Notes under the pieces: generated by a model
Database searches by the model: none
What the model was told of the DNA's origin: nothing
What the model saw: the letters and a program-made list of their open reading frames with translations, nothing else
NCBI GenBank assembly: GCA_038729445.1
Contig: JAVYSA010000001.1
Span: 12,300-76,299, forward strand
From: Thermoplasmata archaeon
Lineage (GTDB): Archaea > Thermoplasmatota > Thermoplasmata > Lutacidiplasmatales > UBA184
DNA length: 64,000 nucleotides
Direction: 5' to 3'
Shown: positions 1 through 64,000 of the stretch, piece by piece
Numbering within the stretch: the stretch's first letter is position 1
How the letters are laid out: each line of letters begins with the position of its first letter
Position numbers and translations under genes: made by a program

Positions 1-1600
1 TGACGTCGACGCACAGGGCGTAGTTCTTCACCAGCCCGCAGTTCTGCCCCTCGGGGGTCTCGTTGGGGCACAGGCGCCCGAACTGCGTGGGGTGGAGATC
101 GCGGGCCTCGAAGTGGGGCTGCGTCCGGGTCAGGGGGCTCGTGACCCGGCGCAGGTGGCTGATCGCCGACATGTGGCTGGTCCGGTCGAGGACCTGGCTC
201 ACGCCGGAGCGCCCGCCGACCCAGTTGCCGGTGGCGAGCGCGTGGCCGAGGCGCTGCGTCAAGAGGTCCGGCCGGATCGCGCTCGCGATCCGTAGGTCCT
301 TCTTGCGCGCGAACGACCGCTCGAGCTGGTACTTGAGGTCCTTGAGGAGCAGGCCGAAGGCGACCCGGAAGAGGTCCTCCATCAGGTCGCCGGCGAGCTT
401 GAGGCGCTTGTTGGCGTAGTGGTCCTTGTCATCCTCCCCGCGCTGCTTGAGGTGCAGCTCAAGGACGGTCCGGGCCATCCGGCCGAGGTAGAGGGCCTTC
501 TTCAGCCGGTCGGCGCTCGTGTCGCCGAGGTGCGGGAGCAGCGAGCGGTCGAGGATGCCGTCGACCTTCCGCTGGCGGAACTCCTTGGCCTGGCCCGTCG
601 CGAACTTCTTCTCGAGGAAGAGCAGCGCGTCCTGGGTCGTCTGGATCCCCTCGGGAGGGTAGGTCTTCTTGGAGAGGGACTCCTCGATGTTGACGTTGAG
701 CAGGTGCTTCATCGTCTGGACGAACGGCTCGTCCAGCGGCATCAGTTCGCCGAGCACCGCCTGGAAGATCTCCTCGTCGTTCTTCATCCCGAGGGCCTTC
801 ATCAGCACGACCAGCGGGATCTGGCCGCTGGCGCTCGGGACGCTGACCTGAAGGATCCCCTCGCGCTTCTTCTCGACGACGGTGAGGGAGCGGTACCCGC
901 CGCGCTGGCTGAAGACCTTCGCGCTCTCGACCGGTGTGCCGTAGCGCTCGCTGTACTCCGCGAAGATGCGGTTCGGGGCGAGATCCTCGAGGCTGATGAT
1001 GACCCGCTCGGTCCCCCCGATGATGAAGTATCCGCCCGGGTCGAGGGGGTCCTCCCCGTACTCCACGAGCTTGGCCCGGTACTCCTCGTCCGAGATCGGG
1101 AAGCCGCTGTCCCGCTCGATGTTGACCCGGTTGAGGTTGCAGGGCCGGCTCTTGACCATGATCGGGAGATCGCCGATGTGGACGTTCTCGGGGGCCCGCT
1201 CGACCCCGTTCTCCACGACGGTGACGTTGAGGAAGATAGGGGCCTGGTAGGTCAGGTTCCGCAGCCGCGCCTCCATCGGGGTGAGCGTCGGCTTCGACCC
1301 GACCGGCTCCTTGACGAACGGCTGGCCGACGAAGATCGTGGGCTCCGCGGACGGGCTCACGGCCCCGGTGCGGGGGTCCCGCCGGCGCCCGACCCGGACG
1401 TAGATCGAGCTCTTCGTCTTCTGCACGTCGAGGCGGACGAGCCCGCGATCGTTTGTCTCGTCGCTGACGCGGGCCTCGTCGACGATCCGCTGCATCCGCG
1501 AGTTCGGATTGTCGTTGGTCGGCAGGAAGTCGTTGAAGCTCGCCAGATGGTGGTTGACGATCGACCGCTCCCGGAAGAATGCATCGACGATCTCGCGCAT
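1..1600 (-). CDS. rpoB: DNA-directed RNA polymerase subunit B (or B''), N-terminal part; gene continues past window start
   Basis: The frame is absent from the ORF track because it runs off the window edge. Hand translation from ATG at 1600-1598 (minus) gives MREIVDAFFRERSIVNHHLASFNDFLPTNDNPN..., which matches the conserved RpoB N-terminus. It lies immediately downstream of rpoH, as in the canonical archaeal rpoH-rpoB operon. Confidence 0.8.
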   Translation of the reverse strand, partial: MREIVDAFFRERSIVNHHLASFNDFLPTNDNPNSRMQRIVDEARVSDETNDRGLVRLDVQKTKSSIYVRVGRRRDPRTGAVSPSAEPTIFVGQPFVKEPVGSKPTLTPMEARLRNLTYQAPIFLNVTVVENGVERAPENVHIGDLPIMVKSRPCNLNRVNIERDSGFPISDEEYRAKLVEYGEDPLDPGGYFIIGGTERVIISLEDLAPNRIFAEYSERYGTPVESAKVFSQRGGYRSLTVVEKKREGILQVSVPSASGQIPLVVLMKALGMKNDEEIFQAVLGELMPLDEPFVQTMKHLLNVNIEESLSKKTYPPEGIQTTQDALLFLEKKFATGQAKEFRQRKVDGILDRSLLPHLGDTSADRLKKALYLGRMARTVLELHLKQRGEDDKDHYANKRLKLAGDLMEDLFRVAFGLLLKDLKYQLERSFARKKDLRIASAIRPDLLTQRLGHALATGNWVGGRSGVSQVLDRTSHMSAISHLRRVTSPLTRTQPHFEARDLHPTQFGRLCPNETPEGQNCGLVKNYALCVDV

Positions 1601-1603
1601 GCC

Positions 1604-1942
1604 CTACGACCCTCCCACGTTCGCGACGATGACCCGATAGGCAATGGACAGGCCGGCGGTCTCGCTCGGCCGCCGGATCCGGACGAGCCGGCCGACCAGG
1701 TTCTCCCCGGCCTCCCGGGCCCTCGCGTAGCCCGGATCTGTGTTGAGCCCCGGGTCCTGCAGCAGGATCTTCGGCAGGCGCTCCGGGCTCGTGCGGAGCT
1801 CCGCGAGCACGCGGGCCGACTCTTCCTCGCTCAGGATCTCGTGGGGGGGCACCAGAAGGTGGGCCACGAACGGCCGATCGGTGGCCGCGGGGGTCTTGCG
1901 CGAGCGCTTGGCGCTGCGGGCGGTGGGTCGACGGGAGCTCAT
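1604..1942 (-). CDS. rpoH: DNA-directed RNA polymerase subunit H (Rpb5 homolog)
   Basis: 112-aa product containing HLLVPPHEILSEEE...LPKILLQDPG...RPSETAG..YRVIV, the signature of archaeal RpoH. Its stop sits 6 nt before the rpoB ATG. Confidence 0.9.
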   Translation of the reverse strand: MSSRRPTARSAKRSRKTPAATDRPFVAHLLVPPHEILSEEESARVLAELRTSPERLPKILLQDPGLNTDPGYARAREAGENLVGRLVRIRRPSETAGLSIAYRVIVANVGGS

Positions 1943-2165
1943 GGATCACCTGGGAGGGGGATGTGGGCCCGGGGGGAATCCCGGTCCGGCCCTCCGCCCA
2001 GCGGGCGACCGGACGTTCGAACCCCCGACCAACTGGTTAAAAGCCAGCTGCTCTGTCCCGGGCCCCCGCGCGCCGCGGGCGGCCGACCGGGCTGAGCTAC
2101 GGGCCCGTCGCTGCCCCCGGCCGCGCCGACCGGGCCGGTGTATTTCAGGCTAGCCGTCCGGGAGC

Positions 2166-2468
2166 TCACTGCAGGCTCTCCAGCTGCGACATGATCGACC
2201 AGATCGCGGTCCGGCCGTGCGAGGGGAGGTTCGGGTCGTTGGCGAGCTCGTCCAGGACGGACAGCGCCCCGGCGATGCGGACGTCCCGGGCGACCGTCGC
2301 CCGCGAGAGGGCCTCCCGGGCCGCGATCGCGGCCCGGCGGACGTTGCGGGGCACCGAGCCGTCGTCCCCGAGCGCGGTGAGCGAGGCGGTGATCCGCCCG
2401 AGGCCACCGGTGTCGGGATCCGCCCCGGCCGGAGCGGAGGAGCCGCGGGTGAGGGAGGGGGAGCTCAT
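2166..2468 (-). CDS. UPF0147 family protein (small archaeal protein with duplicated helical repeat)
   Basis: 100-aa product with two repeats containing SVPRNVRRAAIAAREAL and NDPNLPSHGRTAIWSIMSQLE, matching the UPF0147 family. Confidence 0.7.
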   Translation of the reverse strand: MSSPSLTRGSSAPAGADPDTGGLGRITASLTALGDDGSVPRNVRRAAIAAREALSRATVARDVRIAGALSVLDELANDPNLPSHGRTAIWSIMSQLESLQ

Positions 2469-2803
2469 GGACGCGGCACCTCCCCGCCCTCCTTGTAGGC
2501 GGTGACGACGAGGAGCGTCTTGGTCTCCCGGATCCCCCGGACCCCCGGCAGGCGGTGCAGGACGAACTCCTTGAGCTCGTCGTAGTGCGGGAAGCGGACC
2601 TTCAGGAAGATGTCGGTGTCCCCGGTGACGAGGTAGACGTCCTCCACCTCGACGAACTTGGCGACCTCACCGGCCACCGCGTCGGCCTCGGAGGTCTCGA
2701 CCTTGAGGGCGATGAGCGCGACGACGTGGTCGTCCCCCCAGACCTTCGTGAAGGCGCTCTCCACGCTCCGGCTCACGGGGGGCTTCGGGTTCGGGCGTTC
2801 CAT
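2465..2803 (-). CDS. Lrp/AsnC-family ligand-binding (RAM) domain protein
   Basis: The core VVALIALKVE...VYLVTGDTDIFLKVRFPHYDELKEFVLHRLPGVRGIRETKTLLV matches stand-alone AsnC-type RAM domain proteins. Its stop overlaps the UPF0147 start in an ATGA overlap. The N-terminal start is uncertain. Confidence 0.65.
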   Translation of the reverse strand: MERPNPKPPVSRSVESAFTKVWGDDHVVALIALKVETSEADAVAGEVAKFVEVEDVYLVTGDTDIFLKVRFPHYDELKEFVLHRLPGVRGIRETKTLLVVTAYKEGGEVPRP

Positions 2804-2891
2804 GCTCTCCTCCCTTTGGACTCCCTTCCGACCGTGCGGCGCGATCTCCCCCTCGTTCCCCGCGGATGCCGACCCGGATCTCCCGATGCCG

Positions 2892-3066
2892 TCAGGTGTC
2901 CGGGGTCGACTCGAACTCCTCTTGGAGGTCGTTGATCACCTGATCGATCACGGCACTGCCCGACGTGCCCCGGTACTCCCGGACCCCGCCGGCCTCGCTC
3001 GAGACGCGGGCGATCGTCTCCGATCCGCCCCGGAGGAATTCGACATTGCAGATGAGCTCCTCCACC
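2892..3066 (-). CDS. Small hypothetical protein (about 57 aa) with acidic C-terminus
   Basis: This is the C-terminal tail of ORF 2892..4349. It reads (V/M)EELICNVEFLRGGSETIARVSSEAGGVREYRGTSGSAVIDQVINDLQEEFESTPDT. The proposed GTG start is at 3066-3064. An unusually AT-rich TATA-like island (CTATTTATGATTATG, about 3106-3120) lies 40-50 nt upstream on the correct side. No family is recognised. Confidence 0.3.
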
Positions 3067-3095
3067 GGCGGCCGCCCCCCCGAGCGACGGGCCGA

Positions 3096-3120
3096 AAATG
3101 CCCCCCTATTTATGATTATG
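3096..3120 (-). promoter_or_regulatory. AT-rich TATA-like island
   Basis: The plus-strand sequence ccccctatttatgattatg sits in a roughly 70% GC background. It may be the promoter of the small ORF 2892..3066, a T-rich terminator for the S53 gene that ends at 3233, or both. Confidence 0.35.
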
Positions 3121-3232
3121 CCGAGCCTCCGGTCGCGGGGGGCCGGAAGGGGGTTCGGGGCCGGGTCCGGTGCGCCCCGCCGCGAAGCGGTCGATCGGCC
3201 CGGCCCTGGGTCCCCGTCCTTCGGGATCCCGC

Positions 3233-6200
3233 CTACGGCCGGGGTGCCCCGCAGCGAGAGCAGAAATGGTCGGACTCGGCGAGCGGGGCCCCGCAGTGGA
3301 CGCAGGCGGCAGGAGGCGGCGGGGCCGCGGGAGCCGAGGGCGCGGACGGCGAGGGGGAGGAGGGGGCGAGCCGCTCCCGGCGCTCGGAGCGGCGCCCGAG
3401 GGTGGCCCCTGCGGCCGCGACCGCCCCGAACGCCGCCGCGAGGCCAAGGACGAGAAGGAGCGCCGGAAGACCGCAGGCGCCGAAGAGGCAGAACCGGTCC
3501 AGCAGGGAGCTCACCGAGTTCCCGCTCGCCGCGAAGCCGATGCCGATCGACACGCCGCTCCCGTGGACCGCGAACGATCCGTTCTGCGGGGTCGCGAGAT
3601 ACCCCGGGACCGACCCGACGGTGAACGCGTAGCTTCCATTCGGAAGCGACCAGACGATCGCCCCCGGCGCGCCCGCGGCCTGGGTGGACCCGCCGATCGA
3701 CACCGACCAGGTGCCGGAGGGAAGCCCGCTCTCCGTGAAGACGACCCGGTAGAGCGTCTGGTTCCAGCGCACGAGGACCGGGGGTGGGTTGAGCCCGGCG
3801 ACCACGATCGTGCCCCCGTACCCGTTCGCCCGCCAGCCCGGCACGTTGCCGATCCGGTAGGAATAGCTCCCGTTGCCCAATGCGAAGCCGAGCATGAGTC
3901 CGGTGCTGGTCTGGGTGATGTTTCCCACCGATGCGCTCCACGGGAGCCCCGGAAGTCCTTGGGAGAGCACCGAGGCGAAGTAGGTCCCCCGAGGCATCGG
4001 CACGAAGGGGACCGCCACGGTGGCCGGGCCCGCGCCTCCGACCGTGACGACGCCGGTTCCCGGGCTCGCACGGTAGGCGCTCCCCGTGGTGAACGCTGCC
4101 CAAGGGTAGCTGCCCCAGGCGACCGAGAGCGACAGGGCCGATGCGGTGGTCGTGGCGATCGTGCCACCGAGGTCGACCGACCAGGCGGTTCCGGCCGGAA
4201 GGCCCGTCGCGTTGAACTGGACCGTCTGGTGCGTCTGGGACCGGTTTGCGGGGTTGCCGGCGAATGCGGTCGCATACATGGCGATCCCCTGCGTCCGGCT
4301 CCCGTTCGCGTAGCCGAAGCCCCAGGACGACGGCCCGCTCGGGGTCCAACTGAGGTTCGCCGCGGCCTCGCTCGTCTGGCTCCCGAAGTATCCGAAGGAG
4401 GAGGACAGGGGAGCCGGGACGTAGGAGGGGCTCCCGGTCATCTCAAGGTAGGCCGCGGCGACACCGGTCGTCGCCGGCCCGAAGTGCCCGAGTCCCCCGG
4501 TCGGCCCCCCCAGGAGGCCGAACTGCGGGACGAGGCCCCAGGGGGCCTCCTCCGACGGGTACGGACCGTCGGTGTACTGCTGTCCCTGCCAGTAGTAGGA
4601 ATAGTTCTCTCCCGCGATGATGTACTGTCCCCCGGGGAGGGGCAGCGAGAGCCGCACGGAGTTCACCTGGAAGTCGAGCATCGCCGACGCGCCGTAGCCC
4701 GCGATCGCGCTCGTGATCGTCCATGCGAACGGCGCCTGGCCGAGGCTGCCGTTCACGGGGAAGTTGTAGAGGTAGACGGACTGGTCGGGGTAGAGCCCAT
4801 AGAAGGGGTAGATCACCCAGCCGGTGAAGTTGATCGACCAGCGGGCCGGCGTCCCCGAGAGGAAGATGACGTTCTGGACCCAGTAGAGCGGTGCGCCGAG
4901 GCTGTTCGCGACGAAGAAGTTCTGCTGGACGGAGGCGTTGTAGGTGGCGTCCGGGCCGCTGCTCGTGACCTCGAGAGCGTTGAGCTGAAGCACGTCGCGC
5001 ACGCCCCGGGCGGAGAACGGGGCCCCGGCGTAGGTGTCGTTGAGGACGAACGCGGTGAAGTTGTAGGCGTCCAGCGAACCCCACCCGGTGACGAGGTCGT
5101 ACCCGACCGCGGCCGGGTAGAGGTAGTTCTGGCCCCGGACGACGTCGTTCACGGGGGTCGCGGGGAGCACGGAACGCCATCCGCCGGTGAAGACCGCGCC
5201 GACCGGGGTCGTCCCGGCGGTCGGCTGCTGGAGGAGCTCGTTCGCCCACGCGTAGACAACCGGGTCGACGAACCCGAGCGCGGGCTGCCCGTAGGCCGCC
5301 AGGACGGCGTCGATCTCGGCCAGGAGACCGGCGGTGACAGGGCAGGCGATCGATGTCCCGATCAGCGTGGCGGAGGCGCCCCCGAGCTCGATGATGGTGT
5401 TGTTCGCGACCGCGGAGAGGTCGGGGGTTCCCCGCTGCCCGCCCTGCCCGTATTGGTCGATGTACGTCCGGGCCTCGGTGCCCGCCTGCCAGGAGGGCAT
5501 GGCGTACTGGGTGCTGGTCCCTCCGGAGCTCCCGTAGCCGGGCCCCGGTTCGTACCAGGCGACCTGGCTCGCGATGTGCAGGTAGGACGGCCCGGCCGAC
5601 GTGACCAGCGTGAGGGTCGTGCCCCCGACCCCGATGGTCCCGTAGGTGTCGAACCCGACGGAGGAGGGAAACTCCACCGCGGTCCCGACCCACGCGGGGG
5701 AGTTCGGGTTGTCCCCCGCGTCGCCGGTCGCGGCGAGGACCGTGATCCCGCGGGCCGCCGCCTCCTGCATGTAGCCGCTCCATGCGGCATCGACCCGGTC
5801 GGATCCTCCCCAGGAGTTCGACACCACGCTCACGTTGTCGAGCCCCGGCGTCGAGGTCGGGTTGAGGATGTACGCCATCGCCGCATCGGCGTCGCTGGTG
5901 TAGTCCGAGGGCCCGTAGACGTTGTAGATCGTCGCCCCCGGCGCGGTGCTGCCGACCATCGAGAGGTCGAGGGTGTTCTCCTCGACGGCGTTGGTGACGT
6001 CCCGGCTCGCCGACGGGCCTGGGGGAGGGGCCCCACCCAGCGGAACACCGTAGACCGGCGAGTGGGGCTGTCCTGCGGGCAGGGTCGTGTTGAAGTAGCC
6101 GTAGACGTCGCTCGGATCGAACGGCGCCGTCAGGTCCCCGCTCGGGCACGGCTGGGTGGTGACGGTGCAGCCGGCCCACAGGATCGTCGCGACGACCTCC

Positions 6201-7141
6201 GCGGTCGGCATCGCGATCTGGAGGAGCCCCTGCTCGTCGTAGGCGACCTGCAAGTCCGCCCCGTACAGGTACTGGGTCCCCCCGACCTCGACCGGCGACG
6301 GGTAGCCGTCGACCCTCGCCGGAGCGGAGGGGAGGCCGGCCGGATGCTGCGGGGGGCCGGCGAGCGTGGGAGCCAAGGGCGCCCCGCTCGACAGGCCGAT
6401 CACCTGCTGGACGTCCCTCGCGATCGGGCCCGGGAGCGTCGGGCGGCCCAAGGGGAGGTAGAACGGCCCACCCGAGGCCGACCGGGCGGAGCCGAACCCG
6501 ATCCCGAACGCCGCGCCCAGGGCCCGGGCGGGGCCCTGCAGCAGGATGCCGCTGCGGTCGGCGAAGGTCATCGCCGTGACCCCCGGGAAGGAGGCGAAGT
6601 ACCGCGCGGCGTCCGCATAGGCCGTCAGGTTTCCCGCGAAGGCCGCATCGAACTCCGTCCGGGTCAGGTAGCGGTGGTACTCCGGGCTTGACGGATCGGA
6701 GAGGTTCGCCAGCAGCGACGCCAGCGCGGCCGGATGGGAGAAGGGGAACGACACGAAGACCGAGACCGGGCCGGAGTAGGGCCCGACGATCGCGGGATCG
6801 AGCGGGAGTCCCGCGTCGGCCGGGACCGGCAGCCTCGGAGCCGAGAGGAGGGAGGAGAGAGGCGCCCCGACCTCGGTGAGCGCCACGGAAGCCCCTCCGG
6901 AAGAGGGCAGGGACGGGGAAGCGGCGGCCGTCGGCGCCACCACCGAAAGGGCGCTGACCGCGAGGATCGCCGCGGCGACGATCGGTCCCCAGCGGGGGAT
7001 CCCCGCCGCCCTCCGCCGATGCCCACCGGCGACGCGCTCCCGCTCCACGACCGATCCGCGATCCCTCCGTCGGCCGAGGCGGCGCGCCCAAGATAATCCT
7101 TCCCGACCGGGGGCGCGGCTCCGCCCGGGGCGCGCCGGCAT
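3233..7141 (-). CDS. Secreted sedolisin-like (S53) serine peptidase fused to a large beta-rich extracellular domain, C-terminal TM anchor and cytoplasmic zinc ribbon
   Basis: In-frame ATG at 7141, inside listed ORF 3233..7426. There is a basic N-region with an RRR motif, followed by a hydrophobic signal (IVAAAILAVSALSVVAPTAAA). A pro-kumamolisin-like activation segment is present (PEYHRYLTRTEFDAAF...). Sedolisin motifs include VSNSWGGSD and GTSIACP (the catalytic Ser context). A very long Ser/Thr/Gly/Tyr-rich region with many N-x-S/T sequons follows. The C-terminus carries a TM helix (LPALLLVLGLAAAFGAVAAAG) and then CVHCGAPL...CSRCGAP. Confidence 0.8.
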   Translation of the reverse strand: MPARPGRSRAPGREGLSWARRLGRRRDRGSVVERERVAGGHRRRAAGIPRWGPIVAAAILAVSALSVVAPTAAASPSLPSSGGASVALTEVGAPLSSLLSAPRLPVPADAGLPLDPAIVGPYSGPVSVFVSFPFSHPAALASLLANLSDPSSPEYHRYLTRTEFDAAFAGNLTAYADAARYFASFPGVTAMTFADRSGILLQGPARALGAAFGIGFGSARSASGGPFYLPLGRPTLPGPIARDVQQVIGLSSGAPLAPTLAGPPQHPAGLPSAPARVDGYPSPVEVGGTQYLYGADLQVAYDEQGLLQIAMPTAEVVATILWAGCTVTTQPCPSGDLTAPFDPSDVYGYFNTTLPAGQPHSPVYGVPLGGAPPPGPSASRDVTNAVEENTLDLSMVGSTAPGATIYNVYGPSDYTSDADAAMAYILNPTSTPGLDNVSVVSNSWGGSDRVDAAWSGYMQEAAARGITVLAATGDAGDNPNSPAWVGTAVEFPSSVGFDTYGTIGVGGTTLTLVTSAGPSYLHIASQVAWYEPGPGYGSSGGTSTQYAMPSWQAGTEARTYIDQYGQGGQRGTPDLSAVANNTIIELGGASATLIGTSIACPVTAGLLAEIDAVLAAYGQPALGFVDPVVYAWANELLQQPTAGTTPVGAVFTGGWRSVLPATPVNDVVRGQNYLYPAAVGYDLVTGWGSLDAYNFTAFVLNDTYAGAPFSARGVRDVLQLNALEVTSSGPDATYNASVQQNFFVANSLGAPLYWVQNVIFLSGTPARWSINFTGWVIYPFYGLYPDQSVYLYNFPVNGSLGQAPFAWTITSAIAGYGASAMLDFQVNSVRLSLPLPGGQYIIAGENYSYYWQGQQYTDGPYPSEEAPWGLVPQFGLLGGPTGGLGHFGPATTGVAAAYLEMTGSPSYVPAPLSSSFGYFGSQTSEAAANLSWTPSGPSSWGFGYANGSRTQGIAMYATAFAGNPANRSQTHQTVQFNATGLPAGTAWSVDLGGTIATTTASALSLSVAWGSYPWAAFTTGSAYRASPGTGVVTVGGAGPATVAVPFVPMPRGTYFASVLSQGLPGLPWSASVGNITQTSTGLMLGFALGNGSYSYRIGNVPGWRANGYGGTIVVAGLNPPPVLVRWNQTLYRVVFTESGLPSGTWSVSIGGSTQAAGAPGAIVWSLPNGSYAFTVGSVPGYLATPQNGSFAVHGSGVSIGIGFAASGNSVSSLLDRFCLFGACGLPALLLVLGLAAAFGAVAAAGATLGRRSERRERLAPSSPSPSAPSAPAAPPPPAACVHCGAPLAESDHFCSRCGAPRP

Positions 7142-7145
7142 GCCG

Positions 7146-7153
7146 TTATGTAA
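7146..7153 (+). promoter_or_regulatory. TATA-like box for purS (leaderless)
   Basis: TTATGTAA lies about 25 nt upstream of the purS ATG at 7176, in the 34-nt divergent spacer between the S53 gene and purS. Confidence 0.4.
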
Positions 7154-7175
7154 CGCCGTGCCTCCCCGGGATGGG

Positions 7176-7448
7176 ATGGAGCCCTCGGGACCCCTCCGCG
7201 GCACCACGGTGGAGGTCCGGGTCGAGCTCAAGGCGGAGGTCCTCGACGCCGAGGCGGAGGCGATCCAGCGGTCCCTCGGCCTCCTGGGGATCGAACCGGC
7301 GCCCCGGGTGCGTACGGCCCGCATCTTCTCCCTCGCCTTCCCCGGGATCGGCCCGGCCGAGGCGGAGGCCCGGGCGCGGACGGCCGTCGATCTCCTGCTC
7401 GCCAATCCGGTCGTGCACACCGTCACCCTGACGACGCGGGGCGACTAG
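7176..7448 (+). CDS. purS: Phosphoribosylformylglycinamidine synthase subunit PurS
   Basis: The 90-aa product MEPSGPLRGTTVEVRVELKAEVLDAEAEAIQRSLGLLGIEP...LLANPVVHTVTLT matches PurS. It is immediately followed by purL. Confidence 0.85.
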   Translation: MEPSGPLRGTTVEVRVELKAEVLDAEAEAIQRSLGLLGIEPAPRVRTARIFSLAFPGIGPAEAEARARTAVDLLLANPVVHTVTLTTRGD

Positions 7449-7456
7449 GGCCGGGG

Positions 7457-9790
7457 ATGGTCGCCACGCCCGGTCCCCGCGACCCCCTGCCCGCCGGGGT
7501 GGCGTCGGTGCCGGTGCGCCGGCCGTCCTTGGCCTCCCTTCTCGCGGAGAGCCGACGGCGCCGGTGGGGGTTCGACCGGGAGGAGCTCGGGCGGATCCGC
7601 CGCCACTTCCTCCGGGAGGGACGGGATCCGACCGACGTGGAGATCGCCGGGCTGGCCCAGAGCTGGAGCGAGCACTGCAGCTACAAGTCGAGCCGGCCGT
7701 TCCTCCGCCGCTGGCTCGGGCCCCTCCGGCGCGATCGCCGGGTCCTCGCCGCGGGCGACGCGGGGGTCATGCGCCTCGCCCCGGGCCTCGCCTACGCCCT
7801 GCGGATCGAGTCGCACAACCATCCGTCGGCCGTCGAGCCGTACGGGGGCGCCGCGACCGGAATCGGGGGGATCCTGCGCGACGTCCTGGCGGTCGGCGCC
7901 AAGCCGATCGCGCTCGCGGACCCGCTCTTCTTCGGACCGCTCAACACCCCTGCTTCGGACGTGCCTTCGGGGGTCCGCCGGCCGGCGTACCTCTTCGACG
8001 GGGTCGTCGCCGGGATCCGCGACTACGGCAACCGGGTCGGCGTGCCGACCGTCGCCGGCAGCGTGGGGTTCGATCCGGCCTACCTCGTGAACCCCCTGGT
8101 CAACGTCGGCTGCGTCGGGATCGTCCCACCGCGCCGGATCGTGCCGAACCGCGCCCGGCGCGCGGGGGACCACGTGGTGCTGGTCGGGGGCCGGACCGGC
8201 CGCGACGGGATCGGCGGCGTGGCGTTCGCCTCCCGCGAGCTCACCGAGGGGAGCGAGCGGGAGGAGCGCGGGGCGGTCCAGCTCGGCAACCCGATCCTGA
8301 AGGAGCCGCTGATCCATGCCTGCCTCGAGGCGCGGGACCGCGGTTGGATCCGTGCCATGAAGGACCTCGGCGGGGGGGGTCTTGCGACCGCGCTCGGGGA
8401 GCTCGCCCATGCCGGCGGGCTCGGGCTGCGGATCGACCTCGCCCGCGTCCCGCTGCGCGACACCGGTCTGGCGCCATGGGAGATCTGGATCAGCGAGTCG
8501 CAGGAGCGGATGGCCCTCGAGGTCCGTCCGTCGGACGTCCGAACCCTGATGGCCCTGTTCGAGCGCTATGACGTCCCCGCCTCCGACCTCGGGGCCTTCG
8601 TCCCCGGGGCGAGGGAGACGATCCTCTACGACGGGACCGTGGTGGCGGACCTCGACCTCGGCTTCCGGGTCGACCCGCCCGCGAAGCGCCGCCCGGTGCG
8701 GGCCCCGTCCGCGGCCCGCCACCCCCCACCGGTGACCCCGAGGGCTCCCGATCTGGGCCGGCTCGTCGAGGAGCTGCTGCTGGATCCGACCGCGCGCTCC
8801 CGGGAGGGCGTCATCCGCCAGTACGACCACGAGGTCCAGGGACGCGCCGTGCTCGGGTCCCTCCACGGGAGACCGGTCTCCCCGAGCCACGGCGACGCCG
8901 CGGTGCTGCGGCCGACCCCGACGGGCCCGCACGGGATCGCCATCACGGTCGCCAGCGACCCATGGCGGGGGGCGATCGATCCGTATCAGGGGGCGCTTGC
9001 GGCCGTCGAGGAGGCCGCCCGGAACCTCTACGCCGTCGGCGCCCGCCCCGACGCCTTCTCCGACTGCCTCAACTTCGGCAATCCGGAGGATCCCCGGGTC
9101 CTCGGGGCGTTCGACCGGGCCGTGCGCGGGCTGGCCGAGGGGGCCCGGGCCCTCGGGTTCGCGGTCCCCAGCGGCAACGTGAGCCTCTACAACGGGGGAA
9201 TCGGCCACGCGATCCCGCCGACCCCCGTGCTCCTCGCGACGGGGATCGTGGCCCGGGTGGAGCGGACGATCAGCAGCGACCTCAAGCGGGAGGGAAACCC
9301 GCTCTTCCTCCTGGGCCCGAGCCGGCCGGAGCTGGGCGGCTCCCTCTGGGCCCGGCGCCGGGGCGGCAGGCCACTTCCGGTCCCCCCGGCCGATCCCCGG
9401 GGGCTCCGGCGGAGGGGCGACGCGCTCCTCGGCTGGATCGGAAGGGGATGGGTCCGGGCCGCCCACGACGTCGCGGACGGGGGTCTCGGCGTCGCCCTCG
9501 CCGAGATGGCGTTCGGGGGGGGCCTCGGCTTCGAGGCCGATCTCGCGGCCACCGGCCTGCCAGGCACCACCCTGGCGGCGATCGCCGAGGGAGGGTCGCG
9601 CTGGGTGCTGGAGGTCGACGCGGCGGCGGAGGACCGGGTCGCCCGCCGCGGACGGGCGCTCGGGCTCGTACCCCTGGGCCGGGTCCTCCCGGACCCGGTC
9701 GGACGGCTCCTCTGGCGGCGGGAGGTCTCGGCCTCCCTCGACCTGGCCGCGCTCTACCCCCGGTGGCGGGACGGCCCAGGCTTCGGATGA
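7457..9790 (+). CDS. purL: Phosphoribosylformylglycinamidine synthase II (FGAM synthase large subunit)
   Basis: 777 aa, containing EHCSYKS, RIESHNHPSAVEPYGGAATGIGGILRD and a duplicated AIR-synthase-like fold typical of PurL. Confidence 0.9.
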   Translation: MVATPGPRDPLPAGVASVPVRRPSLASLLAESRRRRWGFDREELGRIRRHFLREGRDPTDVEIAGLAQSWSEHCSYKSSRPFLRRWLGPLRRDRRVLAAGDAGVMRLAPGLAYALRIESHNHPSAVEPYGGAATGIGGILRDVLAVGAKPIALADPLFFGPLNTPASDVPSGVRRPAYLFDGVVAGIRDYGNRVGVPTVAGSVGFDPAYLVNPLVNVGCVGIVPPRRIVPNRARRAGDHVVLVGGRTGRDGIGGVAFASRELTEGSEREERGAVQLGNPILKEPLIHACLEARDRGWIRAMKDLGGGGLATALGELAHAGGLGLRIDLARVPLRDTGLAPWEIWISESQERMALEVRPSDVRTLMALFERYDVPASDLGAFVPGARETILYDGTVVADLDLGFRVDPPAKRRPVRAPSAARHPPPVTPRAPDLGRLVEELLLDPTARSREGVIRQYDHEVQGRAVLGSLHGRPVSPSHGDAAVLRPTPTGPHGIAITVASDPWRGAIDPYQGALAAVEEAARNLYAVGARPDAFSDCLNFGNPEDPRVLGAFDRAVRGLAEGARALGFAVPSGNVSLYNGGIGHAIPPTPVLLATGIVARVERTISSDLKREGNPLFLLGPSRPELGGSLWARRRGGRPLPVPPADPRGLRRRGDALLGWIGRGWVRAAHDVADGGLGVALAEMAFGGGLGFEADLAATGLPGTTLAAIAEGGSRWVLEVDAAAEDRVARRGRALGLVPLGRVLPDPVGRLLWRREVSASLDLAALYPRWRDGPGFG

Positions 9791-10512
9791 CCCCTGGGCC
9801 GACGGGACCGCCGCGGGCGGTCACGACCGCGCTCGTCTCCGGTGGGAAGGACTCCATCTACGCCGCGTACCTGGCCTCGACCCAAGGCTGGCCCGTGCGG
9901 GAGCTGCTCGTGATGGAGCCGCAGGAGACCGACTCCTGGATGTTCCACACCCCCAACCTCGCGCTGGTCGACCGGCAGGCGGAGGCGATGGGCGTGCCGG
10001 TCCGGCGTGTCCCGGTCGGGGCTTCGGGGCCGGAGGCGGAGACCCGGGCGCTGGCCGACGCCCTCCGGGAGGGGGCCCCGGGGCCCGTGAGCGTCGGGGC
10101 GATCGCCTCCTCGTTCCAGTGGCGGCGGGTGATCGCCGCGGCGGATGCCGCCCGACGGAGGGTCTATGCCCCGCTCTGGCGCGTCGATCCGATGCGCGTC
10201 GTCTCCGAGGAGATCGCGGCCGGGCTCGACATCCGCCTCGTCCAGGTCGCCGCGGAGGGGCTCGGGGAGGGGTGGCTCGGGCGCCGGCTCGACCGGGAGG
10301 CGCTTGCCGCGATCGCCGCGCTCGCCGAGCGGGGGCCCGCGGTCCATCCCGCGGGGGAGGGCGGGGAGTTCGAGACCGTGGTGCTCGACGCCCCGTTCTT
10401 CCGCCGCCGCCTCGTGCCGGAGCGGAGCCGGATCGAGCGGAGGGGACCGTGGGCCCGCTGGACGATCGAGCGGGCGCGCACCGAGGCGAAGGGGACCCCT
10501 CGGACCCGATAA
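9787..10512 (+). CDS. PP-loop ATP pyrophosphatase of the MJ0570/Dph6 (diphthine-ammonia ligase-like) family
   Basis: The internal ATG at 9787 overlaps the purL stop in an ATGA overlap. Motifs include ALVSGGKDS (PP-loop), a QWRRV-type segment and EGGEFETVVLDAPFF, all characteristic of MJ0570-like proteins. The upstream part of listed ORF 8962..10512 is low-complexity and was rejected. Confidence 0.75.
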   Translation: MTPGPTGPPRAVTTALVSGGKDSIYAAYLASTQGWPVRELLVMEPQETDSWMFHTPNLALVDRQAEAMGVPVRRVPVGASGPEAETRALADALREGAPGPVSVGAIASSFQWRRVIAAADAARRRVYAPLWRVDPMRVVSEEIAAGLDIRLVQVAAEGLGEGWLGRRLDREALAAIAALAERGPAVHPAGEGGEFETVVLDAPFFRRRLVPERSRIERRGPWARWTIERARTEAKGTPRTR

Positions 10513-10539
10513 TACGGATCGCGGCGTACCGGGCCGGCG

Positions 10540-11289
10540 ATGGCGACCGCCCCTCCCGGATGGGCCACGGCGCTTGCCCTCGGCGATCGCCGGGCCCGGC
10601 CGGACGGTGCGTGGCTCGAGGCGATCACGGGCGTGCCGGCCGGGCGCTGGCTCCCGTTCTTCCGCGAGCTCGACGCCGCGATCGGGCCGGAGGAGGAGAT
10701 CGGCCGCCGGCTCCGCGCGGAGGGGCGGAGGGGCTTCGCGCAGTTCCGGGCGCCGGTCGAGCTCTACGCGCTCGTCCGGTGGCTCCGTCCGGACCACGCG
10801 GTCGAGACCGGGGTGAGCAGCGGGGTCTCGAGCGCCCACATCCTCCGGGGGCTCGCCCGCAACCGCCGCGGGACGCTCCACTCGATCGACCGTCCGACGT
10901 TCGTGCGGGGCACGCGCTGGACCCCGAGGGACTCACCGGTCGCCCTGCCGCCGGGCCGCTCCCCGGGCTGGGCGATTCCGGCACCGCTGCGCCGCCGCTG
11001 GGACCTTCGGATCGGCCCGAGCGCGGCGGTGCTGCCGGCGCTCGTCCGGAGCCTCCCGTCGATCGGCCTCTTCCTGCACGACGACGAGCACACGCCCACG
11101 AACCTCTCCCGGGAGCTCCGGACGATCCGGCCCCTCCTGCGGCCGGGAGCGATCGTCCTCGCCGACAACACCCGCTGGACCGGGACGGCCTTCCCGCGGT
11201 TCGCGCGGGCGATCGGCGCGACCGTCCACCGGCGGCGCGGGAGCGACCTGGTCGGGCTCCGGGTCCCCGGGCCGGGCAGCGGAGGTTAA
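10540..11289 (+). CDS. Class I SAM-dependent methyltransferase (TylF/CmcI-like O-methyltransferase fold)
   Basis: 249 aa, containing VETGVSSGVSSAHIL (SAM motif I-like), HSID and FLHDDEHT. These are consistent with a Rossmann-fold methyltransferase. Substrate is unknown. Confidence 0.6.
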   Translation: MATAPPGWATALALGDRRARPDGAWLEAITGVPAGRWLPFFRELDAAIGPEEEIGRRLRAEGRRGFAQFRAPVELYALVRWLRPDHAVETGVSSGVSSAHILRGLARNRRGTLHSIDRPTFVRGTRWTPRDSPVALPPGRSPGWAIPAPLRRRWDLRIGPSAAVLPALVRSLPSIGLFLHDDEHTPTNLSRELRTIRPLLRPGAIVLADNTRWTGTAFPRFARAIGATVHRRRGSDLVGLRVPGPGSGG

Positions 11290-11313
11290 GTCCCCCCGCC
11301 CTCTGGCCGGACG

Positions 11314-13014
11314 ATGGCGGTCAGTCGTCCCGATCGCCGGGCCGAGGCGCCGGCCCCCGGACGCCCTTCCGTCGCGGAGGCCCGCCGCCGGTGGGAGGAG
11401 CAGACGGTCCGGCCCGCGCTCGCCCGGGCGCCCGAGCGCCGGGAGCGGTTCGAGACCTTGGGCGGTATTCCGATCGACCGGCTCTACGACCCGTCGGTCC
11501 CGGCGACGCGCGATCCGGGCTTTCCCGGGGAGTACCCGTTCACCCGGGGGATCCATCCGACGATGTACGCGGGCCGGCTCTGGTCGATGCGCATGTTCTC
11601 CGGATTCGGCACCCCGGAGGACACCAACCGGCGCTTCCACTACCTGCTCTCCCACGGCGAGACCGGCCTCTCCATCGCGTTCGACGACCCGACGCTCTAC
11701 GGGATCGACGCGGACGATCCGGAGGCGCTCGGGGAGGTCGGCAAGTGCGGGGTGAACGTGAGCTCGCTGGAGGACATGCAGCGGCTGCTTCGCGGCGTCC
11801 CGCTCGACCGCGTGACGACCAGCATGACGATCAACGGCCCCGCGAACATCGTCTGGGGGATGTACATCCTCGCCGCGGAGGCCGCGGGCGTGCCGGCCGA
11901 GCGCCTGGGCGGCACCACGCAGAACGACATCCTCAAGGAGTACACCGCCCAGAAGGAGTTCCTCTACCCGCCGCGCCCGGCGCTCCGGCTCGTCGTCGAC
12001 ACGATCGAGCACGCGACCCGGACGATGCCCAAGTGGAACCCCGTGTCGATCTCGGGCTACCACATCCGCGAGGCCGGCTCGACCGCCGCGCAGGAGCTCG
12101 CCTTCACCCTCGCGGACGGGATGACCTACGTCGAGGAGACGATCCGCCGCGGGATCCCGGTCGACGACTTCGCGCCGCGCCTGAGCTTCTTCTTCAACAG
12201 CCACAACGACTTCTTCGAGGAGATCGCCAAGTTCCGCGCCGCCCGCCGCGTCTGGGCGAAAGTGATGCGGGAGCGGTTCGGCGCCCGGAAGGAACGCTCG
12301 CTCTGGCTGCGCTTCCACACGCAGACGGCGGGTTGCTCCTGCACGGCGCAGCAGCCCGAGCTCAACATCGTCCGGACGACGGTCCAGGCCCTCGCGGGGG
12401 TCCTCGGCGGGACCCAGTCGCTGCACACGAACTCCTACGACGAGGCGATCCAGCTGCCGAGCGAGGACGCCGTCCGCATCGCCCTGCGGACGCAGCAGAT
12501 CCTCGCCCACGAGACGGGGCTCGCGACGGTCGTCGATCCCTTCGGCGGGAGCTACTACGTCGAGTGGCTCACGGACCGCCTCGAGGAGGAGGCGTTCCGC
12601 TACTTCGACCGGATCGACGAGATGGGCGGCGTCGTCGCCGCCATCGAGCGCGGGTTCTTCCAGCGGGAGATCCAGGAGTCGTCGTTCCGCTACCAGCGGG
12701 CCGTCGAGCAGGGGACGGCGACGGTCGTCGGCGTCAATGCCTACACCCTTGACGAGCCGGTGCGGGTCCCCCGCCTGAAGATCTCGGAGCGGGCGCGTCG
12801 GGAGCAGTCCCGCCGGCTCGCCCGCCTCAGGGCCACCCGCGATGCGGCCCGCCACGCCCGCGCGCTCGAGGCGCTGGCCCGCGTCGCGCGGACCGAGCGG
12901 GAGAACACCATGCCCGCCGTGCTCGACGCCCTGCGCGCCCGCGCGACCCTCGGGGAGATCGTGCGGACGTTCCAGGAGGTCTACGGCCGCTACCGCGAGC
13001 GCTCGGCGTACTAG
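11314..13014 (+). CDS. Methylmalonyl-CoA mutase, large (catalytic, N-terminal) subunit
   Basis: 566 aa, containing [55 protein letters not shown] and a conserved catalytic TIM-barrel region. There is no B12-binding C-terminal domain, which matches the split archaeal form. Confidence 0.9.
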
Positions 13015-13015
13015 C

Positions 13016-14407
13016 GGTCCGGCCCGCGCCGGCCCGGAGGCCTACCGCCGCGCGCTGCGGTCGCTCTACGCGCGTCGCCGCTTCGGCCTGCGCCCGACGC
13101 TCGACGTCGAACGCGCCCTCCTGCGGGCGCTCGGCGACCCCCAGCGGTCGGCGCCGTCGATCCACATCACCGGCAGCAAGGGCAAGGGCTCGGTCGCCAC
13201 GATGGCCGCGGCGATCCTCCGCTCGCAGGGCCGGTCGGTCGGGCTCTACACGAGCCCCCACCTCGTCAGCTACCGGGAGCGCATGCGCGTCGACGGTCGC
13301 CCGATCCCCCGGGACGAGGTCGCCCGGAGGCTCGTCACGATCGAGCGGGTCGCCGCCCGGCTCGAATCGACCGGGGCGATCGAGCGGCGGCCGACGTTCT
13401 TCGAGGTCACGACGGCGCTCGCGTTCTCCTGGTTCGCCTCCCGCCGGGTCGACGCCCTGGTCGTCGAGGTCGGCATCGGCGGGCGGTGGGACGCCACGAA
13501 CCTCCTTGCCTCGCGCGTGGGGGTCATCACGTCGCTCGAGCTCGAGCACACCGACATCCTGGGACCGACGGTCGCGGCGATCGCCGGCGAGAAGGCCGGC
13601 ATCCTCCACCCCGGAATGGCCGGCGTCCTGGGGGAGCTCCCTCCCGAGGGGCGCGCGGTCGTCCGAGCGGCGGCCGCGGAGGCGGGGGTCGACCTCTGGG
13701 AGGTCCCCTCGCAGATCGGGGTGAGGGAACGGCGCGCGACGCCCCGGGGCCAGTCGTTCGTGGCCTCGTGGCCGGGGGTCCCTGCGATGCCGGTCCGGAT
13801 CCCCCTCGCCGGCGATGTGCAGGCCGCCAACGCGGCGATCGCCCTCGCGGCGTGCGACCGGTTCCTCCGCGCGGAGGGAGGGAGGCTCGACCGCCGGGCC
13901 GCCGCCGCGGCCCTCGCCCGGACCGACGTGCCGGGCCGGCTCGACCGGCTCGGGCGGCGGCCGTGGGTCTACCTCGACGTCGCCCACACGCCCGAGAGCG
14001 TGCGGGCGGCCGTCCGCAGCCTGAAGGAGCGCCACCCCGACCACGACCCGGACCGCTCCGCCGTCGTCTTCGGCTGCCTGCGCGGCAAGCGGCACGAGAC
14101 GATGCTCGGGCTGCTCCGCCCGTTCGCCCGTACGGCCGTGCTCGTGCCGGTGCCGTCCGAGCGGGGGCTCCCGACGGAGACCCTCCGCCCCGCGGCGCGC
14201 CGGGAGTTCCCGACGGTCCTCGTGGCGGCGGACGCCCCCCAGGGGCTCCGCTGGGCCCGGGCCGCGGTCCCGCCGGACGGCTGGGTCCTGGCGATCGGCA
14301 GCGACTACCTGGTCGGGGAGATCCTGCGCGCCCGCCGGCCGTCCGCGGCGGTGGGGGAACCGGATCTGTCGGACCCGGGCCGTACCGGCCCCGGAGGGAG
14401 GCGGTGA
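13016..14407 (+). CDS. folC: FolC-like Mur-ligase family protein (folylpolyglutamate/dihydrofolate synthase-like)
   Basis: Contains PEAYRRALRSLY...SIHITGSKGKGS (P-loop), VVEVGIGGRWDATN and ELEHTD, typical of FolC. There is no ATG, GTG or TTG in frame between the mcm stop (13014) and the conserved N-terminus, so the true start is unresolved. Confidence 0.7.
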   Translation, partial: GPARAGPEAYRRALRSLYARRRFGLRPTLDVERALLRALGDPQRSAPSIHITGSKGKGSVATMAAAILRSQGRSVGLYTSPHLVSYRERMRVDGRPIPRDEVARRLVTIERVAARLESTGAIERRPTFFEVTTALAFSWFASRRVDALVVEVGIGGRWDATNLLASRVGVITSLELEHTDILGPTVAAIAGEKAGILHPGMAGVLGELPPEGRAVVRAAAAEAGVDLWEVPSQIGVRERRATPRGQSFVASWPGVPAMPVRIPLAGDVQAANAAIALAACDRFLRAEGGRLDRRAAAAALARTDVPGRLDRLGRRPWVYLDVAHTPESVRAAVRSLKERHPDHDPDRSAVVFGCLRGKRHETMLGLLRPFARTAVLVPVPSERGLPTETLRPAARREFPTVLVAADAPQGLRWARAAVPPDGWVLAIGSDYLVGEILRARRPSAAVGEPDLSDPGRTGPGGRR

Positions 14408-15210
14408 CGCCGCCGGCGGAGTTCCCCTGGCCGGAGGTGCTCGACCGCCTCAGCCGCCTCTACGGGACCGGCGACTGGAGGGTCCCGTACCTGCGCGATC
14501 ACGCCGAGGACCCGTTCCAGGTGCTCATCGGCACGATCCTCTCCCAGCGGACCCGCGACGAGGCGACCGACCGGGCGAGCGGGGCGCTCTTCGCGCGGTA
14601 CCCGACGGCCGCCGCCCTCGCCGCGGCGCGTCCGGCGGAGGTCGAGCGGAGGATCCGCCCGGTCGGGTTCTACCGCACCAAGGCCCGGGCGGTCGTCCGG
14701 TGCGCCCGGGAGATCCTGGACCGGTTCGGCGGCCAGGTCCCCGCGACGGTCGAGGCCCTGACGAGCCTCCCCGGCGTCGGCCGCAAGACCGCGAACTGCG
14801 TGCTCGTCTTCGGCTACGGGATCCCCGCCATCCCCGTCGACACCCATGTCCACCGGATCGCCAACCGGCTCGGCCTCGTGCGGACCGCCACGCCGGAGGA
14901 GACGGAGCAGGCGCTGCGCCGCACGGTCGACCCCCGGTTCTGGATCCCCCTCAACCCCCTGCTCGTCCAGCACGGGCAGAACCTGTGCCGGCCGATCCGG
15001 CCGCGCTGTCCGGACTGTCCGATCGCCCCGATGTGCGCGACGGGCCGAGCCCGTTCCGGCGGCCCGTCCGCGGGACGAGGGCGAGCGCCCCCAACGGGAC
15101 GATCGCCGCGGCGGCGAGCAGGACCCACGCGATCGGATACCCGTAGAGCCCGACCCAGGCCCCGAACGCCGCGGAGACGGCCGCCCCGCCCGCGAGCTGG
15201 ATCGCGTTGA
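14404..15210 (+). CDS. nth: Endonuclease III (DNA glycosylase/AP lyase)
   Basis: A GTG start overlaps the folC stop in a GTGA overlap. The product has an HhH-GPD fold (LTSLPGVGRKTANCVLVFG) and a 4Fe-4S loop C-x6-C-x2-C-x5-C (CRPIRPRCPDCPIAPMC). The ORF then continues about 55 aa as an Arg/Pro-rich tail, antisense to the convergent MFS gene, before the first stop. Confidence 0.8.
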   Translation: MTPPAEFPWPEVLDRLSRLYGTGDWRVPYLRDHAEDPFQVLIGTILSQRTRDEATDRASGALFARYPTAAALAAARPAEVERRIRPVGFYRTKARAVVRCAREILDRFGGQVPATVEALTSLPGVGRKTANCVLVFGYGIPAIPVDTHVHRIANRLGLVRTATPEETEQALRRTVDPRFWIPLNPLLVQHGQNLCRPIRPRCPDCPIAPMCATGRARSGGPSAGRGRAPPTGRSPRRRAGPTRSDTRRARPRPRTPRRRPPRPRAGSR

Positions 15211-16300
15211 ACAGGCCGATCCCGATCGGGATCTCGTCGTCGGGCAGGCCGGGGAGGTACGCCGGCAGAACGTACATCACCGCGTAGACGAAGCCGTAGC
15301 CGAAGGAGAAGGCCGTCCCGATCGCCGCGGCCCCGGCGGCGCCGGCCCACGGCAGGGCGAACAGCGTCCCCGCGCCGATCGCGGTCGCGGCCGCGAGCTG
15401 GGTGCGCCGGTTCGTCCGGCGCTCGGCGACCACCCCCCCGACCGGGCCGCCGAAGACGCTCGGGAAGACGAAGGCCATCCCCACGCCCCCCGCGAGCGCC
15501 GCACTCCAGCCGAGGGTTGTCGTCCCGTACGGGACGATGAACTGTCCGGTCGCGAAGGAGGCCCCCTCGAGGCCGACGAAGGCGAGCCCGATCGCCCAGA
15601 TCGACCGGAGCCGGAGCGCCCGCGGGACCGACGCGCCCCACGGGCCGCGGGCGCCGCTCGGCCGGGACGGGCGCGCCCCCGCCGCCGGCGGGATCCCGAG
15701 CCAGGCGGCGGCGGTCAGCGCGAGGAGCCCGGCGCCGCCAACCGCGAGGTCGACCGACCAGCCGAGGGTCGCCACCACGAGGGCGCTCACGACGATGCCG
15801 GCGGCGGCCCCCGCGCTGAAGGCGGAGCTGAAGGTGCCGACCGGCAGCCCCCGCTCCCCCTCCGCGTAGAGGCTTCCGACCAACCCGATCGCGGGGGAGA
15901 AGAACAGGGCGGCCCCCGCCCCCGCGGCGGCCCGCAGCAGGAGGAGGCCGTCGAAGCTCGGGGCGAGGGGGCTCGCGAGGCTCGCCAGACCGAGCAGCGC
16001 CGCACCGGTGAGGGCGGTCCGGCGGGAACCCCAGCGCCGCGAGAGCATCCCGGCGGGGACCTGGAGGAGCCCCGCCGCCACGAGGAACGCCCCGACCAGG
16101 TACCCCCACTCCACCGGGCCGACGCCGTAGGCGAGCCCGATGGCGGGCAGCGCCGGCCCGATCGTGAACCAGTTGTAGGCGTAGCCGGCGCGCACGGCGA
16201 TCATCAGCGTGGTCGCCCGCCGGCGCGCGCGACGGTCGAGGGGGAGGGGCGGCGATGGGGCCGGGCCCAATCCCTCCGGACGCACGACCGAGCCGTCCAT
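14951..16300 (-). CDS. MFS transporter
   Basis: 12-TM-like hydrophobic profile with G/A-rich helices typical of major facilitator proteins. A C-terminal low-complexity tail overlaps the nth 3' end. The start is uncertain (M1 or MIAVRAG). Confidence 0.7.
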   Translation of the reverse strand: MDGSVVRPEGLGPAPSPPLPLDRRARRRATTLMIAVRAGYAYNWFTIGPALPAIGLAYGVGPVEWGYLVGAFLVAAGLLQVPAGMLSRRWGSRRTALTGAALLGLASLASPLAPSFDGLLLLRAAAGAGAALFFSPAIGLVGSLYAEGERGLPVGTFSSAFSAGAAAGIVVSALVVATLGWSVDLAVGGAGLLALTAAAWLGIPPAAGARPSRPSGARGPWGASVPRALRLRSIWAIGLAFVGLEGASFATGQFIVPYGTTTLGWSAALAGGVGMAFVFPSVFGGPVGGVVAERRTNRRTQLAAATAIGAGTLFALPWAGAAGAAAIGTAFSFGYGFVYAVMYVLPAYLPGLPDDEIPIGIGLFNAIQLAGGAAVSAAFGAWVGLYGYPIAWVLLAAAAIVPLGALALVPRTGRRNGLGPSRTSGRSDSPDSAAGSAGTGSARAGRAGG

Positions 16301-16391
16301 GGCCCCGGCCGTCGAGCACCGGGGGCACTTAGGCCCGGTGGCGGCAGCGAACCCCTTATGCTCCGCCGCCCGTGCGCGGGGCGTGGCGCCG

Positions 16392-18977
16392 ATGGACCCC
16401 CGGGAGTACGACCTGGCGTTCTTCCACCGCGAGGGGATGCACCGCCGCGTCTGCCGCCACTGTGGCCACGCCTTCTGGACCCTCGGCGATCACGACCGCT
16501 GCCAGGAGGCCCCCTGCCAGGAGTACGCCTTCGTGGGCCACTCCCCCTTCCGCCGGCCCTACGCGGTCGACGAGATGCGGGAGGCCTACCTGCGGTTCTT
16601 CGAGCGGCGAGGGCACACCCGGCTCGCCCGGTACCCGGTGGTCGCCCGGTGGCGCAACGACGTCTTCTTCACCCAGGCGAGCGTCTACGACTTCCAGCCG
16701 TGGGTGACGAGCGGGGCGATCCCGCCGCCGGCGAACCCGCTGACCATCTCCCAGCCGTGCCTGCGCTTCGTCGACCTCGAGGAGGTCGGCCGCAGCGGGC
16801 GGCACTTCACCCTGTTCGAGATGATGGCCCACCACGCCTTCAACCGTCCCGACCACGAGGTCTACTTCAAGGACCGCTGCACCGCCCTCTGCCACGAGCT
16901 GCTCACGGAGGAGTTCGGCGTCGACCCCCGAGCGATCACGTACAAGGAGGAGGAGTGGGAGGGCGGCGGGAACCTCGGTCCGTCGCTGAGCGTCGGTGTC
17001 GGCGGCCTCGAGGTCGCCACCCTCGTGTTCATGGAGTACATCCGCGAGGGGGACCGGATCCGCCCGATGCCGATCACGGTGGTGGACACCGGCTACGGCC
17101 TCGAGCGGTACACCTGGATCAGCCAGGGGACGAAGACCGCCTACGAGGCCGTCTTCGCCGGTCCGTACGAGGAGCTCCGCCAGTCCCTTCCGGCGTACGA
17201 GGCGAGCGTCGTGATCGACCACGCGCGGGCGCTCAACTTCATGCTCACCGACGGGGTCGTCCCCTCCAACGCGAAGGAGGGGTACTTCGCGCGCCTGCTC
17301 ATCCGCCGGGCCCTCCGCCTCCTCGCCCGGGCCGGGGACCCGGTCGACCTGATCGCCGTCATCGACCGTGTCGGACGGGACCTCGCCCGGACCTTTCCCG
17401 AGATCGGGCGCCACCGGGACGATCGCGACCAGATCCTCGCCGCCGAGATCGAGCGGTTCCGCGAGGCGATCGAACGCGCGCGCCCGATCCTGCGCCGGCA
17501 GGAGGAGCGGCTGGCGGCCCAAGGACGCTCCCCCGGCACCGAGGAGCTTGTGGAGTGGTACGACTCCCTGGGGATCCCCCCGGACGTCGCCGCGGGCCTG
17601 CTCCAACGGCCACCTCCGGTCCCCGAGAACTTCTACCAGCTGGCGGCCGACCGGCACGCCCAGGAAGCCCCCGCGAACGACTACCAGGAGCGCGGCGACG
17701 GGCTTCCCGAGGTCCCCGCGACCGTCCCCCCGACAGAGGTCGGCTACCCGCTCGACCCGTACACCCTCACCTTCGACGCGCGGGTCGTCTGGGCGGAGGG
17801 GCCGTTCGTCGTCCTCGACCGGACCTACTTCTACCCCACCGGAGGCGGCCAGCTCCACGACACGGGGACGCTGGGCGACGCGGCGGTGGTCGACGTCGTC
17901 CGACGCGGGCCGCACGTCCTCCACCGCCTCGACCGGGCCGCCACCGCCCGCGTCGGGGAGCGGCAGCACGGCCGCATCGACGCGGCGCGCCGGACGCAGC
18001 TCATGCAGCACCACACGGCGACCCACATCATCAACGGGACCCTGCGCACGATGCTCGGCCCGCACGTCTGGCAGGCCGGCGCCTACAAGGGCCCGGAGCT
18101 CGCCCGGATCGATGTGACGCACTACCGCCCCCTCAGCGACGAGGAGCTCTGGGCGCTCGAGCGCCGGATCAACGAGGTCGTCCGGGAGAACCACCCCGTC
18201 CGCAGCTACTTCGAGCCGCGGACGGAGGCCGAGCGCCGCTTCGGGTTCACGCTCTACCAGGGGGGAGCCGTCCCCGGCAAGGAGCTGCGGATCGTGGAGA
18301 TCGAGGGGGTCGATGTCGAGGCGTGCGGCGGGACCCACTGCACGCACACGAGCGAGGTCGGCGCCATCGACATCCTGTCGGTCGAGCGGATCCAGGACGG
18401 GGTCCTGCGGCTGACCTATGCGAGCGGCCTTCGGGCGCTCGAGCTGCGCCGCGAGCGGGACCGGGCGCTCCGGGAAGCGGCCCGCCAGCTCGGGGTCCCT
18501 CCCGAGCGCGTCCCCGAGGGGGTCCAACGCCTGCTCGAGGAGCGGGACGCGGCCCGGCGCCAGGAGCAGGAGCGGCGCCGGGAGGGGCTCGACGAGGTCG
18601 CCCGGCGGCTCCTCGACGACCCGGCCGCCACCGTGACGGACGGCGGCCGGACCGTCGTCGCCGCGACGGTCGAGCTCGACCGGAAGGGGCTCGGGGAGCT
18701 CTCCCGGAGGATCTGCGCCATCCCCGGCCGGGTCGCCGTCCTCGCCGCCACCGGGGACGGCCGGGGCACGCTCTTCGTCGGATCGAGCGCCCCGGAGCGC
18801 TCCGCGGTGGCGATCCTCGGCACGGCGATGCCGCTCTTCGCGGGGAAGGGGGGCGGCAACCCGTCGGCCGCGACGGCCGTCGGCGAGCCGGGGGAGCCCC
18901 TCCGCCGCGCCCTTGCGACGGCACGTGAGGCGGCGCTCCGGGGCCGGATCCCGCCCCCGGCCGCCGGCGGAGGCTAG
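16392..18977 (+). CDS. alaS: Alanine--tRNA ligase (archaeal type)
   Basis: MDPREYDLAFFHREG..CRHCGHAFWT...CQEYAFVGHSPF...RWRNDVFFTQASVYDFQPWV...EWEGGGNLGPS and a C-terminal editing/DHHA1 region. ATG is at 16392, inside listed ORF 16209..18977. Confidence 0.9.
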   Translation: MDPREYDLAFFHREGMHRRVCRHCGHAFWTLGDHDRCQEAPCQEYAFVGHSPFRRPYAVDEMREAYLRFFERRGHTRLARYPVVARWRNDVFFTQASVYDFQPWVTSGAIPPPANPLTISQPCLRFVDLEEVGRSGRHFTLFEMMAHHAFNRPDHEVYFKDRCTALCHELLTEEFGVDPRAITYKEEEWEGGGNLGPSLSVGVGGLEVATLVFMEYIREGDRIRPMPITVVDTGYGLERYTWISQGTKTAYEAVFAGPYEELRQSLPAYEASVVIDHARALNFMLTDGVVPSNAKEGYFARLLIRRALRLLARAGDPVDLIAVIDRVGRDLARTFPEIGRHRDDRDQILAAEIERFREAIERARPILRRQEERLAAQGRSPGTEELVEWYDSLGIPPDVAAGLLQRPPPVPENFYQLAADRHAQEAPANDYQERGDGLPEVPATVPPTEVGYPLDPYTLTFDARVVWAEGPFVVLDRTYFYPTGGGQLHDTGTLGDAAVVDVVRRGPHVLHRLDRAATARVGERQHGRIDAARRTQLMQHHTATHIINGTLRTMLGPHVWQAGAYKGPELARIDVTHYRPLSDEELWALERRINEVVRENHPVRSYFEPRTEAERRFGFTLYQGGAVPGKELRIVEIEGVDVEACGGTHCTHTSEVGAIDILSVERIQDGVLRLTYASGLRALELRRERDRALREAARQLGVPPERVPEGVQRLLEERDAARRQEQERRREGLDEVARRLLDDPAATVTDGGRTVVAATVELDRKGLGELSRRICAIPGRVAVLAATGDGRGTLFVGSSAPERSAVAILGTAMPLFAGKGGGNPSAATAVGEPGEPLRRALATAREAALRGRIPPPAAGGG

Positions 18978-19630
18978 CCCACCCCGGCGAGAAGGGGCGG
19001 GACGAGCAGGGCGAGGACGGTCAGGGCGACCCCCGGCACCAGGGTCATCGCGAGGTCGTCGTCGACGTACGTCCACGTCGGCGCCTCCGCCGCCAGGGCG
19101 AGGATCGCGGCGAGCACCGCCAGGCCCGCGGCGGGGAGGAGCGGCACCGGCCCCGCGACGGCAAGGGAGCCGAGGGCGATCGCCCCGTAGGCGGCCCCGG
19201 CCAGCCATGGATAGCCGGCCGACCAGCGGGGGCTTGCCCGCAGCTCCCCCGCGATCGGGTCGACCAGGGCGGTGCCGAGGATCACCGCGATGGCGATCGG
19301 GCGGGGGAAGGCGAGCGCGCTCGCGACGATCGCGCCGCCGAAGTAGGCATAGCTCGCCGGCCGGCGGGCCTCGTACGGTCGGGTCACCGGCAGCTCGATG
19401 CGCCCCGTCAACCGGAGGCCCTCGAGGAGCGCCAAGGCCGCGAGGGCGGCGAAGGGGATCGCCGCGTTCGGGACCGGTCCGAGCGCCCCGGCGGGGAGCG
19501 CGAAGTAGACGACCGAGGCCCCCGCGAGGCCGTGGAGGATCCGGCGCCAGGCGCGGTCCCCGAGCGCCGCGTCCCCCCCGAGCCGGCGCCCGAGCCACGC
19601 CCGGAACCGCCCCCCCCGGTGGAGCCGCAT
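18974..19630 (-). CDS. Integral membrane protein (polytopic, family uncertain)
   Basis: 218 aa, highly hydrophobic with about 6 predicted TM helices. It is convergent with alaS in a 4-nt overlap. There are no confident family motifs. Confidence 0.55.
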   Translation of the reverse strand: MRLHRGGRFRAWLGRRLGGDAALGDRAWRRILHGLAGASVVYFALPAGALGPVPNAAIPFAALAALALLEGLRLTGRIELPVTRPYEARRPASYAYFGGAIVASALAFPRPIAIAVILGTALVDPIAGELRASPRWSAGYPWLAGAAYGAIALGSLAVAGPVPLLPAAGLAVLAAILALAAEAPTWTYVDDDLAMTLVPGVALTVLALLVPPLLAGVG

Positions 19631-19683
19631 GAGGCGCTCGCTACGCCCGGCGGGGGTTATGGCCGTTGGCCCGGCCGCCCGTC

Positions 19684-19692
19684 ATCTATTAG
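19684..19692 (+). promoter_or_regulatory. TATA-like box for purE
   Basis: ATCTATTAG lies about 25 nt upstream of the purE ATG at 19715. Confidence 0.4.
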
Positions 19693-19714
19693 ACGGTCCG
19701 CCCATGGCCCCGGC

Positions 19715-20170
19715 ATGAAGGTCGCCATCCTGGTGGGGAGCAAGTCCGACCTTGAGATCGCGGAAAAGTCCCGCGCTCGGGTGGTCGAGCTCGGGGTGCC
19801 GTGCGAGGTGCATGTGGCGAGCGCGCACCGGACTCCGGAGAAGGTCGACCGGATCGTCCGGGATCCGGAGACCGACGTCTTCATCGCGATGGCCGGGCTT
19901 TCCGCGGCCCTTCCCGGGGCGGTCGCCGCGCGGACGACCAAGCCGGTGATCGGGGTGCCGCTCCACCGCGGCCTCGGCCTCGACAGCCTGCTCAGCGTCG
20001 TCCAGATGCCCCCCGGCGTCCCCGTGGCGGCCGTGGGGCTCGACGCGGCGGAGAACGCCGCGCTGCTCGCGGTGGAGATCCTCGCGCTCAAGGAGCCGGC
20101 CCTCGCCGCCGCGCTCGACCGGTATCGGGCCAAGTGGCGGGAGGACGCGCCGGCGGGACCCAAGGCGTGA
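19715..20170 (+). CDS. purE: N5-carboxyaminoimidazole ribonucleotide mutase
   Basis: MKVAILVGSKSDLEIAEKS...HVASAHRTPEKV...IAMAGLSAALPGAVAARTTKPVIGVP matches the PurE signature. It is internal to listed ORF 19532..20170. Confidence 0.9.
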   Translation: MKVAILVGSKSDLEIAEKSRARVVELGVPCEVHVASAHRTPEKVDRIVRDPETDVFIAMAGLSAALPGAVAARTTKPVIGVPLHRGLGLDSLLSVVQMPPGVPVAAVGLDAAENAALLAVEILALKEPALAAALDRYRAKWREDAPAGPKA

Positions 20171-21114
20171 TCGATCCGGCCCGGTTCGTCGCGGAGGCCG
20201 AGGAGCGCCTGCGCCGGGAGGTCCCCGGCCGTACGATCGTCGCCGCCTCGGGCGGGATCGACTCGACGGTCGCCGCCCGTCTGGCCGCCGACGCGCTGGG
20301 GGAGAGGGCCCGGGCGATCTTCGTCGACACGGGGCTCTTGCGCGAGGGGGAGGTCGAGGCCACCCGACGGCACGCCGCCGAGGCCGGGGTGCCCCTGACG
20401 GTCGTCGACGCACGGGACCGGTTCTTCGGGACCCTCCAGGGGGTCACCGATCCGGAGGAGAAGCGGCGTCGGATCGGGGCCGCGTTCATCCGGCTGTTCG
20501 AGGCGGAGGCGGCCCGGTTCGGCACCGACCGGCTGGTCCAGGGGACGATCGCACCGGACTGGATCGAGAGCGGGGGGGGGAGCCGGGACACGATCAAGAG
20601 CCACCACAACGTCGGCGGGGTGCCGAAGGACAGCGGCCTGACCCTGGTCGAGCCGCTGCGGGACCTCTACAAGGACGAGGTGCGCGCCGTCGCCCGGCAC
20701 CTCGGCATACCGGACCCCGACCGCCAGCCGTTCCCGGGGCCAGGGCTCGCCGTCCGGGTCGTCGGCGAGGTCACCGAGGAGCGGGTCCGGCGGGCTCGGG
20801 TGGCGAACCGGATCGTCGCGGAGGAGGTCGACGCCGCCGTCGCCGCGGGCGCGTTGCCCCGCCCCTGGCAGTACTTCGCGGTCCTCCTGCCGGTCCGCTC
20901 CGTGGGGGTCCTCGGGGACAACCGGGTCCACGGGGAGGTCGTCTCGGTGCGGATCGTCGCCTCCTCCGACGCGATGGCGGCCCGGGCGGTCGACCCGCCG
21001 GGCGACCTGGTGCGCCGGATCGCCGAGCGGGTCACCCGGGAGCTCCCCCGCGAGGTCGTCCGGGTCCTCTACGACTGGACCGACAAGCCCCCGGCGACGA
21101 TCGAGTGGGAGTGA
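20167..21114 (+). CDS. guaA: GMP synthase subunit B (ATP pyrophosphatase domain)
   Basis: A GTG start overlaps the purE stop in a GTGA overlap. The product has the PP-loop ASGGIDSTV and a conserved GMP synthase C-terminal dimerisation region (...YDWTDKPPATIEWE). Confidence 0.85.
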   Translation: MIDPARFVAEAEERLRREVPGRTIVAASGGIDSTVAARLAADALGERARAIFVDTGLLREGEVEATRRHAAEAGVPLTVVDARDRFFGTLQGVTDPEEKRRRIGAAFIRLFEAEAARFGTDRLVQGTIAPDWIESGGGSRDTIKSHHNVGGVPKDSGLTLVEPLRDLYKDEVRAVARHLGIPDPDRQPFPGPGLAVRVVGEVTEERVRRARVANRIVAEEVDAAVAAGALPRPWQYFAVLLPVRSVGVLGDNRVHGEVVSVRIVASSDAMAARAVDPPGDLVRRIAERVTRELPREVVRVLYDWTDKPPATIEWE

Positions 21115-21127
21115 GGGCCGGGCCCGG

Positions 21128-23032
21128 CTAGACGAGGCGGACGGCCTCGAGGTTGTACGGGACGCGGGTCTCGAGGTTGAACCGCTTGTGGAGGCCGCTC
21201 GCGAGGTCGAGCGCGTTCCCCTCGTCGCCGTGGTTGACGAGCACCCGCTGGGGACGGGGGTCGACCGACGCCACGTAGTTCATCAGCTGGGCGCGGTCGG
21301 AGTGGCCGCTGAACCCCTCGATCGTCGCGAGCTCGAGGCGGACCGGGATCGGGACCTGGCGGGGACCGTCCATGAACGTCGTCTCGGTCACCCCGCGCTG
21401 GAGCCGGCGGCCGAACGTCCCGTCGGCCTGGTAGCCGACGAAGACGAGCGCGTTCTCCGGGACGCCGGACCAGGCCCGGAAGTACTCCATCACCGGGCCG
21501 CCGCTCATCATTCCGGACGTCGCGAGGACGATGCACGGCTCCTTCGAGTCGATCACGTCGCTGCGCATCTGGGCGGAATCGACCCGGTGGAAGATGTCGG
21601 AGAGGAACGGGTTGTCGCCCTGCTGGAAGATCTGCGTGCGAAGCTGGCTGTTGAGGAACTCCGGATAGGCCGTGTGGATCGCCGTCGCCTCGAAGATCAT
21701 CCCGTCCAGGTAGACCGGCACCCGCGGGATCTCCCCCCGCCGCATCTTGTCCTCCAGGACGAGCATGACCTCCTGCGACCGCCCGACGGCGAAGACGGGG
21801 ACGAGCAGCTTGCCGCGGCGGGCCAGGACCTTGTTCGCGAGGGCGGTCAGGCTCTCCGTCGCCTCGGCGCGGCTCGGCTGGAAGTCGCGGTAGCCGCCGT
21901 AGGTCGACTCGATGACGAGGGCCTCGAGCCGGGGGAACCGGTTGTTCGCCGGATTGAACAGCCAGGTCCGCTCGAACTTCATGTCCCCGGTGTAGGCGAG
22001 GTTGTAGTCCCCGTCGCCGAGGTGGAAGTGGCAGATCGAGGAGCCGAGGATGTGGCCGGCGTTGTGCAGGGTCAGCCGCACGTCGGGGGCGATGTCGGTC
22101 GTCTCCCCCCAGCGGAGAGGGATCGTCCGGGCGACCAGGTCCCGGACGTGGGAGGAGTCGTAGAGCCCCTTGCGGGCCTCGGCGTTGACGACCTTGATCG
22201 CGTCGAGGAGCATCAGGGTCATCAGGTCGCGCGTCGGCGCCGTGCAGTAGATCGGCCCCTTGTAGCCGTACTTGAGCAGGACCGGCACGAGCCCGCAGTG
22301 GTCGAGGTGGGCGTGCGTCACCACCACGGCGTCGAGCGAGTCCAGGGGCAGGAGCTCCGGCGCGCTGAAGAACGGGGTGCGGTCGGAGCCCGGGTCGAGG
22401 CCGCAGTCGATCAGGATCTTCGAGTTCTGCGTCGACAGGAGGCTCGCGCTGCGGCCGACCTCGCGGTACCCGCCGAGGGCGGTCGACCGGGCCCAGATCT
22501 TCTCCGGCAGGCGCTCCCGGGCGATCCGGACGCCGACCTTGCGCAGGAAGCTCCGCCGCTCGTCGGCGACGTTGCGCAGGTGCACCCGGACCTCCTCGAC
22601 GGTCTTCGAGGGGATCGGGGGGGTCCGGACGACCGTCGGGATCCATCCGATGCGGCGCTTGAGGTCGTTGAGGACCGAGCCGGCCCGGCCGATGACGACC
22701 CCGGGGTTGGCGGCCTCGATCGTCACCTCGCCGGTCTCGGGCTCGAAGAAGAGCTGGTTGATCTCGGCCTCGGCCGGGATCGTCTCCCGGACGATCCTCT
22801 CCGCCTCCCTCGGGTCGATCAGGCTCTCCGGGTCCGCCCGGACGAGGACCCGCCGGTGGAGCCGCTGCGCGACCTGGCGGAGCAGGTCTCCCCCGTTGAG
22901 GAACGCCTCGAGCTGCCGGGTGTAGAGGACGACGTGGGGGCCCTCGAGCTCCACGTCGGTGACCTCGATGGCCTCCGGCAGGACCTCCTTCAGGGCGTCC
23001 CGCGTCTGGCCGATTAGGGATTCGTAACTCAT
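21128..23032 (-). CDS. Archaeal CPSF1 / FttA (KH + metallo-beta-lactamase + beta-CASP ribonuclease; transcription termination factor)
   Basis: 634 aa. It has N-terminal KH-like domains, the MBL motif VVVTHAHLDHCG, and beta-CASP and RMMBL regions. Confidence 0.9.
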   Translation of the reverse strand: MSYESLIGQTRDALKEVLPEAIEVTDVELEGPHVVLYTRQLEAFLNGGDLLRQVAQRLHRRVLVRADPESLIDPREAERIVRETIPAEAEINQLFFEPETGEVTIEAANPGVVIGRAGSVLNDLKRRIGWIPTVVRTPPIPSKTVEEVRVHLRNVADERRSFLRKVGVRIARERLPEKIWARSTALGGYREVGRSASLLSTQNSKILIDCGLDPGSDRTPFFSAPELLPLDSLDAVVVTHAHLDHCGLVPVLLKYGYKGPIYCTAPTRDLMTLMLLDAIKVVNAEARKGLYDSSHVRDLVARTIPLRWGETTDIAPDVRLTLHNAGHILGSSICHFHLGDGDYNLAYTGDMKFERTWLFNPANNRFPRLEALVIESTYGGYRDFQPSRAEATESLTALANKVLARRGKLLVPVFAVGRSQEVMLVLEDKMRRGEIPRVPVYLDGMIFEATAIHTAYPEFLNSQLRTQIFQQGDNPFLSDIFHRVDSAQMRSDVIDSKEPCIVLATSGMMSGGPVMEYFRAWSGVPENALVFVGYQADGTFGRRLQRGVTETTFMDGPRQVPIPVRLELATIEGFSGHSDRAQLMNYVASVDPRPQRVLVNHGDEGNALDLASGLHKRFNLETRVPYNLEAVRLV

Positions 23033-23084
23033 CCGTATCCGAAAGGGTTCAGGGAAGGGGTTGGCGCCCGGCCCGCGCGTGGCG

Positions 23085-23759
23085 CTACGGCAGCGGCGGG
23101 GGCAACGGGATCTTGAGAGATTTCAGACGCTTATTAATTTCGTCCTCGCCCAGCTCGCGGTACTCCTTGGCCGTGATCGCGTGGACGAGGTAGCCGTCGC
23201 CGCTGTAGGCGTCGCGGCGCATCGCGACGGTCAGGCCCCGCAGGGCCACGTCGACCGCGTCGCTGACGGTCAGGTCGCGGCTGTACGCCTCCTCGAGGAT
23301 CCCGTAGGCGGTCGTCGATCCGCTGCCGACCGAGACGAACCGGTCCTCGATCGAGCCCCCGATCGGATCGATCGAGTAGACGTGGCCGCCCTTCGCGTCG
23401 ACGCCCCCGAGGATCAGCCACGCGTAGAACGGGTACATGCGGTTGCCCGAGAGGATGTTCGAGAGGAGCGTCGCCGCCCCCTCCGCCGTGATCGGGGCGC
23501 TGCGCCGGAGCCGGTAGAGCGCGACCTCGGCCTTGAGGTAGCGGACCAGGGTCTGGGCGTCCCCGACCGAACCGGCGATCGTCACGCCGATGTTCGCGTC
23601 GATCCTGAACAGCTTGAACGTCTGCTTGTTCGCGATGAGGTTCCCCGCGGTCGCCCGCCGCTCCGACGCCAGGACGACCCCGTCCTTGGCGACCATGCCG
23701 ATCGTGGTCGTCCCCTTCAGGAACTGCTCCTCGTCCGCCGGCGAGATCCGGTGCGTCAT
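23085..23759 (-). CDS. psmB: Proteasome subunit beta
   Basis: A propeptide is followed by the TTTIGMVAKDGVVLASERR catalytic Thr context. The ATG at 23759 is internal to listed ORF 23085..23813. Confidence 0.9.
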   Translation of the reverse strand: MTHRISPADEEQFLKGTTTIGMVAKDGVVLASERRATAGNLIANKQTFKLFRIDANIGVTIAGSVGDAQTLVRYLKAEVALYRLRRSAPITAEGAATLLSNILSGNRMYPFYAWLILGGVDAKGGHVYSIDPIGGSIEDRFVSVGSGSTTAYGILEEAYSRDLTVSDAVDVALRGLTVAMRRDAYSGDGYLVHAITAKEYRELGEDEINKRLKSLKIPLPPPLP

Positions 23760-23798
23760 GGGGTCCCCTTGCGCTCCGCGCGACCGACCGGGGGGCGC

Positions 23799-23806
23799 TA
23801 TATAAC
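23799..23806 (-). promoter_or_regulatory. TATA box (CTATATAA) in the psmB/sdhA divergent spacer
   Basis: gcgCTATATAAcgg lies about 40 nt upstream of the psmB ATG. A second A/T island, CATTAAAG (about 23884-23891), lies 30 nt upstream of sdhA. Confidence 0.45.
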
Positions 23807-23919
23807 GGCTCACGGCGCCGTTACCGGCGCGTCACGTGGGGAACCGGGGGTACCGACGCGGGCGACCGGGCCGGTGCGACACGCATTAAAGCAGGAGCGG
23901 GTTCGGTGCGCCGGTCCGG

Positions 23920-25602
23920 ATGCGTCGGCACGAGGTCGTGGTGGTCGGCGCCGGTCTCGCGGGGCAGAGGGCCGCCCTCGCCGCCATCGAGGCCGGGCGC
24001 GATGTCGCCGTGGTGTCCAAGCTGCACCCGCTGCGGAGCCACTCGGGCGCCGCGCAGGGAGGGATCAACGCGGCGGTCGGGGCGGAGGACTCCGTGGACA
24101 CCCACATCTACGACACGGTCAAGGGGTCCGACTACCTGGGCGACCAGGACGCGATCGAGTTCTTCTGCCGCGAGGCCGGGCCGACCGTCGTCGAGATGGA
24201 GCACTTCGGCACGATCTTCAGCCGCTCCCCCGACGGCAGCCTCGCGCGGCGCCCGTTCGGGGGGGCCGGCTTCCCGCGGACGATCTACGCGGCGGACCGG
24301 ACCGGGCTCGCGCTCCTCCAGGCGATCTGGGAACGGCTCGGCACGGAGTCGACACGGCTGACCCTCTACCAGGAATGGGACCTCACCCGGATCGTGGTCC
24401 GGGACGGCGCGGTCCAAGGGATCGTCGCCTTCGACCGAAAGACCGGGGCCTTCGAGGGGATCGCCGCCTCCGCGGTCGTGATCGCCACCGGCCCGAGCGG
24501 CCGGATCTACGCCCGCACCACCAACGCCCACTCCTGCACCGGCGACGGGGTGGCGGCCGCCTACGAGGCCGGGGCCCTGCTGAAGGACATGGAGTTCGTG
24601 CAGTTCCACCCGACCGCACTCCCGGACAGCGGCATCCTGATCACGGAGGGGGCCCGGGGCGAGGGGGGGATCCTGAAGAACGCGACGGGGGAGCGGTTCA
24701 TGTCCCGCTACGCCCCCCACGTCCTCGAGCTCGCCTCGCGGGACGTCGTCTCCCGGGCGATCGCCACCGAGGTCGCCGAGGGACGCGGGTTCCCCGGAGG
24801 GTTCGCCCACCTCGAGCTGATGCATCTCGGCAAGGAGAAGATCGAGAGCCGGCTCCAGGAGATCTGCGACTTCTGCCGGAACTTCGCCGGCATCGACCCG
24901 GTGACGGAGCCGATCCCGGTCTACCCCGCGCAGCACTACATGATGGGGGGAATCGGCACCACCGCCCGGGGCGAGACGAACCTGCGCGGGCTCTATGCGG
25001 CCGGCGAGGCGGCGTGCGTGTCGATCCACGGGGCGAACCGCCTCGGGGGCAACTCGCTCTTGGAGACGCTCGTCTTCGGCAAGCAGGCCGGCATCGCCGC
25101 GGCGGAGTACGCGGCGTCGCGGAGCGACCGGCCGTCGGTGACGGAGGCGGACGTCGCCGCGTCGGAGGACCCGATCCGGGCGATGGCGGCCCGGCGGGAC
25201 GGCGAGGATCCCTCCGCGCTTCGGACCGAGATGCAGCAGACGATGGAGCGCTACGTCGGGATCTACCGCAACGAGGCCGACCTCCTCGAGGGGCTCCGAC
25301 GGATCCGCGCGCTCCGGCAGCGCTACGGATCGGTGCGGATCGTCGACCAGTCGCGCGTGTACAACCTCAACCTCACCGATGCCCTCGAGGTCGGCCACAT
25401 GCTCGAGCTCGCGGAGGTGATCGTCGTGGGCGCCTACGCCCGCACGGAGAGCCGGGGCGCCCATGCGCGCACCGACTACCCGAAGCGGGACGACGCCCAC
25501 TGGATGAAGCACACGCTCGCCCGGCGGACCGCGGCCGGCCCGGAGCTGTCCTACGGCCCGGTCGGCTACACCCGGTGGGAACCGAAGGAGAGGGTCTACT
25601 GA
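23920..25602 (+). CDS. sdhA: Succinate dehydrogenase / fumarate reductase flavoprotein subunit
   Basis: [17 protein letters not shown] (FAD-binding dinucleotide fold) and [13 protein letters not shown] (the covalent-FAD His context). The product is 560 aa. Confidence 0.9.
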
Positions 25603-26579
25603 TGGCCGCGAAGACGATCTCGGCGCCGATCGATGTCTACCGGTACGACCCGAGCCGGGACGCCCGGCCCCGCTACGTCCGCTACACCGTCGAGGTCGAA
25701 CCCCACACGCCCGTATTGACCGCCCTCCTCGCGATCCGGGCGACGACCGACCCGACGCTCAGCCTTCGCTACTCCTGCCGCAGCGCGATCTGCGGCTCCT
25801 GCGCGATGCAGATCAACTCGAAGAGCCGGCTCGCCTGCCAGACCCCGGTCGGGCCGGAGCTCGAGCGGCACGGCCGCCTCGTCGTCGAACCGATGCGCAA
25901 CCAGGCCGTGATCCGGGACCTGGTGGTCGACCAGTCGTCGTTCTGGGAGAACTACCACCGGATCGAGCCGTTCCTCAAGCGGGACCCGAACCACCCGATG
26001 CCCGAGGGCCGCCCGACGCCGATGACCCCAAAGGAGGTCGAGAAGTTCTACGAGACCCCCCGCTGCATCGCCTGCGCCGCGTGCTACTCCGCCTGCCCGG
26101 CGGTCGAGAGCGATCCGGCGTTCCCCGGCCCGATGGCGCTCGCCAAGCTCTACCGGTTCGTGGTCGACCCGCGCGACGACGCACGGCACGAACGCCTCGT
26201 CCGGATCCAGACCTCGGGCCTGTGGCTGTGCCTGCGCTGCCACCTGTGCACCGAGGCCTGCCCGAAGGACGTCCGACCCTCGGAGCGGATCCGGGACCTC
26301 AAGGAGATGGCGATCGCCGAGCAGGGGGGGACCGAGCCGGGTTCCCGCCACGCGATCGGCTTCAAGGAGAACATCCGCGAGCGGGGGCTTCTGCAGGAGA
26401 TGAAGCTCGTGCGGCAGACCGACGGGATCGCCGGACTGGCCGGCCAGCTCGGCCAGGGCCTGCGGATCTGGCGGAAGAAGCCGGAGACGACGCGGCGGCC
26501 CCGGGCGATCGAGGACCGCGAGCAGCTCGACACCCTCTACGAGGAGCTCGATCGGCCGGCGACGGGAGGCGGGCAATGA
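25602..26579 (+). CDS. sdhB: Succinate dehydrogenase iron-sulfur subunit
   Basis: ATG overlaps the sdhA stop in a TGATG overlap. The product has a 2Fe-2S motif CRSAICGSCAM and 4Fe-4S/3Fe-4S motifs CIACAACYSACP and CLRCHLCTEACP. Confidence 0.85.
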   Translation: MAAKTISAPIDVYRYDPSRDARPRYVRYTVEVEPHTPVLTALLAIRATTDPTLSLRYSCRSAICGSCAMQINSKSRLACQTPVGPELERHGRLVVEPMRNQAVIRDLVVDQSSFWENYHRIEPFLKRDPNHPMPEGRPTPMTPKEVEKFYETPRCIACAACYSACPAVESDPAFPGPMALAKLYRFVVDPRDDARHERLVRIQTSGLWLCLRCHLCTEACPKDVRPSERIRDLKEMAIAEQGGTEPGSRHAIGFKENIRERGLLQEMKLVRQTDGIAGLAGQLGQGLRIWRKKPETTRRPRAIEDREQLDTLYEELDRPATGGGQ

Positions 26580-27481
26580 GGATCGCCTACTACCCCGGCT
26601 GCGTCGCGCAGGAGTCCGGGCGGGAGCTCGACCGGGCGACCCGGTGGGTCGCGCGGGCCCTCGGCATCGAGCTGGTCGAGTTCCCGGGCTTCTCCTGCTG
26701 CGGCTCGGGGTTCGTCGACGAGGCGAACCTCGTCCTCAACGTCGCGATCAACGCGCGCAACCTCGGCATCGCCGAGCGCGCGGGCCTCGACGTGCTGACA
26801 ATCTGCTCGACCTGCCAGGGGATGCTCTCCCTGGCCAACCGCAAGCTCGAGGATCCGGCGATCCGGGCCCGCGTCGACCCGGCCCTCGCCAAGATCGGTG
26901 TCCCGTACCGCGGGACGGTCGCGGTCAAGCACCTCCTCGAGGTCCTCACGCGCGACATCGGCCTCGACGCGATCCGGGCCAAGGTCCGGCGTCCGCTCGC
27001 CGGGCTCAAGGTCGGGGCCTTCTACGGGTGCCACCTGCTCCGGCCCGCGTCCGAGGTCGGCTCCGAGAGCGCGGAGGAGCCGCACGCCTTCGAGGATCTC
27101 CTCTCCGCGCTCGGCGCCGACCCGGTCTTCTACCGCGGCCGGGTGATGTGCTGCGGCTTCCCGATCCTCTTCGTGAAGCCGGACACCGCGAACCGGATCG
27201 GCGGGCGCCAGATCGCCGACGCCGCCGACCACGGGGCCCATGCGATGGCGACCCCGTGCCCGCTCTGCCACATCTCGCTGGACTCGTTCCAGAACAAGGC
27301 GGAGGCGGCGATCGGCCGGCGGCTCGGCCTGCCGGTCTTCCATCTCCCCCAGCTGGTCGGCCTCGCGCTCGGGGCGACCCCCGAGGAGCTCGGCCTCGGC
27401 CGCCATCTCGTCCCGGTCGAGCCGGCCCTCGCCCGCATCGGATCGGCCCCCGCGGCGGGCGGACCCACCAAGGGCCCATAG
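26576..27481 (+). CDS. sdhC: SdhC of type-E succinate:quinone oxidoreductase (HdrB-like, two CCG cysteine-rich domains)
   Basis: ATGA overlap with sdhB. It has duplicated Cys-rich CCG-type motifs (FSCCGSG...CSTCQG and MCCGFP...PCPLCH). This domain architecture is known from the Sulfolobus/Acidianus-type SdhC. Confidence 0.75.
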   Translation: MRIAYYPGCVAQESGRELDRATRWVARALGIELVEFPGFSCCGSGFVDEANLVLNVAINARNLGIAERAGLDVLTICSTCQGMLSLANRKLEDPAIRARVDPALAKIGVPYRGTVAVKHLLEVLTRDIGLDAIRAKVRRPLAGLKVGAFYGCHLLRPASEVGSESAEEPHAFEDLLSALGADPVFYRGRVMCCGFPILFVKPDTANRIGGRQIADAADHGAHAMATPCPLCHISLDSFQNKAEAAIGRRLGLPVFHLPQLVGLALGATPEELGLGRHLVPVEPALARIGSAPAAGGPTKGP

Positions 27482-27508
27482 ACGGGTCCCCTGCTCCCCG
27501 CCGGGGGC

Positions 27509-28194
27509 GTGGCCGGAGCCGGCGAGGCCCCCGCGCCCTCCCTTGGCTGCCGGCGCGGGCCGTTCCGCGAGCCGCCCGGGGAGGACTTCGGCCGGATCCT
27601 CTCCCGGAGCGACGGGATCTTCGCCTTCGCGCTCACGCTCCTGGTCGTCAACCTCACGGGGCTCGGCTTCCTCCGCTGCGAGACCGCCGCGAGCCCCCCC
27701 CGGCTGGACCGAGGACTGCCTCGTCTCGAACCTCTGGGCCACCCCCCCTGGCACGCTTCGGCTACGCGATCGTCTGCTTCGGGATCGCCCTCTGCTGGGC
27801 GAGCCACCACCGCCTGTTCCGCTCCATCGAACGGTACGACGGCGTGGTCCTCTGGACGAACATCCTCGTCCTCATCGCCGTGCCGCCGTTCGTGCTCGAG
27901 GTCTACAACCGCTTCCGCGCGACCCCGGCCGGGGAGACGCTCTTCGCCGTGACCCGCGCTCCGATCGGTCTGCTCCTCGCCGCGATGTGGATCCGGGGGA
28001 CCGGACCGGCGGGCCCGGTCGACCCGGCCCTGCCGATGGCGACCCGACGCTGCCTCCGGGCCCGCGGGCTCGCGTTCCCGCGGATCTTCCTGGCCTCGAT
28101 CCCGGCGGTTTGGGTCCTGCCGGGCTACGGGGCGTGCATCGGGCTCGGGATCGTCCCCGCACGCATGGGGATGCGCCGCTACGGCGCTGCGTGA
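27509..28194 (+). pseudogene. DUF1211/TMEM175-like membrane protein gene disrupted by a frameshift (or sequencing error)
   Basis: The N-terminal part, in the frame of ORF 27509..27952, carries the family signature RILSRSDGIFAFALTLLVVNL. The C-terminal part, in the frame of ORF 26644..28194, carries FGYAIVCFGIALCWASHHRLFRSIERYDGVVLWTNILVL. The frame switches by one nucleotide between two homopolymer C runs, C8 at about 27694-27701 and C7 at about 27743-27749. Confidence 0.6.
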
Positions 28195-28421
28195 GCGTCG
28201 CCGCCCGGTCCGACGACAAACCGGTGGAGCCGGTCGCACGTCTGCCGGAAGTACGCGGCCCCCTGCGGCGCGTACTCGGTGCGGAGCCGCTCCTCGATCC
28301 CTGCCTCGTCGAGGGTCCGGTCGAACGACGGGGTGAACATGCAGGCGAAGACGACGAACCGCCGGTCCTCGATCTCGAACCGGTCGGTCTCCGCGGCGCC
28401 GCAGAACGGGCAGGTCACCAT
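28179..28421 (-). CDS. Small CPxCG zinc-ribbon protein (about 80 aa)
   Basis: MVTCPFCGAAETDRFEIEDRRFVVFACMFTPSF...YFRQTCDRLHRF. An alternative ATG at 28448 (MLPGGIGSG-) lies 4 nt after the stop of the upstream nuclease gene. It is the C-terminal part of listed ORF 28179..28856. Confidence 0.55.
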   Translation of the reverse strand: MVTCPFCGAAETDRFEIEDRRFVVFACMFTPSFDRTLDEAGIEERLRTEYAPQGAAYFRQTCDRLHRFVVGPGGDAHAAP

Positions 28422-28452
28422 CCCGCTTCCGATCCCCCCGGGGAGCATAGGC

Positions 28453-28965
28453 TTAGCGCGTCGGCGGCCCCCCGTCCAGCTCCTCGAGGCTCCACTCCCG
28501 GTACCGTCGCCCGCCCGAGAGGCGGCCGATCGTCCGGTGGAGGCCCGACCAGACCGTCCCCGACGGGATCGTCCCCGCGTCGAGCGCATCGAGCCACCGG
28601 ACCAGGACCTCCCGCTCGGCACCGCCGCCCTCCTGGGCGGAGGGGACGGGCCGGGCCTCCCGGAGGACCTCGACGCCCTCCGGCCGCACGTGCCAGACGC
28701 CGACGAACGCGGCCCGGTGGGGACCCGTCGCGGCCGCGAGGCGCGCCGCGGCGCCGCGGCGCGCGAGGGCGACCGCCACCCAGCTCGCCCAGCGCCGCCG
28801 CCGCAGCGCCTGGCCGAGGGCCTCCGTCGCCGCCGCGCGCTTGAGCTCGATGACACCGATCTCCGATCCCCGCCGGGCGACCAGGTCGAAGTAGTCGGTC
28901 CCGTCCGGGTCCGCGTGGACCCGGTACCCCCGGGCCTCCAGCCAGGCCCGGACCGGGACCCGCAT
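28453..28965 (-). CDS. Hjc-like PD-(D/E)xK nuclease (Holliday-junction-resolvase fold) with about 60-aa C-terminal extension
   Basis: The C-terminal 170 aa of long ORF 28453..31521 read MRVPVRAWLEARGYRVHADPDGTDYFDLVARRGSEIGVIELK.... This E...D...E-x-K arrangement and its spacing are typical of archaeal Hjc. It begins about 38 nt after the mutL stop. Confidence 0.55.
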   Translation of the reverse strand: MRVPVRAWLEARGYRVHADPDGTDYFDLVARRGSEIGVIELKRAAATEALGQALRRRRWASWVAVALARRGAAARLAAATGPHRAAFVGVWHVRPEGVEVLREARPVPSAQEGGGAEREVLVRWLDALDAGTIPSGTVWSGLHRTIGRLSGGRRYREWSLEELDGGPPTR

Positions 28966-29003
28966 CGCCGCCTCGGAGGGGAACGGCTCGCCCGGGGCAG
29001 CCG

Positions 29004-30808
<1,805 letters not shown>

Positions 30809-30812
<4 letters not shown>

Positions 30813-33418
30813 CGGTCCCCCTCCGCCGGGGGCGATCCGGCGAGCCGCGCCTTGAGCTCCGCGAGGCGCCGCAGCGCCTCGACCGGCGTGATCCGCTCGA
30901 CGTCGATCGACCGGATCTCCTCCTCGACCGGCGACGGGGGCGCGGCTTGGGCCACGAGGATCGCCTGCGCGTAGCGGGGACCGCCCCCGGCGGCGGCCCG
31001 CCGGTCCGCGAGCGCGAGGCCTTCCGCCTCGAGCCGCCGCAGCAACCGCTGGGCCTCCTCGAGGACCGGGGCCGGCAGCCCGGCGAGCCGCGCGACGTGG
31101 ACCCCATAGCTGCGGTCGGTCGCCCCGGGGACCAGGCGGTGGAGGAAGACGATCCCGTCCGGGTGCTCCCGGACGGCGAGGTGCGCGAGCCGGGCCGAGG
31201 GGAGGCGCTCGACCAGCTCGGTGAGGTGGTGGTAGTGCGTCGCCAGGATGGTGCGCGCGCGGACGGTGTCGTGGAGGTGCCGCAGGACCGCCCATGCGAT
31301 CGCGACGCCGTCGAACGTGCTCGTGCCCCGGCCGACCTCGTCGAGCAGCACGAGCGAGCGGGGGGTCGCCTCCCGAAGGATCTCGGCGACCTCCGCCATC
31401 TCGACCATGAAGCTCGACTTGCCGCGGCCGATCTCGTCGGTGAAGCCCATCCGCGTGTAGAGGCCGTCGACCCGGCCGATCCGGGCAAACCGGGCCGGCA
31501 CGAACGCCCCGCTCTGCGCAAGGACCACCAGGAGGCCGACCTGGCGCATGTAGGTCGACTTGCCGGACATGTTCGGCCCGGTCAGGACGAGGAGGCGGGA
31601 CCCCTCCCCCTCCAGGTCGACGTCGTTCGGGACGAACCGCTCGGCGAGGAGGCGGTCGAGGATCGGGTGGCGGCCCTCGCGGATCCTGAGCTCGGTCGAC
31701 TCGTCGACCTCGGGCCGGACGCAGCGCCCGTGGACGGCCCGGGTCGCGAACGACTGCAGGGCATCGAGCGAGCCCAGCGCCCGGCCGATGCGGTGGAGCG
31801 CCGGAGCCGCGCGGTCGACCTCCTCGAGGAGGCGATCCCATGCCCGGAGCTCCTCCTCCCGGACCCGGGCCCGGGCGGCCAAGACCCGCGCGGAGCAGGC
31901 CTCGAGGCGGTCGGTGGTGTACCGTTCCGCCTGGGCGACGGTCTGGCGCCGGCGGTAGTGGGAAGGGACCTTCCCGGTGTGGGCCCGCCCGACCTCGAGG
32001 TAGTAGCCGAAGATCTGGTTGTAGCGGACGTGCAGCGTGCGGATTCCGGTCGCCTCCCTCTCCTCGCGCTCGAGGGCCTCGATCTCCCGGACCGCCGCGT
32101 CCTCCTCTGCGCGGGCCCGGTCGACCTCCTCCGCGTGACCGGGGCGGAGGAAGCCGCCCGCCTCGAGGGTCGGGGGGATCTCCGCGGGGAGCGACGCCTC
32201 GAGCGTGGCCAACAGCTCTCCGGGCGGAACGAGGTCCCGGACGAGGCGCTCGACGAGCTCCGATCCCAGCCCGGATCCCAGGGCGGACCGCAGCGGACCG
32301 AGCCGTCGCAGGCCGTCGCGCAGCGCCCCGAGGTCGGGGGGCCGGACCCTCCGCCCGACGACGCGGGAGGCGATCCGGCCGATGTCCGGTGCGTGGGAGA
32401 GGTGCTCCCGGACGGCGGCGAGGGCCGCGGGCGCCCCGACCAGGGCCGCGACCGCGTCCTGGCGGTCCCGGATCGGCCCGACATCAGCGAGTGGGTGGGT
32501 CAGCCAGAAGGAGAGGGTCCTCCGCCCCGCGGCGGTCCGCGTCTCGTCCCAGCTGCCGACGAGCGTCGAGCCCGAGGGATCGTCCGGGTTCATCGGACGG
32601 CTGATCTCGAGGTGGCGCAGGGTCTTGGCGTCGAGGCGCAGCGTCCGCGGGGGAGCCCCCCGGCCGGCCGGACCCAACAGGGGAAGGAGCCGGGGCTGCG
32701 TCGCGGCGAGATAGGCGGCCAGGGAGCGGTCGGCGAGCGCGACGGCCGGGGATTCCGGCGGGGCGGCCCCGGCCGAGGGGGATGCCTCCTCCGCGAGGGG
32801 GGGCGGGGAGGCCTCCACGGCGGCGGAGGGGAACTCGCGCCGGAGGACTGCGCCCAGCGGGCCCTCCGCCTCGGCCGCGGGAGCGACGAGGATCTCCCGA
32901 GGGAAGTACGGGGCCAGGGCCGCCGCGACCGACTCCGGGCGGGGCTCGTCCGAGAGCCCGTGGTACCACTCGCCGGTCGAGACGTCGACGGCGGCCCACG
33001 CCCCGGCCCCCTCCGCGACGACCGCCGCCGCGAGGAAGTTGTGGTCGGGTCCTCCCAGGATGCCGTCCTCGACGGCGGTGCCCGGCGTGACGACGCGGGT
33101 CACCTCCCGTCGGAAGAGGCCCTTGCCGTCCGCCGGCTCCTCGACCTGGTCGCACAGGGCGACGCGGTGGCCCTTGCGGACGAGCCGGGCGAGGTACGAC
33201 TCGACCGCGTGGTGCGGCACGCCCGCCATCGGCGTCCGCTGGCCGTGTGCGTCCGGCGCGCGGGCGGTCAGCTGGACGTCGAGCTCGCGGGCGAGCAGCT
33301 TCGCATCCTCCCCGAACGTCTCGTAGAAGTCCCCGACCCGGAACAGGACGAGGTGCCCGGGGTAGCGCGCGCGGACCCGCTCGTACTGCTCGAGGAGCGG
33401 GGTCAGGGAGGCGCCCAT
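30809..33418 (-). CDS. mutS: DNA mismatch repair protein MutS
   Basis: 869 aa. It has the N-terminal mismatch-binding domain TPLLEQYERVRARYPGHLVLFRVGDFYETFGEDA, the Walker A GPNMSGKST and the ABC signature. Confidence 0.9.
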
Positions 33419-33441
33419 CGGCCCGGCAGTCGGCGAGGCCC

Positions 33442-33448
33442 ATATAAT
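33442..33448 (-). promoter_or_regulatory. TATA box for mutS (leaderless)
   Basis: The minus strand reads gggATTATATGgg about 25 nt upstream of the mutS ATG at 33418. Confidence 0.45.
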
Positions 33449-33468
33449 CCCGAGCGCGCCCGCCGCGG

Positions 33469-33552
33469 CGCTGAGGGGGAGATTTGAACTCCCGCGGCGT
33501 CGCCGCCACCAGCTTTCAAGGCTGGCGCCTTTCCGGGCTAGGCTACCTCAGC
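33469..33552 (-). tRNA. tRNA-Ser (anticodon UGA)
   Basis: The minus-strand fold has a 7-bp acceptor (GCTGAGG/CCTCAGC), D-arm, anticodon stem CCAGC/GCTGG with loop CTTGAAA (anticodon TGA), a long variable arm (TGGCGGCGACGCCGC) and T-arm GGGAG-TTCAAAT-CTCCC. Discriminator is G and CCA is not encoded. Coordinates are ±1. Confidence 0.8.
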
Positions 33553-33609
33553 GCGCCCCGGCGGAAGCCGGGGCGGCTACAAGAAGGCCACCCGCGGGGG
33601 CCGGCCGAG

Positions 33610-33707
33610 TGCAGGTGCCGGGAGTTCCGCGCCGGGAACGGCCCCGGCGATTCGAACCCGGGCGGTCAGCTTGGAGGGCTGACATCCTACCGCTAGATTA
33701 CACCTGC
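33610..33707 (-). tRNA. tRNA-Gly (anticodon UCC) candidate with about 27-nt insertion in the T-arm (possible non-canonical intron)
   Basis: The minus strand reads GCAGGTG-TA-ATCT-AGCGGTA-GGAT-G-TCAGC-CCTCCAA-GCTGA-CCGC-CCGGG-TTCGAAT-[CGCCGGGGCCGTTCCCGGCGCGGAACT]-CCCGG-CACCTGC-A. Acceptor and T stems pair perfectly only if the bracketed 27 nt are removed. The insert itself forms a 7-bp hairpin. Position 33 is C, which is unusual. Confidence 0.55.
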
Positions 33708-33744
33708 GCGGACCGGCCGGCACGCGGAGAGACGGGGGGACTAC

Positions 33745-34314
33745 CTAACCTTTCCCGCCGCCCGTGGCGGGGGCCAGGTCGACGAGCGCAACGCGCTCGA
33801 GGACCAGCGCCTCCCATGCGGAGCGCGGCACGATCTCCCGCTCGGCGGCGGAGATGCCGAGGCGCTCGAGCGTCGCCTCGGTCGGCGGCCGGGGGTAGGC
33901 GGTCGGATCGGGCCGGAGGCCGAACGCCTCCCGGACCTCGGCGAGCGAGCGCGGACGCTCGACCAGGAGCACGAACTGGGTCGTCCCCTCGTGGACGCCG
34001 ACCTTCGCCAGGGCCCGCCCCAGCTGGTCGTCGCCGGCGACGTAGAGGGCGAGCTCCGCTCCCCGGTCGCGCAGCCGTTGCGCGCCCTCGCGCCGGCTCC
34101 GCCCCAGGTGCGCCCACGCCGAGAGGAGATGGCGCTCCCCCGCGATCGCCTCCGCGTCGAACAGCGCGACGAGCGGACCGTCCGGATCGGCGAGACGCCG
34201 GATCGCGGAGACGAGCTCGGCCGAGGTCGGCCGGCCGGGGACGGCGCGGCATGCGCCCTCCGCCTGCAGAGACCGGACGGGGGAAACCCCCGCCGGAGGG
34301 GAGGTCTCCGTCAT
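33745..34314 (-). CDS. cgi121: KEOPS complex subunit Cgi121
   Basis: 189 aa, C-terminal part of listed ORF 33745..35826. LFDAEAIAGERHLLSAWAHLGRS...LALYVAGDDQLGRALAKVGVHEGTTQFVLLV matches the Cgi121 family. Confidence 0.65.
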   Translation of the reverse strand: MTETSPPAGVSPVRSLQAEGACRAVPGRPTSAELVSAIRRLADPDGPLVALFDAEAIAGERHLLSAWAHLGRSRREGAQRLRDRGAELALYVAGDDQLGRALAKVGVHEGTTQFVLLVERPRSLAEVREAFGLRPDPTAYPRPPTEATLERLGISAAEREIVPRSAWEALVLERVALVDLAPATGGGKG

Positions 34315-34922
34315 TGGCGCATGAACCGGAGGAACTCCTCCTTCGTCCGCGGCGCGAGGGTATAGTTCTCCTCCCGCTCGCGTCCGATGGTCGAGGTCGG
34401 CGTGACCCCGTAGTCGTGGCCGGGGAGGACCACCAGCGCCGGGTCTAGCCGGGCGACGATCCCGTGGAGGGTCTCGTACATCGCCTCCGGATCCCCTCCG
34501 GGGAGGTCGGTCCGCCCGCACTCCCCCACGAACAGCGTGTCCCCCGTGGCGACGTGGCCCTCGAACCGGTAGAAGACCGAATCCGGCGTGTGCCCGGGGG
34601 TGTGGAGGACCTCGATGCGGAGGCGGCCGGCCTCGAGCGTGGCCCCGTCGTCCACCGGAAGGTCCGGATGGCGGGGGCTCGCCCGGTGGGCGACCACCCT
34701 GGCCCCGGTCCGGGCGACGACGTCGGCATTCCCCGCCACATGGTCCGGGTGGTGGTGGGTGTTCAGCACGTACGCCACCCGGATCCCTCGCCGGTCGATC
34801 GCCTCGATCACCTCCTCGGGGCCGAAGGACGGGTCGATCACGACCCCGTAGCCTCCCTCGCCTTCCGCCACGAGGTAGGTGAAGTTCTGGTACGGGCCGA
34901 CGTGGAACTGCTCGAGGAGCAC
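34311..34922 (-). CDS. MBL-fold metallo-hydrolase (glyoxalase II / hydroxyacylglutathione hydrolase-like)
   Basis: LLEQFHVGPYQNFTYLV...THHHPDHVAGN...HTPGH...LPGHDYG. The likely GTG start at 34922 is internal to listed ORF 34311..35045. The stop overlaps the cgi121 start in an ATGA overlap. Confidence 0.8.
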   Translation of the reverse strand: MLLEQFHVGPYQNFTYLVAEGEGGYGVVIDPSFGPEEVIEAIDRRGIRVAYVLNTHHHPDHVAGNADVVARTGARVVAHRASPRHPDLPVDDGATLEAGRLRIEVLHTPGHTPDSVFYRFEGHVATGDTLFVGECGRTDLPGGDPEAMYETLHGIVARLDPALVVLPGHDYGVTPTSTIGREREENYTLAPRTKEEFLRFMRQ

Positions 34923-35043
34923 GGGGCGAACAGCGGACTCGGGTATTTGACCGTCGGGAGGGGATCGGGCCCTCCCCTCCGGTGCTCGCCGGCGGTGCGC
35001 CGCTCCTTTTAAGCCCGGGAGGGTCGCGAGTCCGGAGGGTTCC

Positions 35044-36054
35044 ATGGCGGACGACGCCGCGGTCGCGGTCGATCGGCTGACGAAGGTTTACGAGGGAGGC
35101 GTCCGTGCCCTCGACGGGATCTCGTTCGAGGTCCGTCCGGGAGAGGCGTTCGGGCTCCTCGGCCCGAACGGCGCCGGCAAGACGACGACCGTGTCGATCC
35201 TGACCACGCTCGTCCAGCCGACCGGAGGCACGGCCCAGGTCGACGGGATCGACGTGACCGAGCGGCCGGAGGAGGTCCGCCGGCGGATCGGCCTCGCCTT
35301 CCAGGTCTCGACCGCCGACGGCGAGTTGACCGGCCGGGAGAACCTCGAGGTCGCCGCGGGCCTCGAGGGGATGCCACGGGCGCTGGCCCGGCGCCGGATC
35401 GACGAGCTGCTCGAGCGGATGCAGCTCGCCGCGGCGGCCGACCGGCCGGCGAAGACCTACTCCGGGGGGATGCGCCGCCGGCTGGAGCTCGCCGTCGGGG
35501 TCGTCCATGCCCCGAAGATCCTCTTCCTCGACGAGCCGACCCTGGGGCTCGATCCGCAAAGCCGGGCCGGATTCTGGGAGTTCATCCGCCGCCTGCGCGA
35601 GGAGACCGGGCTCACGCTCGTGCTGTGCACCCACTACCTCGAGGAGGCCGACCAGCTCTGCGAGCGGATCGCGATCGTCGACCACGGCCGGATCGCGGCG
35701 ATCGGCACCCCGGCGGAGCTCAAGGACCGCATCGGCGGGGACACGGTCGCGGTCCGGCCGACCGCCGCCGCCGACCTGGAACCGATCCTCCGCGGGATTC
35801 CGGGCGTGCTGGGGGTCGCCGCGCACGACGGGTCCTGGCGCGTCAAGTGCTCCCGCGGGGAGTCGCTGGTGCCCGCGATCGTGACGGCCTGCGATCGGGC
35901 CGGCGTCGCGCTGGCGAGCGTCGAGATCCGCAAGCCGAGCCTCGAGGAGGTCTTCCTCGAGCTCACCGGACGAGAGTACCGGGAGGAGGAGGGGAGCGCG
36001 GGCTCGTTCTTCGCGGAGCGGTTCCAGCAGATGCGCCAGGCGGGGAGGCGCTGA
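35044..36054 (+). CDS. ABC transporter ATP-binding protein
   Basis: Walker A GPNGAGKTT, signature YSGGMRRRLE, Walker B ILFLDEPTLGLD and an H-loop CTHYLEEA. Confidence 0.9.
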   Translation: MADDAAVAVDRLTKVYEGGVRALDGISFEVRPGEAFGLLGPNGAGKTTTVSILTTLVQPTGGTAQVDGIDVTERPEEVRRRIGLAFQVSTADGELTGRENLEVAAGLEGMPRALARRRIDELLERMQLAAAADRPAKTYSGGMRRRLELAVGVVHAPKILFLDEPTLGLDPQSRAGFWEFIRRLREETGLTLVLCTHYLEEADQLCERIAIVDHGRIAAIGTPAELKDRIGGDTVAVRPTAAADLEPILRGIPGVLGVAAHDGSWRVKCSRGESLVPAIVTACDRAGVALASVEIRKPSLEEVFLELTGREYREEEGSAGSFFAERFQQMRQAGRR

Positions 36055-36878
36055 TGCTGCAGGAGCTCTACGCCCTCCTCCGCCGGGAGTTCCTGCGGTG
36101 GGTCCGCAGCCCGATCTGGATCTTCACGAGCCTCCTCCTGCCGATCCTCTACCTGATCCTCTTCGGCCAAGGGTTCGGCCAGGGGCTCAACCAGTGCCCC
36201 CCGCCGCTCGGCCTCTCCTGCTTCCTGGGCGCGCCGAACTACTTCTCGTTCTTCTCGGTCGGGATGGTCGGCTTCGTCGCCCTCACCATGTCCCTGTTCA
36301 GCGGGGCGAACATCATCTTCGACAAGGGGGCGGGCATCATCAAGCGCCAGGTCGCGACGCCGGCGCCGCGCTCGGCCCTGTTCCTCTCCCCGCTCCTCTT
36401 CCGCTCGCTCATGGGGCTCGTCCCCGCCTTCCTCGTCCTCGGGCTCGCGGTCGTCCTCGCCCACGTGCCGGGGTTCGTCGGGCTCACCATCAGCCACAAC
36501 CCCGGTGTGGTCGGCGCCCTCGAGATCGTCGCCGCGGTCGTCGTCCTGTCGCTGATGTTCAACGCCCTCTTCCTCGCCTTCGGCTTCGCGCTCGAGAGCC
36601 CGAACTCCTACTTCGGCATCGTCAACATGCTCAACCTGCCGATCCTCTTCCTTTCCAACGCCCTCTACCCGCCGCTCGACGAGCCGGGCTGGCTCCTCTC
36701 GATCTCCACGTACAATCCGGTCTCCCTGTGCATCAACGTGATGCGCATCAACCTCTTCGGCTCGGGCGCCTACTACGCGGAGCCCGCGGCGGTCTACCTC
36801 GCCGGCCTGCTCGCATGGGCGGCTCTCTTCCTGGTCGCCGCCGTCGCCGTGGGGCGCCGGGCGATGCGGACCCCGTAG
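36054..36878 (+). CDS. ABC-2 type transporter permease
   Basis: ATG overlaps the ATPase stop in a TGATG overlap. The product has 6 predicted TM helices and the ABC-2 family pattern. Confidence 0.8.
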   Translation: MLQELYALLRREFLRWVRSPIWIFTSLLLPILYLILFGQGFGQGLNQCPPPLGLSCFLGAPNYFSFFSVGMVGFVALTMSLFSGANIIFDKGAGIIKRQVATPAPRSALFLSPLLFRSLMGLVPAFLVLGLAVVLAHVPGFVGLTISHNPGVVGALEIVAAVVVLSLMFNALFLAFGFALESPNSYFGIVNMLNLPILFLSNALYPPLDEPGWLLSISTYNPVSLCINVMRINLFGSGAYYAEPAAVYLAGLLAWAALFLVAAVAVGRRAMRTP

Positions 36879-36891
36879 GGGCGGCCGCCCG

Positions 36892-37797
36892 CTAGGGGCC
36901 GAACTCGGGCGCCCGATCCCGGTCGGAGGCGGCTCCCGTCGCCGCGTTCACCAGGATCCGGCCCCGGGGGCCCTCGCAGTACCACAGCGGCAGGTGGACC
37001 AGGGCGAACGCCCCGAGCCGGACGTCGTCCGGTCCGGGGGAGACCCGCCGGGTCTCCACGACCACCGTCCCCCCGAGCTGCTCCGTGTGGTCGACCCGGA
37101 CCGTGTGGCGGGAGCGGATCCATTCGAGCGCGAGGGCACCGGCGTCGGCCGGACCGATCACCGGAGGGATGCGCTCCGCCCCCTCCGGGAGGTTTGGGGA
37201 GAGCTCGTACGCCGCGCCTTCCCAGGCCTCGACCCGGGAGTCGAGGCCATGGACGGCGAGCAGGTGCTCCTCGACCTCGCCGGGGCCCCCGTGGGGCGCC
37301 GGAATGCGGACGCGGTACGGGGCGACGAAGTAGGGGATGGCGCGCAGCGTCCGCCGGAGCGTGCGGTCCGGGACGATCCGATCGAGGTCGTCGCGGGTCA
37401 GCCGCGGCACCACGTATCGGTCCCCCTGCGGGACGACGACCAGAGGGGGCTCCAGCGGGAGCTCCCCCCCGACCGGCGACGGGGGATCGCCCCCGAGGAG
37501 GAGCTCCCCCAACGCGGGGCCGAGCGTCGTGGGGTCGAGGATCTCGATCGCCCGCTCGGAGGCGAGCGACCGCGCGACCGGCCCGGGGTCCGACGGGTAC
37601 ACCGCGATCCGATGGACGGCCTCGGGGGGGAACGCCGGCTCGAGGTCGTGGGGGGTGCGGACCTCCCGGAGGAGGATCAGGGCCCGCCGGTCCTTTGGGC
37701 GCCAGGCCACGATCCCTTCCGGCCGGTCGGCGACCTGGTAGTCGGCCCCCTCGAGGATCCGGCCCAGTCGGCGCCACCGGTCGCCGTCCGTCGCCAC
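36892..37797 (-). CDS. Hypothetical protein (301 aa)
   Basis: Protein-like composition with non-repetitive sequence (MATDGDRWRRLGRILEGADYQVADRPEGIVAWRPKDRRALILLREV...). No family is recognised. It lies divergent from cdc48. Confidence 0.5.
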   Translation of the reverse strand: MATDGDRWRRLGRILEGADYQVADRPEGIVAWRPKDRRALILLREVRTPHDLEPAFPPEAVHRIAVYPSDPGPVARSLASERAIEILDPTTLGPALGELLLGGDPPSPVGGELPLEPPLVVVPQGDRYVVPRLTRDDLDRIVPDRTLRRTLRAIPYFVAPYRVRIPAPHGGPGEVEEHLLAVHGLDSRVEAWEGAAYELSPNLPEGAERIPPVIGPADAGALALEWIRSRHTVRVDHTEQLGGTVVVETRRVSPGPDDVRLGAFALVHLPLWYCEGPRGRILVNAATGAASDRDRAPEFGP

Positions 37798-37904
37798 GCC
37801 GGGGGGAGCCCCCTCGCGGTTATCTCGATGGCGTGCGGGTGGCCCACCGGGCTCCCGGGAGCGGGCTGGCCCCTCCGGGCGGGAGCGCCTCCCCCCGAAG
37901 ACAG

Positions 37905-37913
37905 TCTATATAT
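37905..37913 (+). promoter_or_regulatory. Strong TATA box for cdc48
   Basis: gtcTATATATcgcg lies about 30 nt upstream of the cdc48 ATG at 37940. Confidence 0.55.
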
Positions 37914-37939
37914 CGCGACCCGTCCGTTCATCGTTCCGG

Positions 37940-40165
37940 ATGCCCGAGGTCCTGCATCTCAAGGTCGCCGAGGTGGCCCAGCAGGACGTCGGTCTCGGCA
38001 CGGCCCGGCTCGACGAGCGGAGCCGCCAGAAGCTCAAGGTCGGCATCGGGGACGTCATCGAGATCCGCGGGCGCAAGAGCACGCCGGCCCTCGTGGCGCG
38101 GGCCGTCCCGGACGACGAGGGACGGGGGATCATCCGGCTCGAGGCGATCCTGCGCCGCAACGCGGGGGTCAGCATCGGGGACCGGGTCCAGGTCCAGCGG
38201 GTCGACTGCCCCACGGCGGACGCGATCACGATCGCCCCCATCTACGCCGGCTCGGCACGGATGGACCTCGGCCCCGGGCTCGAGAGCTTCGTCCAGAAGG
38301 CGCTCGCCCGGCGCCCGTTCCTCCGGGGCGACATCTTCGTGATTCCGGGGGTCTTCCTGATGGGCGGATCCCTCCCCTTCACGGTCGTCAGCACCCAACC
38401 GAAGGGGATCGTCCAGGTCTCCCCGACGACGCTCATCACGATCAAGGAGGAGACGGTCAGCGAGTCGGAGATCGCCGCCCCGAGGGTCTCCTACGAGGAC
38501 ATCGGAGGGCTGCGCGAGAAGCTCGGCCGGGTCCGGGAGATGATCGAGCTCCCCCTCAAGCACCCGGAACTGTTCGACCGCCTCGCGATCTCGCCCCCGA
38601 AGGGCGTGCTGCTCTTCGGACCGCCCGGGACCGGCAAGACCCTCATCGCGAAGGCGGTCGCCAACGAGGCCGGCGCCCACTTCATCGGCATCCAGGGGCC
38701 GGAGATCATCTCCAAGTACTACGGGGAGAGCGAGAAGGAGCTCCGCGAGAAGTTCGAGGAGGCCGAGAAGAACGCGCCGAGCGTCGTCTTCATCGACGAG
38801 CTCGACTCGATCGCTCCCCGGCGCGACGAGGTCGTCGGGGAGGTCGAGCGCCGGGTCGTCGCCCAGCTCCTGACCCTGATGGACGGGCTGTCGGGGCGTG
38901 GGAACGTCATCGTGATCGCCGCGACGAACCGGGAGGAGGCGATCGACCCCGCGCTGCGCCGCCCCGGCCGCTTCGACCGGGAGATCGAGATCGGGGTCCC
39001 GACCGCGGCGGGCCGCCTCGAGATCCTCCAGATCCACACCCGCGGCATGCCGATCGAGGGGAGCGAGCGCGAGCGGGAGCGGATCCTCAAGGATCTCGCG
39101 GCGCTCAGCCACGGCTTCGTCGGCGCGGATCTCGCCGCCCTGGCCCGGGAGGCGGCGATGCGCGCGCTGCGGCGCTACCTGCCCGAGATCGACTTCGACA
39201 AGCCGATCCCGCTCACCCTGCTCGAGCGGATGAAGGTCACCGAGCGGGACTTCCGGGACGCCCTCAAGCAGATCGAGCCGTCGAGCCTCCGGGACGTGAC
39301 GGTCGAGGTCCCCTCGACCCGCTGGGACGAGGTCGGCGGCATCGGCCGGGTCCGCCGGACCCTCGTCGAGTCGGTCGAGCTGCCGTTCCGGACCCCGGAG
39401 ACCTACCGCCAGATGGGGATCGAGCCGCCCCGCGGGATCCTCCTCTATGGTCCCCCGGGGGTCGGCAAGACCCTGCTCGCCAAGGCGGTGGCGACGGAGA
39501 GCCAGGCGAACTTCATCAGCGTCAAGGGCCCCGAGGTGATGAGCAAGTGGGTCGGGGAGAGCGAGAAGGCGATCCGGATGATCTTCAAGAAGGCCCGCCA
39601 GGCCTCCCCGTCGATCGTCTTCATCGACGAGATCGACGCGATCGCCCCACGGCGCGGCCTCCAGAACTCGTCGGGGGTCACGGAGCGGATCGTCAACCAG
39701 CTTTTGACCTCGATCGACGGGCTCGAGTCGCTCGACCGGGTCCTCGTCCTCGCGGCGACCAACCGGCCGGACATCCTGGACGAGGCCCTGCTGCGCAACG
39801 GCCGGTTCGACCACTGGCTCTACGTCGAGCCCCCGAGCGAGGCCGGCCGCCTCGAGATCCTCAAGGTCCACACGCGGGCGATGCCGCTCGCCCCGGATGT
39901 CGACCTTGCCCAGATCGCCGCCCGGACCGACGGGCTGGTCGGGAGCGACCTCGCGGCGCTCTGCCGGGAGGCCGGCATGAACGCCATCCGCGAGAACCCG
40001 AAGGCGACGCGGGTCACCGCCGCGCACTTCGAGGCGGCGATGCGGGAGGTCCACTCCTCCTGCGACCCCGAGTCGCTCAGGTTCTACGAGGAGTTCCAGA
40101 AGCACGGGCTCCGCGAGCGCGTCGGGCGGCGCCGCGAGGAGCCGGTGACCGCCATCTACCGCTGA
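37940..40165 (+). CDS. cdc48: CDC48/VCP-type AAA+ ATPase
   Basis: 741 aa. It has an N-domain and two AAA modules, each with GPPGTGKT Walker A (LLFGPPGTGKTLIAKAVA and LLYGPPGVGKTLLAKAVA), plus DEID/DELD Walker B motifs and SRH regions. Confidence 0.95.
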   Translation: MPEVLHLKVAEVAQQDVGLGTARLDERSRQKLKVGIGDVIEIRGRKSTPALVARAVPDDEGRGIIRLEAILRRNAGVSIGDRVQVQRVDCPTADAITIAPIYAGSARMDLGPGLESFVQKALARRPFLRGDIFVIPGVFLMGGSLPFTVVSTQPKGIVQVSPTTLITIKEETVSESEIAAPRVSYEDIGGLREKLGRVREMIELPLKHPELFDRLAISPPKGVLLFGPPGTGKTLIAKAVANEAGAHFIGIQGPEIISKYYGESEKELREKFEEAEKNAPSVVFIDELDSIAPRRDEVVGEVERRVVAQLLTLMDGLSGRGNVIVIAATNREEAIDPALRRPGRFDREIEIGVPTAAGRLEILQIHTRGMPIEGSERERERILKDLAALSHGFVGADLAALAREAAMRALRRYLPEIDFDKPIPLTLLERMKVTERDFRDALKQIEPSSLRDVTVEVPSTRWDEVGGIGRVRRTLVESVELPFRTPETYRQMGIEPPRGILLYGPPGVGKTLLAKAVATESQANFISVKGPEVMSKWVGESEKAIRMIFKKARQASPSIVFIDEIDAIAPRRGLQNSSGVTERIVNQLLTSIDGLESLDRVLVLAATNRPDILDEALLRNGRFDHWLYVEPPSEAGRLEILKVHTRAMPLAPDVDLAQIAARTDGLVGSDLAALCREAGMNAIRENPKATRVTAAHFEAAMREVHSSCDPESLRFYEEFQKHGLRERVGRRREEPVTAIYR

Positions 40166-40198
40166 GGCCCCGGCCCACCGGCTGCGTTTTCCCGGCAA

Positions 40199-40207
40199 GC
40201 TATAAGT
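40199..40207 (+). promoter_or_regulatory. TATA box (CTATAAGTA) plus SD-like AAGGAG upstream of the surface glycoprotein gene
   Basis: TATA lies about 60 nt upstream of the GTG start at 40265. GAAGGAGAC lies 4-9 nt upstream of the start. Confidence 0.45.
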
Positions 40208-40264
40208 AGAAGGCCCAAGTTCGCGCGCAGAGTTTGCCCCCCATCGGGGCCTCGTGAAGGAGAC

Positions 40265-43200
40265 GTGAAGTCGTTGCGTTCCGCCGTACCGAAGGCCGCC
40301 GTGTGCGCCCTGATCCTGGCCCTCGTTGCGGCCAGTCTGGTCCCCCTCGTCAGCGCGTCGAGCTCGACCCCCTACACCCTGTACGGGTACGCCTACCAGC
40401 CGGGGATCGGGACCCCGGTCCCCGCGGGCGTCACGGTGGAGCTCACGTCGGCGGCCAGCGGCACGGTCTACACCACCACGACGGCCCAGGGAGGCCAGTT
40501 CGTCTTCTCGAGCGCCTCGAACGCCCCGGGCCTCGCGCCGGGCAGCTGGGGGGTCTCGATCCCCGCCCAGACGAACCTCAGCCTCGCCGGCTGCGGGCCG
40601 TACCCGTGCGCCGTCCTTCCGGCCTCCTCGGCACCGGTCTACCTCTACCAGACGAGCGCGAACCTGACCAGCGGGGGGAGCTCCGGCTTCGTGACGGTCC
40701 GCAACGTCACCGTCCTCCAGTACAACGCGACGGTCTCGGGGACCGTCACCTACCAAGGCGCCCCGGCGATCGGCGCCAGCGTCCAGCTGTTGGACGCCAG
40801 CCGGAACAACGTCGTGCTCGCGAGCAACGTGACCCGCGCGGGCGGGAGCTTCTCGTTCCCCGCCCCGGCCGGCACCTGGGTGCTCCGGACGACCCTCCCC
40901 GGGCCGACCGTCCGCTACAACGTGACGGAGCTCACGATCGCTCCGTTCTCGACCGTCACGCCCGCGATCGCGATCCAGAACTACCTCCTGCAGGGGTCGC
41001 TGAGCGTCGGGTCCCCGGGCATCGCGCCGAACTCCCCCGGCAACGTGACCGTCTTCGACCCGGCCAACGGCTACATCTACCGCGGGACGATGACCCCGAG
41101 CGGCTTCTTCTCCTTCGGGACCTACCGGAACTTCACCACCTTCGGTTCCCAGCCGCTCGACGTCTTCCTGTCGACCGGGGCGACCACCACCGCGTACTTC
41201 GGGGCGACGATCTCGGCGAACACCCCGATCACGCGCAACGTCGTCGCGCCGGCGATCTCCTCCGCCAACCAGGGCCTCTACACCACGACGCTCAACTTCC
41301 GCGGCTTCAACGCCACGACGGGGAACGGGACGCTGGAGGTCACCACGAACGCCACCCTCGGCAACGACACGGTCCTGCCGTACCTGCCGAACGGCTCGGT
41401 CGGACAGCTCTGGAGCCAGCTCGGCCTCGACTTCGCCCACAGCCTGTCGCTGCCGACCGCGGACCTGCCGGCCGTCCTCACGTGGATCAACTCCACCGGC
41501 GCCTTCTTCCCTGCCGCCCAGGCCGGGGCGGCGATCAACGGGACCGCCTTCGAGCCGGTGTCGTATGCGGGCGGGGGCCAGCCGCTCTACCAGTTCGCCG
41601 CCTCGACGGCCTGCTCCCTCGCCGCCTGTGGCCCGCTGAGCTCGGACCCGCTCAACCTCTCCTACGCGCAGGCGTTCGTTCTCACGAGCTCGGTCGCGAC
41701 CAAGAGCCCCGCCTACACCATCTCCTTCACGATCCGTCACCCGACCACGCACGACCTGTTCACCTACAACGTGCTCCTCCCCACGGGCTATGTCCTCCGG
41801 TCGGGGACGAGCATTCCCGCGGGCACGAGCCTCACGCCGACCGGTCCGTCCGGCGCGTGGACGAGCTTCCGCCTGACGAGCTACCCGAGCACGAGCCCCT
41901 CGGCGACCGTCACCCTGCCGATCCTGAAGGCGGGCGCGGTCACCCCCATCGTCAACATCACGGCCTCGAACTTCGCCTTCGCCGCCTCCGCGAACGTCCT
42001 CAACGGGACCCGCGCGAACTACACGGTCGCCGTGGGGGCCGGCATTCCCGTCACCTTCAGCGCCCAGAACTCGATCTTCCCGGCAGGAACCAACGCGACC
42101 TCCTACCGCTGGAGCTTCGGCAACGGCAACACCTCGGCGAACCTCACGAGCTCGATCACCAGCTACACCTACCCCGCCGGCTCGGCCACCGCCCCGTTCC
42201 GCGGCACGCTCACGATCCTGAGCTCCGCCGGGACCACGACGACCACCGGGTTCACGATCTGGGTCGTCCCGCCCGGCCTCACCGCGGCACACCTCTCCTA
42301 CAACGTCACGGGCTCGAAGGTGCGATCCGCCGACGGGGTCCCCTACCTCTTCCTCAACTGGAGCGAATCGGTGACGTTCAACGCCTCGGGCTCCAGCGGC
42401 AACGTCTCGGCCCCGGCGGTGCCGGGGGTCCTCACGGTCGCGCTCTTCTCGGTCCAGGCGAACGGCTACTCGCGGACCCAGAACAACTCCGTGAGCCAAG
42501 GGACGGCGTTCCTGACCCCGTTCACCACGACGTTCCTCGGCAACGGCCTCTACTTCAACGGCACGACCATCAACGGGGTCTCGATCACCGGATTCCTGGG
42601 CTGGCGCTACTACGTCAACCTGACGGTCTGGACGGGCACCGGGGGCTACGCGACGACCTCCCTCATCGTGCTCGTCAATGACACCCAGAAGCCCGTCGCC
42701 GCCTTCTCCCTCCTCAACGCCAAGGGCCAGTACATCGCCCCCGGCGGGACCGTCGTCGAGGGAGCGAACGCCACCGCCCAGGTGCAGCTGAACGCCGTGA
42801 ACTCGACCGACCCGAACAACGGGTCGATCGTCCGGTACGTCTGGAACATCACCAACGCGGGCAACACGACCTTCCGGTTCACGAACATCACCCAGATTGC
42901 GCTGCCCCCGGCCTACCGCTATCCGGGCCGGGTCTCGGTCTGGCTCCCGCCGCAGATCGGGCCCTATACCGTCAACCTCACCGTCGTCGACCGGGCCGGC
43001 AACTCCGCCTATACGACGCAGAAGCTCTCGGTGACGATCAACACGACCACGCGTCCGATCATGGCGGCGGGCAACCTCACGGGGCCGAGCTCGGTCACCC
43101 AGGGCCGCAGCTACACCTACTGGGTGAACGTCACGGTCGGCGGCGGCGCGAAGGCGGTGGCCCGGAACATCACCGTCGCCTTCTACCTCCTCCCGCCGAG

Positions 43201-43660
43201 CGGCATCGGGACCCGGACGGTCATCGTCCCCTCCTCCGCCGTCCAGTTCTTCAACTACACGAACGGGGTCGTCAACCCGACCCCGGCGGCGACGGGGGTC
43301 TACCCCGCCCTCGCCTACGGCAAGACGGTGCGGGCCCAGATCACCTGGTCGGTCCCCGTCGGCAGCCTGCTGTCGGCGGGGCTGACGGGCAGCTTCAACC
43401 TCTACGCCAACATCTCGGCCCAGAACGAGTTCGCCGGCAGCTATGTGAACGGCCCGCAGACCGCCGTGATGGGGATCTCGATCGCGCCGAACCCCACGAA
43501 CCAGTACATCGTCTACGGCATCATCGCCGCGGTCGTCGTGGTCTTGGCGCTGCTGATCTTCGTCTGGTACCGCCGGCGCTCGCGCCGCAGCGGACGGGTC
43601 GGCTCGGCGAGCCGCACGGGCCTCGAGCGGGGCGCGCGGCGGGACGCCAAGCAGCCGTAG
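40265..43660 (+). CDS. Giant secreted, N-glycosylation-sequon-rich surface protein (S-layer/cell-surface glycoprotein candidate) with PKD-like repeats and C-terminal TM anchor
   Basis: 1131 aa. It has a signal peptide (AAVCALILALVAASLVPLVSASS) and extreme Thr/Ser/Asn/Gly/Tyr bias with dozens of N-x-S/T sequons. PKD-like WxFGNG motifs are present (SYRWSFGNGNTS; VRYVWNITNAGNT). The C-terminus has a TM helix (IVYGIIAAVVVVLALLIFVWY) and a basic tail RRRSRRSGR. Confidence 0.85.
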   Translation: MKSLRSAVPKAAVCALILALVAASLVPLVSASSSTPYTLYGYAYQPGIGTPVPAGVTVELTSAASGTVYTTTTAQGGQFVFSSASNAPGLAPGSWGVSIPAQTNLSLAGCGPYPCAVLPASSAPVYLYQTSANLTSGGSSGFVTVRNVTVLQYNATVSGTVTYQGAPAIGASVQLLDASRNNVVLASNVTRAGGSFSFPAPAGTWVLRTTLPGPTVRYNVTELTIAPFSTVTPAIAIQNYLLQGSLSVGSPGIAPNSPGNVTVFDPANGYIYRGTMTPSGFFSFGTYRNFTTFGSQPLDVFLSTGATTTAYFGATISANTPITRNVVAPAISSANQGLYTTTLNFRGFNATTGNGTLEVTTNATLGNDTVLPYLPNGSVGQLWSQLGLDFAHSLSLPTADLPAVLTWINSTGAFFPAAQAGAAINGTAFEPVSYAGGGQPLYQFAASTACSLAACGPLSSDPLNLSYAQAFVLTSSVATKSPAYTISFTIRHPTTHDLFTYNVLLPTGYVLRSGTSIPAGTSLTPTGPSGAWTSFRLTSYPSTSPSATVTLPILKAGAVTPIVNITASNFAFAASANVLNGTRANYTVAVGAGIPVTFSAQNSIFPAGTNATSYRWSFGNGNTSANLTSSITSYTYPAGSATAPFRGTLTILSSAGTTTTTGFTIWVVPPGLTAAHLSYNVTGSKVRSADGVPYLFLNWSESVTFNASGSSGNVSAPAVPGVLTVALFSVQANGYSRTQNNSVSQGTAFLTPFTTTFLGNGLYFNGTTINGVSITGFLGWRYYVNLTVWTGTGGYATTSLIVLVNDTQKPVAAFSLLNAKGQYIAPGGTVVEGANATAQVQLNAVNSTDPNNGSIVRYVWNITNAGNTTFRFTNITQIALPPAYRYPGRVSVWLPPQIGPYTVNLTVVDRAGNSAYTTQKLSVTINTTTRPIMAAGNLTGPSSVTQGRSYTYWVNVTVGGGAKAVARNITVAFYLLPPSGIGTRTVIVPSSAVQFFNYTNGVVNPTPAATGVYPALAYGKTVRAQITWSVPVGSLLSAGLTGSFNLYANISAQNEFAGSYVNGPQTAVMGISIAPNPTNQYIVYGIIAAVVVVLALLIFVWYRRRSRRSGRVGSASRTGLERGARRDAKQP

Positions 43661-43838
43661 ACGCACGGCGGCGGACGGCGGGCTCGGCCCCTGTCGCTGC
43701 CCCCGCCCGAGAACGGGCCCACCCGATCGCGGAGGCGGCACCCGGGCCGGTGCCGTCCGGGCCTCCCTCCGCCCGATCGGGGCGCCGGGCTTGCGCGCAG
43801 GGAAGGGAGGGGCCGCGGGCCGTGGCCGGCCCCGGAAT

Positions 43839-44036
43839 TCAGCCGTACGGGCCGACCTCGTCGAGGAGGTCGACGTGGGTCAGGAGCATCCGCCGGCAGC
43901 AGTAGCGGGAGAGCCCGAGGGCGTCCAAGACCGCCTTCGGGTCTTCCCCGCGGGCGGTCCGCTCGCAGTACTCGTCCCAGTGTTGGCCGATGACCGCACC
44001 GCAGGAGAAGCATCGGATCGGGACCATCATCGTCAT
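43839..44036 (-). CDS. rpoN: DNA-directed RNA polymerase subunit N (Rpb10 homolog)
   Basis: MVPIRCFSCGAVIG..W..Y...ALDALGLSRYCCRRMLLTHVDLL matches the RpoN signature. Confidence 0.95.
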   Translation of the reverse strand: MTMMVPIRCFSCGAVIGQHWDEYCERTARGEDPKAVLDALGLSRYCCRRMLLTHVDLLDEVGPYG

Positions 44037-44064
44037 CGGATCGTCGAGCCTCCTCGGGTCTCCC

Positions 44065-44475
44065 TCACCGGTACGACTTCTGCCGCCGGGCCCTCGCCCC
44101 GCGGCCGCCCGGGCGCTTGGGCAGCTTGCGGCGGGGGTCGTTGACGAGCAGGGAGCGGTCGTAGCGCTTGAACATGTCGGTCAGGGTCGGGTCCTTGATC
44201 CAGGCGATCAAGCCGCGGGCGACCGCCGTGCGGGCCGCCGAGGCCTGCCCGACGATCCCTCCGCCCTGGGCGGAGACGGAGATGTCGAGGGCCTTCCAGC
44301 GGTCCCCGACCATGAGCAGGGGCTCCTGGATCTTCAGGCGGACCAGCTCGGGCTCCACGAGCTCGAGCGGCCGGTCGTTGAACCGGACGAGGCCCCGGCC
44401 CTTGCGGACCGTCGCGCGGGCCACGGCCGTCTTGCGCTTGCCGGTCGCCAGGACGATCGACGGTGCCTTTACCAT
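44065..44475 (-). CDS. rps9: 30S ribosomal protein S9 (uS9)
   Basis: GKRKTAVARATVRKGRG...GGGIVGQASAARTAVARGL...RRQKSYR. Confidence 0.95.
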   Translation of the reverse strand: MVKAPSIVLATGKRKTAVARATVRKGRGLVRFNDRPLELVEPELVRLKIQEPLLMVGDRWKALDISVSAQGGGIVGQASAARTAVARGLIAWIKDPTLTDMFKRYDRSLLVNDPRRKLPKRPGGRGARARRQKSYR

Positions 44476-44930
44476 CGGGCCCCCAGCAGCGCCGTGATCT
44501 CGGCCAACGTGAGCGGAGGGCGGAGCGTCGGGCGGGCCCGGGCGGCCTCCAAGGTCCCGGCCGAGACCCCCTGGTACTCGGGAGGGACGCCCAGGTGGAC
44601 CTCGAGGCGGCCGAGTGCCTCCTTCCCGCGGGTCTTGAGGTGGGGGAGCATCCCGCGCACCGTCCGCCGGAAGATCCGGTCCGCGTAGCGGGGGTAATGG
44701 GGGCCGCTCCGGACGCTCCCGCGGGCCCGGCGTGCCGTGAACTCGGCGAGGACCGACGAGCGGCTGCCCGTCACGACCGCCTGCTCCGCGTGGACGACCA
44801 CGATCCGCTCCCCGGCGAGGAGGCGGCGGGCGATGAGGCTGGCCGCCCTCCCGAGGACGAGGCCGGTGGCGTCGATGACCGTGGGGGCCGGCGCCGGAAG
44901 GGCGGCGACGGGGGCGGTCGCGTCAGGCAA
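44469..44930 (-). CDS. rpl13: 50S ribosomal protein L13 (uL13)
   Basis: VIDATGLVLGRAASLIARRLLAGERIVVVHAEQAVVTG...RMLPHLKTRGKEALGRLEVH. Confidence 0.9.
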   Translation of the reverse strand: MPDATAPVAALPAPAPTVIDATGLVLGRAASLIARRLLAGERIVVVHAEQAVVTGSRSSVLAEFTARRARGSVRSGPHYPRYADRIFRRTVRGMLPHLKTRGKEALGRLEVHLGVPPEYQGVSAGTLEAARARPTLRPPLTLAEITALLGARW

Positions 44931-45288
44931 CGATCGTCACCCCCGATCCGTCCGGCCTCCATTGCAGGAGCTCGTGGAGCGTGAGGACCCTTCCGCCGGC
45001 GGCGTGGACCTTCGCCCGGGCCGTGGCGGAGCAGCGGAACGCGGCCACGGTGATCGGCCGTGCGATCTCGCCGTCGGCGAGCAACGTCCCGGGCACGACG
45101 ACGACCTCCCGCCCCCCGCTCGCCCGCTCGAGCTGGCCGACACGGACCGGAGGGACCTGGTGCCGCCCACGCTCGAGGCGCCGGGCGACCGCGGCCCAGA
45201 CCGGGGCGGAGTGGTCCCGGGCGGCGCGCCTAAGCTCGACGAGCGCATGCGCCAGCTCGGGATTCTGCTTCGGGTGCGACGCGGCCAT
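44923..45288 (-). CDS. rpl18e: 50S ribosomal protein L18e (eL18)
   Basis: 121 aa. Its position at the head of the L18e-L13-S9-RpoN cluster, and the ...VVVVPGTLLADGEI..PITVAAFRCSATARAKVHAAGGRVLTLHEL pattern, fit eL18. Confidence 0.85.
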   Translation of the reverse strand: MAASHPKQNPELAHALVELRRAARDHSAPVWAAVARRLERGRHQVPPVRVGQLERASGGREVVVVPGTLLADGEIARPITVAAFRCSATARAKVHAAGGRVLTLHELLQWRPDGSGVTIVA

Positions 45289-45317
45289 GCGCGGGAGCGC
45301 CTCGACCCGAGTGCTCG

Positions 45318-45325
45318 ATATAAGC
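45318..45325 (-). promoter_or_regulatory. TATA box for the rpl18e-rpl13-rps9-rpoN operon
   Basis: The plus strand reads gctcGATATAAGcg. On the minus strand this is CTTATATC, about 30 nt upstream of the L18e ATG. Confidence 0.45.
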
Positions 45326-45394
45326 GTTGCCCAGACGGGGGCCCGCCGAGGCGGGTCCGGGCTGCGCCGGAGGGTTTCCGCCGCCGACCAACGA

Positions 45395-45402
45395 TTAAAT
45401 AT
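45395..45402 (+). promoter_or_regulatory. TATA box for the PRC-barrel gene
   Basis: cgaTTAAATATcg lies about 33 nt upstream of the ATG at 45435. Confidence 0.45.
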
Positions 45403-45434
45403 CGACCCTCCCCATCCCCGCGCCGGGGCACTCC

Positions 45435-45677
45435 ATGCGCAAGTTCCTCACCGAGCTCCAAGGCAAGACCGTGATGACCAACGACGGCCAGATCCTGGGA
45501 GTGATCGACAACTTCGTGGTCGACACGGTCACCGGGTCGATCGCCCACGTCCTCGTGACCCCCAGCGAGGACATCGAGACGACGCTCTTCACCTCCGACG
45601 CGGCCGGCCGGCTCGTGCTCCCCTTCAAGAGCATGCGCGCGGTCAAGGACGTCGTCGTGGTGGACATTGCCAAGTGA
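45435..45677 (+). CDS. PRC-barrel domain protein
   Basis: The 80-aa product MRKFLTELQGKTVMTNDGQILGVIDNFVVDTVTGSIAHVLV matches the PRC barrel fold. Confidence 0.85.
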   Translation: MRKFLTELQGKTVMTNDGQILGVIDNFVVDTVTGSIAHVLVTPSEDIETTLFTSDAAGRLVLPFKSMRAVKDVVVVDIAK

Positions 45678-46521
45678 GCCGGTTCCGATCAGCGTCGTCG
45701 TCACCGTCCGCAACGAGGAGTCCCACCTCCGTGCCCTGCTCGACAGCCTGATCGTCCAGGAACCCCCCTTCGAGATCCTGATCGTCGACGGCGGGAGCCG
45801 CGACGGCACCCTGCGCGTCGCCCGCGAGTTCGAGCGCGCCCACCCCGGGGTCGTCCGCGCTTGGCTTTATCCCTCGAGCCGGGGGGAGGGACGCAACCAC
45901 GGGGTGGCGCGGGCCCGCCACGACCGGATCGCCTTCACCGACGGCGACTGCGTCGCCGACCCGGGCTGGCTCGCCGCGATCCGCCGGGGGTTCTTGGAGG
46001 CGCCGGTCGTCGCGGGGACGACCGTCCCGATCGCGCCCTCGCGGTTCGGCGAACTCGAGCGGGTCGAGCTCTACCTGGAGGGGAGCGACGTCACCTTCCC
46101 CTCCGCGAACCTCGGCTACGCGGCCGCGCTGTTCCGCGAGCTCGGGGGGTTCGATCCCCGGTTCGTCACGGCGGAGGACATCGACCTCAACCTGCGCGCC
46201 GTCCAGGCGGGAGCACGGATCCTCCACGTCCCCGAGGCGATCATCCGCCACCGGCCGAGGGAGAGCTGGCCGGCGTTCCTTCGGCAGGCGTTCTGGAACG
46301 GCTACGGGCGCAAGCAGCTCACGGAGAAGCATGGGGCGATGTGGGGCCACTACCGCGTCGAGCGCCTCGCCCACGGCCAGCGGGGGGCGGTCGCGATGGT
46401 CCGCCTCGGGGCCGCGCTCACCGGCTATTTCGCCCGCGTGCTCACGGGCAGGAGGGACCGGATCGCGTACGAGGGCCCGGTCCGCCCGGGGGCCACGGGG
46501 GCCCCCCCCAAGGCCGGCTAG
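45667..46521 (+). CDS. Family 2 glycosyltransferase
   Basis: ISVVVTVRNEESHLRALLDSL..Q....EILIVDGGSRDGT...DGDCVADPGWL shows GT-A fold DxD-type motifs. The TTG/GTG start overlaps the end of the PRC-barrel gene. Confidence 0.8.
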   Translation: MPSEPVPISVVVTVRNEESHLRALLDSLIVQEPPFEILIVDGGSRDGTLRVAREFERAHPGVVRAWLYPSSRGEGRNHGVARARHDRIAFTDGDCVADPGWLAAIRRGFLEAPVVAGTTVPIAPSRFGELERVELYLEGSDVTFPSANLGYAAALFRELGGFDPRFVTAEDIDLNLRAVQAGARILHVPEAIIRHRPRESWPAFLRQAFWNGYGRKQLTEKHGAMWGHYRVERLAHGQRGAVAMVRLGAALTGYFARVLTGRRDRIAYEGPVRPGATGAPPKAG

Positions 46522-47462
46522 GCCCGCCCGGACTTCTGCAGCTCGAGCAGGTCCTCGGTGCTGACCTTCTCGCCCTTCTTGAGCCGGGCCAGGAAGTCCT
46601 CCTCCTTCGGGGGTTCCTCCGACCAGGAGGAGGGGGCCCGGCCGCTGCGGGCCGCGTAGAGCATCTTCTCGATGTCGTGGACCTCCTCGATCGCCGCGAT
46701 GTGGGCCCGGTGCTCCTCGTCGGCGCGGGACTTCGTCTCGATGAGCTTCGCCTGGATCTCGTCGGCCTGGCGGCGCAGATCGTCGACCTTCTCGTAGAGC
46801 GCGACCATCGCGTCGTGGGCCCGCTGGGCCTCCTCGGCGAGCCGCCCCACGGCCGCGTGGTGCGCCTCGGCCTCCGCGCGCGCCGCGTTCATCTCCTCGA
46901 GGGCCTTCTCGATCTCCGGATCGCGGCGGAGCTGCTCATCCTGCTCGCGGATTGCGGCCTCGAGCCGCTTCATCTCCTCGATGAGGCGCTTCTCCTGCTC
47001 CCCCGTGAGCGCCGTCGTCATGTGCCGGAACTCGAGCTCCTTGAGCTCCTTGCGCAGGCGCCAGACCGGGACCGCCCCCGGCCGGGGCGCCCGGCTGCGC
47101 TTGAGCTCCTGGAAGCGGTCGGCGGCCGCCTGCAGCTTCTGGTTCCACTCCTCCCGGAGCCGCTTCTCGGCGCGGACCTCCTCGTTGAGGGCGTCCCGGG
47201 CGTGCCGGTGGTCCTGGGCCTCGGCGCTGAGCCGGTGCAGCTCGTCCAGGATCGCCCCGCGCTGGTCGGCGAGCGCCCGGGCCTCCGCGTTCAGCCGGTC
47301 CCGGCGGGCCCGGTGCTCATCCGCCCGCTGGTTCGTCTCGGCCCGTCGCCGCTCCAAATCCGCTGTCGCGTCCGCCACGGAGTCCAGCCTCTTCGCCGAA
47401 GGTCCGCCGAATCGGCGTTCGAGAGGGGGGCTCAATAAAAGGCTAACGCGCGGCGGGAACAC
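46518..47462 (-). CDS. Coiled-coil protein (314 aa), function unknown
   Basis: More than 250 aa of heptad-rich, charged helix (ERRRAETNQRADEHRARRDRLNAEARALADQRGAILDELHRLSAEAQD...). GTG start is at 47462. An alternative GTG is at about 47378, with a TATA-like TTTTATT at about 47432-47438 on the minus strand. The gene is divergent from the HerA-like ATPase. Confidence 0.7.
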   Translation of the reverse strand: MFPPRVSLLLSPPLERRFGGPSAKRLDSVADATADLERRRAETNQRADEHRARRDRLNAEARALADQRGAILDELHRLSAEAQDHRHARDALNEEVRAEKRLREEWNQKLQAAADRFQELKRSRAPRPGAVPVWRLRKELKELEFRHMTTALTGEQEKRLIEEMKRLEAAIREQDEQLRRDPEIEKALEEMNAARAEAEAHHAAVGRLAEEAQRAHDAMVALYEKVDDLRRQADEIQAKLIETKSRADEEHRAHIAAIEEVHDIEKMLYAARSGRAPSSWSEEPPKEEDFLARLKKGEKVSTEDLLELQKSGRA

Positions 47463-47527
47463 CGGGGGATTGGGATCGGGGCCATGCCGCCCCGGCGGGG
47501 CCGGCCCGCTTCCTCGGCCGCGCTACC

Positions 47528-47535
47528 CTAATAAT
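47528..47535 (+). promoter_or_regulatory. TATA-like box (CTAATAAT) for the HerA-like ATPase gene
   Basis: It overlaps the ATG listed at 47534. An in-frame GTG at 47558 lies about 25 nt downstream, which implies a leaderless transcript that starts there. Confidence 0.4.
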
Positions 47536-49009
47536 GCCGCGCCCGCTCGATGCCGGCGTGGAGGAGGTCGGGCGGATCTTCGGCGACGTCGGGCTCGGCC
47601 GCTTCCAGCTGAGGCTGTCCCGGCCGGTGGAGCGGGGGGACTACCTCAGCGTCCTCGACGAGACCCACGGGCACGTCCTCTGCCAGCTGGACGACATCCA
47701 GCGCAAGAGCGACCTCGACCTCGAACGGGCCGGGACCCTCACGCCGTCGGAGGAGACGGCGATCCGGGAGAGCTTCCTCGGCCAGGCGATGATCATCGGC
47801 TACCGGGACGGCCAGGGGATCGTCAAGGTCCCGACGATCCCGTTCCGACCGGGCGCCCACGTCTACCGGGCCGAGGAGGCGCTCATCGCCCGGGTCCTCG
47901 GCCTCGGCCACAAGCCCCGCACGGGGGCCTACATCGGCCTCCTGCGGAACCACACCCTGCGGGTCGAGCTCGACATCAACCAGCTCGTCCAGCGCCACGT
48001 CAGCGTCCTCGCGAAGACCGGCGGCGGGAAGAGCTACCTGCTCGGCGTGTTGATCGAGGAGCTCCTCCGCCACCGGGTCACCTGCGTCATCGTCGACCCG
48101 CACGGCGAGTACGGGTCGCTCCGCCAGCCGGCCCCCCGGTCGGCCGGGCAGGCGCGCTTCGGGGTCGAGTCCCAGGGGTTCGCCTCCCAGGTCGAGGAGT
48201 TCAGCCCGGACGTCTCGCTCAACCCGCACGCCCGCCCGTTGACGATCTCCCTGCGGCACATCGACCCGCGCGAACTGCTCGTCTTCATGGGCCTGTCGAA
48301 CATCAAGCCGTTCCTCGCCCCCCTCAAGGGGATCATCGACCGGGCGGGAGCGGTGACCCCGGACTACACGGTCGCCGACCTCGTGCGGATCAGCGAGTCG
48401 GTCGAGGGGGCGGTCGGGGAGACCCTCTTCGAGCGGCTCCAGTACCTCGAGCAGACCAAGCTGCTCGGGCCGCAGGGGACCCCCCTCAAGGAGCTCGTCC
48501 AGCACGGGAAGGCGACCCTGATCAACCTGCGGGGGATCGCGCCCGACATCCAGGAGCTGGTCGTCACCCGGATCGCCTCGACGCTCTTCGACCAGCGGAA
48601 GAAGGGCCAGATCCCCCCGCTGTTCCTGGTGATCGAGGAGGCCCACAACTTCGCGCCGCAGCAGGGGCAGGCCGCCTGCTCCCGGATCCTCAAGAACATC
48701 GCGAGCGAGGGACGGAAGTTCGGCCTCGGCCTGTGCGTCGTCACGCAGCGGGCCGCGCGGATCGACAAGAGCGTGCTCTCCCAGTGCAACACCCAGCTCA
48801 TCCTGCAGGTCACCAACCCGCTCGACCTGCGCGCGATCGCGCAGTCGATCGAGGGATTGACACCGGGGATGACGGAGATGATCCAGTCCCTCCCGGTCGG
48901 CACGGCCCTCGTCACCGGCGGGGGCTACCACACCCCCCTCTTCTGCGAGGTCCGGCCCCGTTCGACGCGCCACGGCGGCGAGAGCGTGACGATCGTCGAG
49001 GCCGCCTAG
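47534..49009 (+). CDS. HerA-like (DUF87, FtsK/HerA superfamily) ATPase with N-terminal HAS-barrel
   Basis: Walker A VLAKTGGGKSYLLGVLIEELL, Walker B LFLVIEEAHNF, and VVTQRAARIDKSVLSQCNTQLIL. The N-terminal approximately 120 aa form a barrel region. The true start is probably the GTG at 47558. Confidence 0.8.
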   Translation: MPRPLDAGVEEVGRIFGDVGLGRFQLRLSRPVERGDYLSVLDETHGHVLCQLDDIQRKSDLDLERAGTLTPSEETAIRESFLGQAMIIGYRDGQGIVKVPTIPFRPGAHVYRAEEALIARVLGLGHKPRTGAYIGLLRNHTLRVELDINQLVQRHVSVLAKTGGGKSYLLGVLIEELLRHRVTCVIVDPHGEYGSLRQPAPRSAGQARFGVESQGFASQVEEFSPDVSLNPHARPLTISLRHIDPRELLVFMGLSNIKPFLAPLKGIIDRAGAVTPDYTVADLVRISESVEGAVGETLFERLQYLEQTKLLGPQGTPLKELVQHGKATLINLRGIAPDIQELVVTRIASTLFDQRKKGQIPPLFLVIEEAHNFAPQQGQAACSRILKNIASEGRKFGLGLCVVTQRAARIDKSVLSQCNTQLILQVTNPLDLRAIAQSIEGLTPGMTEMIQSLPVGTALVTGGGYHTPLFCEVRPRSTRHGGESVTIVEAA

Positions 49010-49039
49010 CGGCCTTCGCGCGGCCCGACCCCCGATCGC

Positions 49040-50599
49040 CTACCGACCCGCGGGGGGAGGAGACCCGGGCCGGTCCCAGTCGAGCAGGGCCCGGGCGACA
49101 AGGCGGACCCCGAAGCCGACCGCCCCGACGCCCAGGTAGGCCGGCAGGAACCGCTGCGTGGCGCGGCGCGTGTAGGCCGGCCCGGCGATGTCGAGATGGG
49201 CCCACGGCCGCCCGAGCGTGAACGTCTCGAGGAACGCCGCCGCGGTGAGCATGCCGGACATCGGCATCTCGATCGAGTTCCGCACGTCCCCGAACTCGGC
49301 GTAGCGGACGAGCTCCCGATGGTAGTCGGTCAGCGGCATCCGCCAGATCGGCTCTCCGGTCCGCGCGCTCGCCGCCAGGAGGCGGGAGGCGATCCCGTCG
49401 TCGTTGGCGACGAGCCCGGCCGTCGCGTCGTCGAGGGCGACCGACTGCGCCCCGGTCAGGGTCGCGAGGTCGATCAGCGCGTCGGGGCGGTAGCGCTTCG
49501 CGACGTAGGCGAGGGCGTCCGCGAGGACGACCCGGCCCTCCGCGTCGGTGTTGAGGACCTCGATCGTCGTGCCGGAATAGGTCCGCACGAGGTCGCCCGG
49601 CCGGTACGCCGAGCCGCTCGGGAGGTTCTCGGCGCATCCGAGGACGCCGATCACGCGGGGGCGCACGCCGAGCGCCCGCACCGCCCGCAGGATCCCGAGG
49701 ACCGCGACCGCGCCGGACTTGTCGAACTTCATGTACGACATCTGGGCGGCGGGCTTGATCGAGATCCCGCCGGAGTCGAAGGTGATCCCCTTGCCGACGA
49801 CCGCCACGGTCGGGGGGTTCCGTCCCCGGCCCGGATACTCGAGGACGATCATCCGCGGGGGGTTCGCGGACCCGCCGCCGACGGCGAGGATGCCCCCGCA
49901 GTGCATGCGGGCGAGCGCGCGCTCGTCGAAGACCTCGACCCGGAGCCGGTGGCTCCGGGCCAGGGCCCGGGCCTCCCGCGCGAGCCGCTCGGGGGTCGCC
50001 TCGCAGGCGGGGAGGTTGGCGATGTCCCGGGTCCACCGGACGACCTCCACGAGACGGAGCTCCTCGTCGAAGGCGGCCCGGAGCGCCGCGCCGGCTCGGC
50101 CGGCGACGATCGTCGCCTGTGCGATCGGGGGCTTGTGGTCCCCCGTGCGGTAGCGGTCGAAGCGGTACCCCGCGAGCCCCGCGCCGTCGACCACGGCCCG
50201 GACCGCCTCCGTCGCCTCGAGCGCCCCGTCCCCGAGGAACGAGGCAAGGTCGTAGGCGACGGAGGAGACCCCCCGGCCCTCCAGGGCCCGGAGCGCCTCC
50301 GCGCTGGCCCGGCGCGCCGTCTCGGCGCCGTAGCGGTCCTTCGGCCCGAGGCCGACCAGGAGGAGCCGGGACGGGCCCGGATCCCGCCGGCCCGTGCCGA
50401 GATGGATCGTGATCGTCTCCTTGCGCCGCCCGGTGAACTCCCCCTCGGCCCACGCCCGCCGGAGCGTCTCCCGCGCCGCGTCGGGGATCCCGGGGAGCGC
50501 CGGAGGCCCCGGCGGGCCGCCGGAGGGCCGCTCGAGCACCCCGGCCACCCGGGCGTCGCTCTCCGACAGGGCCCCCGCCCCGGCGAGGCTCAGCCGCAC
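49040..50599 (-). CDS. pepA: Leucyl aminopeptidase (M17 family)
   Basis: VGKGITFDSGGISIKPAAQMSYMKFDKSGAVAV and NTDAEGRVVLADAL are M17 catalytic motifs. Confidence 0.9.
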   Translation of the reverse strand: MRLSLAGAGALSESDARVAGVLERPSGGPPGPPALPGIPDAARETLRRAWAEGEFTGRRKETITIHLGTGRRDPGPSRLLLVGLGPKDRYGAETARRASAEALRALEGRGVSSVAYDLASFLGDGALEATEAVRAVVDGAGLAGYRFDRYRTGDHKPPIAQATIVAGRAGAALRAAFDEELRLVEVVRWTRDIANLPACEATPERLAREARALARSHRLRVEVFDERALARMHCGGILAVGGGSANPPRMIVLEYPGRGRNPPTVAVVGKGITFDSGGISIKPAAQMSYMKFDKSGAVAVLGILRAVRALGVRPRVIGVLGCAENLPSGSAYRPGDLVRTYSGTTIEVLNTDAEGRVVLADALAYVAKRYRPDALIDLATLTGAQSVALDDATAGLVANDDGIASRLLAASARTGEPIWRMPLTDYHRELVRYAEFGDVRNSIEMPMSGMLTAAAFLETFTLGRPWAHLDIAGPAYTRRATQRFLPAYLGVGAVGFGVRLVARALLDWDRPGSPPPAGR

Positions 50600-50615
50600 G
50601 GGATCGCCGCCCGGC

Positions 50616-51026
50616 CTACAGCGACGGCCGCAGCTTCTGCCGGTCGACGCGGATCCCCGCCGGCGTCAGGCAGATCAGGTTCTTCGCAATCCCGGCGACG
50701 TCGCCGCCGGTGTCGCGGGCGATGTTCTTCAAGTCGGCGCTCATCCGCTTGACGGCGGTCGCGTCGTTCGCGATCGAGGTGTAGTCGAGGATCACGATGT
50801 CGCCCTGGTAGCAGTACTTCGCGTAGGAGTGGATGTCGTCGAGGCGCAGGACCTCGGCGAGCCGCACGGTCCCCTTCGCCCCGAGGGCGAGATCGGCCTC
50901 CTCGCCCGAGAGCTTGCCGAGATCGACGAAGCTCTCCTCGTCCAGCGTCTCCGCCCCGTGATGCCGCCGCAGGATGCCGCCGCGCGCCATGCCCCACTCC
51001 GCCGCCGATGGAGCGGCCCTCGGCAC
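50616..51026 (-). CDS. sepF: Cell division protein SepF
   Basis: IHSYAKYCYQGDIVILDYTSIANDATAVKRMSADLKNIARDTGGDVAGIAKNLICLTP matches SepF/DUF552. The start could be the internal MARGG at about 50990. Confidence 0.8.
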   Translation of the reverse strand: MPRAAPSAAEWGMARGGILRRHHGAETLDEESFVDLGKLSGEEADLALGAKGTVRLAEVLRLDDIHSYAKYCYQGDIVILDYTSIANDATAVKRMSADLKNIARDTGGDVAGIAKNLICLTPAGIRVDRQKLRPSL

Positions 51027-51818
51027 TTAAGGGTATTGTTCCAGTCTCCCGACCGGCCGGCGGCCCCGGCCGGCCTCGCGCGGGATCCGCACGCAGAACG
51101 TCACGCGGTAGACGTCGACGCCGTTCTTGCGGCCGACCAGCGTCGCCGACTCCTGAATCCGGGCCTCGAGCCGCTGCTTGGCGAGGCGGGCGAGCGAGCG
51201 GGCGGCCAGCGTGTCCTGTGCGTAGACGTCCCAGCCCTCCGGCCGCCGCTCGGTCCAGGCAATCGCGCCGCGCCAGTCGCTCCGGGCCTCGGAGAGGAGC
51301 GCGGTCCACTGCGCCTCGAGGCGGGTCCTTAGGGCCTCGGCCTTCTCCCGGGGGCCGTCGGCGGGGCCGCGGAGCTGGAGGACCGCCGTGTAGTAGTGCC
51401 CGCTGCGACGGGAGCATGCCTGGCAGCTCCGCTGCTCGAGCCGCACGGTGAGGGGGAACTCGATCGTCCGCTCGACCCCGCGGAAGCGGACGCGCGCGGT
51501 CGCCCGGAACTCGTGGATCGTCGCGTTCGCCTGCACCTCCCTCCAGTCGACCGAGCGAACGCCGAGCTCCGGATGGAGCTCGACCAGGGGGAGGAGATCC
51601 TCCGGGGTGAGATGCGGAGGCCGGCCCGAGGCCTCCCAGTGGGCGCCGATCCAGCGGGCCCCGCAGGTCGGGCAGAGGACCACCACCGCCCGGCCGGGGG
51701 GGCGGACGAGCTCGGCCCGGTCCATGGCGCAGTCGGCGCAGACCCCCCCCTCGAGCGGCCGGCCGGTCCGCCCGCAGACGACGCAGAACCCCCCCTCCGT
51801 CTCCGGTGCCCCCGTCAC
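51027..51818 (-). CDS. nmd3: NMD3-like ribosomal large-subunit export/biogenesis factor (archaeal homolog)
   Basis: N-terminal CVVCG...CADCA and CPTCG zinc-binding clusters, followed by the conserved HYYTAVLQLRG OB-fold region. Confidence 0.8.
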   Translation of the reverse strand: MTGAPETEGGFCVVCGRTGRPLEGGVCADCAMDRAELVRPPGRAVVVLCPTCGARWIGAHWEASGRPPHLTPEDLLPLVELHPELGVRSVDWREVQANATIHEFRATARVRFRGVERTIEFPLTVRLEQRSCQACSRRSGHYYTAVLQLRGPADGPREKAEALRTRLEAQWTALLSEARSDWRGAIAWTERRPEGWDVYAQDTLAARSLARLAKQRLEARIQESATLVGRKNGVDVYRVTFCVRIPREAGRGRRPVGRLEQYP

Positions 51819-51840
51819 GGCCGTCCTCCCGTCCCCCGCG

Positions 51841-52167
51841 CTAGGAGGGCATCGTGAAGATCTCGGCGTGCGGCACGCCTCCCAGGGAGCCGGTCGCGCC
51901 GCCGTCGAGGATCCCGCCCTCCTGCGCGAGGGCGATCGTGCGGGCGCCGAGGAGGTTCGCGGTGGTGGCCCGGGCGAGCGCCCAGAGGAGCTCCTCCCGC
52001 CCGACCCTTCGCTCGCCGTAGAACTGCGGGCTCACGCGGACGGTCCGGCCCTGGGTGCCGACGGGAAGGTCCTGGCCGAGGAGCTCCTCGTCGCACGCGG
52101 CGACGACGATCTCCGCACGGACCCGGTGGATCCGCATCACGATCCCCCCGCCGCCGCTCGGCTCCAC
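51841..52167 (-). CDS. DUF424 family protein
   Basis: IHRVRAEIVVAACDEELLGQDL..G...RVSPQFYGERRVGREELLWAL matches the DUF424 pattern. Confidence 0.7.
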   Translation of the reverse strand: MEPSGGGGIVMRIHRVRAEIVVAACDEELLGQDLPVGTQGRTVRVSPQFYGERRVGREELLWALARATTANLLGARTIALAQEGGILDGGATGSLGGVPHAEIFTMPS

Positions 52168-52210
52168 TGCCGACGGAGGCCGGGGGGAGCATATAGGCCT
52201 GCGCGGGGAC

Positions 52211-54328
52211 TCAGAAGCGGACCAGCTGGTAGAGGTCCGGGCGGATCTCGACCAGCTCGCCCTGGTTGCGGAGCACGTAGAAGAGCGCCTCGGCGCGGGG
52301 CGGGTCGATCCCCTCGTTCTGGGCCTCCCTCTGGACCTCGGCGAGCGTGAACGCCCCCTCCGGTCGCTCCTGCAGGCGGCGCATGATCGACAGGAGGACC
52401 TCGAGCCGCTCGCGCTGGCTGTGGCTGTGGCCGGTCATCACGAGGTCGATGTCGAGCGCCCCCTTGTCGTCGCGGGAGACGCGGCCCAGGAAGTTCTCGA
52501 CGACCCGGATCGCCCGCTCGGCGTCCTCGACGCCGACCTCCGGGGAGAGCCGGGCCCGGGCCGCCGCCTCGCTGAAGCGGATCAGCGCCTCGAGCTGCCG
52601 GGCCGTGATCGGCACGGGGGCGTCGGGGCCCTCGCCCTGACGCCGCACGCGGACGTAGAAGTCCTCGAGGGCCTTGAGCGACGCCGGACTGAGCACGGGC
52701 CGGACCCTCTGGCGCGCGTAGGCGACGTACTTCTTCAGGAACGCCGCGGAGAACGGCGTCGGGGGGACCGCCGCCCCCCCGGCCTCGCCCAGGCGGTCGG
52801 AGACATGGTGCGACTTCAGGATCTGGGCGGCGAGCTTGCGGTCCCGCTCGGGCTGGGGCTTGTCGAGGATCGAGAAGATCGCGTCGAACCGGGAGAGGAG
52901 CGTCGCCGGCAGGTCGAGCTGCTGGGCCATCGGCGTGTCCTGCCGGAACCGGCCGAGCTTCGGGTTCGCCGCCGCGAGGACCGCGCAGCGGGCGTTGAGC
53001 GTCGCCGTGATGCCGGCCTTGGCGACCGAGACCGTCTGCTGCTCGAGCGCCTCGTGCATGGCGGACCGGTCCTCGGGGGTCATCTTGTCGAGCTCGTCGA
53101 CCACCGCCATCCCGCCGTCGGCGAGCACCAGCATGCCGGCCTCGAGCACCCAGCGGCCTCCCGCGAAGTCGTCCTTGACGGCCGCGGCGGTCAGGCCGGC
53201 GGCGGTCGCCCCCTTGCCGCTGGTGTAGATGCCGTGCAGCGCGATCTCGGCAACGTAGCGGAGCAGCTGGCTCTTCGCGGTCCCCGGGTCCCCGATGAGC
53301 AGGATGTGGATGTCTCCCCGCGTGCGGACCCCGTCCGGATGGCGCTTCTCCACGCCGCCGAAGAGCTGGAGCGCGATCGCCTCCTTCTCCTGGTCCATGT
53401 CCTTGATCGTCGGCGCGAGGCTGAGCACGATCTTGTCGACGACCGTCGGGTCCCCCTCGAACTGGCGGACCTGGCGCTCCTCCTCCTCGGTCAGGACGAC
53501 CTCGTCGAGCATCGGCTCCTTGCTCTCGATCGAGTTCCCGAGGAGGAGCAGGTCGAACGTCGCGTTCCGGACCGTCCCGCCGCGGCCGGTGCCGACGATC
53601 CGCTGGTAGCTGCGGAGGGTCCCGTTCGCGACGACGCGGTTCCCGGGGACGACATGGCCGGCAAGGTCGCCGAGGAGCAGGACGGCGAGCCCCTGGGGAT
53701 GCGCCCCCCGGTGGAGGCTCTCGGGGGTCTCCTGGACCTCGATCCGCTGCGCGTCGACGAACGTCGAGCGCTCGGCGAGGAGGCGGAACCGGGTTCGGCC
53801 GGCGGGCTTGCCGCACCCGCCCTGGGCGCTGGGGCACTCGATCGGCGGCTGGAAGACGAGCGAGCCCTCGTCCTGGGGCTCGTGGAACTCGACCCCGCAG
53901 CTCAGGCACTGGAAGACCGCGTCCCGGATCTGGGGCCGGACCTCGCTCACCTTGCGCACGATCCCGTCGATCGCCAGGAACCGCCCCAGGTCCCCCTCGC
54001 GGATCTCCCGGATCGGGCGGTGGGCCGTCGCGGGGAGCCCCGTGACCCGGAGCCGAAGCTCGGGGGCCGAGGCCTCCGGGAACGGCAGCGTCTCCTGCAT
54101 CGCCCGGGAGCCCGCGGCGAGGACCGTTTCCGGCCGCTCGAGCAGGACGTCGGCGAGGGCCGTGTCGATCGCCTCGACCGTCGCGAACGGGATCGACAGG
54201 GAGCGCTCCTCGGGATAGCGCTCGGCGATCTGGAGGATCGCCGGCCGCAGGCCGGCCTCCTCGAAGACGGCGGCCCAGCGGCCCGAGAGCTCGAGCGGGG
54301 AGGGCAGGGTGGGGCGGGCGGCGACCAT
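52211..54328 (-). CDS. mcm: MCM replicative helicase
   Basis: ATG at 54328 is internal to listed ORF 52211..54715. The product has a Zn finger CLSCGV...CPSAQGGCG, Walker A ILLIGDPGTAKSQLL, Walker B AVVDELDKM, the arginine finger SRFDAIF and a wHTH C-terminus. At 705 aa it carries no intein. Confidence 0.9.
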   Translation of the reverse strand: MVAARPTLPSPLELSGRWAAVFEEAGLRPAILQIAERYPEERSLSIPFATVEAIDTALADVLLERPETVLAAGSRAMQETLPFPEASAPELRLRVTGLPATAHRPIREIREGDLGRFLAIDGIVRKVSEVRPQIRDAVFQCLSCGVEFHEPQDEGSLVFQPPIECPSAQGGCGKPAGRTRFRLLAERSTFVDAQRIEVQETPESLHRGAHPQGLAVLLLGDLAGHVVPGNRVVANGTLRSYQRIVGTGRGGTVRNATFDLLLLGNSIESKEPMLDEVVLTEEEERQVRQFEGDPTVVDKIVLSLAPTIKDMDQEKEAIALQLFGGVEKRHPDGVRTRGDIHILLIGDPGTAKSQLLRYVAEIALHGIYTSGKGATAAGLTAAAVKDDFAGGRWVLEAGMLVLADGGMAVVDELDKMTPEDRSAMHEALEQQTVSVAKAGITATLNARCAVLAAANPKLGRFRQDTPMAQQLDLPATLLSRFDAIFSILDKPQPERDRKLAAQILKSHHVSDRLGEAGGAAVPPTPFSAAFLKKYVAYARQRVRPVLSPASLKALEDFYVRVRRQGEGPDAPVPITARQLEALIRFSEAAARARLSPEVGVEDAERAIRVVENFLGRVSRDDKGALDIDLVMTGHSHSQRERLEVLLSIMRRLQERPEGAFTLAEVQREAQNEGIDPPRAEALFYVLRNQGELVEIRPDLYQLVRF

Positions 54329-54338
54329 GAGCCGACCT

Positions 54339-55673
54339 TCAGGGGGAGAGGCGGTAGCGATCGCGGGGGAATAAGCGAGCCTCCCGGATGTTCTCGAGGC
54401 CCAGGAGGACCATGACCAGCCGGTCGATCCCGAGCCCCCATCCCCCGTGGGGCGGCATGCCGAACCGGAACGCCTCCAGGTACCCGGCGAACTGCGCCGG
54501 GTCGAGGCCCGCCGAACGGAGGTTCTCCATGAGGCGGTCGGCCCGGTGCTCCCGGAGCCCCCCGCTGACGATCTCCGTCCCCCGATAGTCGAGGTCGAAG
54601 TACCAGGTCCGGCGGGGGTCGTCATCCTGCCGCCGGGCGTAGAACGTCCGTTCCTTGACCCGGGTCGGGAACTCCGTGAGGAAGTAAAAGGGGGTCCCCC
54701 GCTCGGCGGCGACACGCTCGCCGATCCGCCGCTCGTCCTCGGTCCCGAAGTCCTGTTCGGCCCCGGGGCGGCCGAGCCACTCCTCGGCGACGGCGAAGGG
54801 GATCCGCGGGAACGGCGGCTCGACCGGCGGGACCCGGGCGGCGAGGGGGTTGCCGGTCCGCTCGAGGCGTCGGCGCGCGGTCGCGAGGGTGTCGGCGAGG
54901 ATGCCCTCGAGGGCCGAGAGGATCTCCTCGACGGAGTCGACGTAGCCGATCTCCGCGTCGAGGCTGGTGAACTCGCTCAGGTGACGGACCGTGTCCGACG
55001 GCTCGGCCCGGAAGGCGGGGGCGATCTCGAAGACCCGCTCGAACCCGGCGCCGATGAGCATCTGCTTGTAGAGCTGGGGGCTCTGGGCGAGGAACGCCGG
55101 GCCGCCGAAGTAGTCGACCGAGAAGAGCGTCGCACCGCCCTCCGCCCCCTGGCGGAGGAGCTTCGGGGTCTCGATCTCGAGGAACCCGCGGTCGACGAAC
55201 GCCCCCCGGAACCCCTCGAGCAGCGCGGCGCGGAACTCGAAGATCGCCCGGACCGCCGGCTTGCGGAGATCGAGGACCCGGTGGTTGAGCCGGGTGTCGA
55301 GGTCCGCCGGGACCTTGTCGACGATGCCGAGGGGCAGGGGGACCTCGGCCCGGGCCAGCACCCGGACCGATTCCGGCAGGAGCTCGAGGCCGCGGGCCGC
55401 CCGCTCGGAGCGGCGGACGGTCCCGACCGCCTCCACGACCGACTCCCGGGGGAGGTCGGCAAGGGTCGCGAAGAGCGCGGGGTCGGTGACCCCCCGCTTC
55501 AGGGTCCACTGCATCGAGCCGGCCCCGTCCCGCACGACGGCGAACGCGACCCCGCCCAGGGCCCGGTACTCCTCGAGGTGGCCCGCGACGCGGACCGACT
55601 GCCCCTCGAGGGAGGGCAGGTCACGGGAGAGTCGGCGCTCGGACGGCAGGGCCCGGCACCTCCTGTCGGGCAA
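54339..55673 (-). CDS. aspS: Aspartate--tRNA ligase (archaeal/eukaryal type, possibly non-discriminating)
   Basis: N-terminal OB fold, class II motifs FEIAPAFRAE, and GGGWGLGIDRLVMVLLGLENIREARLFPRD. The listed start is a TTG at 55673 that overlaps the pyrG 3' end by 53 nt, so the start is uncertain. Confidence 0.85.
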   Translation of the reverse strand: MPDRRCRALPSERRLSRDLPSLEGQSVRVAGHLEEYRALGGVAFAVVRDGAGSMQWTLKRGVTDPALFATLADLPRESVVEAVGTVRRSERAARGLELLPESVRVLARAEVPLPLGIVDKVPADLDTRLNHRVLDLRKPAVRAIFEFRAALLEGFRGAFVDRGFLEIETPKLLRQGAEGGATLFSVDYFGGPAFLAQSPQLYKQMLIGAGFERVFEIAPAFRAEPSDTVRHLSEFTSLDAEIGYVDSVEEILSALEGILADTLATARRRLERTGNPLAARVPPVEPPFPRIPFAVAEEWLGRPGAEQDFGTEDERRIGERVAAERGTPFYFLTEFPTRVKERTFYARRQDDDPRRTWYFDLDYRGTEIVSGGLREHRADRLMENLRSAGLDPAQFAGYLEAFRFGMPPHGGWGLGIDRLVMVLLGLENIREARLFPRDRYRLSP

Positions 55674-57255
55674 GGGCGGCGCGGACGAGCGCCAGGAACA
55701 GCGGATGGGGGGTTTCCGGCCGCGAGAGGAACTCCGGATGGTACTGGACCCCGACGAAGAACGGGTGGTCGGAGAGCTCCAGCACCTCCACGCGGCCGTC
55801 GACGCTGGTGCCGGAGATCCGCAGGCCGGCCGCGCGGAGCCGCTCGAAGTACGCCGGATTGATCTCGTAGCGGTGGCGGTGGCGCTCGACGATCTCGGTC
55901 CGTCCGTAGGTGCGGGCCGCCAGCGAGTCGGGGGTCAGGGCGATCCGCTGGGCGCCGAGCCGCATCGTCCCCCCCATCGCCCCGACCCCCTTCTGGGCCT
56001 CGAGGAGGCAGACGACCGGATCCGGCGTCTCGGGGGCGATCTCGGTGGTGTGGGCCTGCGGGAGCCCGAGGACGTGGCGGGCGAACTCGACGGCCGCCAT
56101 CTGGAACCCGTAGCAGATCCCGAGGAACGGGATCCGGCGCGTCCGGGCCGCCTCGATCGCCTGCACCTTGCCCTCGACCCCGCGCGCGCCGAAGCCCCCC
56201 GGCACGAGGATCGCGTCGGACCGCTCGAGGCGGGAGGCGAGGGTGGGGTTCCGCGGCAGGTCCTCGGCGTCGTACCACTGCAGGTGGACCTCGGCGGCGA
56301 GGTGCCCCTGGACGTGGTGGAGGGCCTCGATGTGCGAGAGGTAGGCGTCGCGCAGCTCCGTGTACTTCCCCACGACCGCGACCTCCACCGCCGGCCCCCC
56401 CCGGCGGTACGTCTCGAGGAACTCCTTCCACGACCCGTAGTCGGGGGGCCGGTCGGGGATCGAGAGGAGGGAGGAGAGCAGGGGGCCGACGCCCTGGGCC
56501 TCGAGCACGAGCGGCACGTCGTAGACGATCGGCTGGTCCGGCACGCTGATGACGGCCTCGGGCGGGACGTCGCAGAAGAGCGAGATCTTTGCCTTGATGT
56601 CGGGCGCGAGCGGGGCGGGGCCCCGTGCGATGATGAGGTTCGGCCGGATCCCGATCGCCCGCAGCTCCCGGACAGAGTGCTGGGTCGGCTTCGTCTTCGC
56701 CTCTCCGACCGGGCCGACCACCGGCACCAGGGTCGTGTGGACGAAGGCGATCTGGCCGGGGCCGAGCTCGTAGGAGAGCTCCCGCAGCGCCTCCAGGAAC
56801 GGCATCGACTCGATGTCGCCGACCGTCCCTCCGACCTCGACCAGGATCACCTCCGCCCCGGCCGCCCGGGCGACCTCGCGGATGAGCCGCTTGATCTCCC
56901 CCGTCACGTGGGGGATGATCTGGACGGTCGTCCCGAGATAGTCCCCCCGCCGCTCCTTCTCGATGACCGCGCGGTAGATCTTGCCCGTGGTCAGGTTGTG
57001 GGAGCCCGAGAGGCTCTGGTCGAGGAACCGCTCGTAGTTGCCGAGGTCGAGGTCCGCCTCGGTCCCGTCGTCCAGCACGAAGACCTCCCCGTGCTGGTAC
57101 GGGTTCATCGTCCCGGCGTCGACGTTGAGGTACGGGTCGATCTTGAGGATCGTGACCGGGATTCCCCGCGCCTTGAGCAGCCGTCCCAGGGAGGAGGTCG
57201 TGATCCCCTTGCCGAGGCCCGAGATGACGCCGCCGCTGACCACGATGACCTTCAT
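55621..57255 (-). CDS. pyrG: CTP synthase
   Basis: ATG at 57255, internal to listed ORF 55621..58086. MKVIVVSGGVISGLGKGITTSS, a GATase domain GICYGFQ and HPEF. Confidence 0.9.
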   Translation of the reverse strand: MKVIVVSGGVISGLGKGITTSSLGRLLKARGIPVTILKIDPYLNVDAGTMNPYQHGEVFVLDDGTEADLDLGNYERFLDQSLSGSHNLTTGKIYRAVIEKERRGDYLGTTVQIIPHVTGEIKRLIREVARAAGAEVILVEVGGTVGDIESMPFLEALRELSYELGPGQIAFVHTTLVPVVGPVGEAKTKPTQHSVRELRAIGIRPNLIIARGPAPLAPDIKAKISLFCDVPPEAVISVPDQPIVYDVPLVLEAQGVGPLLSSLLSIPDRPPDYGSWKEFLETYRRGGPAVEVAVVGKYTELRDAYLSHIEALHHVQGHLAAEVHLQWYDAEDLPRNPTLASRLERSDAILVPGGFGARGVEGKVQAIEAARTRRIPFLGICYGFQMAAVEFARHVLGLPQAHTTEIAPETPDPVVCLLEAQKGVGAMGGTMRLGAQRIALTPDSLAARTYGRTEIVERHRHRYEINPAYFERLRAAGLRISGTSVDGRVEVLELSDHPFFVGVQYHPEFLSRPETPHPLFLALVRAALARQEVPGPAVRAPTLP

Positions 57256-57290
57256 CGCCGCCCCCCGGCCGTGTGGTATCGGGGTGGGAG

Positions 57291-57297
57291 GATAAAG
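57291..57297 (-). promoter_or_regulatory. TATA-like box for pyrG
   Basis: The minus strand reads GGCTTTATCC about 35 nt upstream of the pyrG ATG. Confidence 0.35.
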
Positions 57298-57356
57298 CCT
57301 CCGGAGCCCGACGGGCCCGGACGCGCTCGGCAAGGCCGCGGGCCGGCCCGCCGGAC

Positions 57357-58142
57357 CTAGATCGGGACCTTCCGCCCGGCCATGTCGCGCTTGCAGCGCC
57401 CGAACTCCTGGTTCGCCAGCAGCGTGGGCCCGGGAAGGACCGGGCCGTCGACGCAGACGTGGACCGGGCCCATGGCGCAGGCGTCGCACATCCCGATCCC
57501 GCACTTCATCCACCGCTCGACCGATCCGAAGGACGGGATCCCCCGGTCGGCGGCCATGGCGAGGGCCTTGCGCATCATGACCTCCGGTCCGCACGTCCAC
57601 AGCGCGTCGAACGCCCCGCCGGCGGGCTCGGCGAGGAGGCGGGCGGCGAGCTCCGTCACGTACCCGCGATGCCCGAGGGTCCCGTCGTCGGTGGCGAGCT
57701 CGACCCGGGCCCCCGCGGCGCGCAGCCGCTCGGCGAAGAGGAGTTCCCGCGCCGTCGTCGCCCCGAGGGCGCAGACCACGGAGCCGCCGGCCGCGAGGAC
57801 CGCTTCCGCCGCGGGCGCGAGGACGGCCGTGCCCGAGCCGCCGCCCACGACCAGGACGCGGGAGGCCTCCATGTCGAAGCCGCGGCCGTAGGGACCCCGC
57901 AGCCCGATCCGGGACCCCGCGGGGATCCCCTGGATGCGGCGGCTGGTCTCCCCCATCGCCTTGACCGTGACCCCCTTGCGCGCCCCGTCCGTGTACGACA
58001 GGGACATCGGGAGCTCGTCGTCCCCCGGAACCCAGACCATGACGAACTGCCCCGGGCGGGCTGGGACCGGGTCGTCGAACCGCCACGTGACGGTCGAGGG
58101 GGTCTCCCCCACCCGTTCCGCGATCGGGACGATCCGGTGCAC
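57357..58142 (-). CDS. pyrK: Dihydroorotate dehydrogenase electron-transfer subunit
   Basis: FAD/NAD-binding ferredoxin-reductase fold. The C-terminal 2Fe-2S cluster is CGIGMCDAC...C. The likely GTG start is at 58142. The listed ORF extends to 58229, across the pyrD stop. Confidence 0.8.
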   Translation of the reverse strand: MHRIVPIAERVGETPSTVTWRFDDPVPARPGQFVMVWVPGDDELPMSLSYTDGARKGVTVKAMGETSRRIQGIPAGSRIGLRGPYGRGFDMEASRVLVVGGGSGTAVLAPAAEAVLAAGGSVVCALGATTARELLFAERLRAAGARVELATDDGTLGHRGYVTELAARLLAEPAGGAFDALWTCGPEVMMRKALAMAADRGIPSFGSVERWMKCGIGMCDACAMGPVHVCVDGPVLPGPTLLANQEFGRCKRDMAGRKVPI

Positions 58143-58149
58143 GGCCCCG

Positions 58150-59118
58150 CTACGGCGCGGGCGATATAGCCTGTCGGCCGGCGACCCCTTCCCCGCCGCC
58201 CCGCCCGCTCCCGTGCGCGCGGCCGACAAGGTCCTCCAGGCGGCCGACCCCGTGCCGCTCCATCCACGCGGCGAGATTCCGCGCGATCCGGCCGAACGTC
58301 CCGATCCCGTCGAGGGCGACGGCGGTGCCGATCTCGACCGCGCCGGCCCCCGCCAGGAGGTACTCGACGACGTCGGTCGCGGTGCGGATCCCCCCGACCC
58401 CGATCACCGGCACGGAGACCGATCGGGAGATCTGCCAGACCGCGGCAAGCCCCACCGGCTTGATCGGCGGGCCGCTCAGGCCCCCCAGCCCGTGGGCGAG
58501 CACCGGCCGGCCGAGCTCGGCGTCGATCGCCAGGGCCCGGACCGTGTTGATCGCGCTGACCGCGCGGGCCCCCCCCCGCTCGGCGGCCCGCGCGAGGGAC
58601 GCTAGGTCGGCCGCGTTGGGGGTCAGCTTGGCGATGACCGGCACCCGGACCGCCCCGGCCACCGCCCGGACGACCGCCTCCACGGTCCCGGGGTCGCTGC
58701 CGATCTCCGTCCCGTAGCCCTCGGCGTGCGGGCAGCTCAGGTTGAGCTCGAGGGCGACGACGCCGGCATCGGCCATCGGCCCGGCGAGCGCGGCGAACTC
58801 CTCCGGGGAGCCCCCGAAGATCGAGCCGACGACGGTTGCGCCCGCTGCGACCGCGCGCCGGACCTCGGCGGGGTACTCGGCGACGCCCGGATTGGGCAGG
58901 CCCATCGCATTGAGCATCCCGCCCCCGTCCAGCGGCTCGACGGTTGGGTTCGGGTAGCCCGGTCGGGGCCCGGCACCGATCGACTTCGTGATCACCCCTC
59001 CGGCGCCGGCCGCCCACGCCCCGACGAGCGAGTCCGCGCTCTCGCCCCAGATCCCCGAGGCGAGCAGGAGCGGGTTGCGCAGGGTCAGGGGACCGAGCCG
59101 CGCCGTCAGGTCGGGCAC
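58150..59118 (-). CDS. pyrD: Dihydroorotate dehydrogenase (class 1B catalytic subunit)
   Basis: PDLTARLGPLTLRNPLLLASG...GGVITKSIG...LELNLSCPHAEGYG...SGPPIKPVGL are PyrD motifs. The likely GTG start is at 59118. The listed ORF extends to 59451, through the clpB promoter and start, and is therefore rejected. Confidence 0.85.
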   Translation of the reverse strand: MPDLTARLGPLTLRNPLLLASGIWGESADSLVGAWAAGAGGVITKSIGAGPRPGYPNPTVEPLDGGGMLNAMGLPNPGVAEYPAEVRRAVAAGATVVGSIFGGSPEEFAALAGPMADAGVVALELNLSCPHAEGYGTEIGSDPGTVEAVVRAVAGAVRVPVIAKLTPNAADLASLARAAERGGARAVSAINTVRALAIDAELGRPVLAHGLGGLSGPPIKPVGLAAVWQISRSVSVPVIGVGGIRTATDVVEYLLAGAGAVEIGTAVALDGIGTFGRIARNLAAWMERHGVGRLEDLVGRAHGSGRGGGEGVAGRQAISPAP

Positions 59119-59142
59119 GGGGAGGCGGACGGGTGCCCCGCT

Positions 59143-59148
59143 TAAATG
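59143..59148 (+). promoter_or_regulatory. TATA box (TTAAAT) for clpB
   Basis: cgCTTAAATgg lies about 25 nt upstream of the clpB ATG at 59171. Confidence 0.45.
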
Positions 59149-59170
59149 GCCTCGTGCCGGTGGTGAGACG

Positions 59171-61776
<2,606 letters not shown>

Positions 61777-61780
<4 letters not shown>

Positions 61781-62727
61781 GCGGCGTCACCGTCGCCGTC
61801 GTGGGGAGCCCCGGGCTCGCCGCGCAGCTCGGGAAGCGCTCGACCGCCTCCGACCTGACCCTCTTCGATGCCGCGAGGGACGGACACCACACGACGTTCG
61901 TGGAGCCGACGCACTTCCCCGAGAAGTTCTTCCCGCTCGCCCAGGCCCTCGCGATGGCCGACCGGGCGATCCTCGCGGTCGGGGCCCTCGACCGCGCGGT
62001 CGCCGAGACCATCGCGACGCTGGAGATGCACCGCGAGCTGCCCGTGACGGTGGTCCGGGGCCCGTCGGTCGGTCCCGAGGAGCTCGCCCGGGCCCTGCGC
62101 GGGAGCCGGCTCGCCTCCTCCCCGCCGGTCGACTGGAACCCGTCGTCCCTCCGCGAGATGGCCGTGGCCTGGCGCGTCCCGCCGGCCGACGGCGGGGTGC
62201 GGGTTCCCATCGACCACGCCTTCCCCGTGAAGGGCGTCGGGGCCGTGGCGCTCGGCGTCGTCCGCCGGGGCCGCCTGGCGGTCCACGAGACGCTGCGACT
62301 CTGGCCGACCGCTCGGACGGTCGAGGTCCGGTCGATCCAGGTCCACGACGTCGACGTGCGGGAGGCGCCGACCGGCGAGCGCGTCGGCGTCGCGCTGCGC
62401 GGGGTCGAGGCCGACGAGCTCGAGCGTGGCCAGATCCTCGCCCCGGCCTCCGGGGATGTCGGGGCCGTGCGGGAGCTCCGCGGCGGCCCCGTGGAGCGGT
62501 GCCGCTACTACCGGGGCGACTGGGGGGAGGGGACGCCCCTCACGGTCTGCGTGGGCCTGATGACCGCCCCGGCGACGGTCGCCTCGCTCGCCGCCGACAC
62601 GATCGCAGTCACGGCCGACCGGCCGATCCCCGTCGCGGCGGGGGAGGCCGCCTACCTCGTCGACCTGAACGCCGCGGCGGGACCGCGGCTCATCGGCCGG
62701 TTCGCCCTTATGGCCCCGGGACCCTGA
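61777..62727 (+). CDS. EF-Tu/EF-1alpha-like protein with degenerate GTPase domain and EF-Tu beta-barrel domain 2
   Basis: ATG overlaps the clpB stop in an ATGA overlap. The N-terminus VAVVGSPGLAAQLGKRST resembles a decayed G1 motif, and no clear DxxG or NKxD motif is present. Domain II is RVPIDHAFPVKGVGAVALGVVRRGRLAVHETLRLWP...VEVRSIQVHDVDVREAPTGERVGVALRGVEADELERGQILA. Confidence 0.7.
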
Positions 62728-62753
62728 AGCGCGACGGCGCGCGACCGCGGGGC

Positions 62754-63959
62754 TCAGGCGAACATCGTGACCGATTCCTTGCGGATCTCCTCGTCCCCGA
62801 CGACCTTGTCGATCGCGCGGTCGAAGTCCGCGGCGGTCACGTGATCCCGCTCGGCCCGGATCGCCCACATGCCGGCCTCGGTGCAGATCGCCTTGATGTC
62901 CGCGCCGGTCGCCCCGTCGCAGCGCTGCGCGAGGGTCTCGAAGTCGATCTCCTCCCGGATCGCCATCCCGCGGGAGTGGATCCGGAAGATCTCGGCCCGG
63001 CCCGCGGCGGTCGGCACCGGGATCTCGATGATCCGGTCGAACCGGCCCGGTCGCAGGAGCGCCTCGTCGAGGATGTCCGGGCGGTTGGTCGCCGCGATGA
63101 TCTTGACGTTGGAGAGCGGCTCGAACCCGTCCATCTCGGCGAGCAGCTGCATGAGGGTCCGCTGGACCTCGCGGTCCCCGCTCGTCGCGACCTCGAGCCG
63201 CTTCGCCCCGATCGAGTCGACCTCGTCGATGAAGATGATCGTCGGGGCCTTCTCCTTCGCCAGCTGGAAGAGCTCCCGGACGAGGCGGGCCCCCTCCCCG
63301 ATGTACTTCTGGACGAGCTCGCTGCCGACCAGGCGGACGAAGGTCGCCTGGGTGTGGTGGGCGACGGCCTTCGCGATCAGGGTCTTGCCGGTCCCCGGCG
63401 GCCCGACCAGGAGGACCCCCTTCGGAGGGTCGACCCCGACCTTGCGGTAGAGCTCGGCCCGCAGGAGCGGATACTCCACGGCCTCGCGGATGTCCCGGAT
63501 CTGGTCGACCAGGCCCCCGATGTCCTCGTAGGTCACCGACGGCTTGTCGACGATCTCGCTCGCGGTGACCATCGGGTCGACCGACGCGGGGAGTACGCCC
63601 ATGACCGCCAGCGTCTGCTTGTTGAGCGCGACGCGGCTGCCGACAGTCACCTTCGAGTGCTCGACGTTCTCGGCGGAGTTGACCACGAAGTCCGGACCGG
63701 TCGAGCTCTTGACGATCACCCGTCCGTCCGTCAGCACGTCGCGCACGCTCCCGACGATGAGCGGCGGGTAGCGCAGGCGGTCGAGCTCCGTCTTCAGCCG
63801 CTTGACCTCGCGCTGGAGCCGCAGGATCTCCGACTCCATGTAGTGCCGCTCGCTCTCGACGCGCTTGATCGCCTCGGCGAGCTGGGTGTTCCGCATCTCG
63901 AGGAAGCTGACGCGGTCGAACGCATCCGGCCCGGTGGCAGGGGTCTCAGAATCGCTCAT
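62754..63959 (-). CDS. pan: Proteasome-activating nucleotidase (PAN)
   Basis: N-terminal coiled coil, OB domain, LLVGPPGTGKTLIAKAVA, IIFIDEVDSIG and the C-terminal HbYX-like ...MFA. Confidence 0.95.
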   Translation of the reverse strand: MSDSETPATGPDAFDRVSFLEMRNTQLAEAIKRVESERHYMESEILRLQREVKRLKTELDRLRYPPLIVGSVRDVLTDGRVIVKSSTGPDFVVNSAENVEHSKVTVGSRVALNKQTLAVMGVLPASVDPMVTASEIVDKPSVTYEDIGGLVDQIRDIREAVEYPLLRAELYRKVGVDPPKGVLLVGPPGTGKTLIAKAVAHHTQATFVRLVGSELVQKYIGEGARLVRELFQLAKEKAPTIIFIDEVDSIGAKRLEVATSGDREVQRTLMQLLAEMDGFEPLSNVKIIAATNRPDILDEALLRPGRFDRIIEIPVPTAAGRAEIFRIHSRGMAIREEIDFETLAQRCDGATGADIKAICTEAGMWAIRAERDHVTAADFDRAIDKVVGDEEIRKESVTMFA

Positions 63960-64000
63960 GGCTGTCGCTCGGAGGGCGCAGGGAGTCCTGGCACCGAGTG

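Follow-up and report, generated by a model that had tools for sequence, protein, structure and literature searches.

The locus studied here raises the question of what purpose is served by a protein that combines a protease head, a long beta-rich region, a membrane anchor and a terminal zinc ribbon, and whether such a combination exists as a single polypeptide. The sequence-only reading of the window (the whole 64-kb stretch of DNA that was analysed) had described a multipart protein of this kind, and its description was largely correct, with corrections to the start codon, to lengths and counts, and to a proposed Tat signal. We propose that the protein, as known here from sequence and models, is probably a membrane-anchored, N-glycosylated, acid-adapted cell-envelope protease (Table 1).

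Table 1. Features of the protease gene and its product, with positions in the window
Feature	Position	Strand	Details and evidence
Whole gene, likeliest start	3233..7048	-	GTG start, 1271 aa + stop; translation verified
N-terminal signal peptide	6917..7048	-	Kyte-Doolittle window 51-73; hydrophobic N-terminus in all homologues
Pro-kumamolisin activation (pro) domain	6389..6766	-	Pfam PF09286, residues 126-251 (1302-aa numbering)
S53 (sedolisin/kumamolisin-type) catalytic domain	5042..6274	-	phmmer vs PDB kumamolisin, residue-level alignment
Glu388, catalytic	codon 5978-5980	-	kumamolisin alignment; coordinates verified
Asp392, catalytic	codon 5966-5968	-	kumamolisin alignment; coordinates verified
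Asp474, oxyanion	codon 5720-5722	-	kumamolisin alignment; coordinates verified
Ser597, catalytic	codon 5351-5353	-	kumamolisin alignment; coordinates verified
Thermopsin-superfamily jelly-roll domain	4247..5029	-	~residues 705-965, ~270 aa; hhalign via intermediates, AF2
Ig-like stalk repeat 1	3995..4234	-	residues 970-1049; GLPAGTAWSV...; AF2 domain 971-1048, pLDDT 85-93
Ig-like stalk repeat 2	3758..3982	-	residues 1054-1128; repeat scores, AF2, Foldseek
Ig-like stalk repeat 3	3527..3751	-	residues 1131-1205; repeat scores, AF2, Foldseek
C-terminal TM anchor, single	3395..3493	-	FCLFGACGLPALLLVLGLAAAFGAVAAAGATLG; then basic stop-transfer RRSERRER
Cytoplasmic linker, Pro/Ser/Ala-rich	3305..3373	-	23 aa; orthologue alignment; AF2 pLDDT <50
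Cytoplasmic C4 zinc ribbon, CVHCG-x10-CSRCG	3242..3304	-	residues 1280-1300; Pfam PF13240

The open reading frame on the minus strand is single and uninterrupted, with its stop end at 3233, and stays open past 7141 to 7426. The start codon is probably GTG 7048 rather than ATG 7141, which would add 31 N-terminal residues. We prefer GTG 7048 because its product is 100% identical to NCBI protein P0001 (1271 aa, already annotated as "protease pro-enzyme activation domain-containing protein") and because of the geometry of the gap to the divergent purS, which starts at 7176: ATG 7141 would leave 35 bp between the genes, GTG 7048 leaves 127 bp with two AT-rich boxes, and the intergenic gap in orthologues is 167-177 bp. 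The GC content is 72-75% and gives rise to long spurious ORFs in other frames, so caution about the fusion was warranted. Beyond this caution, we found nothing to suggest that an assembly or frameshift error had fused separate protease and beta-region genes, and the chance of such an artefact is negligible. The fusion is real and uninterrupted, since over 100 homologues that were assembled independently (NCBI, ENA, JGI and Logan) repeat the continuous layout; furthermore, in 120/120 homologues the middle domain comes directly after S53, always at the same position, and the syntenic orthologues fall in an equal length class.

In the signal peptide, HRRR forms the basic n-region, WGPIVAAAILAVSALSVVA the h-region and TAAAS a c-region rich in Ala. 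The RRR on which a Tat/Sec-like signal had been proposed is present (HRRRAAG), but the Tat motif did not hold up: a Sec-type signal appears more likely because the twin arginines vary among orthologue N-termini. A Pfam run bore out the pro-kumamolisin activation segment (Pro-kuma_activ, E 1.3e-8; 35.6 bits, cutoff 23.5), to which the prosegment of pro-kumamolisin 1t1e aligns weakly. Pfam holds no Peptidase_S53 model, and PDB matches support the catalytic domain instead, kumamolisin structures matching residues 363-647 in phmmer (E 7e-16). The motifs NSWGGSD (442-448) and GTSIACP (595-601) were found as first read, and kumamolisin E78, D82, S278, D164 and W129 align with the catalytic triad, the oxyanion Asp and the Trp of our protein. 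Glu388, Asp392, Asp474, Ser597 and Trp444 are invariant in 120/120 homologues; the catalytic Ser, Glu and Asp, on which the S53 claim depended, are thus intact.

The protein shares with kumamolisin and sedolisin (MEROPS S53, clan SB) the arrangement of a Pro-kuma_activ prodomain together with a subtilisin-like catalytic domain and, by eye, a Ca-site-like motif D-x3-G-x-N...G-x-D-x2-TG-x-G in the C-terminal part of S53; identity to kumamolisin is low, and the match holds at the profile level only. Kumamolisin-type enzymes are extracellular and acid-adapted, as is predicted for our protein. Whereas characterised S53 enzymes are soluble and made as precursors of about 550-600 aa, this one carries ~600 aa more (jelly roll, three Ig-like domains, TM helix and zinc ribbon). 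By analogy with S53 biochemistry, the prodomain would serve outside the cell as folding chaperone and inhibitor and be removed autocatalytically at low pH, and the S53 head would cut proteins by means of the Ser597-Glu388-Asp392 triad and the oxyanion Asp474.

Behind the catalytic domain, the sequence-only reading had seen one beta domain of ~800 aa. The beta structure stands, but the region is ~525 aa long (~690-1215) and comprises a jelly roll and three Ig-like repeats rather than one domain. As judged from profile comparisons, the jelly roll belongs to the thermopsin (A5) superfamily through intermediate sequences, a relationship that is new here: hhalign links the middle domain to an intermediate group (99.9%) and the latter to true thermopsins (92.6%). 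Its conserved residues are Gln739/Gln740/Asn741, Tyr753-Trp754-x-Gln756-Asn757, Pro872-Gln873 and Thr923-x-Glu925. With thermopsin of Sulfolobus acidocaldarius (PF05317), it shares the collinear motifs (N/S)A(S/T)xQxN, YWxQ(N/D)V, xELV/PQFGLVGG and (D)xT(G/A)E-A-x-N, which are similarly spaced (~170 aa from the Gln to the Glu motif), and in each case the protein is archaeal and extracellular, with many sequons and little charge. The AlphaFold2 (AF2) model of the domain is all-beta (pLDDT 89.8). We found no solved structure of any thermopsin relative. In the family of our protein, the thermopsin-like domain is never free-standing and always lies behind S53.

This homology raises the prospect that the domain is a second active acid endopeptidase of the glutamic type (Gln873/Glu925 with Gln739/Gln756), in which case two different acid-protease heads would sit on one stalk. 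The polar residues common to our family, the intermediate group and thermopsins are Gln, Asn, Gln, Glu/Gln and Glu, with no Asp, and matching Gln/Asn/Glu residues have been put forward as alternative active-site candidates for thermopsin (Rawlings 2013, PMC3842238), whose active site was undefined in that family study. At the position that aligns to thermopsin Glu249, the intermediate group has 39 sequences with Glu and 11 with Gln, and 37/39 S53-fused sequences have Gln, a pattern that recalls the eqolisin Gln/Glu dyad. Moreover, neprosin, a glutamic peptidase, is among the best-probability solved folds in Foldseek (prob 0.96-0.97). However, the same search gave weak ConA-like matches, neprosin included, with TM-scores of just 0.33-0.39, a direct profile-profile comparison with thermopsin gives little support (prob 12%, E 0.0024), and the Pfam Thermopsin model stays sub-threshold in our protein and in 6/39 relatives (17.6 bits against the gathering score of 25). 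The middle domain lacks the DNVWN motif and any counterpart of the thermopsin-invariant Asp134/Asn135/Asn138, Asp218 and Asp247, it has Gln in place of Glu249, and thermopsin is pepstatin-sensitive whereas known glutamic peptidases are not (PMC3842238). We therefore consider a second active site unlikely. In the envelope protease proposed here, the jelly roll could bind substrates or glycans and stabilise the molecule, or act as a second acid-peptidase module.

The three Ig-like stalk domains behind the jelly roll are newly described here. Their repeats match each other with pairwise z-scores of 7-11, and the nearest solved folds in Foldseek are stalks of the tandem Ig/CnaB type from surface proteins of Gram-positive bacteria, among them the S8 protease SpyCEP. 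Kyte-Doolittle analysis finds hydrophobic segments at 51-73 and 1217-1249, the latter with a maximum of 2.33 and overlaid by an AF2 helix at 1225-1255, which confirms the single TM helix; nearly all homologues have a C-terminal TM segment (61/67 complete loci). The signal, the C-terminal helix and RRSERRER would place the ectodomain outside the cell and leave only the short tail in the cytoplasm: the Sec-type signal presumably exports the chain, and the helix with its basic residues halts transfer. More than 20 sequons had been counted in the beta region; the enrichment is there, but the count is 15 between S53 and the TM helix, 9 of them in the jelly roll, and 20 in the whole protein. Shuffled ectodomains carry 6.7 +/- 2.3, about one third of the 20 observed, and 0/2000 shuffles reach 20. 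Charged residues make up 7.9% of the ectodomain, compared with 24-27% in cytoplasmic proteins of the window, and its pI is 4.4. The suggestion of an acidophile-like secretome fits this low charge as well as the relatives, which are all Thermoplasmata and include acidophiles.

The architecture had been called unusual, but it is standard for a large Thermoplasmata family: clustering at 90% identity gives more than 238 clusters with the layout of S53, middle domain, stalk and TM helix, and species-representative genomes hold 85 loci. All members belong to Thermoplasmata, among them Cuniculiplasma, I-plasma, acid-soil Lutacidiplasmatales, and MAGs from acid soil or peat. Extracellular S53 and thermopsin have been reported to prevail among the secreted peptidases of Cuniculiplasma and Lutacidiplasmatales (PMC5155288, PMC9287336). 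Each genome has 2-3 paralogues, which differ in stalk length. The closest relatives are syntenic orthologues that have the tail, synteny being found in every member whose locus was examined, and the gene is vertically inherited in a conserved housekeeping neighbourhood. The gene is flanked by purS/purL and the RNA polymerase operon, with no peptide transporter genes adjoining, so that this context lends no support to a function.

A functional parallel may lie in the bacterial S8 cell-envelope proteinases lactocepin PrtP, SpyCEP/ScpC and C5a peptidase, in which a clan-SB serine protease head and its prodomain are likewise joined to additional beta domains and a stalk of tandem Ig-like units, and the C-terminus anchors the protein at the surface. 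They differ in having a Ser-His-Asp triad rather than the Ser-Glu-Asp triad of the acid-active S53 family, an LPXTG-sortase anchor rather than a TM helix, and PA/fibronectin domains where our archaeal, N-glycosylation-ready protein has a thermopsin-like one. As with these bacterial enzymes, the most likely use would be to release peptides at the surface, which the cell, as a peptide-scavenging heterotroph, would then take up, the glycosylated stalk lifting the head some nanometres off the membrane. A mainly structural role has also to be weighed, in which the protein, like SlaB or Saci1846, would tether an S-layer or glycocalyx and the protease head would be secondary or envelope-processing. 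The S-layer-associated membrane protein Saci1846/M164_1049 of Sulfolobales has a signal peptide, then a thermopsin-family domain and three Ig-like domains, and lastly a TM helix at the C-terminus, in the order of our residues ~700-1250 when compared by reported layout, across the C-terminal two thirds; its demonstrated role is SlaA anchoring, not proteolysis (PMC12207459). This precedent makes a structural role possible, and the conserved, vertically inherited locus and the occurrence of these stalk repeats in many other Thermoplasmata surface proteins accord with it. Saci1846/M164_1049, however, has neither an S53 head nor a zinc-ribbon tail; the strict conservation of S53 residues and prodomain (120/120) argues that proteolysis is the selected function, and several paralogues with variable stalks are enzyme-like rather than typical of a stoichiometric scaffold. 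A primarily structural role is thus improbable.

The C4 zinc ribbon was recovered by Pfam as Zn_Ribbon_1 (26.8 bits, cutoff 25) and is modelled with pLDDT 71-88; from sequence alone, a part in signalling or sorting had been suggested for it. Its four Cys and final Gly are invariant in 11 orthologues although the linker is unalignable and varies from ~10 to 120 aa, and all 12 sampled members of the closest cluster keep the tail, which is under selection within that cluster. Two sequence subtypes of the tail also occur sporadically on other paralogues. These observations would suit a relay in which the state of the ectodomain passes through the TM helix to a ribbon binding a cytoplasmic regulator or nucleic acid. 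Yet the tail is present in only ~10-14% of the family; the other ~86-90% end in basic tails of 3-40 aa and evidently work without it. One TM helix followed by a disordered Pro-rich linker is a poor conformational conduit, no regulator is encoded alongside, unless one counts a generic AsnC-type ligand-binding protein, itself part of a larger conserved block, and we found no literature precedent for signalling via such a tail. We regard signalling as very improbable. On an anchored protease, the ribbon on its flexible linker would probably serve to dock the protein to a cytoplasmic partner, with a role in localisation, clustering or turnover. Other PF13240 membrane proteins share a cytoplasm-facing CxxC-x10-CxxCG ribbon adjoining a TM segment; here, the protein is a type I surface protease, and the ribbon forms its very C-terminal end, set off by a Pro-rich spacer.

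The protein encoded by the minus-strand gene that ends at 3233 belongs to the S53 peptidases, and the parts that the sequence-only reading had named in it are borne out by Pfam, by alignment to kumamolisin and by AF2 models (see the table; residues are numbered on the 1302-aa translation from ATG 7141, and subtracting 31 gives the position in the probable 1271-aa product). The alignment to kumamolisin structures 1gt9/1t1e (E 7e-16) pairs the Ser-Glu-Asp triad E388/D392/S597 with kumamolisin E78/D82/S278, Trp444 with Trp129, and D474, in ATGDAG, with D164 in AAGDSG, the oxyanion-hole position at which S53 enzymes have Asp and subtilisin has Asn. The catalytic Ser, Glu and Asp are thus present, and E388, D392, W444, D474 and S597 are invariant in 120/120 relatives, the best 120 of the 238 that we retrieved. 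A pro-kumamolisin activation domain, as expected of the family, precedes the catalytic domain. S53 peptidases have an acidic pH optimum and remove their pro-peptide autocatalytically; for the query, the low charge and pI of the ectodomain and the occurrence of relatives in acidophiles are indirect pointers to such behavior. The stretch NDVVRGQN...GYDLVTGWGS (665-689) resembles by eye the C-terminal Ca2+-site motif of S53; the HMMER alignment ends at 647.

Features of the protease, of the adjacent small ORF and of the flanking gene blocks
Feature	Position	Strand	Basis or remark
AsnC-type protein, UPF0147, rpoH	1604-2803	-	flanking block
57-aa acidic ORF, GTG start (VEELICNVEFLRGGSETIARVSSEAGGVREYRGTSGSAVIDQVINDLQEEFESTPDT)	2892-3065	-	directly downstream of protease gene
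purS-purL-Dph6-like-methyltransferase-methylmalonyl-CoA mutase	7176-13014	+	flanking block
Hydrophobic signal segment	residues 51-73	-	hydrophobicity
Pro-kuma_activ (PF09286)	residues 126-251	-	Pfam 35.6 bits vs cutoff 23.5
S53 catalytic domain	residues ~290-700	-	kumamolisin structures, E 7e-16
All-beta middle domain	residues ~705-965	-	AF2 pLDDT 89.8, pTM 0.89
Three beta-sandwich repeats, 75-80 aa each	residues 971-1048, 1054-1128, 1131-1205		z-scores 7-11; AF2 pLDDT 85-96
TM helix, then RRSERRER	residues 1217-1249 (KD); 1225-1255 (AF2 helix)
Disordered Pro/Ser/Ala linker	23 aa		AF2
Zinc ribbon CVHCG-x10-CSRCG	residues 1280-1300		Pfam Zn_Ribbon_1 (PF13240), 26.8 bits vs cutoff 25

The reading frame is still open past 7141, and GTG 7048 is a more plausible start on sequence grounds than ATG 7141, the one previously assumed. 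The ATG would crowd the divergent purS start (7176) at a distance of 35 bp; the GTG leaves a 127-bp intergenic gap with two AT-rich boxes, one per gene, in keeping with the 167- to 177-bp gaps and short n-regions of the orthologues. The NCBI copy of the protein (P0001, [quoted passage not shown]), 100% identical across 1271 aa, also starts at GTG 7048. Feature coordinates were checked by translation. At 68-77% G+C the window contains numerous long ORFs that are spurious and lie across real genes in other frames (e.g., 3170-6691 on the plus strand, 1173 aa, within the protease gene), so that the length of an ORF is by itself no proof of a gene.

A word-indexed search returned 238 proteins at E <= 1e-5, and the best 120 of them share 36-60% identity with the query at 68-96% coverage. 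All of these 120 that have a source name come from Thermoplasmata or Thermoplasmatota MAGs. A hydrophobic segment near the N terminus, and at the C terminus a TM helix with a short basic tail behind it, are seen in nearly all of the 120. The middle domain stands directly behind S53 in 120/120 (E 1e-43 to 1e-106), which establishes a genuine fusion; a join created by sequencing error or assembly is excluded, since the homologues share the layout and keep the domain order. The same numbers make the architecture, which the sequence-only reading had called unusual, the standard one within the lineage. That reading was right about the parts and overestimated both the rarity of the architecture and the size of the beta region, which it put at roughly 800 aa and which spans ~525 aa as a composite of the middle domain and three repeats. 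A related MAG has two of the family's S53 genes in tail-to-tail arrangement, encoding 1358 aa and 844 aa (L006 8001-14628 and L007).

Searching 1.84 billion representatives exhaustively with a profile gave 83 clusters at E < 1e-30, and GTDB contigs (one genome per species) gave 85 loci, often two to three per genome. Among the 80 loci listed are those of a Cuniculiplasma sp., a Cuniculiplasmataceae strain and I-plasma from acid mine drainage, together with "AcS" Lutacidiplasmatales soil MAGs and further peat and soil MAGs. Cuniculiplasma, which is in culture, has three S53 genes, at least one of them belonging to the family. The query, for which NCBIfam had no match, is a member of a large, auto-annotated, otherwise uncharacterized family. 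Thermoplasmata are major scavengers of proteins and peptides in acid soils, peat, mine drainage and sediments. Their dominant form of S53 appears to be a large, cell-tethered, predicted-glycosylated enzyme with a thermopsin-related domain in every case, so that peptide release would be cell-associated and not a public good. Published genome papers name extracellular S53 and thermopsin enzymes as the peptidases that these groups chiefly secrete, with no description of the present architecture (PMC5155288, PMC9287336).

Self-BLAST detected no repeats in the stalk between the middle domain and the membrane; Smith-Waterman alignment with shuffling revealed the three listed in the table, with the signature F-x-E-x-GLP-x-GT-x-WSV...NGSY-x-F-x-V...GY. 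They matched no Pfam model, and their number varies from 2 to 5 in orthologues. In Foldseek, the nearest solved folds are the tandem Ig-like/CnaB-type stalks of Gram-positive surface proteins (E 6e-11 to 1e-4), including B. anthracis TIE, pilins, SdrD B and the S8 protease SpyCEP. A search with the stalk repeats returned mostly short fragments and located them in other Thermoplasmata surface-protein fragments, two of which, from mine drainage, are deposited as "thermopsin precursor, partial".

The ectodomain contains 20 sequons against an expected 6.7 +/- 2.3 (0/2000 shuffles reach 20); 15 lie beyond residue 685, nine of these in the middle domain. Only 7.9% of its residues are charged (pI 4.4), compared with 24-27% in PurL, methylmalonyl-CoA mutase and the methyltransferase. 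This low charge is more telling than the complete lack of lysine in the protein, which is not striking since the genome as a whole is poor in lysine (three of four neighboring proteins have 0-1.4%, the small AsnC/Lrp-type one 7.1%). Proteases of this acid-stable, low-charge type are of biotechnological interest. As to export, the Tat motif reads (S/T)-R-R-x-F-L-K ahead of the h-region. We rejected a Tat substrate on motif inspection: HRRRAAGIPRW lacks the hydrophobic positions, and the RR pair is missing from most orthologue N termini (P0002, P0004, P0006, P0007 and P0008). At the outer edge of the TM helix, the query shares FCLFGACG (C-x4-C; residues 1217-1224, window 3470-3493 on the minus strand) with P0002, P0003, P0009 and P0011, the other orthologues having FSLFGLSG; this cysteine pair may form a disulfide close to the membrane, or serve as a site for a lipid or a metal.

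The best-supported reading, by analogy of layout, is that of an archaeal, acid-adapted counterpart of the bacterial cell-envelope proteinases, with which the query shares a clan-SB head, accessory beta domains, a repetitive stalk and a C-terminal anchor, a likeness of layout and not homology of the whole protein. We propose that Sec exports the chain, that the stop-transfer helix retains it in the membrane and that the prodomain is removed at low pH. The S53 head, backed by a thermopsin-like jelly roll, would then sit on a glycosylated Ig-like stalk and release peptides at the surface of a Thermoplasmata cell that scavenges them. The domains, the catalytic residues with their conservation, the sequon enrichment, the low ectodomain charge and the distribution over lineages are observed; topology, acid activation, glycosylation and the nutritional role are inferred. 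A role as envelope scaffold has a precedent in Sulfolobus Saci1846, a thermopsin-family membrane protein with three Ig-like domains and a C-terminal TM helix that helps anchor the S-layer (PMC12207459), a layout equivalent to query residues ~700-1250; given the invariant catalytic residues of the S53 head, we consider this role quite improbable for the family.

The middle domain itself is probably related to thermopsin, at the superfamily level. It is not assigned to family A5 proper: the Pfam Thermopsin model (PF05317) stays below its cutoff of 25, with 15.3 bits for the full-length protein (E 0.014) and 17.6 bits for the isolated domain (E 0.0028), the match covers residues 715-764 only, and DNVWN, Asp218 and Asp247 of thermopsin have no counterpart. 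Among 39 relatives the model matched six (best E 1.3e-5). A profile of 16 true thermopsins, among them an S. acidocaldarius sequence 100% identical to P0243, aligned weakly with the middle domain in a direct hhalign comparison (prob 12%, E 0.0024); a relaxed alignment of both profiles was collinear over 234 columns and matched four motifs, namely, NAS-x-QQN, YW-x-QNV, PQFGLVGG and (D)QT(G)E-A-x-NL in the S53-fused domains with SAT-x-Q-x-N, YWLQDV, DAELVWGG and DTAEAAYNV in thermopsin. The profile search also brought in, from outside the window, ~60 distant proteins (P0181-P0242) with the same domain. They are diverse and unannotated, with the domain fused to PKD, FG-GAP, Kelch, TIG, fn3 or dockerin modules and the consensus CFSIQQNF...YWxQN...PEL..VG...TGExSxNLxW. 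A profile of 53 of these intermediates matches the S53-fused domain (hhalign 99.9%, E 4e-34) as well as the true thermopsins (92.6%, E 4.7e-7, 255 columns), and this transitivity supports the superfamily relationship.

Thermopsin is a pepstatin-sensitive acid endopeptidase with conserved residues (prepro numbering) at Gln109/Asn111, Gln128-Asp/Asn129 and Thr303/Glu305 (PMC3842238). In the S53-fused group, their counterparts Q739/N741, Q756/N757 and T923/E925 show conservation of 95% or more; the thermopsin-invariant Asp144/Asn145/Asn148 (DNVWN), Asp228 and Asp257 (prepro) align to gaps or nonacidic residues. Thermopsin Glu259 (Glu249 in the mature numbering of P0243) corresponds to Gln873, and this position is Glu in 39 and Gln in 11 intermediates and Gln in 37 of 39 S53-fused domains. 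The polar residues common to all three groups are Gln, Asn, Gln, Asn/Asp, Glu/Gln, Thr and Glu, with no conserved Asp. Thermopsin (A5) has long been classed as an aspartic peptidase, with its active site undefined, and the conserved Gln and Glu are concrete candidates for that site. Neither the middle-domain nor the thermopsin profile retrieved a solved structure related by sequence; Foldseek against the PDB gave weak matches of the middle domain to concanavalin-like jelly rolls (GH16 glucanases and neprosin; prob 0.96-0.97, TM 0.33-0.39).

Together, the Gln/Glu pattern and the modeled fold hint at a glutamic-peptidase-like site. The middle domain could then be a second active acid peptidase, a ConA-like jelly roll with a Gln/Glu mechanism of the eqolisin or neprosin kind, and the query a true two-headed protease; with structural matches this weak, we hold both propositions to be unlikely. 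If they are true, this Thermoplasmata family is a natural two-headed S53 plus glutamic-type protease, thermopsin is really a glutamic peptidase, and the Gln and Glu that the S53-fused, the intermediate and the true thermopsin groups have in common are directly testable catalytic candidates; additionally, the conserved zinc-ribbon tail would couple the surface enzyme to a cytoplasmic partner. Literature searches turned up no account of S53-thermopsin fusions or of a thermopsin fold, and none of archaeal surface proteins that end in a zinc ribbon. The elements not described before are the fusion of S53 with a thermopsin-like domain, which is obligatory, and the cytoplasmic ribbon conserved in a single orthologue group.

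That ribbon is a C4 type, with two CxxC knuckles at ribbon spacing (C1280, C1283, C1294 and C1297). Its location is probably cytoplasmic, given a signal peptide at the N terminus, only one TM helix and the positive-inside motif RRSERRER. Of the best 120 of the 238 homologues, 17 end in a C4 ribbon that a Pro-rich spacer separates from the TM helix. In the 67 species-level loci whose C termini are complete, the TM anchor occurs 61 times and the ribbon seven times. The query and its closest relatives (P0002-P0011 and P0013, 45-60% identity) form one cluster in a rough UPGMA tree on identity, in which all 12 proteins carry the ribbon. In the 11 orthologues the four cysteines and the last glycine are invariant beside a linker of ~10 to ~120 residues that cannot be aligned, a sequence signature of selection on the ribbon itself. 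Signaling through the tail would give this selection a reason; with the ribbon confined to 7 of the 67 loci, we think it very improbable as the function of the protein and favor the surface-protease reading. Ribbons of the same or of a second subtype (...Y-Y/F-C-x2-C) occur sporadically on nonsyntenic paralogues, which suggests that such tails were gained or lost repeatedly; in the cluster, the ribbon is an addition to one vertically inherited orthologue group. The 64-kb window holds no paralogue and no second TM plus zinc-ribbon protein. Its sole other ORF with a CxxC...CxxC motif, 51030-52031 on the minus strand (FCVVCGRTGRPLEGGVCADC), has no neighboring hydrophobic segment in the context inspected.

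Every cluster member with an examined locus has the same gene neighborhood, methylmalonyl-CoA mutase - methyltransferase - Dph6 - purL - purS, divergent from S53 - 57-aa ORF - AsnC - UPF0147 - rpoH/B/A. The archaeal genes of the window (rpoH, UPF0147, an AsnC-type ligand-binding protein, purS, purL, a Dph6-like protein and methylmalonyl-CoA mutase) belong to this order; rpoB/rpoA follow rpoH in orthologues, and the whole block is syntenic in several Thermoplasmata MAGs. For a secreted protease, such an RNA polymerase/pur neighborhood is unusually "housekeeping". The 57-aa ORF, with an AT-rich box (CATAATCATAAATA) ~40 nt upstream, matches no Pfam family and keeps 80-90% identity throughout the syntenic loci (L001-L005, L009, L012, L013, L015 and L020); its product is a candidate partner of the zinc-ribbon tail. 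In L020 (~4700-7500, MFD03323.bin.2.126), the frame of the syntenic protease orthologue breaks 238 codons past the start of the middle domain, and the ~2.7 kb after the break do not resume it; an insertion may account for this, as may an error of assembly or a frameshift. In the same MAG, a nonsyntenic paralogue (L040) bears a zinc-ribbon tail.

Follow-up and report, generated by a model that had tools for sequence, protein, structure and literature searches.

How a tRNA gene whose T-arm is interrupted by a hairpin might still yield a working tRNA is the question raised by one locus in a 64,000-nucleotide stretch of archaeal DNA, here called the window. The answer proposed, with a probability of roughly 0.88, is that the insert is a bulge-helix-bulge (BHB) intron lying in the T-loop of a functional tRNA-Gly(UCC) gene and that it is removed by the ordinary protein-dependent splicing of archaea. 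The host is an uncultured soil archaeon with a high G+C content, a member of the class Thermoplasmata, and its relatives include Candidatus Lutacidiplasma. The G+C content of the window is 68-77%, and its MutS protein is identical to one annotated in a "Thermoplasmata archaeon" MAG. The paper naming the order Lutacidiplasmatales describes it as a group of soil archaea with mutLS and a G+C content of about 69%; the paper does not mention introns.

The gene is read from the minus strand, and its parts are as follows.

33610 to 33707, minus strand: complete tRNA-Gly(UCC) precursor gene, 98 nt, identified from the sequence, from ARAGORN on the spliced form and from orthologues in 116 genome stretches.

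33651 to 33707, minus strand: 5' exon, tRNA positions 1-59 (acceptor 5' strand, D-arm, anticodon arm, variable region, 5' strand of the T-stem, and T-loop U54-A59), with little or no variation among 114 distinct orthologues at all but a few sites.

33624 to 33650, minus strand: intron UCGCCGGGGCCGUUCCCGGCGCGGAAC, 27 nt, between tRNA positions 59 and 60, placed by the BHB geometry together with a variable first intron base and an invariant U60.

33610 to 33623, minus strand: 3' exon, made up of U60, CCCGG (3' strand of the T-stem), CACCUGC (acceptor 3' strand) and A73.

33673 to 33675, minus strand: anticodon UCC, from the sequence and ARAGORN.

33676, minus strand: position 33, a C where U is near-universal elsewhere.

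Followed from 33707 to 33610, the 5' half reads GCAGGUG UA AUCU AGCGGUA GGAU G UCAGC CCUCCAA GCUGA CCGC, and the remainder reads CCGGG UUCGAAU CGCCGGGGCCGUUCCCGGCGCGGAACU CCCGG CACCUGC A. The mature tRNA-Gly(UCC) has 71 nt after splicing, with the discriminator A at 33610, and CCA is not encoded. The anticodon UCC sits in a 7-nt loop on a 5-bp stem, the acceptor, D and T arms are standard, and G18, G19 and U54 U55 C56 ... A58 are all present, as seen in the sequence and in the ARAGORN structure of the spliced form. Archaeal tRNA-Gly usually has A73, G1-C72, C2-G71, C35 and C36, and every one of these can be read in the window gene. The initial annotation had described a tRNA-Gly(UCC) with a C at position 33, with perfect acceptor stem, D-arm, anticodon arm and T-stem, and with a T-arm insertion of about 27 nt that folds into a 7-bp hairpin; it did not state the strand. 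On the minus strand this description is borne out. The four stems are perfect, the insertion is 27 nt with CGCCGGG/CCCGGCG as its hairpin, the C is at 33676, and ARAGORN reports tRNA-Gly(tcc) for all 114 orthologues once they are spliced in silico. GGA makes up 18 of the 169 glycine codons in three window genes, and since these codons are in use, a UCC tRNA is needed.

The intron region has the strict form of the archaeal splicing motif, hBHBh', in which two 3-nt bulges on opposite strands have a 4-bp central helix (H) between them. Its elements are these.

33657 to 33661, minus strand: 5' strand of the outer helix h, CCGGG (positions 49-53), which pairs with 33618-33622 and is invariant in 114 sequences.

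33653 to 33656, minus strand: exon strand of the central helix H, U54 U55 C56 G57, which pairs with 33626-33629.

33650 to 33652, minus strand: 5' bulge, A58 A59 followed by U, of the form AAN in 114/114, with predicted cleavage between 33651 and 33650.

33630 to 33649, minus strand: inner helix h' and its loop, CGCCGGG(G) CCGU (U)CCCGGCG, intron bases 2-21.

33626 to 33629, minus strand: intron strand of the central helix H, CGGA (intron bases 22-25), giving U54-A, U55.G, C56-G and G57-C.

33623 to 33625, minus strand: 3' bulge, A C followed by U60, of the form NNU in 114/114, with predicted cleavage between 33624 and 33623.

The outer helix is thus the 5-bp T-stem itself (49-53/61-65), and the inner helix has seven Watson-Crick pairs and one G.U pair, its length ranging from 6 to 11 bp among orthologues. 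Folded alone and without constraints, the T-arm and intron of the window take the hBHBh' structure at minimum energy (-24.8 kcal/mol); a fold of all 98 nt of the precursor favours a competing GGGUUC/GAACUC pairing and shows neither cloverleaf nor BHB. For the orthologues, the unconstrained minimum is the BHB in 73 of 114 sequences, and in 102 the BHB comes within 2 kcal/mol of the minimum. All four H pairs are formed in 96 of the 114, and three of the four in the other sequences with a single mismatched pair (17), which is mostly A57 opposite G or C. Other central helices were considered (GUUC/GAAC, UCGA and CGAA) and were replaced by UUCG/CGGA, since they led to incorrect bulge sizes or left a T-loop of 5 nt. 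In one sequence, L009:2716-2817, a U is added at the 3' splice region (...CGGAUCU/UCCCGG), which makes a 4-nt bulge or an 8-nt T-loop; the added base may be genuine or may come from an error of assembly.

The archaeal tRNA splicing endonuclease cuts between the second and third base of each bulge, so the cuts are placed after A59 and before U60. The initial annotation had put the splice one base further 3', at 60/61, and had called for a search for a BHB motif at the junctions. The motif is there, in its strict form, and is conserved with compensatory changes in 114 orthologues, and it moves the splice to 59/60. In the window the two parses cannot be told apart by their product, since both bases are U and the mature sequence is identical. 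Among the 114 orthologues, however, the base after A59 is T in 54, A in 47, C in 9 and G in 4, while the U60 before CCCGG is invariant, and for this reason the splice is read as 59/60. A splice after U60 would leave a variable position 60 in the 60 of 114 sequences with A, C or G after A59 and would discard the invariant U, and only the 59/60 register sets both cuts between the second and third base of a 3-nt bulge. Splicing at 60/61, or removal of the intron by a route that does not use the BHB, is therefore highly improbable. Taking out the intron at the bulge sites restores the T-loop UUCGAAU in the window and UUCRAAU across the orthologues, and with it the cloverleaf.

In the proposed pathway, the gene would be transcribed with the 27-nt intron inside the T-loop, and the mature tRNA would read GGA. 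The T-stem would stay paired in the precursor, and U54-G57 and the CGGA of the intron would form the 4-bp helix, with three unpaired bases on either side of it on opposite strands and the remainder of the intron folded as a 7-8 bp hairpin. EndA would recognise the strict BHB wherever it is placed and would cut between the second and third base of each bulge, that is, after A59 and before U60. Ligation by RtcB would then give a 71-nt tRNA with the T-loop UUCGAAU, and CCA would be added after splicing. We infer the cleavage, the ligation and the two enzymes from established knowledge of archaeal tRNA splicing. Every known type of EndA cuts the strict BHB. To our knowledge, EndA is universal in archaea.

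The comparative evidence comes from a scan of bacterial and archaeal genomes, one for each species, in which the 27-nt probe was taken from the D and anticodon arms, with C or U allowed at position 33. The gene was found in 116 genome stretches; the probe calls for an exact 27-nt match, so the statement that all copies bear the intron applies to species sharing that arm sequence. The 80 records listed of the 116 are all Thermoplasmata or Thermoplasmatota MAGs and include Candidatus Lutacidiplasma silvani and a Lutacidiplasmatales MAG. Immediately after A59, every one of the 120 complete copies, which represent 114 distinct sequences, carries an insert; its length is 27-34 nt and most commonly 30 nt. 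Across the 114 distinct orthologues, the exon columns are near-invariant and the intron columns are variable. The clade-specific 5' half can be written GGAUGUCAGCC[C/U]UCCAAGCUGACC[G/A]CCCGGGUUC[G/A]AA, which is followed across the exon-exon junction by UCCCGGCACCUGCA. Only position 67 varies in the 3' exon: it is either A or G, in covariation with position 6 (U-A in 83, U.G in 18 and C-G in 13). No MAG with two complete copies of the gene was seen among the 80 records listed of the 116. In one case, MAG JOPF257, two contigs (L037 and L063) each end inside or beside the tRNA gene, which suggests that the assembly of that MAG broke at the locus.

Covariation was tested on a plain MAFFT alignment, with pairing partners slid by 1-3 columns as one control and 500 shuffles as another. 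The named structure pairs 96.8% of cells, compared with 35-46% for the slid partners, and none of the 500 shuffles reached the observed covariation. In the inner helix h', compensatory changes on both sides occur in all seven scored pairs, and RNAalifold predicts this helix independently. The central helix H is 96.3% paired in the 114 sequences, and its variation is confined to the intron strand, where A or G stands opposite U54 and U55 with the pairing kept, apart from one fully compensated A57-U.

This pattern bears on whether the insert is removed at all. If it never were, the product would be an RNA with an extra hairpin in its T-loop, a tRNA-like molecule with a role beyond ordinary decoding. 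Such a reading would suit a hairpin that is stable and conserved and a C33 that is unusual for an elongator tRNA, and the spliced product is so far predicted from sequence. It is nevertheless very unlikely. An extra arm needs no 3-4-3 geometry, yet this geometry is exact in 96 of the 114 sequences and nearly so in the rest, and the intron bases facing U54 and U55 alternate solely between A and G, so that the pairing is kept. An unspliced T-loop would be unable to form the U54-A58 contact or the contacts of G18/G19 with U55/C56. In addition, GGA codons are used, and the exact 27-nt probe found no second UCC gene in the same assemblies. Splicing of a BHB intron is thus the reading preferred here. 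A non-canonical intron in the T-arm had also been the first suggestion made for this locus, and the strict BHB, the covariation and the normal tRNA obtained on splicing all the orthologues now support it.

The surroundings of the gene are conserved as well, and the neighbouring features are listed below.

28453 to 36900: conserved gene order in the window, with an ABC transporter permease and ATPase on the plus strand.

34311 to 35045, minus strand: metallo-beta-lactamase.

About 33745 to 34347, minus strand: Cgi121-like gene.

33742 to 33753, minus strand: A/T-rich element AAAGGUUAGGUA, resembling a BRE/TATA sequence, 35-46 nt upstream of the mature 5' end.

33467 to 33552: tRNA-Ser(UGA), the downstream neighbour of tRNA-Gly.

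30809 to 33418, minus strand: MutS, then MutL, also on the minus strand.

The order ABC transporter, metallo-beta-lactamase, Cgi121-like gene, tRNA-Gly, tRNA-Ser, MutS and MutL is syntenic, and at least 94 loci have MutS beside the two tRNA genes. For example, contigs P0003-P0006, in which MutS is 66-69% identical, have the same gene order with a gap of ~340 bp before MutS, and the gap in each contig holds the same interrupted tRNA-Gly and then tRNA-Ser. In the loci where it adjoins the pair (at least 94), MutS is 47-70% identical to that of the window. With MutS only this similar, the near-invariant exons point to selection rather than recent common descent. Many of the long open reading frames in other frames, such as 33745-35826 (693 aa) and 30947-33487 (846 aa), are spurious and result from the high G+C content.

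Upstream of tRNA-Gly, a conserved element resembling CAAAGCATTAAC lies 35-50 nt away, in DNA that is otherwise ~80% G+C. In 117 distinct upstream regions, A or T accounts for a fraction of 0.64-0.82 at -50 to -48 and at -44 to -41 and for 0.38-0.54 between them; elsewhere upstream the fraction is about 0.1-0.3. The common words are CAAAGC, GCATTA and ATTAAC. In the window, the element overlaps the last codons of the Cgi121-like gene. Judged from its composition and position, it is probably a BRE/TATA promoter. A further box, GGTTTATYC, is conserved in the relatives and precedes tRNA-Ser(UGA) by ~30 nt. The corresponding site in the window (33575-33587, minus strand) reads CCTTCTTGTAGCC, and its TATA-like box is degenerate. 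The two tRNAs may be co-transcribed in the window genome.

Standard tools tend to overlook the gene. ARAGORN in default mode misses it and reports only the neighbouring tRNA-Ser(UGA) at 33467-33552, and a search of the whole window with Rfam at the gathering threshold matches only the same tRNA-Ser. A permissive Rfam scan gives a partial tRNA match at 33644-33700 (25.4 bits against a cutoff of 29, model positions 8-63) that breaks off within the intron. With the intron option in use, ARAGORN calls tRNA-Gly(tcc) in 3 of the 114 unspliced sequences, as against all of the spliced ones. This means that the check by ARAGORN, which had been put forward at the outset, has a divided result: the default run passes over the unspliced gene, whereas the spliced form is called as tRNA-Gly(tcc). 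For six orthologues (L017, L065, L071, L081, L097 and L098), ARAGORN gives a "tRNA-Gly(tcc)" of 71-73 nt that is misbounded and ends inside the intron. tRNAscan-SE 2.0 in archaeal mode looks for non-canonical introns by default (PMC8450103), and pipelines based on it are likely to annotate the intron-bearing gene. A self-splicing group I or II intron was also considered and rejected, as the insert is only 27 nt and Rfam has no match at the locus besides tRNA. Group I and II introns are hundreds of bases long and have a catalytic core.

That default ARAGORN and Rfam at its gathering threshold leave the gene uncalled, and that position 33 is off-consensus, might suggest a decayed tRNA pseudogene, a remnant of integration, or half of a split or permuted tRNA. 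The initial annotation had kept the pseudogene and the split or permuted arrangement as options. Neither fits the alignment. The stems are 100% paired and the exons are essentially invariant in 114 sequences at MutS identities of 47-70%, while the flanks and the intron diverge freely, and the acceptor stem and the intron helix both show compensatory changes. Nothing but 27 nt separates the exons, which are contiguous, colinear and in normal order, and the intron sequence occurs once in the 64-kb window, with no second copy. As for integration, an intron could in principle shield the target of an integrase by disrupting its attachment site. The uninterrupted 3' segment of the tRNA is absent from the viral contigs scanned, so this proposal has no support, and the same absence counts against a remnant. 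All of these origins together are exceedingly improbable, and a functional gene with a spliced intron remains the reading that accounts for the locus.

The C at position 33 deserves attention of its own. U33 is conserved in elongator tRNAs, and C33 is the exception, found in many eukaryotic initiators (PMC5041475). The window gene lacks the uridine expected of an elongator. Among the 114 distinct orthologues, 72 have C33 and 42 have U33, and the adjacent tRNA-Ser genes have U33 in 116 of 116. Since the U33 forms are otherwise the same gene as the C33 forms, C33 is no argument against a tRNA-Gly identity. C33 co-occurs with A67 in 71 of the 72 cases, and the one other case is on a C6-G67 background, which suggests that switches at position 33 have been few, but more than one. 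It is possible that the encoded C33 is converted to U after transcription, by C-to-U editing, in about two thirds of the species. We know of no description of C-to-U tRNA editing at position 33 in archaea. Editing is considered unlikely, and it is more likely that the ribosomes of the clade routinely use an elongator tRNA without the U-turn uridine. The eukaryotic initiator tRNA-Met likewise has a cytidine in place of the U-turn uridine at position 33 (PMC5041475); here, in contrast, the tRNA is an archaeal elongator, and C33 alternates with U33 among related species.

To place the origin of the intron, metagenomes were scanned for an uninterrupted T-arm joined to the same acceptor strand, and at least 120 loci (84 distinct sequences) were recovered. 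Among the matches listed, all are other archaeal tRNA-Gly(UCC) genes, either intron-less or with a canonical 37/38 intron, and all those that can be read at position 33 have U33. None of the listed loci adjoins MutS, and no intron-less allele with the D/anticodon-arm sequence of the clade was seen among the matches listed. The closest of these matches, L219, differs from the mature tRNA of the window only by two extra D-loop bases, by G26U and by C33U. L131, from the same group, adjoins a gene for archaeosine synthase, an enzyme that has its best named relatives among Methanomassiliicoccus proteins (63-65% identity). In this nearest outgroup, the Methanomassiliicoccales-like tRNA-Gly(UCC) has an uninterrupted T-loop. 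Because these relatives have the same tRNA without interruption, the distribution of the genes indicates that the intron was gained within the soil clade, after its split from the Methanomassiliicoccales-like relatives, and has been retained since. Within the same metagenome scan, a large set of loci (L123, L132, L136, L148 and about 30 others) carries tRNA-Gly(UCC) on contigs of ~50-60% G+C. The intron in this set is long and lies in the anticodon loop, at the canonical site or close to it, with the strongly conserved 3' end ...TTGGAGAGGGACGAAAGCCAAC...

The canonical 37/38 introns of tRNA-Gly(UCC) share the same T-arm and acceptor strand with the gene studied here, and presumably one and the same machinery splices both. 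They differ in that they lie in the anticodon loop and draw their central helix from anticodon-loop bases, whereas here the intron lies in the T-loop and the helix is drawn from U54-G57. Non-canonical BHB introns are, as here, short, spliced by proteins, defined by the BHB and located anywhere in the tRNA, with a reported range of 11-129 nt that takes in the length found here, and 59/60 is listed among their known positions (PMC4090602). In the lineages described there, the endonucleases are heterotetrameric, relaxed motifs are numerous and each genome has many disrupted genes. In the present case, by contrast, a mesophilic soil group of Thermoplasmata has a strict hBHBh' at one site in one tRNA across the clade. 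BHB introns at non-canonical positions, 59/60 included, are thus already known, and what is distinctive here is the fixation across the clade, the strict motif in a lineage with few such introns and the alternation of C33 and U33.

The same source states that euryarchaeal tRNA genes have introns at the canonical site only (PMC4090602), and an earlier survey found non-canonical introns to be almost exclusive to Crenarchaeota. The tRNAscan-SE 2.0 survey counted 25 non-canonical introns in 144 euryarchaeal genomes, with 6 in three Methanomassiliicoccales and 1 in five Thermoplasmatales, given as counts without positions or isoacceptors (PMC8450103, Table S7). Such introns are therefore on record in orders neighbouring this one, although the Methanomassiliicoccales-like tRNA-Gly(UCC) genes (L131 and L219) do not have the T-loop intron in common with it. 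The initial annotation had stressed how unusual an intron of this kind would be in the lineage. It was right that they are rare, but a few had already been counted in the neighbouring orders (PMC8450103). Our text search of the literature, a kind of search that is blind to "59/60", returned no description of a T-loop intron in Thermoplasmata.

For practical work, bacterial-type tRNA finders run on MAGs of this clade would return either no gene or a false one. Because finders without archaeal intron models miss the gene, the tRNA counts used in grading MAG quality may be too low for the clade. For biology, a strict T-loop BHB fixed across a large, mesophilic soil and peat clade of Thermoplasmata is a clear exception to the textbook rule that euryarchaea have introns at 37/38 only. 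Its gain can be bracketed, and more than 100 species are at hand for tracing the evolution of a "late" tRNA intron. Ribosomes that use an elongator tRNA without U33 would, if this is true, be unusual in themselves, and the alternation of C33 and U33 among these species provides a natural series for asking how essential U33 is.
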